A stretch of DNA of 37,790 nucleotides from a virus (taxonomy: Duplodnaviria; Caudoviricetes): positions 1 through 37,790 of the IMG/VR virus record IMGVR_UViG_3300020045_015655, one strand, 5' to 3'. Both the position numbers and the translations under genes were made by a program. Each line of letters opens with the position of its first letter. Position 1 is the stretch's first letter. A model generated the notes under the pieces. It saw nothing but the letters and a program-made list of their open reading frames with translations. It searched no databases and was not told where the DNA came from. Below are positions 1-37,790 of this stretch, one piece after another.

Positions 1-141
1 ACAAGGAAAAGTTAAAGTAAAGTGTATCGTTCCAGTTAAGGCGACAGTACAAGAAAGGGAACCATTACAGGTTACAGATATAGTAAAAGTAACAGTAACA
101 GTAACAGTTAAAGTAACGGTTATGGTAACGTTTATGGTAAC

Positions 142-255
142 GGTTCCGGTTCCGGTGACGGTTACGGTTCCGGTTACGGTGACGGTGACGGTTACGGTTC
201 CGGTTACGGTTCCGGTTACGGTGACGGTTACGGTGACGGTGACGGTTCCGGTTAA
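142..255 (+). repeat. GGT-(GAC/TAC/TCC) hexamer tandem repeat, left-end copy of the Gly-rich gene 3' part
   Basis: Units ggtgac/ggttac/ggttcc ending ggttaa. The same array is at 37494-37727. Confidence 0.95.
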
Positions 256-258
256 TTA

Positions 259-287
259 TTGACACCACAATAAAATAATTAAAAGCT
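259..287 (+). promoter_or_regulatory. Putative sigma70-type promoter, leaderless for rusA
   Basis: TTGACA(259-264)-17 nt-AAAGCT(282-287)-6 nt-ATG(294). No Shine-Dalgarno; the -10 is weak. Confidence 0.5.
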
Positions 288-293
288 TGTTGG

Positions 294-770
294 ATGCTAA
301 TACTAAAAAGATTTCCAATGCCACCAACAAGCAATAGATTATTAATGCCATCGAGAGGTCGGTTAATTAAATCGACTGAGTACAGGGCTTATGAACAGAA
401 AGTAGTCTCGTTTCATATGAGAAATGTTATGAATCTAGCTGAAATTGAGCACGCTTTTAAAGGCAATAAGTACTTGCGAATTGATACGTTATTCGTGTTT
501 GCTCAAAAAAGGCTTATCTCTAAAAAGAATGAAGTTAAGTCTCTTGATGCAAGCAATAGAATAAAGATTGTTCACGATGTTATCTCAAAACTTATTCATA
601 TTGACGATAAGTATTTCACTTGTGGTTATTTTGAAAAAGCATTTTGCGAGAATGAAAGTGAAGAGCAAGTTATAATCAAATTTAGTGAAGTAATTGATAT
701 TTTTAACTACAAAGTTTTAGATTGGGATACCGTTGGAAACAAAGCTACTAACAACAAACATCAAGCTTAA
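294..770 (+). CDS. rusA: RusA-family Holliday junction resolvase
   Basis: N-terminal PMPPTSN; catalytic block LDASNRIK..HD...IDDKY resembles RusA DxDNxxK...D...DD. Confidence 0.8.
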   Translation: MLILKRFPMPPTSNRLLMPSRGRLIKSTEYRAYEQKVVSFHMRNVMNLAEIEHAFKGNKYLRIDTLFVFAQKRLISKKNEVKSLDASNRIKIVHDVISKLIHIDDKYFTCGYFEKAFCENESEEQVIIKFSEVIDIFNYKVLDWDTVGNKATNNKHQA

Positions 771-930
771 AGAAACCGTGATTTTAAAGATTGACGGCAC
801 TGACTCTTATTGCGAGTTTAGAATATCACACGTAAACGAGTACGATCAGTTAGTATTTAATTTCAAAATGAGTGAAAACATAACTTTGATTAAGCAGAAA
901 AAGACAATTACTAGGAGGGCAGGAGTATGA
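733..930 (+). CDS. Hypothetical protein
   Basis: 65-aa ORF with a TTG start; ATGA overlap with the next gene. Confidence 0.55.
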   Translation: METKLLTTNIKLKETVILKIDGTDSYCEFRISHVNEYDQLVFNFKMSENITLIKQKKTITRRAGV

Positions 931-1133
931 GTATTTCACAAGAAAAAATACTACATGAATTAAATATGATCTGTAGCGAACTAATTTCTGCCTCAGAACG
1001 TGCGCTTGCTATCAGAGATCTTATTAAGTCTATAGACTACTATGGTAATGCAGAAATCGAACACCTTAAGAAATTACTTGCTGAGAAAGATCTTATCATT
1101 AAGCGATATCTTGAAAGCGAAGGTGAGAAGTGA
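927..1133 (+). CDS. Hypothetical coiled-coil protein
   Basis: GGAG upstream; coupled to neighbours; ends ESEGEK. Confidence 0.7.
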   Translation: MSISQEKILHELNMICSELISASERALAIRDLIKSIDYYGNAEIEHLKKLLAEKDLIIKRYLESEGEK

Positions 1134-1135
1134 AA
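1111..1135 (+). repeat. 25-bp direct repeat, copy 1
   Basis: ttgaaagcgaaggtgagaagtgaaa, identical to 1428-1452. Confidence 0.95.
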
Positions 1136-1450
1136 TTTAAAGCCACTGATGAACAAATAAAACAACTAATTATAAATGCAATAAATACGAGTAGACCAGT
1201 TGGAATGGGAATATTTCATTATAAACAAAAATTTTATACTTTAGATGATTTAACTTTTGAAATTGGTAATGAAGTCTTCGTTGATTATTTTGATGGTAGG
1301 ATGGTTAAGCTTTATTTAACAAAAGAAAATGATTTATGGAAAACTCCAAATAAAGAATTAGATATAGAATATCAATCGTGGTGCGAACACTTTCCGACTT
1401 GGAAAGATTTATTACATTCTGTTAATATTGAAAGCGAAGGTGAGAAGTGA
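1130..1450 (+). CDS. Hypothetical protein in a repeat-bounded cassette
   Basis: 106-aa ORF with a DYFDGRMVKL motif; GTGA overlaps at both ends. Confidence 0.75.
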   Translation: MKFKATDEQIKQLIINAINTSRPVGMGIFHYKQKFYTLDDLTFEIGNEVFVDYFDGRMVKLYLTKENDLWKTPNKELDIEYQSWCEHFPTWKDLLHSVNIESEGEK

Positions 1451-1452
1451 AA
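1428..1452 (+). repeat. 25-bp direct repeat, copy 2
   Basis: Identical to 1111-1135. Confidence 0.95.
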
Positions 1453-1902
1453 GCATGGGATGAAACGCTTACTGAGCTTTTTAATAAATTAAGACCAATT
1501 TGTTATAAAGATAGCGAACTACTTAATATAATTTTATTGTGGGCAAAAAATAATTTCGAACAATTTAATTTAAGATCAGTCATTAGTTTAGAGATGATAA
1601 ACGATAAAAAATTTAAAGAATTTGAAATTAAAAGGATTTTACAATTATCTGCGATTGAAATAGGAATGAAGTGTGGGTTTGGAAAGAAAGAAATTAAAAT
1701 GGACTGGTATTCTGAAAATGATAGTTTATTTTCTAGGACTACTGATTTGGTTCCCAAATATATTGAGCATAAATTTATACCTCAAGAAGAATTAAGATTA
1801 AGTTTTATTTGCTTAAAAAGACACCCTACGTCTTGGTATCAAAATAAATCTAATTTGGATTGGATTAGTGAAGAATGTAAAGAAAGTGATAAGTGTCTAT
1901 GA
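1447..1902 (+). CDS. Hypothetical protein
   Basis: 151-aa ORF, coupled at both ends. Confidence 0.7.
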   Translation: MKAWDETLTELFNKLRPICYKDSELLNIILLWAKNNFEQFNLRSVISLEMINDKKFKEFEIKRILQLSAIEIGMKCGFGKKEIKMDWYSENDSLFSRTTDLVPKYIEHKFIPQEELRLSFICLKRHPTSWYQNKSNLDWISEECKESDKCL

Positions 1903-2105
1903 AAATGTGGGTAGTATACTTTAACACAACTGATTTTCCTAATGCTTACGTAGCAAGATTATTTGTTGATACCTCTGCAACTCGTAATTTTATTTATGCG
2001 ACAGAATATAATATAATTCAAGAACTAATGCTGAATACATATGGTTTAGTGAAATTAATCCCGCATCCAAACGACGATAAGTGTTTCGTAGAAACGTGGT
2101 TTTGA
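1899..2105 (+). CDS. Small phage protein (WVVY..TDFP..YVARLF...DD...VETW type)
   Basis: ATGA overlap at 1899-1902; motif pattern recalled from small phage proteins. Confidence 0.7.
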   Translation: MKMWVVYFNTTDFPNAYVARLFVDTSATRNFIYATEYNIIQELMLNTYGLVKLIPHPNDDKCFVETWF

Positions 2106-2106
2106 T

Positions 2107-2316
2107 ATGTTTGTAATAACTAAAAATACCACTATTAATTTACATAAAGCTTACTTCATAAAGAAAGACACTGAAAATAAGGCTTTACATTTTTATTTTG
2201 ATACTTACAAAGCTATAACGGTTTACTGTTCTAACTTAGAAGAAGTATATCAAGCTATTCAACACTGTATATACTATGGAAACCCAAGCGTATCTATTGC
2301 AGAATTTGAGGACTGA
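2107..2316 (+). CDS. Hypothetical protein
   Basis: 69-aa ORF, tightly packed in the operon. Confidence 0.65.
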   Translation: MFVITKNTTINLHKAYFIKKDTENKALHFYFDTYKAITVYCSNLEEVYQAIQHCIYYGNPSVSIAEFED

Positions 2317-2317
2317 T

Positions 2318-2701
2318 ATGAATAGACTGCAAAGAAGAGTCTCAAAAAAAGAAGGCGTAAGATTACAACGTCTTGAGTGGAATAAGTTTGAAGACTGTAC
2401 TAATGAAGCTATTGAAAAACACATAATTTTGAACCCAAATAGTAATTTTATAGTAGATAAAGTTTTTGCAAATAATAAATATATTGTACAAGTGTTTTAT
2501 CATAAATTTAGAAATTTTAAATTTTATACAAAGGTTATGTGTAGAAGAAATGATTCAGAGCCTATTTGTAATTGGCATGATTTATTTAGAATTAAAAATG
2601 AAATCTTTGGAGAAGAAGTTGAGGCTATTCAATTTTTACCGAAAAAATCTGAACTAATAGATAGTGCTAATTTATACTGGTTTTTTATTGAGGAGAATTA
2701 A
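2318..2701 (+). CDS. Conserved phage protein (possibly DUF7694-like)
   Basis: GAGG then ATG 2318; motif RRND..P...W..L..IKNEIFG...EAIQFLP...L.D.AN.YW. Confidence 0.65.
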   Translation: MNRLQRRVSKKEGVRLQRLEWNKFEDCTNEAIEKHIILNPNSNFIVDKVFANNKYIVQVFYHKFRNFKFYTKVMCRRNDSEPICNWHDLFRIKNEIFGEEVEAIQFLPKKSELIDSANLYWFFIEEN

Positions 2702-2702
2702 T

Positions 2703-2873
2703 ATGGTCATATTTATACAAATGTTATTTGGAATATCTGCATTTATTTTTTCTGCATTTTTGTTATTTTTATTATGTGAATTTTACAGGTTTTTTCCTAA
2801 TATTTTTTATTTTTTATTAGCATTACCAGTTTGTTATTTTATAGGAAAGAAAATTTATGAAGCATTTTTATAG
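2703..2873 (+). CDS. Small membrane protein (2 TM)
   Basis: GAGGAG then ATG 2703; two hydrophobic segments. Confidence 0.65.
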   Translation: MVIFIQMLFGISAFIFSAFLLFLLCEFYRFFPNIFYFLLALPVCYFIGKKIYEAFL

Positions 2874-2882
2874 AGGAGAAAT

Positions 2883-3143
2883 ATGACAGCAGAATATTCA
2901 TATCCAAATAAATATATAAATGCTCAAGTATCATGTGATACTAGTGAGTTTGACAGTAAAACAATATATACATGTCCTCATTGCGGTAAAGAAACCTGTG
3001 AACACATAGAAGAGTTTGTCTTTGAATTAATTAAAAAGAATGAAAATCTTAAGAGAGAAAATGACAAGCTTAAAATAGATCTGTCTGTAGCGGAAAATAG
3101 GTTAAAAAAACCTCTTAGTATAACTCTTTTCCACAAGAACTAA
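2883..3143 (+). CDS. Hypothetical protein with CPHC and coiled coil
   Basis: GAGGAG upstream; CPHC..CEH motif. Confidence 0.7.
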   Translation: MTAEYSYPNKYINAQVSCDTSEFDSKTIYTCPHCGKETCEHIEEFVFELIKKNENLKRENDKLKIDLSVAENRLKKPLSITLFHKN

Positions 3144-3253
3144 ACCAGAGGCTTAAAATTCACTAAATAGGGTTTAACCAATATCTAATGAAACTTACTC
3201 TACAAGAATTAATTACTATCAAATTAAATATTAACTGTCAATAAAGGTGATTT

Positions 3254-3343
3254 ATGATCAAGATCTACAGAGGCATTATACTTTCAGCATGCGCACTTGG
3301 TTTAGTTTATCTGGTAGTCTGTGGAATGGTGGCGAGCTTATGA
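3254..3343 (+). CDS. 29-aa membrane peptide (not in the ORF track)
   Basis: AAGGTG then ATG; MIKIYRGIILSACALGLVYLVVCGMVASL; ATGA overlap with the next gene. Confidence 0.55.
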   Translation: MIKIYRGIILSACALGLVYLVVCGMVASL

Positions 3344-3552
3344 GTGATGGTAAATATGTAAGCTCTGTTCTACAAATATGTTTTATTATTTTAAAAATAT
3401 TAAATTTAATTTCTTGGAACTGGTTATTAGTATTATTGCCAACTTTTTTATATGTTAGTTTATTTATGCTTTATATTTTAATAATTGCTTTTACAGGCTC
3501 TCCTGAACAAAAATTTACTATATACATAAAATATGGGATAAGATTTAAATGA
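3340..3552 (+). CDS. Small membrane protein
   Basis: Start reassigned to ATG 3340; LQICFIILKILNLISWNWLLVLLP transmembrane motif. Confidence 0.65.
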   Translation: MSDGKYVSSVLQICFIILKILNLISWNWLLVLLPTFLYVSLFMLYILIIAFTGSPEQKFTIYIKYGIRFK

Positions 3553-3890
3553 ACACACAGAAAATATTTGTTTGCCCTAATTGTAAATGTGAACGCCTCG
3601 CTATAGAGAGGCACATTAACGGTGATGCTATATGTTTGAATTGTAAATGGGAAGGCCCTGCTAAAGATTTAATTGAAGTTATTAGTGTTAGTGAAGGCAA
3701 GTATGAGTTATATTACCAAGCTATTATTGGAAAACTTGAGACAGAAATTACTCAGCTCAAATCTGAGCTAAGCATAAAAGACAGTCATATTAAAGAAATT
3801 ATAGATATCGTTCAAGACTTTGCTGAAGGTGGGAATATTGATAACTATATCTTTCTGTGTGAAAGATTAGAAAAGTTTAATGAGGTATAA
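3549..3890 (+). CDS. Zinc-ribbon plus coiled-coil protein
   Basis: CPNC...CLNC followed by a heptad region. Confidence 0.7.
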   Translation: MNTQKIFVCPNCKCERLAIERHINGDAICLNCKWEGPAKDLIEVISVSEGKYELYYQAIIGKLETEITQLKSELSIKDSHIKEIIDIVQDFAEGGNIDNYIFLCERLEKFNEV

Positions 3891-4146
3891 CGTGATAAAA
3901 TTACTTATCATATGGTTTGGTAGTGGATTACTTTCTGTTATAATTTGTTATATCTATAAATACCATACTCATCAACATTCAAACGAAATTAATAAAAAAG
4001 AATTTATAATTGAACTGTTAATAATTTTATTTTGTGGTGTAGGATCATTTGTAATTTTATGCCTAATAGCATCTGAAAATTTAGAATCTAAAAATCATAA
4101 TCTAAAAAGTAGGCTAAAAGATATTAAGAAATATAGAGGTTATTAA
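3880..4146 (+). CDS. Small membrane protein (2 TM)
   Basis: Two hydrophobic helices. Confidence 0.65.
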   Translation: MRYNVIKLLIIWFGSGLLSVIICYIYKYHTHQHSNEINKKEFIIELLIILFCGVGSFVILCLIASENLESKNHNLKSRLKDIKKYRGY

Positions 4147-4307
4147 TGGTCGAAATGAAACTAAAGTCTGAAAAAACTATTCAAGTAATCGTGAACTGGA
4201 TAATACTGCTTATCTCTCCTGTTATCATTATACCTTGGTTGCTGTATGACCTGTATAAGACAAAACAGTTCGTTAGAATAATGATTAAGGGAGAGACTAG
4301 TCTCTAA
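4146..4307 (+). CDS. 53-aa membrane protein (not in the ORF track)
   Basis: TAATG coupling at both ends; VIVNWIILLISPVIIIPWLL. Confidence 0.6.
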   Translation: MVEMKLKSEKTIQVIVNWIILLISPVIIIPWLLYDLYKTKQFVRIMIKGETSL

Positions 4308-4546
4308 TGGCCAAGCGAATACGATCTCAAGCAGAAATTGATTATGATGAATACGAGCGTATAACTATTGCTAAGGTTATCGTTGACGTTAATAAGATGC
4401 GCGAGAGTATGGGCATGCAGCTTGTAACACAAGTTGAAAAAAACTGCTTACGATGCGAAAGACAGTTCTTAGCACTTAAAAACTCAGCAAATTTCATGTG
4501 TAGTTCTTGTCGAAAATATCGTGAGGATCAATCTATTGATCTTTAA
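4307..4546 (+). CDS. C4 zinc-finger protein
   Basis: CLRC...CSSC. Confidence 0.7.
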   Translation: MAKRIRSQAEIDYDEYERITIAKVIVDVNKMRESMGMQLVTQVEKNCLRCERQFLALKNSANFMCSSCRKYREDQSIDL

Positions 4547-4561
4547 CATAGAAAGGAATCT

Positions 4562-5131
4562 ATGAATATAAGTGATACAAAATTATATAAGACTTTTGTA
4601 AGAATAAAATGTAGGTGTTATAATATAAAAGATAAGCGTTATAAGGATTATGGTGGGCGTGGCATTACTGTTTGTGATGAGTGGAGAAATTCATTTGAAC
4701 AGTTTGCTAAAGATATGGGAGAACCACCAACAAAAAAACATAGTATTGATCGTATAGATAATAATAAAGGCTATTCAAAAGAAAACTGTAGATGGGCAAC
4801 ACCTAAACAACAAGCAAATAATACTAGGTTAACAACTTTCATAACTTATAAAAATGAAACTAAATCATTATCTGAATGGACTAAAATTAGTAAATTACGT
4901 AAAGGAACAATAATTACAAGATTAAGAAGAGGGTGGACTATAGAAAAAGCTTTGTTTACAAAAATAGATAAAGTTAAATATTTTTCTTATAAAGGTGAGA
5001 AAAAAACTATTTCACAATGGTCTAAATTATATAATATATCTCCACAAGCTCTTAGATTTAGAATAAATAATTGGCCAAAATCAAAAGTTTTGACGCAAAA
5101 ATTAGAAGTCTATAAAGTTTCAAAGCTTTGA
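4562..5131 (+). CDS. Free-standing HNH-type homing endonuclease
   Basis: RC...YGGRGITVCDEW...F..DMG...SIDRIDNNKGYSKENCRWAT..Q.NN, plus two C-terminal YKxE.K...EW/QW DNA-binding repeats. Confidence 0.85.
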   Translation: MNISDTKLYKTFVRIKCRCYNIKDKRYKDYGGRGITVCDEWRNSFEQFAKDMGEPPTKKHSIDRIDNNKGYSKENCRWATPKQQANNTRLTTFITYKNETKSLSEWTKISKLRKGTIITRLRRGWTIEKALFTKIDKVKYFSYKGEKKTISQWSKLYNISPQALRFRINNWPKSKVLTQKLEVYKVSKL

Positions 5132-5226
5132 TATTTGACGACGTGGTTTTATATTGCATATTCTTTGTTTATCCAATTATGATGATTACGTTTTATGTTT
5201 GGGTTTGTTTAGATGAGGAGTGAGAG

Positions 5227-5742
5227 ATGACACAAGATGAAATTATAGATCAAAGTTTTAGTTTAAATATTCAATCCGATGTTAAACCGCCTTGGTTTGA
5301 GTGGTTTGTTAAAAGAATAGGATGGTCTGAAAATAATCCTGCTCACGATAAAGAGCTGTCAAAATATTGGAAGCTTTGTCATCTTAACTTTAAGACTTGT
5401 AAGGGTGTAAAGCATAGTTGGTGTTCACTTTCTATCTGTGCATCTCTAGATGACTCTGGTTACAAAAGCTCAGGTTCAGCCGCCGCATCGTCTTATGCAA
5501 ACTTTGGCGAGAAATGTGAAGCAAAGATCGGTGCAATTGTACCAATACGGCATGTAAGTGGAAAACATCACGTAACGCTCTTCGCTGGATGGGTTGATGA
5601 AAAAAATATGATTATTAAAGGACTTGGTGGCAATCAGTCCAATAAAATTTGTATAGCTACTTACAACTTATCAGGTAACAACAAAGGTCATGATCAGCTT
5701 ATGAATGGCTTTAGGTTTCCAGTAAGAAAGAAAGAATCATGA
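5227..5742 (+). CDS. TIGR02594-like (NlpC/P60-CHAP-type) cell-wall hydrolase
   Basis: PPW...IG..E, WCS (Cys), HV.LF (His), LGGNQSN motifs. Confidence 0.75.
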   Translation: MTQDEIIDQSFSLNIQSDVKPPWFEWFVKRIGWSENNPAHDKELSKYWKLCHLNFKTCKGVKHSWCSLSICASLDDSGYKSSGSAAASSYANFGEKCEAKIGAIVPIRHVSGKHHVTLFAGWVDEKNMIIKGLGGNQSNKICIATYNLSGNNKGHDQLMNGFRFPVRKKES

Positions 5743-6275
5743 GCAAACAATTTGATCACGCATTTGACTTAATTATTGGAGTTGAGGGTGGCTATGTGAA
5801 CAATCCTGCGGACAGGGGAGGTCCCACCGCATACGGAATTACTCAAGCCACACTTAGCTCTGTACTTGGCCGTACTGCTACTATCAACGATGTGAAAAGT
5901 TTAACTAAAGATGCAGCAAAACGAATTTACAAAGAGCGCTATTGGAATAAGATGTCTCTGGACCTTGTAGCATCTGAATTACTTCAACAACTAATTTTTG
6001 ATCAGTGTGTGAATTTTGGATGTGGTAAGATTGTCTCTCGATTACAAGATATTCTAAAGATACCTAAAACCATAATTATTGATCAAGCCACTATAAAAGC
6101 AATTAATGAAGGCGACAGACTTAAGCTCGCTTTCGATTTTGTTAAGGCTACACAAAAGGCTTATATTGATATTGTAAAGCATGATCAAAGCCAACTCGTC
6201 TTCATTTCTGGATGGCTATCGAGATCGTTCAAGTTATTAGATCTCATTAGACAGAGTGTCGAACTTAAAGCTTAA
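5739..6275 (+). CDS. Glycoside hydrolase family 108 endolysin
   Basis: EGGYVNNPADRGGPTAYGIT; FD..VN.G; C-terminal F..GWL.R peptidoglycan-binding signature. Confidence 0.92.
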   Translation: MSKQFDHAFDLIIGVEGGYVNNPADRGGPTAYGITQATLSSVLGRTATINDVKSLTKDAAKRIYKERYWNKMSLDLVASELLQQLIFDQCVNFGCGKIVSRLQDILKIPKTIIIDQATIKAINEGDRLKLAFDFVKATQKAYIDIVKHDQSQLVFISGWLSRSFKLLDLIRQSVELKA

Positions 6276-6281
6276 TTATCC

Positions 6282-6310
6282 TTTACGGCATAACCAATTC
6301 TGATTAGCAT
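6282..6310 (+). promoter_or_regulatory. Putative leaderless promoter
   Basis: TTTACG-17 nt-TAGCAT-6 nt-ATG(6317); no SD. Confidence 0.6.
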
Positions 6311-6316
6311 TTAATC

Positions 6317-6628
6317 ATGGTAAATCTAATTACAAATCAAGATCTGGATACTCTTACGGACTATGAAGTCTTAATCTTCAATTACGTGCTACAAAATGTG
6401 AAGTATAAAGAAATAGCTTGTAAGCTTGATCTTGAGTACTACGTAGTAGCTGAGACTGTAAGAGATGTTTACCGTAAATTTCGTATTTACAAACACTCTA
6501 ACGAGTACTTAAGAGAAGTTTGGAAACGATCAGTAGAGCATAACAAAAAAGAGCTTAAGAAAAAACGTGATTTGTTATTGCCAGTTAGTCTTAATGACTA
6601 TCTACAAAAACAAATGGGTCTTGAATAG
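6317..6628 (+). CDS. LuxR/sigma-region-4-like HTH regulator
   Basis: LT..E..I......YKEIA.KL......V......VYRK pattern. Confidence 0.7.
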   Translation: MVNLITNQDLDTLTDYEVLIFNYVLQNVKYKEIACKLDLEYYVVAETVRDVYRKFRIYKHSNEYLREVWKRSVEHNKKELKKKRDLLLPVSLNDYLQKQMGLE

Positions 6629-6697
6629 GAATCAAAACCCACCTGAAAAGAATTAAAGTGAACAATTTAACAACTTGTTTAGTACACCAAATTTAAA

Positions 6698-6726
6698 TTG
6701 CAAAATCAAACAGTAATTGCTCAAAT
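6698..6726 (+). promoter_or_regulatory. Putative leaderless promoter
   Basis: TTGCAA-17 nt (ending TGC)-TCAAAT-6 nt-ATG(6733); no SD. Confidence 0.55.
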
Positions 6727-6732
6727 CTTTTT

Positions 6733-6951
6733 ATGGCTCTATACAGTATTGAAACCGATATCGGCAAACTTCACATCAACGATCTATCAAAACAAGATAT
6801 GCAGGATATTAGTGTTATTACTCAAGATCTGATTAATCGAAAAGAATTCGACTGTAATAAAAAGACACTAATTGCAGGCTTTATTTGTTGGCTTAATATT
6901 CTGATCGAGACTGAAAATACAATACGACGGTCATCGGATGGAATACATTAA
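6733..6951 (+). CDS. Hypothetical protein, last gene of the + arm
   Basis: 72-aa ORF; its stop overlaps the convergent stop at 6948. Confidence 0.65.
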   Translation: MALYSIETDIGKLHINDLSKQDMQDISVITQDLINRKEFDCNKKTLIAGFICWLNILIETENTIRRSSDGIH

Positions 6952-7229
6952 TTACAATTTTTTCTCGCTAACTCTTGAGCTTTCTTAACCCAATCACGGA
7001 CTAAGTTTAGTTGGTTGATTTCTATACCGATTGTCCCACTAGGACACTCGCTAGATTGCAATGTCACGGGATCACCAAGCTTGATAGGATCATTACTGAT
7101 AATAGGTAACATAGCACAAGGCTTTCCGTTGTTCTTAAAGTAATAAGTCTCACGTGTAGGAAAAGGCTCCAGCTCTTCACTCTTACACCCTGAAAGCAAA
7201 AGTAATACAGTAAAAATTAAGTATGACAT
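6948..7229 (-). CDS. Lipoprotein, putative o-spanin
   Basis: Start reassigned to MSYLIFTVLLLLSGC (lipobox LSGC); extra Cys residues; follows a TM coiled-coil gene. Confidence 0.6.
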   Translation of the reverse strand: MSYLIFTVLLLLSGCKSEELEPFPTRETYYFKNNGKPCAMLPIISNDPIKLGDPVTLQSSECPSGTIGIEINQLNLVRDWVKKAQELARKNCN

Positions 7230-7233
7230 ATGC

Positions 7234-7464
7234 TCACTTCTTTCTACCATTGGCGATATCCCTGACAGCTTCGGCTTCCTTCTTAAGATCATCTTGCTTT
7301 ACTGCATCGTCATAAGCTTTCTTAAGCTCAGCATCACGCTTTGCTTGATCATGCTTTCTAATAGATTCATTTACTAAATCATATAAAGAGTGGCCGATAT
7401 TAATCATTAACCACTTAAGAATAGACATGAGTACTGACTTAAGAATTAAACCTAAAAAAGACAC
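7234..7464 (-). CDS. Putative i-spanin
   Basis: N-terminal hydrophobic helix plus charged helical tail, directly upstream of the lipoprotein. Confidence 0.5.
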   Translation of the reverse strand: MSFLGLILKSVLMSILKWLMINIGHSLYDLVNESIRKHDQAKRDAELKKAYDDAVKQDDLKKEAEAVRDIANGRKK

Positions 7465-7643
7465 TACATCTTACTTTCAATAAATTTCTTTACTTCATTA
7501 AATGCAATATCATCAAATTTATTTTCAGAATCTTGAACTACTTTTTCTAAAAAAGGTAGAATCAATAAAACTGCTAAGTCTTTAGCTAAACCAGTTTGAT
7601 CAATATGCTTATCTAGAATTTCAACTATTTTTTTTAACTCCAT
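7464..7643 (-). CDS. Small helical protein in the lysis-associated block
   Basis: AAGGAG then ATG 7643; V.DSENKFDD motif. Confidence 0.6.
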   Translation of the reverse strand: MELKKIVEILDKHIDQTGLAKDLAVLLILPFLEKVVQDSENKFDDIAFNEVKKFIESKM

Positions 7644-7680
7644 ACCACTCTCCTTGTGTGAATAATTATGCATCTATGCA

Positions 7681-7935
7681 TTATTTATTCTTTGGCTCAA
7701 GTCTGCCTCTAATGTAAGAAATGTCAGATCCTATTTGCGCCAAAGAGTTTCTTAAATTAGATAATTCTTGCTCTACTCTGTCAACTCTCTGCTTAAGTAA
7801 CACTCCGTCACCGACTGAAACAAAATTATTAGTTATGAAATACACAAATACTGCAATTGTGATACCGAAAGACAAAGTCTCTGCTAAGGTTAATTGCCAT
7901 TTTAGTAAACTACCTGTTTGATTCATCGGTTTCAT
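7681..7935 (-). CDS. Single-TM coiled-coil protein, holin-like candidate
   Basis: TM segment FGITIAVFVYFI, coiled coil, ends ISYIRGRLE. Confidence 0.5.
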   Translation of the reverse strand: MKPMNQTGSLLKWQLTLAETLSFGITIAVFVYFITNNFVSVGDGVLLKQRVDRVEQELSNLRNSLAQIGSDISYIRGRLEPKNK

Positions 7936-7977
7936 TATTTCTTTGGTGGTAACAACTTAATAAGTTGTGAAATTTCA

Positions 7978-9783
7978 TTATTGTCCATAATTTGATGCCC
8001 CATTTATACCTTTATTATCAAACCGCTTTCCTAATATTTGCAACAATCCTTTAACGTCTGTTTGAGTAGTTGGTGATTTCAATGCATTAGAAGCTTTTTC
8101 TAATGCACCACTTCTATTTAATAAAATATTTTGAGATATATCGCTTAAATATCCAGTAGGGCTTAATAAACCTTTATAATCTATAGCTTGTCCTGTTTTG
8201 CTTGGGTTTAATAACTCAGGAGTTTCTTTATTTATAAGCTTTAAATCATTAATTAATTGGCTTTCTTTTTCATTAAATAAAAGTCCTTTAACTTCTGGTT
8301 CAAGCTTATCAATATTTTTAATAAATCTTGTTACGTTAAGACCATTTTTGTCCATTGATCTAGAAACTAAATCATTTATTTGAGAAGTCTTTGTCCCTTC
8401 ATAAAGTGAAGGAAATTTGTCTTTAAATTCATTCAATGTTTTTACGTTAGTTGAAGAAGACTTTTGAATTAAGTTTTCTTCTGGAATATTTTCAAGTTTT
8501 CTTAAAAAAGATCCTTGTGATTTAACGTCTCCTTTAATGCCAGCAATACCTTTTATTTTCTGTAATTGTTGCATATTACCTGAATGAGCAGCATCAGCTA
8601 AAGCTAATTTATTATGAAGCTCATCAATAACTTCGGCACCTGACTTGCCACTTGCTTTAACAAAAGGATCAGTCTCTTTTAATGCTTGTATTGAAGAATC
8701 ACGTAAATTTGTAATTTGATCATATACTTTTTCATATCTTAATCGATCAAGCTCACTTGTAGAATCAGTTATGTTTTTAAGCAAATTAGTTCGGTATTCT
8801 TTTAAATCAGCAACATTATCTAAATTAGAAATATCATCAGATATTTGATTTAAAAACTCTTTACCGTCCTTAGTCTTAAATACTGAATCTTTTTTAAGCA
8901 TACCAATAGATTTATTGTTTATCTCAGGTTGTAATTTAATATTTTGAAGGTCTTTATTTATATCATTATATAATTCTGAAACTGGTTCTTTAGATGTTCT
9001 TATCTCATTTTCTAAACCTGATTTTAATTTAGAACCTAATTGAAAATCACTCTCACCTGTTTTTAAATTCTCTAAATTTTCAGAAGCTCTACCAAAGCCT
9101 TTTTTAACATTTTCTAAAGCTTGTCTTTGAGGGGTTGCTGTAAATCTTGGACTACTAGCTAAAGATTGCTCAAGCTTTTGAACAGTTTGATTTTCGCTTA
9201 ACATACCCTTAGTTGGCTCAAAACCTAGTCTTCTTGCTGCCTCTGTAATTTCATTAGCATTAGGTTTAATCTTATCTTTAATTGCATTATAATATTGTCC
9301 AAGTTTATCACCAATAATATTTAATGGTTTTGCTATTATTTGGCTTCCCATTTCTTGAGAGGCACCTAATAAACCTTGGTTTAAAATATCAGTGACTCTA
9401 TTTTCAATAGGTTCTGGTTGCTCTGCTAATAAATACTTCTCACCAATTTGCTTTAAGGCCTCACCACCGGAAGCACCTAGCCCAGACCCTACAATCGCAC
9501 CACCTGGTAATGGTGACGCCATACCAAGAGCACCGCCTAACATACCACCTGCGACTGGTAAAGCGCCTAGCGCTCCCTTAGCGACTCCTAAGCCATAACC
9601 AGGCGCTTGAGCTTCCTTAAGTGATTCTTGAGGCCTATTTGCTACCTCACTTATTGCTTTGCTAAATATACCTTGATCAGGTGCTTTTGATTGCACTAAT
9701 TCTTCTTTCGTAGGTGGTGCAAACATTGAAGTTTGAGCAATTTCTTCTTTTGTTGGTGGTGCAAATAAATTATTGCTTGCCAT
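7978..9783 (-). CDS. Large internal virion (DNA ejection) protein
   Basis: GAGGGG then ATG 9783; duplicated FAPPTKEE; Gly-rich hydrophobic hairpin; helical body; position after the nozzle gene. Confidence 0.65.
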   Translation of the reverse strand: MASNNLFAPPTKEEIAQTSMFAPPTKEELVQSKAPDQGIFSKAISEVANRPQESLKEAQAPGYGLGVAKGALGALPVAGGMLGGALGMASPLPGGAIVGSGLGASGGEALKQIGEKYLLAEQPEPIENRVTDILNQGLLGASQEMGSQIIAKPLNIIGDKLGQYYNAIKDKIKPNANEITEAARRLGFEPTKGMLSENQTVQKLEQSLASSPRFTATPQRQALENVKKGFGRASENLENLKTGESDFQLGSKLKSGLENEIRTSKEPVSELYNDINKDLQNIKLQPEINNKSIGMLKKDSVFKTKDGKEFLNQISDDISNLDNVADLKEYRTNLLKNITDSTSELDRLRYEKVYDQITNLRDSSIQALKETDPFVKASGKSGAEVIDELHNKLALADAAHSGNMQQLQKIKGIAGIKGDVKSQGSFLRKLENIPEENLIQKSSSTNVKTLNEFKDKFPSLYEGTKTSQINDLVSRSMDKNGLNVTRFIKNIDKLEPEVKGLLFNEKESQLINDLKLINKETPELLNPSKTGQAIDYKGLLSPTGYLSDISQNILLNRSGALEKASNALKSPTTQTDVKGLLQILGKRFDNKGINGASNYGQ

Positions 9784-10804
9784 AACCCCTCTTAAGCAAA
9801 ATTTGTTTTGCTTGATCGTATGACAGTCCATGCTCTTGTGAGTATTTTAAAATATTAGTGTCTTGTTCTGTACTAGACTTAGGCAATAATCCTTTTGTGT
9901 TAGCATCAAGTTTTTGTTCTAATTTAGGTAATGCCTTTGCTCCCTCGGCCTCAAGACCAGCAATAGAAATTTCTCTATTTCTCTTCTTTTGTGCTAAAAC
10001 CGCCTCGGTATCACCTGGCTGAGGAAAATACATAGAGTTACCAGTAGCAAACTCTGCATCTGAAATTGTAGCTCCTGACTCTCTTCTAAGTTGGGCAGTT
10101 AAGAAATTTTTCTTTGCTTGATCCATTAATTTTTGATTTTGATCTGTTAATATTTCAGGAAAGTATTTACTGCTTTTAATCTTAGCATCTATACTTGTTG
10201 GATCGTAACCTGCAGATATTACATTTTCAATATTGTCTTGTGCGTCCTTCATCCTTTTTGCAAAAGTAGCCGCCGCATAAACATTTTGCGGAATGTTTTT
10301 GTCTGACTCTGATTTTTTACCAAGACTTTCAATTTGTGCCTCTTTTAATTTTCTCTCAATATCAGCTTTTTGTTTATCTAATTCAAATCTAGAGGCTTCT
10401 TTTTTTCTAGCTTCATTTAAAGCAGCTTCCTTTTCTTTTGTGCTAATGTCTGATCTATAAATCATTCCACTTGTTGGGATCATGCCTTTTACTTGTTCTG
10501 CATTTGTTTCTGGGTCTAAAGCTTTACCAATCAAACCTTCATAATTTCGCCTAGCAATTTCAGACTGCTTACTAGTCGGATCTATTAAACCTGCGTCGTA
10601 TTCGGCTTTTTTTCTAGCATTTTGCATTTCAGCTTGCTTTTGCGGAGTGTACTCCAATTCTCCTGTCTCAGGGTTTTTTTGAATACCTTGCAATAAACCT
10701 TGCATGTCTTGAGTGCGCTGTATTTGCTTTTGAGTTTGATAAGCAAGCATACCCTCTTTGATACCGTTTGCCATACCTGTCATTGCTTCATAATTTGGTC
10801 CCAT
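9770..10804 (-). CDS. Internal virion (ejection) protein
   Basis: Helical, Q/K/A-rich; LRRESGATI...YFPQPGD motif; position. Confidence 0.65.
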   Translation of the reverse strand: MGPNYEAMTGMANGIKEGMLAYQTQKQIQRTQDMQGLLQGIQKNPETGELEYTPQKQAEMQNARKKAEYDAGLIDPTSKQSEIARRNYEGLIGKALDPETNAEQVKGMIPTSGMIYRSDISTKEKEAALNEARKKEASRFELDKQKADIERKLKEAQIESLGKKSESDKNIPQNVYAAATFAKRMKDAQDNIENVISAGYDPTSIDAKIKSSKYFPEILTDQNQKLMDQAKKNFLTAQLRRESGATISDAEFATGNSMYFPQPGDTEAVLAQKKRNREISIAGLEAEGAKALPKLEQKLDANTKGLLPKSSTEQDTNILKYSQEHGLSYDQAKQILLKRGYGKQ

Positions 10805-11439
10805 TATTGATTACCCCCGAAATTATAATCATTACCTAAATAACTAGGTTGCTGAGGTTGCCCGCCCATTTGATAACTTTTACCACTAAACATATTTTGA
10901 CTCATCGACATATCAGGACTTGAGTTAGGTGATATATTCTTAGTCCTAGATCCTGCATAAGTGCCCATACTATGCTGACCTAAACCTGAAATTGCAGAAA
11001 CAAACTGCGCACGCTGTGCTTCCATTTGATTATAACTATCTGTCAAAGTTTGAAAATAATTAGTCCTAGTTTGTTGTTGTTGCATGGCATTTTGAGAAGC
11101 AAGTCTTAATGCTTGTGCTTTTCTTTGATCACCTTCAATTGAATTACTAAACTTAATCCTATCTAATGCGTCACCTGTTTGTCCTGAATAAGCATTACGT
11201 AAAGCTTCATGCATACCCGAAGTCATTCCAGTGTTTGCCATATCAGTATTACCAAATTGGCCAATTTGACCGACTCTTTGATTAATACCTTGATTAAGCT
11301 CATTACCAAATTGACTACTTGGCCTCATAGCACTTGCTGCTTGTTCTTTTATCAAGCCTTGAGTTTGAGCATCAAGTGGTGTGAATTGAGGCGTAGGTGT
11401 TTGTTGATCAAAACCTAAAAACTTTGATACTTCACTCAT
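10804..11439 (-). CDS. Gln/Met-rich ejection (pilot) protein
   Basis: Composition and position; TAATG coupling. Confidence 0.55.
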   Translation of the reverse strand: MSEVSKFLGFDQQTPTPQFTPLDAQTQGLIKEQAASAMRPSSQFGNELNQGINQRVGQIGQFGNTDMANTGMTSGMHEALRNAYSGQTGDALDRIKFSNSIEGDQRKAQALRLASQNAMQQQQTRTNYFQTLTDSYNQMEAQRAQFVSAISGLGQHSMGTYAGSRTKNISPNSSPDMSMSQNMFSGKSYQMGGQPQQPSYLGNDYNFGGNQ

Positions 11440-11440
11440 T

Positions 11441-12088
11441 TTAAGAACCTCCCATTATAGCCGCACTACCAAGCAAACCCATAGCCGAACCACCAATTTG
11501 ATTATTAGCTTGTTGTCTTGCTAATTGTTGTTGATATATAGAATTTTGCATTTGTTGTAATTGCCCTTGAATACCAAGACCGGTTTGCATACCGCCTTGT
11601 TGGATCTGTGTTCCCATATCAAGCAAGCCTTTATTAGCACCGGCTAATTGCCCAGCAAGTTGTTGTTGGCCTTGAGATGCTATTTGTTGCTTCATCCCTT
11701 CGTTAAGACCACCATAACCTAAACCCCGCGCACTCATTCTTTCTTCGCCTTGATGCTGACCTTGAGCAATACCAGTATTAGCTTGCTTAGTAAGTCTTTC
11801 TTGCATTTGGTTTTGCATGAAAGGTAAGTTTTTCTTATACTCATCATATTGTTCATTCTGTGCTTTTTGAATATCAGATAAACCTTGGTCTATTCCAGGT
11901 GACTCAGGCGCAGGACTTTCTTTTGTCCCTTCTCTGTAAGTATCAACGGCCATAGCCCCAACAGCACCACCAAACATAGGACCTAATACATTTCTTACTG
12001 GATCTTTTCTAATTTGATTTAAGTTATTGCTAACATTCCCAGTAAAATTACTTGTCGCACTTGCTATATTTTGTACTGCATGGCCCAT
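11441..12088 (-). CDS. Gln/Gly-rich ejection (pilot) protein
   Basis: ARGLG.GG; C-terminal GGSAMGLLGSAAIMG glycine zipper. Confidence 0.55.
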   Translation of the reverse strand: MGHAVQNIASATSNFTGNVSNNLNQIRKDPVRNVLGPMFGGAVGAMAVDTYREGTKESPAPESPGIDQGLSDIQKAQNEQYDEYKKNLPFMQNQMQERLTKQANTGIAQGQHQGEERMSARGLGYGGLNEGMKQQIASQGQQQLAGQLAGANKGLLDMGTQIQQGGMQTGLGIQGQLQQMQNSIYQQQLARQQANNQIGGSAMGLLGSAAIMGGS

Positions 12089-12089
12089 T

Positions 12090-12416
12090 TTAAATATCCT
12101 TTATCAAGAAAATAATATCACTGCCTAAAGATTGAATCTTAAAACCAAACTTTAAAAACTTTGCCATATTTTCATCTTTATAATTACACAATAAAGACAC
12201 CGAGCCTAAAAGCTTCTTACATCCTTTAACTTTTGCCATAGATATTATAGTTTCCATAAGCTCTTTACCAAAACCCTTATCTCTAAACTCAGATCTTATA
12301 TAAAAGTCTTCTAAATAAAAAACTTCTTCATTGAATGAATACACAATAAGAAAGTTTGCACTTTCAATGACTTCTTTATTATAAACTTCTTTCATATAAT
12401 CGGCATAAATACTCAA
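12090..12416 (-). CDS. GNAT-family acetyltransferase
   Basis: FYIRSEFRDKGFGKELM acetyl-CoA motif A; F.K.GF motif B. Confidence 0.85.
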   Translation of the reverse strand: MSIYADYMKEVYNKEVIESANFLIVYSFNEEVFYLEDFYIRSEFRDKGFGKELMETIISMAKVKGCKKLLGSVSLLCNYKDENMAKFLKFGFKIQSLGSDIIFLIKDI

Positions 12417-12426
12417 AATACTTACC

Positions 12427-12762
12427 TCAAATTAAAATTATCGTGACCGTTGTTGCTACTGTACAAGTTAAATATATCTGTGAATCAGTATCAAGAGAAG
12501 CTGTATGAAAAACATCACAAGACACAGACTTATCCACAACAAAAAACTTTAATCCCTTGCTTCGCATCCCATGAGTAACCAATTGTCCAATGTTTGCAGT
12601 ATTAAATGTTACACTAACAGTTTGAGCCATGATGTTATCCCCAAACTCAATATTCCCATTAACAATATTATTTAATTGCTGAATACATTGTGCAGTATAT
12701 TTAATCAGAGTCGGAAGGTCTGAGATCCTGCCAAGGTCTGTTTGTATAGTCATCCTAGACAT
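12427..12762 (-). CDS. Putative tail-associated structural protein
   Basis: NG.I.FGDN motif; beta-rich C-terminus; follows the nozzle gene. Confidence 0.55.
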   Translation of the reverse strand: MSRMTIQTDLGRISDLPTLIKYTAQCIQQLNNIVNGNIEFGDNIMAQTVSVTFNTANIGQLVTHGMRSKGLKFFVVDKSVSCDVFHTASLDTDSQIYLTCTVATTVTIILI

Positions 12763-12764
12763 AA

Positions 12765-14969
12765 CTAAACCTTCCTTTGTAGTCTTGATTCAATCGTAAA
12801 CCCATGAATACGTAAAGGTGAGTTACTCGTGTTCACACTTATCATTTCATAAGCAAGAGACTTTCCACTAATACCGTAATCAATACGTTCTTGGAATGCG
12901 CCCAAGTTTAAAGTTGTCCCTAAAACTATGCTTGTTCCATAATCTTGATAAAAATTAATCTTACTTGATAAAGTCGCACCTAAGTTATCAGCATTTACAT
13001 AAAGTCTTCTAAATTGCTTTTGTACTGAGTCACCCATGTCATGCAAATATCTTGTCTTATAACTTAGTGTAATACCGGCACCATTATCACTTAAAAAACT
13101 TGCACTAAACCAATTCACTCGGCCATTGTAATCACCATAAAACAATCGCTTTGTATTATTATACCCTTGGATCTCTGCAAATAAATTTGCATTATAACCT
13201 GAGTGAGTAGTCCACGCATCAGCAACGTAATCATACACTACAGTTAAATTATTTGTTGTAGAGCCATCGACTGGGATTGCAAATAAAACTTGATTTCGTA
13301 ACTTATCATGAGCTCCACAAGCGCAAAGCAATGCTGAATTATAATTCATACGATCAAAAATAGGCTGAATCTTTGGTGAGACATATACCAAGTTTGCACC
13401 ATTATACTGAAACACGCCCTTGCGATCTAAAAACAGCATAACGTCATCAAATAAAACCGAGCATCTATTATTTAAACACCCATAGATATTTGAGATCTCT
13501 TGAACAAAGAAATTTGAAGGATTATCACCTACAAGAACATGAAAGCTATTTCTTTTAAATATGTAAAGTCTAGTTTGATAAGATTTTAATGAAGTAATGT
13601 AATCAGAATCATTTGTTCTTACTTCAAAATTATTACTAGGCAAATATCCTTCTGGTTCTTTAACATCACTAAATACGACAGTACTTGGTAAAGCACTAAA
13701 ACCTGCACAAAACATTCTGTTATCATACACGGCTAAAAATTGAGGATAAAAATTAGTTTGATAAGGATTACAATACCCTTGAATTGTTTTAGTCTCAAAA
13801 TTATGAGCAATATCGTTTGCAGTGTAGTAAGTTTGAACAATAGGCCCAAGGCTTAAACCCATAGGTTGATACTGATTAATATAAGGATTAGGAAGTGGAC
13901 CGATGTTATTAAACACACTGCCAAAGCCGCCCACTGTAGTGCCAATCGGCACCGCTGTTAAAGTACTTCCACTTGCATTTACTGAATTGATTTTGACAAA
14001 AGGATAATTCCACGTTCCTGCGTCTTCATTCCAAATATTAATTATATTTGAAGTACTATAAGCATTTTGCACACAATATGAATAAACATTTATTGCGCTT
14101 ATCCCATAACCAAATGGAGTATTAAGCATCAAAGTCATAGCAATAGTGCCGGTCTTTGTTGTCGGTAAAAAGCTAGGTCCAGACTGTGGCCCAAATGCAG
14201 AACAGACAGGCATTATATTACTCTCAAAACCACGATCATTTACATAGCTCACATAAAATATTGCTGCACCTGTTCCACCAAAGCCCATAATGCTTGGTGT
14301 GCTTCCGGTATCATAACCATACATAAGACTAGCAGGGATAGGGATCGGTAAACCGACATTAGTTGTTGTTACACCGTCAAACTTAACAAACTTACTGCCA
14401 TCAGCAATAAAACATCGATCAACTAAATACTCTACTGAGGCATAGCTTCCACTTTGTAATTGCGGAGCTACATCGTAAGTATATCCTGCAAGACCGTTTT
14501 GTATTCCCATAATATATTGAAGTGATGAGCCTTGATAAAACACTCCACTATTAAATTCATTAAAACTTATGCCACCACCGACGTTACCCCATCCTAAAGC
14601 TCTAAAATATCCTACAGGATTAAAACCCATTAATGAGTAACCAAAGTGTAAAGTCGTACCTTGATCAGTGAAACTCATGCCTTGAAAATTACCTGTAGTG
14701 GCACCAAACCAAAGACCGCCACTTGAACCACAAATTACCATGCTAGAACCACTTAATCTTTGATACTCACTAAGTGCTGTAATTTTCCCAGCTAATGTTT
14801 GCCCCATGTATTGAGTCGAACCCCAACGCTGAGTAAGTGATCCAGGCGTTTGAAAATCATAATTCTTAATGTCCATAAACTCCATAGGAGTTGTAAGGTG
14901 CGGCGAAAACTTCGAGTTAATACCACCAAAGTTTGAGTAATTCTCAACTTTTAATTTTTGATTACTCAC
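12765..14969 (-). CDS. Tail nozzle / stabilization protein (P22 gp10 or T7 gp12-like)
   Basis: 734 aa; F.GIN start; beta-propeller-type repeats (YDNRMF, VVFSD, LYIFK, YGC); GAGGTG SD. Confidence 0.75.
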   Translation of the reverse strand: MSNQKLKVENYSNFGGINSKFSPHLTTPMEFMDIKNYDFQTPGSLTQRWGSTQYMGQTLAGKITALSEYQRLSGSSMVICGSSGGLWFGATTGNFQGMSFTDQGTTLHFGYSLMGFNPVGYFRALGWGNVGGGISFNEFNSGVFYQGSSLQYIMGIQNGLAGYTYDVAPQLQSGSYASVEYLVDRCFIADGSKFVKFDGVTTTNVGLPIPIPASLMYGYDTGSTPSIMGFGGTGAAIFYVSYVNDRGFESNIMPVCSAFGPQSGPSFLPTTKTGTIAMTLMLNTPFGYGISAINVYSYCVQNAYSTSNIINIWNEDAGTWNYPFVKINSVNASGSTLTAVPIGTTVGGFGSVFNNIGPLPNPYINQYQPMGLSLGPIVQTYYTANDIAHNFETKTIQGYCNPYQTNFYPQFLAVYDNRMFCAGFSALPSTVVFSDVKEPEGYLPSNNFEVRTNDSDYITSLKSYQTRLYIFKRNSFHVLVGDNPSNFFVQEISNIYGCLNNRCSVLFDDVMLFLDRKGVFQYNGANLVYVSPKIQPIFDRMNYNSALLCACGAHDKLRNQVLFAIPVDGSTTNNLTVVYDYVADAWTTHSGYNANLFAEIQGYNNTKRLFYGDYNGRVNWFSASFLSDNGAGITLSYKTRYLHDMGDSVQKQFRRLYVNADNLGATLSSKINFYQDYGTSIVLGTTLNLGAFQERIDYGISGKSLAYEMISVNTSNSPLRIHGFTIESRLQRKV

Positions 14970-14987
14970 TTATCACCTCAAATTTAT

Positions 14988-16150
14988 TATTTATGAATTA
15001 ATGAATCTTGATGATTATTGCACAAGGCAGTTCATGAAATTATTACATCTTAATTGTAGGATTGTTGCAATATAATTATGCATATTATAGTTGTTATTTA
15101 ATGATTAAAACTTTTCAATTTCGTATTAAAGATTCATGCAAAAAAAATAAGCTTAAACACTTAGCATCTAAAGTTAATTTTGTATGGAACTATCTTAACG
15201 AAACGTCACAATTTGCATGGAAAAGAGATAGAAAATGGTTAAGCGAATTTGATTTTAATAAATTACTTTCTAATTCAAGTAAAGAATTAAAAATACATTC
15301 TCAAACATTACAAATTATAAGTCATGAATTTACATCAAGAAGAAATCAATCAAAAAGGTGTAAATTAAATTGGAGAACTAATAAAAAAAATCTTGGTTGG
15401 ATACCTTTTTCAAGACAAGCAATAAAATTTGAAAATGATACTTTTATTTTTCAAAAACAAAAATATAAATTTTGGAAGTCTCGTGAAATTGAAGGTAAAA
15501 TAAAAACAGGTTCTTTCTCGCAAAATTCAAAAGGACAATGGTTTGTTAATTTACATTGTGAAGTAGAAAATATAATACTTAATAAAAAAAATAATTCTAT
15601 TGGAATTGATCTTGGTTTAAAAGATTTTGCAGTTTTATCAAATTCGAATAAATTAGAAATACCAAATATAATTAAATTATATCAAAAAAAATTATCAATT
15701 GCACATAAAACAAAAAAAAAGAAAAGAATTCGATCTTTATATTTAAAAATAACAAACATTAGAAATGATTTTTTACATAAAGAATCTACTAAATTAGTAA
15801 GAAATTATGATTATATTTTTGTAGGTAATGTTAATATTAATTCTTTGTCTAAATCTTTTATGTCTAAATCAGTCTATAATTCTTGTTGGGGTAGATTTAA
15901 AGATATGCTTGAGTATAAAACCATTAGGTTTGGCAATTCTTTGAAAATTGTAAACGAAAAATTCTCTACGGTAACTTGCTCGGTTTGTCTCGAAAGAAAT
16001 GGACCTAGTGGACTAAGTGGCCTTAGAATAAGAGAATGGGTATGCACAAATTGTGGTTCTATTCATAATAGAGATCATAATAGCGCATTAAACATTCTCC
16101 GTATCGGACATGATACGCAATAGTGGAAGCTTTTTCAGAGCGGATGTCAA
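14988..16150 (+). mobile_element. TnpB-only IS200/IS605-family (IS1341-like) element
   Basis: Preceded by TTTAT (14983-14987) and ends GGATGTCAA (16150). No tnpA. Opposite orientation to the late operon. The left end could alternatively follow TTTAT at 14990-14994. Confidence 0.7.
15101..16123 (+). CDS. tnpB: RNA-guided endonuclease TnpB
   Basis: RuvC-I GIDLGLK, IFVGNV, VNEKFST, zinc finger CSVC/CTNC, RuvC-III RDHNSALNI. ATG 15101 is the likely start. Confidence 0.92.
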   Translation: MIKTFQFRIKDSCKKNKLKHLASKVNFVWNYLNETSQFAWKRDRKWLSEFDFNKLLSNSSKELKIHSQTLQIISHEFTSRRNQSKRCKLNWRTNKKNLGWIPFSRQAIKFENDTFIFQKQKYKFWKSREIEGKIKTGSFSQNSKGQWFVNLHCEVENIILNKKNNSIGIDLGLKDFAVLSNSNKLEIPNIIKLYQKKLSIAHKTKKKKRIRSLYLKITNIRNDFLHKESTKLVRNYDYIFVGNVNINSLSKSFMSKSVYNSCWGRFKDMLEYKTIRFGNSLKIVNEKFSTVTCSVCLERNGPSGLSGLRIREWVCTNCGSIHNRDHNSALNILRIGHDTQ

Positions 16151-16167
16151 AGTTGTCAAAGTCCATT
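16095..16167 (+). ncRNA. Putative omega-RNA 3' core plus guide (5' end unknown)
   Basis: Stem CGTATC(16100-05)/GATACG(16112-17); its loop GACAT can pair with ATGTC(16144-48) as a pseudoknot next to the TCAA end. The guide would start at 16151. Confidence 0.6.
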
Positions 16168-16827
16168 TTAATAAAAGTTATATGAGTCAAAGTCCATTAC
16201 ATTTACGACTTGTCTTGGAATATCATTGATGCGATCAACGGCCATTTTCTTAATCATCTCTTCATAACGGTTTTTCTTAAGCACTAAATTATCAGGCGCT
16301 CTATCGTCTTTAATAAAACCGTCAAAAGCCGCAGTCAAACATGCATACTCTGCAAATTGCTCAGGAACATCTAATGAATCACTAGTGCTAGTTACTTCAA
16401 TTGTTTTAGGACTGTAATACAATCTTAAAACATTCGCAGTTTGCGGAGTAGGTGACACAGTCATTCGATCTTTTTTAAAATAATAGTTTGTTGGATTACC
16501 TAAACGTCTAGACACCATATCTTGCTGATTAAGAGTAATTGGGGTAATTGCTTGCACGACTTCTTCTGTAGTTCCATAGTTACTCAACACTACTTCTAAT
16601 CTATGTTCTTGTAGAAAGTCCGTTGGCAATAAGTAATCAGCTTGCCCCACGACCATTGTTGTCTCTACAGGTTTTAAATACCAATTGTTACCCGCTTGTA
16701 ATAACTCGTTTTGCACGTGTCTTTGAGCAAGATTAAGCCAAGTAATAATTGTTGGCGAAGTAAAATAGCCTTGATTAGTATCATCAAGCCAATTTGAAAT
16801 TAAAGTAATTGCCGTTGAAACTAACAT
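16168..16827 (-). CDS. Head-tail adaptor protein
   Basis: WLN.AQ, Y.LPTDF, P..YY, P.P, L.YY, VPE.F pattern; upstream of the nozzle gene. Confidence 0.75.
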   Translation of the reverse strand: MLVSTAITLISNWLDDTNQGYFTSPTIITWLNLAQRHVQNELLQAGNNWYLKPVETTMVVGQADYLLPTDFLQEHRLEVVLSNYGTTEEVVQAITPITLNQQDMVSRRLGNPTNYYFKKDRMTVSPTPQTANVLRLYYSPKTIEVTSTSDSLDVPEQFAEYACLTAAFDGFIKDDRAPDNLVLKKNRYEEMIKKMAVDRINDIPRQVVNVMDFDSYNFY

Positions 16828-16838
16828 AAGCTTCCTTT

Positions 16839-17138
16839 CTATATCGTAGGATAAGGCCCAAGCATTCCATACTGTGGATTAGTCCACGTCGTAGTAATTG
16901 GCGAAATATCTTGAGGGGAAGACCACGTGTTAACCACAGTATTACTGTTATAATAATCTACATCAAACCATAAATCCATTACTTGCCATATTAGCCCGCG
17001 AGTCAACAATCCAAAACCATTAACTGCACTACCTGCATTCTCTAAACCATACGTAACTAATGGCTCACCATACACAAAGGTAGGATCAGGAGTAGCCTGA
17101 ATATCATATACAGGTGGTGTAATTAATGAACTAATCAT
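16839..17138 (-). CDS. Hypothetical late (structural?) protein
   Basis: Pro/Thr-rich; GLLTRGL motif; ATGA-coupled to the glycosyltransferase. Confidence 0.6.
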   Translation of the reverse strand: MISSLITPPVYDIQATPDPTFVYGEPLVTYGLENAGSAVNGFGLLTRGLIWQVMDLWFDVDYYNSNTVVNTWSSPQDISPITTTWTNPQYGMLGPYPTI

Positions 17139-19348
17139 TCTAAGCCCATTTCAGAGATCCACTCTTTTGCAATAGTTTTCCAATTATGCTTTTCTAAATC
17201 AAGATTAACATTTTCCCAAAGTCTATTATTTAAAACTAATCGGCATTGATCGACGTAATCTAGTTTTTCTTCTTCACTTGAACCATTATGATCAAGCATG
17301 ATGGCTTGTCCTTTACTTTCTGCATCGGCTAAAGTATTAGCAAGAGCACCAAGCTTTCTTGTAATCGGGAAAACACCTAGTGCAAGCATCTCAAGACCAG
17401 TTATGCAAAAAGTTTCAATAAAATTACATGGGTGGAGCCAAATAATAGCATCACTCACATCATAATACATTTTTGATTGCTCAGTAAACCCATGATATTT
17501 AATCCAAGGTCTCTCTGCCATCATTGCTTTTAACTTATCAGCAAGAGCACCTAAACCATATTTATAAAGATTGTCTAAACCATAATAAACATGAAGCTCA
17601 ATTTCTGGTCTTACTTTTAATAACTCATCAATAATTAAAATGCATTGTTCAAGACCTCGATCAGGACTACTCATCCAAACAATCTTGTTCTTGTCCTTTG
17701 GCTTTCTTTCAAAATCAAATTTAACTGGATCAATACCATTACGAGATAAGAATATCTTTTCAGGCTTTACATTCTGTTTTGCCATAACATAATTTTTATG
17801 AAACTCAGATAAGCAAATAATCTTATCAAAGTTTTGAATACTCTCAACTGTCGGAGTAGTTAGATCATGACACCACAAATAAGTTTTTGCGTTAGTTAGC
17901 TTTATGTTATGTCTCCAAGCAATATGAATAAGTGGTAAGTTTTCACTCATATACTTATTTAAATGCTTGTTTGAAATATACTCGACACCACTTTCAGCAA
18001 TAAGAGTGTCTTCTCGCATGTTAAACACTTTAACAGGCTTTCCAGTTAATGCGTGTAAATGCCTTGCTATCTGTACTAGCGCAGTCTCACTACCACCAAG
18101 ACCTTTAGTTTTATAAAGCTCTTCATCAAAGGGATATGCAGTCTGCGGAGGGCATGTAATAACAATATCATTAGTCTGCACTTGATTATTATCAAGTTTA
18201 GTTAAGCTTTCAATGTTTGTTATTTCTTCAAGCATCGCTTTTGCTTCATTATCTTGATACTTAGTAAAGCATTCTTTTGCCTCAAGTTTTGCTTGCTCTA
18301 ACCTTCCCATGTTAAAATAGCATTTAGCAAGTTGAAGGCTCGGCACTTTGCCGTAGCAATCTATGAAAGAATAAACAGCACCTTCATAAGCTCCACTCAT
18401 TTCTTTAGGATTAATGCAAACTTTTGCCGCACCATAAAAGCCTATTGCTTTATGTATTTGGCCTTGAAACAAATAAATATCACCACAAGTTACAAAAAAC
18501 TCAGCACGACTCGGTTCAAGCTTAATCCCTTCGATTGCAAAGTTTAAAGCATGAGTTAGCAAAGACATGATTTCTTCTCTTAACTCTGGTTTTAAATTCT
18601 GAGCACTTTGGAAAGCTGAATAAGCAGCATATTGATATGCTAATACTTTATCATGAAACTCGACGTCTTCACATTTAAGAAACTCTTCAAAAGCCCATAT
18701 CGCTTTCTGAGGTTGGCCGTTTTCATAAAGCTCTTTGCCATAATAAAACTTAAGTCTAGTAGGTAAAGCGCCATCTCTAGTTTTAATATCATCAAGGATC
18801 TTTATATTACGAGACTTATCAGCAATCACGTCTTGTTCATCTCTCATATGATTTACAGACCATGAAACTGCATAATCCCTAGACCACTCAGGCTTTATAA
18901 TAATACCTTCATGCAAATCATATTGCCATACTGGATCAAGAGATCGTTTAAAAACTCTTTCTCTTACAAATGATATAATAGGTTTCTTGTCTTTATCTAA
19001 TGCGTAATTGTAAGTATTAAACCAGCAATCAGCAAACTCCATTGCGTATTTCTTCCACTGAATGAAAGCCTCTTTATCACTTAAGCAATCATCTAAGTCT
19101 AACCAACAAATATAATCACAAGTAGCTTTTGAAAATGCAAAATTACGAGCCTTACAAAAAGAATTAACCCATGTGAAGTCATAGACCTCACACCCACGCG
19201 ATAAACCAATTTCTTTTGTCTTATCAGTTGATCCAGTATCAACTAATACAATTTGATCAAAGCATCCAACTACTGAATCAAGTAATCGGTTAATATTCTT
19301 TTCTTCATTTTTCGCAATCAATGCGAGTGTAATTGTAGGGAAGGCCAT
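17135..19348 (-). CDS. Bifunctional glycosyltransferase: GT2, TPR repeats, GT-B (GT4-like)
   Basis: IAKNEE, VDTGSTDKT, F..ARN, WLDLDD, HE (GT2); helical TPR-like repeats; GGSE, SSPDRGL, ETFCIT.LE (GT-B). Confidence 0.88.
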   Translation of the reverse strand: MAFPTITLALIAKNEEKNINRLLDSVVGCFDQIVLVDTGSTDKTKEIGLSRGCEVYDFTWVNSFCKARNFAFSKATCDYICWLDLDDCLSDKEAFIQWKKYAMEFADCWFNTYNYALDKDKKPIISFVRERVFKRSLDPVWQYDLHEGIIIKPEWSRDYAVSWSVNHMRDEQDVIADKSRNIKILDDIKTRDGALPTRLKFYYGKELYENGQPQKAIWAFEEFLKCEDVEFHDKVLAYQYAAYSAFQSAQNLKPELREEIMSLLTHALNFAIEGIKLEPSRAEFFVTCGDIYLFQGQIHKAIGFYGAAKVCINPKEMSGAYEGAVYSFIDCYGKVPSLQLAKCYFNMGRLEQAKLEAKECFTKYQDNEAKAMLEEITNIESLTKLDNNQVQTNDIVITCPPQTAYPFDEELYKTKGLGGSETALVQIARHLHALTGKPVKVFNMREDTLIAESGVEYISNKHLNKYMSENLPLIHIAWRHNIKLTNAKTYLWCHDLTTPTVESIQNFDKIICLSEFHKNYVMAKQNVKPEKIFLSRNGIDPVKFDFERKPKDKNKIVWMSSPDRGLEQCILIIDELLKVRPEIELHVYYGLDNLYKYGLGALADKLKAMMAERPWIKYHGFTEQSKMYYDVSDAIIWLHPCNFIETFCITGLEMLALGVFPITRKLGALANTLADAESKGQAIMLDHNGSSEEEKLDYVDQCRLVLNNRLWENVNLDLEKHNWKTIAKEWISEMGLE

Positions 19349-19357
19349 TTATACTCC

Positions 19358-19888
19358 TTATGTTTTAGTTACTAGTGAAACACTGTTTGTAATTGTTTTG
19401 CTTGCTAATGTGTAAGATGAACCACGCGAAAGAATTGTGAAAGCTCCACTTACTTTGTTATAAGTCGAGTTTCCTTCAAGGTTCTCTTGTATACGCTTTA
19501 AGTATCCAAAAAGATCAACTGGATCAGTTGAGCTAGTCCCAAAGCTAGAAGTTGTTGAACCAATACCTACAGCAATAAAACTTAATGATGAGTTTTGAGC
19601 AACAATTGTATTACCATATTCATCAGCTCTATCACTTGGATCAAGTTGACCGCTAACATAACGGCCAACACTACCAGGACTTGTAGTCGCCGCATCACAT
19701 AGAAATGCTATTGGAGTCGTAGTTCCCCACTGAAATTTATAAATACCAGTATTAGCAAATAACTCACTAATAGCAGGCGGTGTAATTGTCGCACCTGTCG
19801 CCATATTAACAAAAAATAAAAACGTGGCGTTAAGACCTGTATAGGTTCTTGGATCGCCTGTCCCGAATCTTACACCATAAGTTTTCAT
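19358..19888 (-). CDS. Ser/Thr-rich structural protein
   Basis: AGGAG SD; T/S/G-rich; located in the late operon. Confidence 0.6.
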   Translation of the reverse strand: MKTYGVRFGTGDPRTYTGLNATFLFFVNMATGATITPPAISELFANTGIYKFQWGTTTPIAFLCDAATTSPGSVGRYVSGQLDPSDRADEYGNTIVAQNSSLSFIAVGIGSTTSSFGTSSTDPVDLFGYLKRIQENLEGNSTYNKVSGAFTILSRGSSYTLASKTITNSVSLVTKT

Positions 19889-19891
19889 TAT

Positions 19892-20071
19892 TTATTTTCC
19901 TTCAATTGGTTCTTCTTTTTCTTCTTCTTTTATTATTTCTGGCTTGCTTTGTTCTGCATACATACTATGAAGCTTGTTTATCAAATGATAAGTCCTCTTA
20001 GCCGTTAACTCGCCAAGCCCATCAAGACATAAGTTTAGTTCTTCTAATGTTAACTCAACTTTATAAGTCAT
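19892..20071 (-). CDS. 59-aa protein after the tail fibre, possible chaperone (not in the ORF track)
   Basis: AAGG SD; MTYKVELTLEELNLCLDGLGEL... Confidence 0.65.
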   Translation of the reverse strand: MTYKVELTLEELNLCLDGLGELTAKRTYHLINKLHSMYAEQSKPEIIKEEEKEEPIEGK

Positions 20072-20087
20072 AAAAACCTTTCTTCTA

Positions 20088-21512
20088 TTAAATAATATTT
20101 TCTAAATTCTGCACTCTCAATTGTAATTCATTATTTTTTTGTGATAGTTCTTTTATCGCAGAAACTAATAATGGAATAACATCCGTATAACCTAGGCCTA
20201 ATGTTTTATCTTTATCTTTATTTACTTCTACGGCTTCCGGTAAAACTTTTTGCACATCTTGAGCAATTAAAAATACTCTTCGTTTACTCTCGTTATCATA
20301 TTTATACCTACCTATAACTGACCTTAAAGTGTTTACTTTATTTAATCCGTCGGTAATTGGTTCAATAATAACTTTTTTTCTTTCATCCGATGTTGTAACC
20401 CAAACAACGCCTGTGTTTGTTAAATAAACACCATATGTTCCAATAGTAGTAGATCCTGTGCCAACATAAAAATTAGTGTCTGCTGCTGTACTTTTCATTC
20501 CCATGGTCATTTGAACTTGACCAGACTTTTCCATATAAAGAATAGTATTAGTATCCGCAGCGCCAAAAACATTCAAAGTTCCAATTGTTAAAGCAGTCGC
20601 TCCAAAAGTTGTTTTACCAGAAGTGTCTATGGTTTGTCCAAGTGTGGCTCCATTGTTTCCAACTTTAAATAAAATTGAATCAGAAGTCCCAACTCCTGAG
20701 GTTGATTTTAAAGTTAAAGAAGAGCTGGCACTAGTCCCGCCAATTAATATCGGAGAAGTCGCGCTTATATCAAAAGTAGGACTTTGATTAAAGACAGCTG
20801 CACCGGTGCCTGTGCTACTCGTTAGTGCTGTACGCAAATTATCACTCGAAGGTGTAGCTAAAAATGTTGCGACTCCAGTCCCTAAACCCGAAACACCTGT
20901 ACTTATTGGTAAGCCCGTACAATTTGTTAATGTGCCAGAGGTTGGTGTGCCTAAAGCGGGAGTCGTAAACGAAGGACTTATCAACGGAGCTTTTAAATTC
21001 ATTTGCGTTTGAATTGCAGAAGTTACACCACTAACATAACCAAGCTCTGTCGAAGTTGTTGCTGATTCTGTAATTTGTGAACTAGCATTTGTTATAACTG
21101 CGCGTGATGCGGTAATAGTTGTTGTGATAGTGCCACTTAAAGAAATATTTGAAATTGTCGGCGCAGTCCCAAAGACTAAAGCATTAGTCCCAGTCGTTCC
21201 CGTTGCGCCTGATAAATATCCAACTTGAGTAGAAGTACTAGCTGACTGAGTAAGTTGAGATGAAGCATCCGTAACAACTGCACGTGATGCGGTAATAGTT
21301 GTTGTGATAGTGCCTGATAGTGAAATGTTAGTTAAAGTAGAAGTCCACTTAACACCCGTTGCTTGAGCGTTATCAGCAACAAGTACAGTGTTATCAGCGC
21401 CTACGGTTAAAGTTGTAGGTGTGTTAAGCGATTGACCTACAATAAGAGCGCCTTTTGCAGTCATAAAAGCACTTACACTCTCACCATATTGTCCAAATAG
21501 CATCATAATCAC
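20088..21512 (-). CDS. Tail fibre with C-terminal peptidase S74 intramolecular chaperone
   Basis: T/S/G-rich shaft; SDERKK...LIAQDVQKVLPEAV...Y..VIPLLVSAIKEL. Exact start uncertain (GTG 21512 or a downstream ATG). Confidence 0.85.
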   Translation of the reverse strand: MIMMLFGQYGESVSAFMTAKGALIVGQSLNTPTTLTVGADNTVLVADNAQATGVKWTSTLTNISLSGTITTTITASRAVVTDASSQLTQSASTSTQVGYLSGATGTTGTNALVFGTAPTISNISLSGTITTTITASRAVITNASSQITESATTSTELGYVSGVTSAIQTQMNLKAPLISPSFTTPALGTPTSGTLTNCTGLPISTGVSGLGTGVATFLATPSSDNLRTALTSSTGTGAAVFNQSPTFDISATSPILIGGTSASSSLTLKSTSGVGTSDSILFKVGNNGATLGQTIDTSGKTTFGATALTIGTLNVFGAADTNTILYMEKSGQVQMTMGMKSTAADTNFYVGTGSTTIGTYGVYLTNTGVVWVTTSDERKKVIIEPITDGLNKVNTLRSVIGRYKYDNESKRRVFLIAQDVQKVLPEAVEVNKDKDKTLGLGYTDVIPLLVSAIKELSQKNNELQLRVQNLENII

Positions 21513-21531
21513 CTCAATAAATTAACCAAAT

Positions 21532-21569
21532 AAAATAAAAAACTTCCCTTCTAATAAAAGAAAGGAAGT
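21532..21569 (-). terminator. Rho-independent terminator after the head gene block
   Basis: 11-bp stem (21542-21552/21559-21569, one G-U) followed by a U-tract on the - strand. Confidence 0.7.
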
Positions 21570-21584
21570 CTTAATTAAAACGTA

Positions 21585-22034
21585 TTACAATAAGCCGAAA
21601 TGAACTTTAATATCTTGGATTGGTTTAACTACTACAGTTAAAGCAAGTCCTGTTACCGCTGTGTTAGCAACGCCACTTTGAACCATTAACACGTCATTTG
21701 GTAATAGGTTCATAAGAGTAGAACCCCAAGTCATAACCATGCCAGAAGTCCCAGTCCCAGCTACGCCCGATGTTCCGAATGCACTTGGCACGTTAGAAGT
21801 CCCAGTAGCAACTGTAATTGCAGTAGCTCCCGCACCTGCAATAAATCTATTGATCACAAGAGCATAATTTGGTGCACCTGATAATCCAAATGCAGCAATT
21901 TGGCCCATCTCTAATACACAAGGGTAAGGTATATGCGCCACAGTCGCAGTCACTCCCGTTGCAAATGCCCCAGCATTAAAAGTAAATGTCTTTCTTTGCT
22001 CAGTAGTATCTTTTGTTCTATTAATAACTCCCAT
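21585..22034 (-). CDS. Putative capsid decoration/cement protein
   Basis: AGGAG SD; A/G/T-rich beta protein shortly after the capsid gene. Confidence 0.55.
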   Translation of the reverse strand: MGVINRTKDTTEQRKTFTFNAGAFATGVTATVAHIPYPCVLEMGQIAAFGLSGAPNYALVINRFIAGAGATAITVATGTSNVPSAFGTSGVAGTGTSGMVMTWGSTLMNLLPNDVLMVQSGVANTAVTGLALTVVVKPIQDIKVHFGLL

Positions 22035-22049
22035 TTTAAACTCCTTAAT

Positions 22050-22517
22050 TTATATTTTTATTGATTTATCTTGTATGCGTCTTCGATCTTTACTCATATC
22101 GAAATTTGAAGTGTTCACATCCTTAAAAGTATTCTTAAACTGATCTCGAAACTCATAGAGAAAATTCTCAGTCTGGTTTCTTCGATCCTTATCTATACTT
22201 TCAATGTGCTTTTCTTCTTGAACCTCAAGCTCTTTAACTATATCCCTTTGCCATAAATCTAATTGACAGAGCCTTTCCCAAATTCTCTCTTTACCCCACT
22301 CAACTGAACGACCTGTTTTTTTATTGTTGTCAGTTAAAGCAAAGACAAAATGAGGAGTAAGTCGCAGTACTCGAATTATATCCTGATCGTTTAAGTTGAA
22401 AGTATCATAATAATACCCCTCCCTATAAATACACAGCTTCCCTTCTGCATTTTTACTACAGAAGAGCTTCTCATCATACTTTTTCACAAAATCAGATAAT
22501 ACTTTCGCACGACTCAC
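22050..22517 (-). CDS. Hypothetical protein downstream of the capsid gene
   Basis: AGGAG SD before GTG 22517. Confidence 0.65.
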   Translation of the reverse strand: MSRAKVLSDFVKKYDEKLFCSKNAEGKLCIYREGYYYDTFNLNDQDIIRVLRLTPHFVFALTDNNKKTGRSVEWGKERIWERLCQLDLWQRDIVKELEVQEEKHIESIDKDRRNQTENFLYEFRDQFKNTFKDVNTSNFDMSKDRRRIQDKSIKI

Positions 22518-22540
22518 TTTTAAAAACTCCTTAATTAAAA

Positions 22541-23773
22541 TTATGGGGTTGTGTAACCTTGTAGAACACCGCACGCTGCAGGTTGTTCGTTAAACATGTT
22601 GGTGAAATGTCGAATTCTGACTTCTAATGCATCTACGTCGGTTTGTGCGATATACATAGAACCAGTTTCATCAGCAAATTCCATTGCTGCAAGCTCATAC
22701 ATTTTAAGCACTTCTGCAGGTAAAAACATAAACTTAAGGCTCATATCTTTGTCTGGGACCACCGGGCATCCATTAAAGTCGAGATAAAATTTACCTTTAG
22801 AACCGAAAGTTCCGTCACCTTCACTAGTGTTTGCATAACGCTTATCAGGCGTTAATAATTTTTGATAATAACGAATTGATGTAAAATCAGTCCATACCGC
22901 ATTGTAACCGTTTACGTTACCACGTCTTAAACCTTCGTTAAATGGAGTTTGCATAGCATCTATTGAAAGTACTGTATTCCCAGTTGTTGAAAGATCAGTT
23001 ACGTTACCTTGATATGCTAAGTTAGTTGATCGATCTACTGAATAAACTGTAGAAGTCGCACCATCAAGAGCATACAATAAACCTTGTACTTCATTGTTTA
23101 ATGAACCAGTTCGAATCAATACATGGCCAACACTTGCAGTAACAGGTTGATCAAGAACTAATGTAGCAGTCGCAGAAATTGCCGTTCCACTAGAAATTGA
23201 ATTTACTGTAATACCACTAGCTACCATAACACCCGCAGTTGTTACGATATCAAAAGTAGTATTCACATCAATATACTTAAGCGCAGTTTCGCCAGTTGTT
23301 CTGCCACCAATGACAAGAGAAGTTGATGCTACCGCTGCCGTAGATACCAAAGCTAGATCGCCAGTTCCGTCCCATGACAATTGTCGTGACAGCTCAGTTT
23401 TTAAATCTTTATAGCCCATCTCTAATTCATAAGCCGCTGATCTCACAAATGATCCTACATCACTTTGAGATGCTTTGATCATCGGGCCTGTTACTCCGAA
23501 TCTAAGATAGTTATACTTTGCCGCAATAATTGCTTGCACAGTAGTTTGGCGACCGATCTTTGGTAAGTTACCGCCATCGCTAGTAGCTCCAACACCTTGG
23601 TTTCTAGATGTGCGAAGTGGTCTGATTACTTGATAACCTGACCAGCCTTGTTTCACTTTTTCGCAAGCTCTATATATGGGTATCTCTTCATTTATAAGAT
23701 CGATGATAGGACCTTGATAGTAATTTTTTAATTCAGCGAGCCCCGAGCTCACCCCTTGGAATGCATTAGCCAT
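22541..23773 (-). CDS. Major capsid protein
   Basis: 410 aa directly after the scaffold; LK.YY.G, LP..G.Q, .WDGTG, F.G.PVV.D pattern. Confidence 0.85.
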   Translation of the reverse strand: MANAFQGVSSGLAELKNYYQGPIIDLINEEIPIYRACEKVKQGWSGYQVIRPLRTSRNQGVGATSDGGNLPKIGRQTTVQAIIAAKYNYLRFGVTGPMIKASQSDVGSFVRSAAYELEMGYKDLKTELSRQLSWDGTGDLALVSTAAVASTSLVIGGRTTGETALKYIDVNTTFDIVTTAGVMVASGITVNSISSGTAISATATLVLDQPVTASVGHVLIRTGSLNNEVQGLLYALDGATSTVYSVDRSTNLAYQGNVTDLSTTGNTVLSIDAMQTPFNEGLRRGNVNGYNAVWTDFTSIRYYQKLLTPDKRYANTSEGDGTFGSKGKFYLDFNGCPVVPDKDMSLKFMFLPAEVLKMYELAAMEFADETGSMYIAQTDVDALEVRIRHFTNMFNEQPAACGVLQGYTTP

Positions 23774-23807
23774 AATTATATCCTTTCAATTATGCAAACT
23801 AATAACT

Positions 23808-24665
23808 TTACTCTCTGCCTGAGAGATCCCTAATAGCGTTTTTAGTAACTTCGCCTAAGTTTTTAAACTTCTGCGGAGCTCTTCCTAAAGTGCCACCACC
23901 TGAATCTACATCACGAGATTTATTGTTTGCTTCTGTTTGTTTTTTTACCAAATCTCCATATTTAGCTTTAACGAAGCCTTTCATTTGCTCATCTACAGTC
24001 TTAAAAGCAGTTTCCCATGTGTCACTAGTCACTTTCTCACCTCGATTAAGAGCTTCATATACTCGGCCAATTGCCATTTCTGGAATAGCGTCACCGTATT
24101 TCTTTGAAAGCTTATCAATAGTGGAATTTATTTCTTGAGTGTTTTTTGCGACCTCTTGCTCATGGTAAAATGTTTCAAGTTTTTGCATACGAGACATCAT
24201 TTCAACATCGTATTGTGGCTTAGCTTGTTGTTGAGACTGATTAGCACTTTGAGTATTAGTCGAATCTTGACCTAAAACTTGTTTCAAATATGAATGAAAT
24301 TTCTCAGGGTATAATTTGATAAACTCATTTGCTAATGAAGGATTATTCTTAACATTGTTTAAATCATAATAAAGATTCTCATAAAACTTCTGTTCACTTT
24401 TAAAAGATTCTCTCTCTTGACTTAAAGATTGTGTTTTTTGAGTGTAATCCCTTTGCCTTAACATCGCTGCCTCAAGGTCTTTTGGAGTCATCTCTTGACC
24501 TTGATATTTAAATTTACTTAACTTTTCTAATTCGTAAACCGTTGGCTCAATAGAACCCTTATCAAGATCCTTTGTCCAATCGGTATTACTAAATACATCT
24601 TTACTGCTAGTACTTTCAGGGGAGTTTAGAGTGGTATTGCTACCTTGTTCTTGATTGTCTTGCAT
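23808..24665 (-). CDS. Capsid scaffolding protein
   Basis: RQRDYTQKTQ motif; coiled coil; position. Confidence 0.8.
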   Translation of the reverse strand: MQDNQEQGSNTTLNSPESTSSKDVFSNTDWTKDLDKGSIEPTVYELEKLSKFKYQGQEMTPKDLEAAMLRQRDYTQKTQSLSQERESFKSEQKFYENLYYDLNNVKNNPSLANEFIKLYPEKFHSYLKQVLGQDSTNTQSANQSQQQAKPQYDVEMMSRMQKLETFYHEQEVAKNTQEINSTIDKLSKKYGDAIPEMAIGRVYEALNRGEKVTSDTWETAFKTVDEQMKGFVKAKYGDLVKKQTEANNKSRDVDSGGGTLGRAPQKFKNLGEVTKNAIRDLSGRE

Positions 24666-24706
24666 GAAACTTCCTTTTAAATTTAATTAGTCCTTATCAG
24701 TAAGAA

Positions 24707-25084
24707 CTAAGCTCTTTTCATTCCTTGTAATTTTGCTTTTGCACCCATTGCTGCGCGCTCTGCTAAGCCGTTTGATTCACGTCCTGGCATAGATCTGTCA
24801 GATAATGCGGCAAGTATCTGTCTCAGAATATCTGACTCACCTTTTTCTTGATTAACTAACTCACCTATTTGTGAAGCCTCGCCCATTTCGTATTCATCAC
24901 TTTCAGGTGCAAGATCGTTTTCTTCTCGCAATCTTTTTTCATCCATAAGTGAATCACCCTCACCTTCTGAATATTCTGCACCAATTTGTGGTTTTCCGAC
25001 ACCGATAGGAACTTCTAAATCAGGCTTTTTACCTGATTGGTGCTCTTGCATTTTTCTTTTTAAAGCTTCCTTCATTGCGTCCAT
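24707..25084 (-). CDS. Acidic hypothetical protein
   Basis: Between portal and scaffold. Confidence 0.65.
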   Translation of the reverse strand: MDAMKEALKRKMQEHQSGKKPDLEVPIGVGKPQIGAEYSEGEGDSLMDEKRLREENDLAPESDEYEMGEASQIGELVNQEKGESDILRQILAALSDRSMPGRESNGLAERAAMGAKAKLQGMKRA

Positions 25085-25087
25085 AGT

Positions 25088-27223
25088 CTAAACTCCTTGA
25101 CCTGAATTTTGTTGATGAATTGATTGAGTCATTTGATTCACATTAGGTAATTGGCTTGGTGGTGTTTGCATTTCACTTTGAGGTAAAGGCATGTCACCTT
25201 GATTATCATTCATAGGGACTTGACCTTGTTGCATTTGATTTACACCATGCTCTGCCATGTTTTGAGTTTGTTGCAATCCTGGGTTTAGTATGTTTGTTGC
25301 TGCATTTATGCGCCACTCCATTACCCAGAAGAACAAAGATTTTTGCTGATCAGATAAACCATTAAATTTGTCTTCTAATCTATACTCGTTCATTATTTCT
25401 AAATGAACTGCATGATTATCAAACTCATTCATGTTTTGTCTTAATAAGATCTGGTCACTTGTTTCAATAGCTTTAAGCACTCGCTTAACTTGTGCTTCAT
25501 CTAAAGCTTGTTTCTTCCATATCTCATTAGCGTCACCAAACTCTGTCATTTTTAATACATGAGAGATAACTTTAGGATCTTGAGGATTGCCCATTAATCC
25601 CATTTGATAACGAGAAAGTATTTCTTGATTACGTAAAACTTTAGATTGTGGAACGGTAGAGCCTTCAATCACAATAACATCATGGTTATCAAGTAATTGA
25701 TCACCCATAAAGTCTTTAACACAATATCCTAAGCCATCACCTGCAGTCTTAATCATACGAGGTAATTTATAGTTCTTACCTACATACTTTAAGATGAGAG
25801 TGCCAATTCTAGCGTAAGCCGTTTCATTACGTGAGGTTTGAACACCTATTCTAGTTTGATCTTGTTCTTGTAAGAAAGCCATACCACTAGCAGGTATGGA
25901 AGCACTTGGTAATTCACCTCGACTGACTTCATTAATACCAGAAACAAAATCAAACTCACTGTTTAAGTTTTCAACTTCTTTAAACATGTAAGGTGGAATT
26001 TGTGGAATAGTCATAGCAGTTGGTGGTGGCGCATTTGGAACTACATTGTACTCAACTACCTCGCCACTATCATTATTAAGTGACTCTTGTCCAAGACCTG
26101 CACCTTTTGCGACTAGATACTTGCCTGCAAGCATCTTTCTTACCCAGTCTGCCATTTTGGTACGACTGACATTATATTGATCTTGGATAGGTCTTAAATG
26201 AGTGATGATTGCTTCACTATTATAACGACCACCGATAATCATATCGTCAATCTTTACTATATCAAACTCACCAACTGGTAACTCTTTGTCTTCTAGCAAA
26301 ACTCCATTAGCGCAAACTACCATACGGCCATTAGGATGATCTTTACTTCGCTTTTCATAATAGACAATTTCAATAGCACTATTCTTCATTTGATCATGAG
26401 TTTGAGCACCAACTATACCAACACTTGTTAGTGAGTTAGTTTTCATGTCATAAGTCGCAGACAAAAGCCAAGTTGACTCTTCTTTCACTAGATGACCTCG
26501 GTCTGGATATCTAGATCTGAAATATTCAAGCTTTCTTGTTTTTGCTTTAATCAGATATTGAGCATCGTCTATATTCTTTGCTGCAGGATCGGGAAACACT
26601 TCTAAACAATTTAAAACCTCAAGCTTAACGTCACCTTCATAACCATTAAACTCACCTGTATCAGGATCGATCATTGGTTTACCTAAATTTGGATCCCAAA
26701 CTGTTTGAATATAAGCATGACCACCTTGCATTGCCATCATAAGAGCATCTTGACGTTTTTGATTAAATCTTTGTTTTTCAAAAATATCTGTAATTACTTC
26801 TAAACCCAAACGACATGCATCTTTGTCTTCGGTAGAATTAGAGTTAGGTCTTACTTCATACCTTGGCGGGTTTTGTGTAAGTCTTGCTAGCCTATTTTGA
26901 ATAGTTGGCAAGATCTTATTAACTTTATATCTATTGCGACTTAGCTTTCTTTTTGGATCGATATTTCTAAATTGACGATAAGCAGTGTCATAGTATACTC
27001 CGTCAAACCCAAGTAAATAGGCTACGTTACACATATACACGCCTTCAATTGCAATGCGTGAATTAGTTTGTCTTGTCGAATCTATCTTTTCTTTGATATA
27101 CTCAACAAGCTTTATCTCATCAGGTGATTGATCTGATATCTCTTTAATAGGCTCTAATTCTTGAGCATCTTTTTTAGAACCGAAAAGCTTCTTAGTAATA
27201 TCAGATAACTGCATTAGTGCCAC
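25088..27223 (-). CDS. Portal protein (P22-like)
   Basis: 711 aa; NKI.P, EV.P, VFPDP.A, LRPIQDQYN, SGI....G; Q/P-rich tail. Confidence 0.88.
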   Translation of the reverse strand: MALMQLSDITKKLFGSKKDAQELEPIKEISDQSPDEIKLVEYIKEKIDSTRQTNSRIAIEGVYMCNVAYLLGFDGVYYDTAYRQFRNIDPKRKLSRNRYKVNKILPTIQNRLARLTQNPPRYEVRPNSNSTEDKDACRLGLEVITDIFEKQRFNQKRQDALMMAMQGGHAYIQTVWDPNLGKPMIDPDTGEFNGYEGDVKLEVLNCLEVFPDPAAKNIDDAQYLIKAKTRKLEYFRSRYPDRGHLVKEESTWLLSATYDMKTNSLTSVGIVGAQTHDQMKNSAIEIVYYEKRSKDHPNGRMVVCANGVLLEDKELPVGEFDIVKIDDMIIGGRYNSEAIITHLRPIQDQYNVSRTKMADWVRKMLAGKYLVAKGAGLGQESLNNDSGEVVEYNVVPNAPPPTAMTIPQIPPYMFKEVENLNSEFDFVSGINEVSRGELPSASIPASGMAFLQEQDQTRIGVQTSRNETAYARIGTLILKYVGKNYKLPRMIKTAGDGLGYCVKDFMGDQLLDNHDVIVIEGSTVPQSKVLRNQEILSRYQMGLMGNPQDPKVISHVLKMTEFGDANEIWKKQALDEAQVKRVLKAIETSDQILLRQNMNEFDNHAVHLEIMNEYRLEDKFNGLSDQQKSLFFWVMEWRINAATNILNPGLQQTQNMAEHGVNQMQQGQVPMNDNQGDMPLPQSEMQTPPSQLPNVNQMTQSIHQQNSGQGV

Positions 27224-27241
27224 TTCCCTAGCTAAAACTGA

Positions 27242-27484
27242 TTACATGATGATTGAATTTAACTCTCTTAAAAGCTCGTCTTCTTTGACTTGTTCATTTT
27301 CTTGAGTGGCTTCATTTGGGAAGTGAGCACCTTGTTCAAGATTTTTTGACTGAACAAATTCAGGGTAGTTTTTGCACATAACTTTGTCAACTAATGCATT
27401 AACTTGTTTTTGATAAAACAATACTGTTATTACATTGAGCATTATAAGTAATACGATTACTCCAAAGAAAATAAGCTCTGTCAT
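27242..27484 (-). CDS. Single-TM membrane protein
   Basis: N-terminal TM helix; LVDKVM motif. Confidence 0.65.
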   Translation of the reverse strand: MTELIFFGVIVLLIMLNVITVLFYQKQVNALVDKVMCKNYPEFVQSKNLEQGAHFPNEATQENEQVKEDELLRELNSIIM

Positions 27485-27852
27485 TATAAACCTTCGTGTT
27501 TTTGCTTTGAAACGTGTTCTAGATATTGCTCACCGCTCATTTTGTCTTCTTTTTCTAAAGCATCACGAGTGCCTTTTAAATAAATCTTTATTCCAGGCGA
27601 GCCATAGGTAAGATAACGAGACTTTGAATTTTTAAGTAAGTATTTAAAAAGCTTCTCACCTACTTCGATATACTCTTCATCATTCATTTGAGCGGCCCCT
27701 ATTGCCATACGAAAAGATTCTGGATCATCAACGTAGGTTATTTCTTTTTCTTCTTTAACTAGACTTTCATCTAGCTCAGGCATTGTGTAAATTTCGCCAA
27801 TTGACTCAGCGATCCCGAATTTGTCCATTGGTGTTATTCTTTGTTTTGCCAT
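27484..27852 (-). CDS. Hypothetical protein
   Basis: AGGAG SD; 122 aa. Confidence 0.7.
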   Translation of the reverse strand: MAKQRITPMDKFGIAESIGEIYTMPELDESLVKEEKEITYVDDPESFRMAIGAAQMNDEEYIEVGEKLFKYLLKNSKSRYLTYGSPGIKIYLKGTRDALEKEDKMSGEQYLEHVSKQKHEGL

Positions 27853-27866
27853 AATATTAACTCCTT

Positions 27867-28649
27867 TTAATTATCATTTTGGTTTTTGTTTCTTAATTTA
27901 TGTAAATAATAAGATTCATAGTCTGGGTGGTTTGGTGCTACTGGTTTATCCCATTGTTTTTCTGGACTAGGTGGGAAAGCGATAAAATCACAGCTAGCAA
28001 GTGAATCTATTAAATCATCGTGAGCACCACGAGGAAACATCATAAGCTCAAGCTCTAGATCACTAAGACCTTTATTTAGAAAAACTCTATTCCATTCAAA
28101 ACGAGGCACCATTGAGAGAATTCTCATCTCTTTTGTTTTATCTGTAGGTGGTTTAATTCCTTTGATAGGTAAGAAAATATTTCTTCGTTTCATTTCATCA
28201 GCTAGAAAATAACTAATAGCTTTTTGAAATGCCACTTCTTCAATACCAATTGCCATGCAATTAAAATTCTTTTGTAATTCAAATATTAGACTAATTAATT
28301 GCGTTGGAGTGATCTTGTATCTTTTAGCGAATCTTACAAACCACCTATTTTCGCTATCTACAGCAATGACTGTGACACCTGTAAAATCAGCGCTATCAGC
28401 TTGTGAAATTGCAGGATCTATATAGCAAAAGTTATGATGAATCTTTGGTATTGTTTCATAGTAGTGAAACCATTCTTTCTTAAATGATTGCATATCAAGA
28501 GGGATGATTTCATTTAAATACTGATTAGAAAATATGTAAGAACCTTGTTCACGTTTTTGTCGTTCTAAAAAAGCATGAGTAAGCTTCTCAGGGAAGAAAA
28601 GGGAACCGTCCTCGTTATATGCTTTTTTATAAACGACTTGCCATTGCAT
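27867..28649 (-). CDS. terL: Terminase large subunit, C-terminal nuclease half
   Basis: G..FFPE...QYLN linker; YIDPA..ADFT, IGIEE..FQ, K..RI, HDDLIDSL (RNase H-like). Confidence 0.88.
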   Translation of the reverse strand: MQWQVVYKKAYNEDGSLFFPEKLTHAFLERQKREQGSYIFSNQYLNEIIPLDMQSFKKEWFHYYETIPKIHHNFCYIDPAISQADSADFTGVTVIAVDSENRWFVRFAKRYKITPTQLISLIFELQKNFNCMAIGIEEVAFQKAISYFLADEMKRRNIFLPIKGIKPPTDKTKEMRILSMVPRFEWNRVFLNKGLSDLELELMMFPRGAHDDLIDSLASCDFIAFPPSPEKQWDKPVAPNHPDYESYYLHKLRNKNQNDN

Positions 28650-29440
28650 TAGGTTGTCACTTTTTCTTTTGATCCAATAGAAACCATCATTGATGAATCA
28701 ACAAAATACCAATTTAGTTTTGGCCAATGTTTACGACAGTAATTTGTAAGCTCAGTTGGTGTCCAAGTTCTTATATGGCCTAGTGTTCTTTTGTCCCAGT
28801 TAGGAAGGCCACCGCCACAAGTATACTTTGGTGTGCTTATCAGAACAAAGTCAGGATCAATTTGAGTTTTATAGAAGTAATGAACTATTTCATCCTCGTT
28901 CCAAAGATGTTCTATTACTTCAAAACATATAAATATGTCTTTAGTTGGTTTATCTGACTCTGTTTTGGTTTTAACAGGACACTTGATATGTGTGTTTACT
29001 GAAATTGGAGTGTAGATAAAATCTAGACCTTCATCTTGTAAACCTAAGGGGAGCCAATAGTTATAAGGCCCAAGCTCTATTATGTTTGCGGTAAAGCCTT
29101 GATTGTTAAGATCACGGACTAAATCAATTGTGACTTGGCCTCTAGGATAAAAGTGTGACTCTTTCCACTGCTTAGAGACAATTTGTTTATGATGAATTTC
29201 TGATTGTTCTATAGATTCAGATTTATCGTTTACATAATCTTGAACAGTCATGCATTGTTCATAAATAAGTCCGCGAATAGTATCAGCCCGCTTGGGATAA
29301 TTATCTCGATAATATCCTGGTAAGTTATCAAGCATGATGAGTGCAAACTTTATCTCATCAGCACAGATCATGCTTTCTACAGCATTTAGATAAGTATCTA
29401 AGTCAAAGTATTTAGGCTTACCAATTATTGAATCATTCAT
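28649..29440 (-). CDS. Class I SAM methyltransferase-like protein
   Basis: IIELGP (degenerate motif I), DIFICFEVIEHL, LISTP, HIRTWT..EL. Confidence 0.65.
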   Translation of the reverse strand: MNDSIIGKPKYFDLDTYLNAVESMICADEIKFALIMLDNLPGYYRDNYPKRADTIRGLIYEQCMTVQDYVNDKSESIEQSEIHHKQIVSKQWKESHFYPRGQVTIDLVRDLNNQGFTANIIELGPYNYWLPLGLQDEGLDFIYTPISVNTHIKCPVKTKTESDKPTKDIFICFEVIEHLWNEDEIVHYFYKTQIDPDFVLISTPKYTCGGGLPNWDKRTLGHIRTWTPTELTNYCRKHWPKLNWYFVDSSMMVSIGSKEKVTT

Positions 29441-29775
29441 TATGCTAATGTAGCACCTGTCCCATAAAACAATTGCGCAGCAATTACGGCAGTCGCGCTT
29501 GCAGTAGCTATATAAAAATTAGCAGGTCCTTCCCAAGCCCAAGGCGCAGAAGTAGGGATCGGCCATCCTGATAATACAGCGGTAGCACCTGATATATTTG
29601 CTCCACTTACTTGATTAGGTAGAATAAAAGTTGTTGCTCCTGATATAGCTTGAATTATACCACCCATACAATTTGATCCTGAATTAAAACGAGTAGGGAA
29701 TACAGATGCTCCCAAAGCATTTATAGTAAATTGTGTTGCCCCAATAACGTGAGTTTGATTTTGTGTTAAAGACAT
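29440..29775 (-). CDS. Ala/Gly/Thr-rich, structural-like protein
   Basis: Almost uncharged; repeated GAT motifs like the virion proteins. Confidence 0.6.
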   Translation of the reverse strand: MSLTQNQTHVIGATQFTINALGASVFPTRFNSGSNCMGGIIQAISGATTFILPNQVSGANISGATAVLSGWPIPTSAPWAWEGPANFYIATASATAVIAAQLFYGTGATLA

Positions 29776-30474
29776 TTAGGTCTCCTCTATTGTGTAAAGT
29801 TTTGTTTCTGGGAAGCCAGACACTTTTAATTGTTCTCTTAATATGTAACCAATGAGATCGTTTTCAGAATACCGAGTGCCTATGATTACGTATGTGCCCT
29901 CGGGTTCTAGTATGGAAAGATTGTATTTATAATGATTGATCACTTTTTGAGACTTCTCAGGTGTGTTTGAATTTGAAGGCGAATTGTAATCATCACCAAT
30001 TATATAGTCGAAATGCTGGCCTACCTTAGTTGTCCCTACTCCGCCAACTGTTATGCTTGCTTCTTTGTAAGCTTTAGTTCTTTGCCTAATGATTATTTCA
30101 GTTTCATTCCAAGTTTTAGTTTTAAATTCCCCAAAAATTGGATTAAGCAATGGTGATTCTAAATGAGCTCTTATTTCTCTAAGAAAAGTTGTTGAGTTTG
30201 TAAAAAGCTCTGAATCTATTAGAATTCTTAAATTAGGATTATTTATTAAAAGCCAAATAGGAAAGGCAACGCATCCAAGACTAGACTTAAGACTACCTCT
30301 TGGGACACAGATAAGCTTTCTTGTTACTGAGCTTTCAAGTGCTTTAATTATAGACTTATGAGTAAATGGGCTTACATCTTTATATCCAAGAAAGCATGAT
30401 GCAAAAATAAACAAACTTTGTTTTGCCGCTTTTTTCATTGCCTCAATATCACCTTGCAAAGCTAAACTACTCAT
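29776..30474 (-). CDS. terL: Terminase large subunit, N-terminal ATPase half
   Basis: Walker A PRGSLKS, GQHFDYIIGDD (Walker B), IIGTRY..NDL.G coupling motif, then a stop. Confidence 0.88.
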   Translation of the reverse strand: MSSLALQGDIEAMKKAAKQSLFIFASCFLGYKDVSPFTHKSIIKALESSVTRKLICVPRGSLKSSLGCVAFPIWLLINNPNLRILIDSELFTNSTTFLREIRAHLESPLLNPIFGEFKTKTWNETEIIIRQRTKAYKEASITVGGVGTTKVGQHFDYIIGDDYNSPSNSNTPEKSQKVINHYKYNLSILEPEGTYVIIGTRYSENDLIGYILREQLKVSGFPETKLYTIEET

Positions 30475-30958
30475 TTGTCCACTTGCTTAAAGCATCAACA
30501 ATCTTTGAACCAAGCTCAGATACGACTTGAGCTGTTTGATTGTCTTTTGTGCTATCAACGTCAATTCGTTTCACATCACGCCACTTTTCAGGTTGTCTAT
30601 TTTTTAACCAAAATATTGCGCTTGTGGTGTCAGGTTGTACAAACTCAGTATATTTATGTTCTATTACTGTGCCTGTTTTTGCATCAAAGAAAAGCTTGAT
30701 TGTCTCATATTTATAACCAAGAGCTTTTTGCAAAAGTGTAGCTTCGACTGTGTTGTCAGTAGGCTCTTTTGCGAGTTTTATTTCTTTTATTAAGTCATCT
30801 TTTTGAGTAGTCCAGTTTTCAATAGTTCTTGTAGTTAAACCCATGCATTCAGCAATTTGCTTATTAGTTTTTCCAGTTTTTGCTAGCTCTAATATTTCTT
30901 GCCCTTTTTCTGGGGTGTAATTATGTCCTGCTCTTGCGACTGCTTTTTTTCTTGCCAT
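30467..30958 (-). CDS. terS: Terminase small subunit
   Basis: HTH (TNKQIAECMG..TRTIENW); VE..L...ALGY; PDTTSAIFWLKNRQPEKWRD. Start reassigned to ATG 30958. Confidence 0.85.
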   Translation of the reverse strand: MARKKAVARAGHNYTPEKGQEILELAKTGKTNKQIAECMGLTTRTIENWTTQKDDLIKEIKLAKEPTDNTVEATLLQKALGYKYETIKLFFDAKTGTVIEHKYTEFVQPDTTSAIFWLKNRQPEKWRDVKRIDVDSTKDNQTAQVVSELGSKIVDALSKWTNE

Positions 30959-31031
30959 AATGAACAGCATACAAAATACTAAAACATAAAATATAGATAA
31001 AACTTTATCTTTTTGAAAAGAGTTTAAATTT

Positions 31032-31211
31032 ATGGCAATCAAGAGAAAACACAATCGCAATTATACAGCATATTATGCTTTTTTATTAGAACCTGAGCTT
31101 AAGATGAAGCTTGCTGAGCTTAGAATATTTCATGAAATTGACGTTGCTGAGTCGATAAGAGATATGCTTAGAAAATGGGTAATTGAAATTGAGAAAGAAG
31201 TTACGACATGA
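31032..31211 (+). CDS. 59-aa putative ribbon-helix-helix regulator (not in the ORF track)
   Basis: MAIKRKHNRNYTAYYAFLLEPELKMKLAEL...DVAESIRDML; ATGA-coupled to the next gene. Confidence 0.55.
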   Translation: MAIKRKHNRNYTAYYAFLLEPELKMKLAELRIFHEIDVAESIRDMLRKWVIEIEKEVTT

Positions 31212-31612
31212 AAATAGGGTTTACCGCATCAAGTTTTGATTTATGCCATCCAGGACATTTAATGATGCTAAAAGAGGCAAAAGAGAATTGTGATTATTTG
31301 ATCTGTGCTTTGCACGTTAATCCACAAAGCGAGAGACCTGAAAAAAATAAGCCAATCGAGACAAGCTCCGAACGGTATTTAAGACTTAGAGCTTTAACTT
31401 ACGTTGATGAGATCATCCCATATGAAACCGAAAACGAGCTTTTTGAGCTTTTATTATTGCTTAAGCCTAATGTTAGATTCTTAGGCTCTGATTATGTAGG
31501 CGAAAAGTTTACTGGAAAAGGTATTTATGGTATTGAAATTCATTACTGTGAAAGATTGCATAGATTAAGCTCATCTAATTTAAGAAATAGAATTGTATCT
31601 AATCCTTCTTAA
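31208..31612 (+). CDS. tagD: TagD-like (HxGH) cytidylyltransferase
   Basis: FDLCHPGH, KP....ER, YVDEIIPY, LGSDY, R...LSSSNLR. Substrate not determinable. Confidence 0.8.
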   Translation: MKIGFTASSFDLCHPGHLMMLKEAKENCDYLICALHVNPQSERPEKNKPIETSSERYLRLRALTYVDEIIPYETENELFELLLLLKPNVRFLGSDYVGEKFTGKGIYGIEIHYCERLHRLSSSNLRNRIVSNPS

Positions 31613-31739
31613 TTAAATCAGAAATGCATATTTGCAGAAGTTGACTAACCGTTCTTTTTTGTTTTTTTGCCAACTTTTGCAGTTTTATTTTGTCTGACTC
31701 TAGTAATCTTAGGTTTAGACGTGCTTCTTTTGTTTTCAT
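31599..31739 (-). CDS. 46-aa Arc/CopG-like RHH protein (not in the ORF track)
   Basis: MKTKEARLNLRLLESDKIKLQKLAKKQKRTVSQLL; AAGGA upstream; overlaps the next ORF in another frame. Confidence 0.7.
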   Translation of the reverse strand: MKTKEARLNLRLLESDKIKLQKLAKKQKRTVSQLLQICISDLIKKD

Positions 31740-31986
31740 TGCTATTTTCCTTTCTAGCATTGTTGATTACATCAATTAAACAATCACATTGAGCAAATAT
31801 CTCGTGTATAGATTTAATTGTTAGTTTCTTATACATAGAAAAAAATTTAGAGCAATGCATACATACTTTACATTTATAATCATTAGAATCATCAAATTTT
31901 ACAAACACGCCTTTTGTTACATTTCTTGAATCACAACAAGCACAAGTAAATGTTTCATCTTGATCTATAGTTTTCATGTTATTCAT
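31645..31986 (-). CDS. Cys-rich hypothetical protein
   Basis: AAGGA SD before ATG 31986; CACC...CKVCMHC. Confidence 0.55.
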   Translation of the reverse strand: MNNMKTIDQDETFTCACCDSRNVTKGVFVKFDDSNDYKCKVCMHCSKFFSMYKKLTIKSIHEIFAQCDCLIDVINNARKENSNENKRSTSKPKITRVRQNKTAKVGKKTKKNG

Positions 31987-32357
31987 TTGATAATCCTTCC
32001 TAGTGTGTTTTGTTTCTATATACATAATATAATGCATCTTGTCATACAAAGCAAGACAATTCTTTTAAAAAGATTAAATATCTCAGCTAAGTTTTATGGC
32101 ATTTAAAAATGATTATACTGTGACTAGACCTAAATTGGCACTACGTCCAAATATTGGAATTTACCTGAATTTTGTTGTAATTGAGACGATCCTTGTCTCT
32201 AATCGTGATGTTTCGTCATCTTAAGTCTCTAGCTTAAGGTGCGATTCTGAATGAGAATGGCGAGTCTCTCAAACTCCCAGTCCTGACCGCGTTTTAACCG
32301 TGGATACGCAGTAATTCATTAATTACTCTTTCCACAAAATTTATCAACAAAAAACTG

Positions 32358-33095
32358 ATGAAAATCAGAAGGGGTATTTCTATGTTTGAAATAAGTACAT
32401 TTCGTAATGATGATGCAAAAAAGTATGGTTTACTCGAAGCTGTAATCTTGTGGCATATAAGAGGTTTCTTAACTTGGGCAGTAACCAATAATAAAAATAT
32501 ATTTAATGGTAGGCATTGGACTTATAACTCTGTGAAAGCTTGGCAAAAGCAGCTTAATTTTTGTACTGAAAAGCAAATTAGACGAGCTTTAGATAATTTA
32601 AAAGATGAAGGTATTTTACTCACTGATAATTTTAATAAACATAAATATGATAAAACTACATGGTATTCTATAAACGATGATGCTTATTTAAGCGTTAAAG
32701 ATGACGCGCACATTAACCAAAACGGTCCAATCCATTTGCCCAAACGGGCAAAGGCTTTTGCCCAAACGGGCGAACCTATACCTAAATTATCCTCTAAGTT
32801 ATCTTCTGATGATGAGCTTAAAAAAACATCAAATAATAGTTTAAAAGAATATGAAAGTAGATTTAATACTAATTCAATAGAGTTAACCGAATACCTAGAT
32901 GAGAAAGGATTAAGATTATTGAAGAAGGATGTTCCAAAAATATTAGAGTCATTTAAAAATAAAGAAGACTTTAGGAAGTTTTTAAATGGAGTAACAAGTA
33001 GCACTGCTTATAAAAACATCAAAGAAGAACCATTAAAACAAAGACATTTAGTTTTTATTGTCAGAAAAGAAATTGGAGTAATTAAAAATGATTAG
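32358..33095 (+). CDS. Phage replication initiator (lambda O-like)
   Basis: A.KYGL.EAVIL, GRHWTYNS, QIRRAL..L...G, NFNK...DKTTWY winged helix; upstream of the helicase. True start may be ATG 32382. Confidence 0.8.
   Translation: MKIRRGISMFEISTFRNDDAKKYGLLEAVILWHIRGFLTWAVTNNKNIFNGRHWTYNSVKAWQKQLNFCTEKQIRRALDNLKDEGILLTDNFNKHKYDKTTWYSINDDAYLSVKDDAHINQNGPIHLPKRAKAFAQTGEPIPKLSSKLSSDDELKKTSNNSLKEYESRFNTNSIELTEYLDEKGLRLLKKDVPKILESFKNKEDFRKFLNGVTSSTAYKNIKEEPLKQRHLVFIVRKEIGVIKND
32713..32774 (+). repeat. Iterons / putative replication origin
   Basis: tttgcccaaacgggc at 32735 and 32757, degenerate copy at 32713; 22-bp period. Confidence 0.7.
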
Positions 33096-34290
33096 CATGA
33101 ATATTAAAGATTTTGAGGTATTTTTAAACTCATTAACTAAATCTTGGTGTTTGAGCGAAAAGAAACATTCATCATATTTGTTTTTAAAAATAGATCCTAG
33201 ATATTGGCCAGAATTAACATGTAAACGAATAATGATTAATTTTTTAGCATCATGTGAAACAAAAAACCATAGCTTTGCTAAAATGATGTTAGCTCAAGAA
33301 TTTAAAAATCTAGAGATATGTGAACTGCCTGAAATTGAGGATATTAAAACAATACTAGATTTTAATATTAAAAAGTTTGCCGCTTTAGAATTAGGATCTC
33401 AACTTATCTCAAACCCTGATAAAGCTGATTTATTAATCAAATCATTTCTCTCATCATCATTAAAATCAAATGTGGAGTTACTTAACTACAATGAATCACT
33501 TAAAACGCTCAATATTGACCATTTAACAGCTTTAGAAAAAGGTGAGGCTATGATTACCATACCTAACTTTGAAAAGCTGTCAGATGCCATTGGCGGCTTT
33601 AATAAGGGACAGTTAACTTTAATTAGTGCCTTGTCAGGCTTTGGGAAAACAAAGTTTGCGCTTAATTTATGTTCATCATCATCAAAAAAATGGCCTTCTT
33701 TGTTTTTTAATATGGAAATGAATGCCAATGATTTTATTGCCCAAGAATTGCAAAGAGCATGCGAGATATCAAACAAGGCATTTAGAACAGGCGATTATTT
33801 AACAGAATCAAATAAACTAAAAATTCTAAATTTAATAAATTCTAATAATGATAATTTTAAGTTTACAGGCGGCTCGGCAATATCTATTGAAGACTTAATT
33901 TCAACAATTTTTATGGAATGTTCAAAATATGAGTTTTCAATTTGCTATATTGACTATGATCAAAAGATTTTAACTTCTGGTAGAAAAGAAGAGTGGCAAG
34001 AAATGTTAAAAGTAGTTAGCGATCTAGAAGAAGTCGCAAAGAAAGCTAATTGTCATATAATTTTATTAACTCAAGGGAATGATGACGGTGATATAAAAAG
34101 CTCAAAGCGAGCAAAACAGCCTGCTACATCAGTTTTGAATTTAACTAAAAATGAGAATAATAATTATTATATAAAGTCTATTAAGAACAGAAAAAACAAA
34201 GCTTTTTGCTTAGGGATAGGGATGAACCACGCAATTTCAAAAGCATTTGAAAAAGATTTTATTAATGAGCAAGATACTTTTAGGTATTAG
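33088..34290 (+). CDS. dnaB: DnaB-like replicative helicase
   Basis: GGF..GQL.LI.A..GFGKT, FNMEM, IDYDQ, LLTQ, KNR. Confidence 0.88.
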   Translation: MISMNIKDFEVFLNSLTKSWCLSEKKHSSYLFLKIDPRYWPELTCKRIMINFLASCETKNHSFAKMMLAQEFKNLEICELPEIEDIKTILDFNIKKFAALELGSQLISNPDKADLLIKSFLSSSLKSNVELLNYNESLKTLNIDHLTALEKGEAMITIPNFEKLSDAIGGFNKGQLTLISALSGFGKTKFALNLCSSSSKKWPSLFFNMEMNANDFIAQELQRACEISNKAFRTGDYLTESNKLKILNLINSNNDNFKFTGGSAISIEDLISTIFMECSKYEFSICYIDYDQKILTSGRKEEWQEMLKVVSDLEEVAKKANCHIILLTQGNDDGDIKSSKRAKQPATSVLNLTKNENNNYYIKSIKNRKNKAFCLGIGMNHAISKAFEKDFINEQDTFRY

Positions 34291-34554
34291 TTGAATATTG
34301 TTAAAGATTTTTATTCTGAATTAGAATTAGCTGATGATGAGAATTCTTCATATTTAACATATGTAATAGAGTCCGTTGATATATGGCGAATGTATTTAGA
34401 AATGAATGCACCGTCAAAATTTGTACTTGATCAACAAGATATAATACTAAACACTTTACAAATATATTGTGGGAAAGAATCATCATGTGAATTTAATATT
34501 GCTGATAAGACTGTATTAATTCGAGGTGGAAACGGTATAGTAAAAACAATCTAA
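34291..34554 (+). CDS. Hypothetical protein
   Basis: TTG start immediately after the dnaB stop. Confidence 0.55.
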   Translation: MNIVKDFYSELELADDENSSYLTYVIESVDIWRMYLEMNAPSKFVLDQQDIILNTLQIYCGKESSCEFNIADKTVLIRGGNGIVKTI

Positions 34555-34572
34555 TCACAAAGAGGGGTTTTT

Positions 34573-34728
34573 GTGGATGAGAATATAGAGCTACTTACTA
34601 AATGTATTGATGCGCTAACAGTGCTTTTACTAAAGTGTGAAAACGATGAATTGTTTCGCGTGTATTCAGATTTGTGCAAGCTAAGAATAAAACTTGTTGA
34701 TAAGCGAAATAACTTGTTTACTTTCTAA
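34573..34728 (+). CDS. 51-aa helical protein (not in the ORF track)
   Basis: GAGGGG then GTG 34573. Confidence 0.55.
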   Translation: MDENIELLTKCIDALTVLLLKCENDELFRVYSDLCKLRIKLVDKRNNLFTF

Positions 34729-34777
34729 AAAAACATAGTAAAACAAACCCATAGAAACAAATCATATAGGAGGTATC

Positions 34778-35086
34778 ATGCCAAGTCATAACGGCAAAAT
34801 AGAAACAAACATTAATAAAGCACTTTCAGGTAGGTTTCAATCTACTACATATATAAATGTTAATGGTAAACGAAGGACCAAAACTAAGACTTTCGATACT
34901 TTAGAAGAAGCAAGAGCTTTTAGGGACCAAGATAAAAACTCTTTGCCTGTAGAAATCAAACAAAAATCAAAGCCAATTCTTACAGAAATAAAAACTAGTC
35001 TTCCTAAAAATGAATCATCATATGTTTTAATTATTTCTAAAGACATAGTTATGCTTAAAACTTTGCTATCTGATTTAGGTTTCTAA
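34778..35086 (+). CDS. AP2/Arm-like DNA-binding protein with an IS66 Orf1-like C-terminus
   Basis: INVNGKRRTKTKTFDTLEEARAFR; strong AGGAGGT SD. Confidence 0.55.
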   Translation: MPSHNGKIETNINKALSGRFQSTTYINVNGKRRTKTKTFDTLEEARAFRDQDKNSLPVEIKQKSKPILTEIKTSLPKNESSYVLIISKDIVMLKTLLSDLGF

Positions 35087-35087
35087 T

Positions 35088-35405
35088 ATGAAATTATTTT
35101 CAGCTAAATCAATTGTTAACGAACAGCCTCCAAAAGTTTATTATATTGAAAATATAAATATCAATTATTCTTTTCATACCTTAGAAAATCTTGCAAAAGA
35201 TCTAGGTGCCGAATTACTAAAAGGTGATATTCTTATTGTCGATAATGAGAACGGAGACAAAAGAAAAGCATTTAGAAAAACTGAACACGGTTATATAATA
35301 TTATATGCGATATTAAATAAAGTTAAATTTGAACCATTAAAAACAAAAAACTATAAAGTAATAGATAAAACTATGATATTAGATGTTTTTGAAAAAGAAG
35401 TTTAA
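35088..35405 (+). CDS. Divergent IS66 Orf2 (TnpB_IS66)-like protein
   Basis: VY...SF..L..L...LG.....G......N...D..K.......G....Y..L.K..F pattern. Confidence 0.5.
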   Translation: MKLFSAKSIVNEQPPKVYYIENININYSFHTLENLAKDLGAELLKGDILIVDNENGDKRKAFRKTEHGYIILYAILNKVKFEPLKTKNYKVIDKTMILDVFEKEV

Positions 35406-35485
35406 AATATAGGAGGTCACTTGAGTAATATCACAGTCACAAATAATCAAATTAATCACATCTTATTTAATAGTCTGGTAATTCT

Positions 35486-36001
35486 ATGAGCGAGACATTA
35501 AAAGAATTAGTACGCGATTTAAATGCGTTAGAAAGTTTAGTCATCGAAAACGATGGGCAAATTTGTGAAACATTAGAAGCTTGGATGGAAATAAATGAAA
35601 CTAATGTCGCTACTAAAGTTGACAGTTATAATTTTCTAATTGCTAGGCTAGAGAAGGGTTCAGAGTTTTTTAAAGAAAAAGAAGCTGAATATTATGCAGC
35701 TAGAAAAGTATATGAAAATCAAATTTTACGAATGAAAAACTATGTTAAAGATACGATGTTTGCCATGGGCTTAGATGAGCTTAAGGGTAATGAATATCGT
35801 TTTAAAATTAGCAAATTGAAGCCTAAAATTGTTATTAATAATATAGAAGAACTTCCACTAGAATATACTCGTGAGAAAATTACAATTGAAGTTGATCGGG
35901 ATAGTATTAAGAAAGCTTTAGATGAAGGTCTTAAAATTAAAGGCGCATCGCTTGAGACTAGTTATAGTTTAAGATCTTATTTAATTAAGAAAGGATTGTA
36001 A
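35486..36001 (+). CDS. Siphovirus Gp157-family protein
   Basis: KVD.Y coiled coil; LP.EY; DRDSIKKALDEG..IKGASL. Confidence 0.85.
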   Translation: MSETLKELVRDLNALESLVIENDGQICETLEAWMEINETNVATKVDSYNFLIARLEKGSEFFKEKEAEYYAARKVYENQILRMKNYVKDTMFAMGLDELKGNEYRFKISKLKPKIVINNIEELPLEYTREKITIEVDRDSIKKALDEGLKIKGASLETSYSLRSYLIKKGL

Positions 36002-36002
36002 A

Positions 36003-36824
36003 ATGAGTAATATTACAACAACTAATAATAATGATTTATTAAAAATTGAGTCGGCTTTAATTTCAGGTGACTTAAAAGACCTTCGCGTTGAGCAACGGCT
36101 TTCTTATTATAAGCAAGTTTGTGAAAGCTTAAAGCTTAATCCTGTTACGAAGCCTTTTGATTATATTTGTTTCCAAGGAAAAGTTATTTTATACCCTAAC
36201 AAAAATTGTGCGGAGCAATTAAGAGCTAGAGATAATGTGACTATTAAAATTATATCAAAAGAAAAAATAGAAAACATTTTTTGCGTTACTGTTTCAGCCA
36301 AAAACTTAAAGACAGGTCGAGAAGACGAAGCTAGTGCATACTTGGATTTAGCCGGACTTACTGGTAATAATTTAGCTAATGCTCTGATGAAAACTGAAAC
36401 AAAGGCTAAACGAAGAGTTACCTTATCAATTTGTGGTCTTGGGATGACAGATGAAGCAGAATGGGAAGGCGTAGAAAATGCAATACCTGTATCTGTAGAT
36501 TTTGATGATAAAGATAAAATAGCTGAAAATGTTATTAATACAAAAGCTACAGAACAAAAAGAAGAAAAATCCAAATTTAAAAACGAAGCTCCAATTTCTA
36601 TAGCTGAAGGAAAGCGGATTAACGAATTAATTGAAGTTAAACAAATTAAAACATCTGATATTAAATCGACAGTTGAGCAATTATGGGGATTACAAGACCA
36701 TAAGCTTATGAAAATTTGGCAAGCCGAGGTAATTATAGAAATTCTGACACATTCTGGGAATAGAGATGATTTCGGTAAAAATGTAATGGTATATCAAGAA
36801 TCCAAACTAAACGATGTAAAATAA
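36003..36824 (+). CDS. RecT/Bet-like single-strand annealing protein
   Basis: VC..L.LNP..KPF, NALMK.ETKAKRR.TL...GLG..DE.E. Confidence 0.7.
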   Translation: MSNITTTNNNDLLKIESALISGDLKDLRVEQRLSYYKQVCESLKLNPVTKPFDYICFQGKVILYPNKNCAEQLRARDNVTIKIISKEKIENIFCVTVSAKNLKTGREDEASAYLDLAGLTGNNLANALMKTETKAKRRVTLSICGLGMTDEAEWEGVENAIPVSVDFDDKDKIAENVINTKATEQKEEKSKFKNEAPISIAEGKRINELIEVKQIKTSDIKSTVEQLWGLQDHKLMKIWQAEVIIEILTHSGNRDDFGKNVMVYQESKLNDVK

Positions 36825-36838
36825 TAAGGAGAATTAAA

Positions 36839-37111
36839 ATGGAACTTAAGAGTAAGTATAATTTAAATCAGTTAATAAAGTATGCAAGAAAAGAAATAAA
36901 AGAAGAGCCTACGATTGGAGAGATAACAGAAATACGATTTAATGGTCTAGGCATTATTTATATTGTTTGTGGGTATGCAGTAAGTGAAAACGAAGTTATC
37001 GCAAGCTTCTCGCAAGACAAAATTGAAGTTAAGAAGACTAGAACTAGAAAAAAGAAAACTGCTATAATAACTCAAGATGTTTACGAAGGGAAAAGCTTTG
37101 CAGACATTTAA
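36839..37111 (+). CDS. Hypothetical protein
   Basis: AAGGAG SD; SKYNLNQ...G.I.EI..YIV. Confidence 0.7.
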   Translation: MELKSKYNLNQLIKYARKEIKEEPTIGEITEIRFNGLGIIYIVCGYAVSENEVIASFSQDKIEVKKTRTRKKKTAIITQDVYEGKSFADI

Positions 37112-37149
37112 TTATTGACACCGAATTAAAACAATAAGGAGAAACGAAC

Positions 37150-37488
37150 GTGGATGAAATAACTATTAATGGTGAAACTTATATTAAGAAACAGAATAAG
37201 GATATTTATCCTTATGTTATAGTTCGCACTTATAGCGCAGGTGTTTTTGCAGGTAATATTAAATCTAGAAATGGGCAAGAAGTAGTATTACTTAATGCTC
37301 GACGTATTTGGCAATGGCAAGGGGCGGCTTCATTAAGCCAGCTCGCACAGGAAGGGACTTCAAAACCTGAATTATGTAAATTCCCATGCGAAGTAGAAAA
37401 AATAGAATTATTACAAGCTATAGAAATTTTAGATGTAACAAAAAAAGCTGAAACCATAATAAAGAGTGTTCCAATATGGCAACAATAA
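37150..37488 (+). CDS. DUF6948-like phage protein
   Basis: YVIVRTYSAGVFAG...NARRIW.W.GAASLSQLA.EG...CKFP; family name from recall. Confidence 0.7.
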   Translation: MDEITINGETYIKKQNKDIYPYVIVRTYSAGVFAGNIKSRNGQEVVLLNARRIWQWQGAASLSQLAQEGTSKPELCKFPCEVEKIELLQAIEILDVTKKAETIIKSVPIWQQ

Positions 37489-37727
37489 ACTTAGGTTACG
37501 GTGACGGTTACGGTGACGGTGACGGTTCCGGTGACGGTGACGGTTCCGGTTACGGTGACGGTTCCGGTGACGGTGACGGTTCCGGTTCCGGTTCCGGTGA
37601 CGGTTACGGTTCCGGTTACGGTGACGGTTCCGGTTCCGGTTCCGGTTCCGGTGACGGTTACGGTTCCGGTTCCGGTTACGGTTCCGGTTACGGTGACGGT
37701 TACGGTGACGGTGACGGTTCCGGTTAA
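37476..37727 (+). CDS. Gly-(Asp/Tyr/Ser) repeat protein
   Basis: MATINL followed by strict G-X repeats; ATG overlaps the upstream gene. Confidence 0.6.
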   Translation: MATINLGYGDGYGDGDGSGDGDGSGYGDGSGDGDGSGSGSGDGYGSGYGDGSGSGSGSGDGYGSGSGYGSGYGDGYGDGDGSG

Positions 37728-37790
37728 TTATTTACACTAAATTAAAATAATTAAAAGCTTGTTCGATGCTAATACTAAAAATATTTACAT
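37494..37790 (+). repeat. Hexamer array plus terminal overlap with the left end
   Basis: 37721-37790 aligns to 249-318 with 8 mismatches. Confidence 0.85.

Follow-up and report, generated by a model that had tools for sequence, protein, structure and literature searches.

A transposase-less TnpB cassette at the end of a phage adaptor gene as a candidate RNA-guided homing element

The closest described systems are the TnpB nucleases of the IS200/IS605 family, reported for ISDra2 (PMC8612924, PMC10097598), Geobacillus ISGst (bioRxiv 2023.03.14.532601) and a plasmid gene drive (PMC11870625). In these accounts, a guide is read from the right flank of an element ending in TCAA, the RNA forms a pseudoknot, a T-rich motif is recognized, and the target is the empty insertion site. 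According to Meers 2023 and Mears 2025, every IS605 TnpB cuts the empty allele and spares the filled one, and on plasmids a TnpB-driven spread without TnpA was demonstrated (PMC11870625). Rearranged forms (TnpB2/TvTnpB) are described in PMC10530073 with a glycine at the canonical catalytic Glu and an alternative Glu about 45 residues further on, and active rearranged enzymes carry the latter at equivalent spacing. Two protein-guided systems resemble the present locus in other ways. The free-standing T4 nucleases SegF and SegB lie amid conserved phage genes and home without an intron, and substitutions in the neighbouring gene separate self from non-self (PMC13565253). In the Allomyces atp6 and Ophiostoma rps3 mitochondrial inserts, as described in PMC4019555, a LAGLIDADG or GIY-YIG enzyme sits near the 3′ end of a gene, a second copy of the end keeps the gene working, and the original end, now displaced, is found past the insert.

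The window analysed here comprises 37,790 nt of an uncultured Caudoviricetes phage (Duplodnaviria; IMG/VR record IMGVR_UViG_3300020045_015655, positions 1 to 37,790). It contains an insert of approximately 1.19 kb at the adaptor–nozzle junction, with tnpB antisense to the flanking late genes. The features of the locus, including comparisons with the element-free relative L001, are as follows.

12765 to 14969, minus strand: nozzle-like virion gene, 734 aa, the adaptor's downstream neighbour; 88% identical to L001 DNA as far as 14981
14982 to 15100, no strand: left portion of the insert (GC content 21.7%), with three TTAT motifs ending at 14987, 14990 and 14994
15101 to 16123, plus strand: tnpB, 340 aa, from Pfam, residue alignment and fold model
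16100 to 16150, plus strand: predicted 3′ core of the omega-RNA scaffold and right end, from relatives' right ends and pseudoknot pairing
16151 to 16167, plus strand: predicted 17-nt guide, a putative relic of adaptor Met-Asp-Phe-Asp-Asn (minus strand, Asn allele)
16177 to 16181, plus strand: GTTAT, likely the native TAM, abutting the live target copy; a TTAT/TCAT core occurs in related elements
16182 to 16198, plus strand: live target copy, with mismatches at guide positions 2–4 (16183–16185)
16168 to 16827, minus strand: SU10-type adaptor gene, 219 aa, from an SU10_adaptor match; 97% protein identity to L001

The adaptor gene is whole and closes as MDFDSYNFY, as the original prediction had stated. 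The naming of 12765–14969 rests on gene order, hence nozzle-like; this gene matches PHROG virion structural proteins only, and its ribosome-binding site is retained at 14973–14979. Its product is 96% identical to the L001 counterpart, and a search with it matched only L001 and a second element-free relative, L002, once more.

The TnpB protein scored above the Pfam cut-off for PF01385 and PF07282 (OrfB_IS605 and Cas12f1-like TNB). Its structural model (pLDDT 85.9) has the TnpB fold, with ISDra2 TnpB (8H1J) as the best Foldseek match at a TM of 0.79 and an E of 1e-21. The RuvC residues D170 (15608–15610), the alternative E286 (15956–15958) and D325 (16073–16075) are shared by all 40 aligned proteins, and the four zinc-finger cysteines are retained. 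The closest TnpB with a DNA sequence is approximately 62% identical. As in TvTnpB, a glycine (G242) occupies the canonical Glu place, and E286 follows 44 residues further on; unlike TvTnpB, which is described with an NTGAC motif and beside TnpA (PMC10530073), this putative nuclease is phage-borne. No consensus promoter was found immediately 5′ of tnpB, a point against the homing reading given below, and a promoter and terminator scan, with 7 promoter-like sites versus 10.6 expected and 0 terminators, was uninformative.

The right boundary at 16150/16151, as originally proposed, fits the family right end GGATGTCAA, with the terminal TCAA at 16147–16150. A hairpin is predicted at 16100–16117, whose loop (16107–16111) would pair with 16144–16148 as a pseudoknot. 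All 55 distinct scaffolds, the present one among them, show this pairing, with eight pentamer combinations and covariation; 2000 shuffles gave a mean of 36.5 pairing scaffolds and a maximum of 43. Rfam gave 0 matches in the window for the predicted scaffold or any other family. Nuclease and RNA scaffold look intact at the sequence level. The mobility functions present a different picture. A tblastn search with a TnpA of the clade gave no match in the window, in line with the earlier claim of a missing transposase and in contrast to the close clade loci, five of eight of which carry tnpA. No left-end hairpin was found, either by inspection against relatives or as an inverted repeat; since 14982–15100 holds neither such a hairpin nor a tnpA remnant, the true left end is considered lost. 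The terminal hairpin of the right end is shortened to 5 bp (16129–16141). The cassette is thus an immobilised IS605-type element in which transposition functions have been lost, while the predicted targeting functions have been kept. Left ends of related elements are preceded by a TTAT or TCAT core. The loci L171 and L175 were considered as a transposition hop, but their flanks give no clean empty site and were usable for the motif core only.

That the guide derives from an older adaptor end, as had been suggested, is supported by the sequence comparison. An exact 13-nt direct repeat joins 16155–16167 and 16186–16198 at a spacing of 31, and over 17 nt the guide and the live copy are identical at 14 positions, with mismatches confined to 2, 3 and 4, the three mismatched bases being the whole of adaptor codon 215, Ser TCA. 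Of the 5313 window 17-mers sampled, just 48 have such a near copy within 200 nt, and the guide repeat starts exactly at the element boundary. No other site with two or fewer mismatches to the guide was found in the genome scan. Related TnpB loci showed no excess of near guide copies within 200 nt (3 of 84 versus 6 of 336 controls), which counts against the homing reading given below.

Adjacent mismatches within positions 1–12 abolish cleavage by ISDra2 TnpB (PMC10097598), and by analogy the live adaptor end would be protected from its own TnpB. With three guide positions mismatched in the functional adaptor end, the enzyme would likely cut related phages and spare its own. The self-immunity originally proposed is in this respect supported by the sequence, as are three of the four differences on which it was built; the fourth, a change of the TAM from TTTAT to GTTAT, is not supported. 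Element-free relatives end in MDFDNYNFY, and this Asn-Tyr-Asn allele yields only (A/G)TTAT on the plus strand, so GTTAT is probably the ancestral motif and not an escape change. It is thus probably the native TAM, with the seed codon as the sole shield of the resident allele. The relic ends at 17 nt, within the 15–21 nt cut zone of ISDra2, which may hint at an origin by cutting and repair. A mosaic joint was rejected as evidence: five of the last seven codons differ from L001, but similar runs occur mid-gene.

At a probability of slightly above one half, we read the cassette as an RNA-guided homing element, which would cut relatives with the Asn allele and copy itself in while the gene stays unbroken. 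The spare-end layout is observed, and its origin is what we infer. An IS605 element would have entered in antisense orientation relative to the late operon, using a TTAT that the Asn-Tyr-Asn codons create five codons ahead of the adaptor stop, and would have swapped YNFY for a 30-residue read-through. A spare end coding for SYNFY now closes the adaptor, and 17 nt of the putative old allele are left beside the right end. On co-infection, TnpB would be expected to cut the allele with TTAT plus guide at a distance of approximately 15–21 nt from the motif. With the carrier as repair template, and with homology in the adaptor (right arm) and the nozzle-like gene (left arm), the spare end, the guide and tnpB would then be copied, and rivals left unrepaired would be lost. 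Because it is flanked by the right end on one side and the spare end on the other, the guide would be carried along unchanged with the cassette.

The relatives bear on this reading in several ways. L001 shares 88–90% DNA identity in the flanks, and in both L001 and L002 the adaptor ends in MDFDNYNFY, followed by a gap of 8–9 nt to the nozzle-like gene. The junction is tight in general, with a computed gap of −1 to 12 nt at 37 of 42 loci; of the remainder, four have the start codon at the stop and one is truncated, and a TnpB match was present at none of the 42. All 20 close relatives have Asn at codon 215, where the window has Ser. A borrowed gene end is plausible, because a sister cluster with 76% identity shows Ser at this place in all three of its members. 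Among 120 adaptor homologues (209–226 residues long), 114 end in an aromatic residue, and judging from these the adaptor C-terminus matters. Regarding the expected target, exact and near-exact searches for the empty site (TAM joined to the right flank) gave 0 matches in viral and metagenome contigs, contrary to the earlier expectation of element-free relatives with the reconstructed site. L001 and L002, the only close relatives with DNA, carry ATTGT in place of TTAT and have two and four guide mismatches, respectively, positions 2 and 5 among them. A cleavable allele was not found in these contigs and genomes: both L001 and L002 lack TAM and seed, and in the rest of the 20 close relatives the Asn allele is read from the protein.

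These results also feed the main alternative, a decaying scar, which we regard as possible but clearly less probable than homing. Here, an IS605 element would have hit the adaptor end and a single recombination or duplication event would have restored the gene; with only an uncuttable version surviving, the element would since have been stuck, drifting and non-spreading. The known relatives are not targets, and the cassette occurs once: its protein cluster has a single member, and no match was found in the L001, L002 and L005 genomes. The loss of tnpA and the left end fits a scar as well, as does the right hairpin, the shortest of 55 scaffolds (78 nt versus 85–118 nt), and 89% of TnpB clusters are reported as immobile (PMC10691335). 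Furthermore, the protein is AT-drifted and on a long branch, which counts against homing. Its end branch is 0.96 versus a median of 0.23, and the GC content of tnpB is 24.9% versus 33.8% for the phage and 37–42% for three clade relatives. It departs at 18 columns that are at least 90% conserved, while the other 39 proteins do so at 13 or fewer each. However, a frame of 340 codons has stayed open at 25% GC with all catalytic and zinc-finger residues, and of the columns that show no variation among the other 39 proteins, 49 are kept and only four changed. The intact pseudoknot likewise speaks against simple decay, targeting functions being kept though those for transposition were lost.

Far less probable is a binding-only regulator, in which the drifted TnpB would hold the resident site via the TAM and 13 distal matches and damp adaptor–nozzle transcription without cutting, similar to TldR. 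The probably intact TAM at the live site, the match at 14 of 17 guide bases and the changes at conserved sites close to the RuvC lid region would suit such a role, but all three catalytic residues are retained and the RuvC inactivation that defines TldR is thus missing, the mismatches fall in the TAM-proximal positions that TnpB requires (PMC10097598), and the TldR targets described in PMC13565253 are promoters, whereas this target is a coding end. Least credible of all, and already largely refuted, is the original prediction in its exact form, with the left boundary at 14987, TTTAT as TAM, an ancestor ending in MDFDNYKFEVISE that overlapped the nozzle start by 8 nt, and both TAM and seed recoded: the join reads in frame and TTTAT precedes the left end in the relatives L174, L116 and L117, but the MDFDNYKFEVISE end occurs in no relative, none of the 19 close relatives that extend to codon 217 has its Lys there, the overlap is a gap in L001 and L002, the two further TTAT motifs give other joins of which none matches a relative, a left-end hairpin follows none of the three, and a non-aromatic adaptor end is rare (6 of 120).

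Returning to the homing reading, the cassette differs from IS200/IS605 TnpB in lacking TnpA and the left-end hairpin, with the host gene whole. Its target is not merely split but occurs a second time close by, where the motif is intact and recoding of the seed codon would spare it. The discrimination of empty from filled sites is already known for IS605 TnpB; what sets this locus apart is a gene end that has been repaired and mismatches the seed. As in intronless homing, the nuclease is free-standing between conserved genes and missing from relatives, and the own allele differs at the predicted recognition site; unlike in SegF and SegB, recognition would be guided by RNA. Unlike in the Allomyces and Ophiostoma inserts, the nuclease gene runs antisense, and what remains of the old end is 17 nt upstream of the insertion point. 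Immunity is a survival condition for the phage and not proof of use. Only tentatively, and with less confidence than in homing as such, do we propose an active RNA-guided counterpart of intronless homing, in which an IS605 TnpB, turned against an essential virion gene, serves as a cut-and-rescue drive whose guide is hard-wired in the cassette like a single stored spacer, and relatives have already been pushed to synonymous escape alleles. If active, the cassette would show how an essential phage gene can house a transposon nuclease with no intron involved: the old allele is kept as guide, an uncuttable spare end is carried and the transposase is dropped. TnpB homing, a matter of filled against empty sites, would then also come to include allele versus allele, a cell that holds protein-guided enzymes only in the table of homing types in PMC13565253. 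A fixed internal guide would be a plausible step from flank-derived guides to stored spacers.

The complete 37,790-base virus record carries genes for terminase, a P22/SU10-like portal, capsid, tail fibre and adaptor on its minus strand. The window is 88% identical to the element-free relative L001 as far as 14981 and 90% identical from 16170 onwards; since both blocks abut in L001, approximately 1.19 kb was inserted at the adaptor stop, giving the following arrangement:

16168-16827, minus strand, adaptor gene
between the adaptor gene and a 734-aa structural gene, plus strand, tnpB

The 734-aa gene is named nozzle from its position. The adaptor-nozzle junction is tight: the gap was computed as -1 to 12 nt in 37 of 42 family loci (some of them near duplicates); in four others a start codon lies at the stop, although the computation used a later alignment, and one is truncated. 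None of the 42 had a TnpB match in the 0.4-2.5 kb of downstream sequence covered. The virion gene block also holds a 737-aa two-domain glycosyltransferase with TPR repeats (17135-19348, minus strand; conserved in L001 and L002, a second element-free relative) and a GNAT acetyltransferase (12090-12416, minus strand; conserved in L001). The large terminase is split over two minus-strand genes (27867-30474), an ATPase part at 29776-30474 and a nuclease part at 27867-28649, matching PHROG 38 positions 268-465 and 468-713; two ORFs of 111 and 263 aa, closely packed and without Pfam or Rfam match, lie between them. The L001 genome matches this region as one block, so the split is natural and common to both.

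The tnpB gene (GC content 24.9%, ATG at 15101) encodes a 340-aa protein with both TnpB Pfam domains, whose D170, E286 and D325 recur without exception when it is aligned with 39 of its 40 closest homologues. Gly242 occupies the canonical RuvC-II Glu position and an alternative Glu follows 44 residues further, an arrangement described for rearranged TnpBs reported to be active (PMC10530073). The predicted model (pLDDT 85.9) best matches ISDra2 TnpB, with a TM score of 0.79. The protein has drifted, departing from the consensus at 18 columns of 90% or higher conservation (at most 13 in the other aligned proteins) and an end branch of 0.96 against a median of 0.23, a length equalled by three other rows. 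Nevertheless, 49 of the columns invariant in the other 39 proteins were kept and only 4 changed, which argues that selection acted along most of this branch.

At 16150 the element terminates with GGATGTCAA, the same right end as in its family. Within the predicted RNA scaffold, the hairpin loop 16107-16111 pairs with 16144-16148. This pairing was kept, through 8 pentamer combinations, in all 55 distinct scaffolds obtained from 60 loci of 36% identity or more whose right end could be recognised; with shuffled partners, 36.5 scaffolds paired on average and never more than 43 (2000 trials, relatedness not controlled). The ISDra2 structure likewise shows a pseudoknot adjoining the guide (PMC10097598). 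Only 5 bp remain of the terminal hairpin, and the other 54 scaffolds are all longer. In metagenomes, the close members of the clade are ordinary IS605 elements, with a divergent tnpA in 5 of 8 loci, whereas neither a tnpA match nor a left-end hairpin was found in the window. Transposition features are eroded and predicted targeting features kept. By every feature that could be tested, the locus belongs to the TnpB2 type of OMEGA systems and not to the mobile IS605 elements. Among other loci compared, L171 and L175 (metagenome) carry the same complete IS605 element in different flanks, and 98 nt of the right flank of L171 form the left flank of L175, which may stem from a transposition hop, from rearrangement or from the assembly. 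L006-L009, in four large contigs, are viral TnpBs with atypical right ends whose tnpB lies directly 3' of consensus-like promoters.

The 17 bases 3' of the right end, the predicted guide, recur 31 bases further on within the live adaptor end, where positions 2, 3 and 4 alone are mismatched. For ISDra2, guides of approximately 16 nt and cuts 15-21 bp from the TAM are described (PMC8612924), and double mismatches in positions 1-12 abolished cleavage (PMC10097598). The three mismatches form one codon, Asn in this relic and Ser in the live adaptor. Asn stands there in each of the 20 close relatives of the adaptor, a non-independent set of 9 cluster representatives (80-98% identity) and 11 cluster members, and Ser in 3/3 members of a 76% cluster. 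Asn-to-Ser can be reached by a single base change via AGC, so the live TCA codon would more simply have come with a borrowed end than by point mutation. Just upstream of the target, 19 consecutive adaptor codons (195-213, 16189-16245), covering the predicted cut zone, are identical to L001, and 5 of the last 7 codons differ. The adaptor C-terminus is constrained: the last residue is Phe, Trp or Tyr in 114 of 120 homologues.

The layout originally predicted, with a putative relic guide beside a live end differing in its seed, is real; the ancestor and the TAM change had been misread. TTAT motifs end at three positions, 14987, 14990 and 14994, so that a left boundary at 14987 is one of three choices giving three different rebuilt ends, and no relative has any of them. 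Relatives end in MDFDNYNFY, with Asn217 in 19/19 reaching that codon. Nor is the proposed TTTAT-to-GTTAT escape supported: the Asn-Tyr-Asn allele itself gives ATTAT or GTTAT 5' of the guide on the plus strand, and related elements show by eye a TTAT or TCAT core 5' of their left ends with a varying fifth base (TTTAT, CTTAT, TTCAT, GTCAT). GTTAT at the live site is therefore probably a native TAM. The seed codon is probably the only shield of the live site, and the TTTAT at the left of the insert, in a 22% GC stretch, is most likely incidental.

We propose that insertion at the Asn-Tyr-Asn TTAT would have swapped YNFY for a 30-residue read-through into the element. A spare end, the present SYNFY-coding 3' end, would then have repaired the gene, remaking a TAM-flanked site, and would therefore have had to be uncuttable. 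Spare end, 17-nt relic, right end and tnpB would form one unit spreading without a transposase: a phage with the Asn allele would be cut near adaptor codons 209-211, and if the carrier, through its homologous adaptor and nozzle, served as repair template, the unit would be copied and the gene left whole. Because tnpB is antisense to the adaptor gene, the guide would be internal and not renewed from each recipient. TnpB-dependent, TnpA-independent spread has been shown in plasmids (PMC11870625; PMC13565253). A free-standing HNH endonuclease gene near the lysis genes (4562-5131, plus strand; PHROG 3377) is a second candidate homing nuclease of this phage.

A rescued, drifting insertion would account for the same sequence, and we regard it as a tentative but serious alternative. 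Against the homing proposal, no perfect target (TTAT plus guide) was found in viral or metagenome contigs, and the cassette was found only once. L001 and L002 carry ATTGT at the motif and 2 or 4 guide mismatches; these alleles may have arisen by escape or just be different synonymous spellings. A guide copy with no more than 3 mismatches lay within 200 nt at 3/84 other TnpB loci against 6/336 control 17-mers, and the layout is therefore not characteristic of this TnpB clade. Only L065 stands out among the 84, with an exact 29-nt tandem copy of the right flank at +40 (2574-2645) beside a related viral TnpB. This copy spans a ribosome-binding site and start codon, with TTAT 3 nt off register 5' of the second copy, and is possibly a second way of gene repair with escape from self-cutting.

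Under the homing proposal, the phage TnpB with its recoded spare gene end, a combination of which we found no report in a literature search covering mostly open-access papers, would work like TnpB homing combined with intronless homing (T4 SegF; PMC13565253) and with those inserts in fungal mitochondria in which a nuclease comes together with a substitute gene end (PMC4019555).
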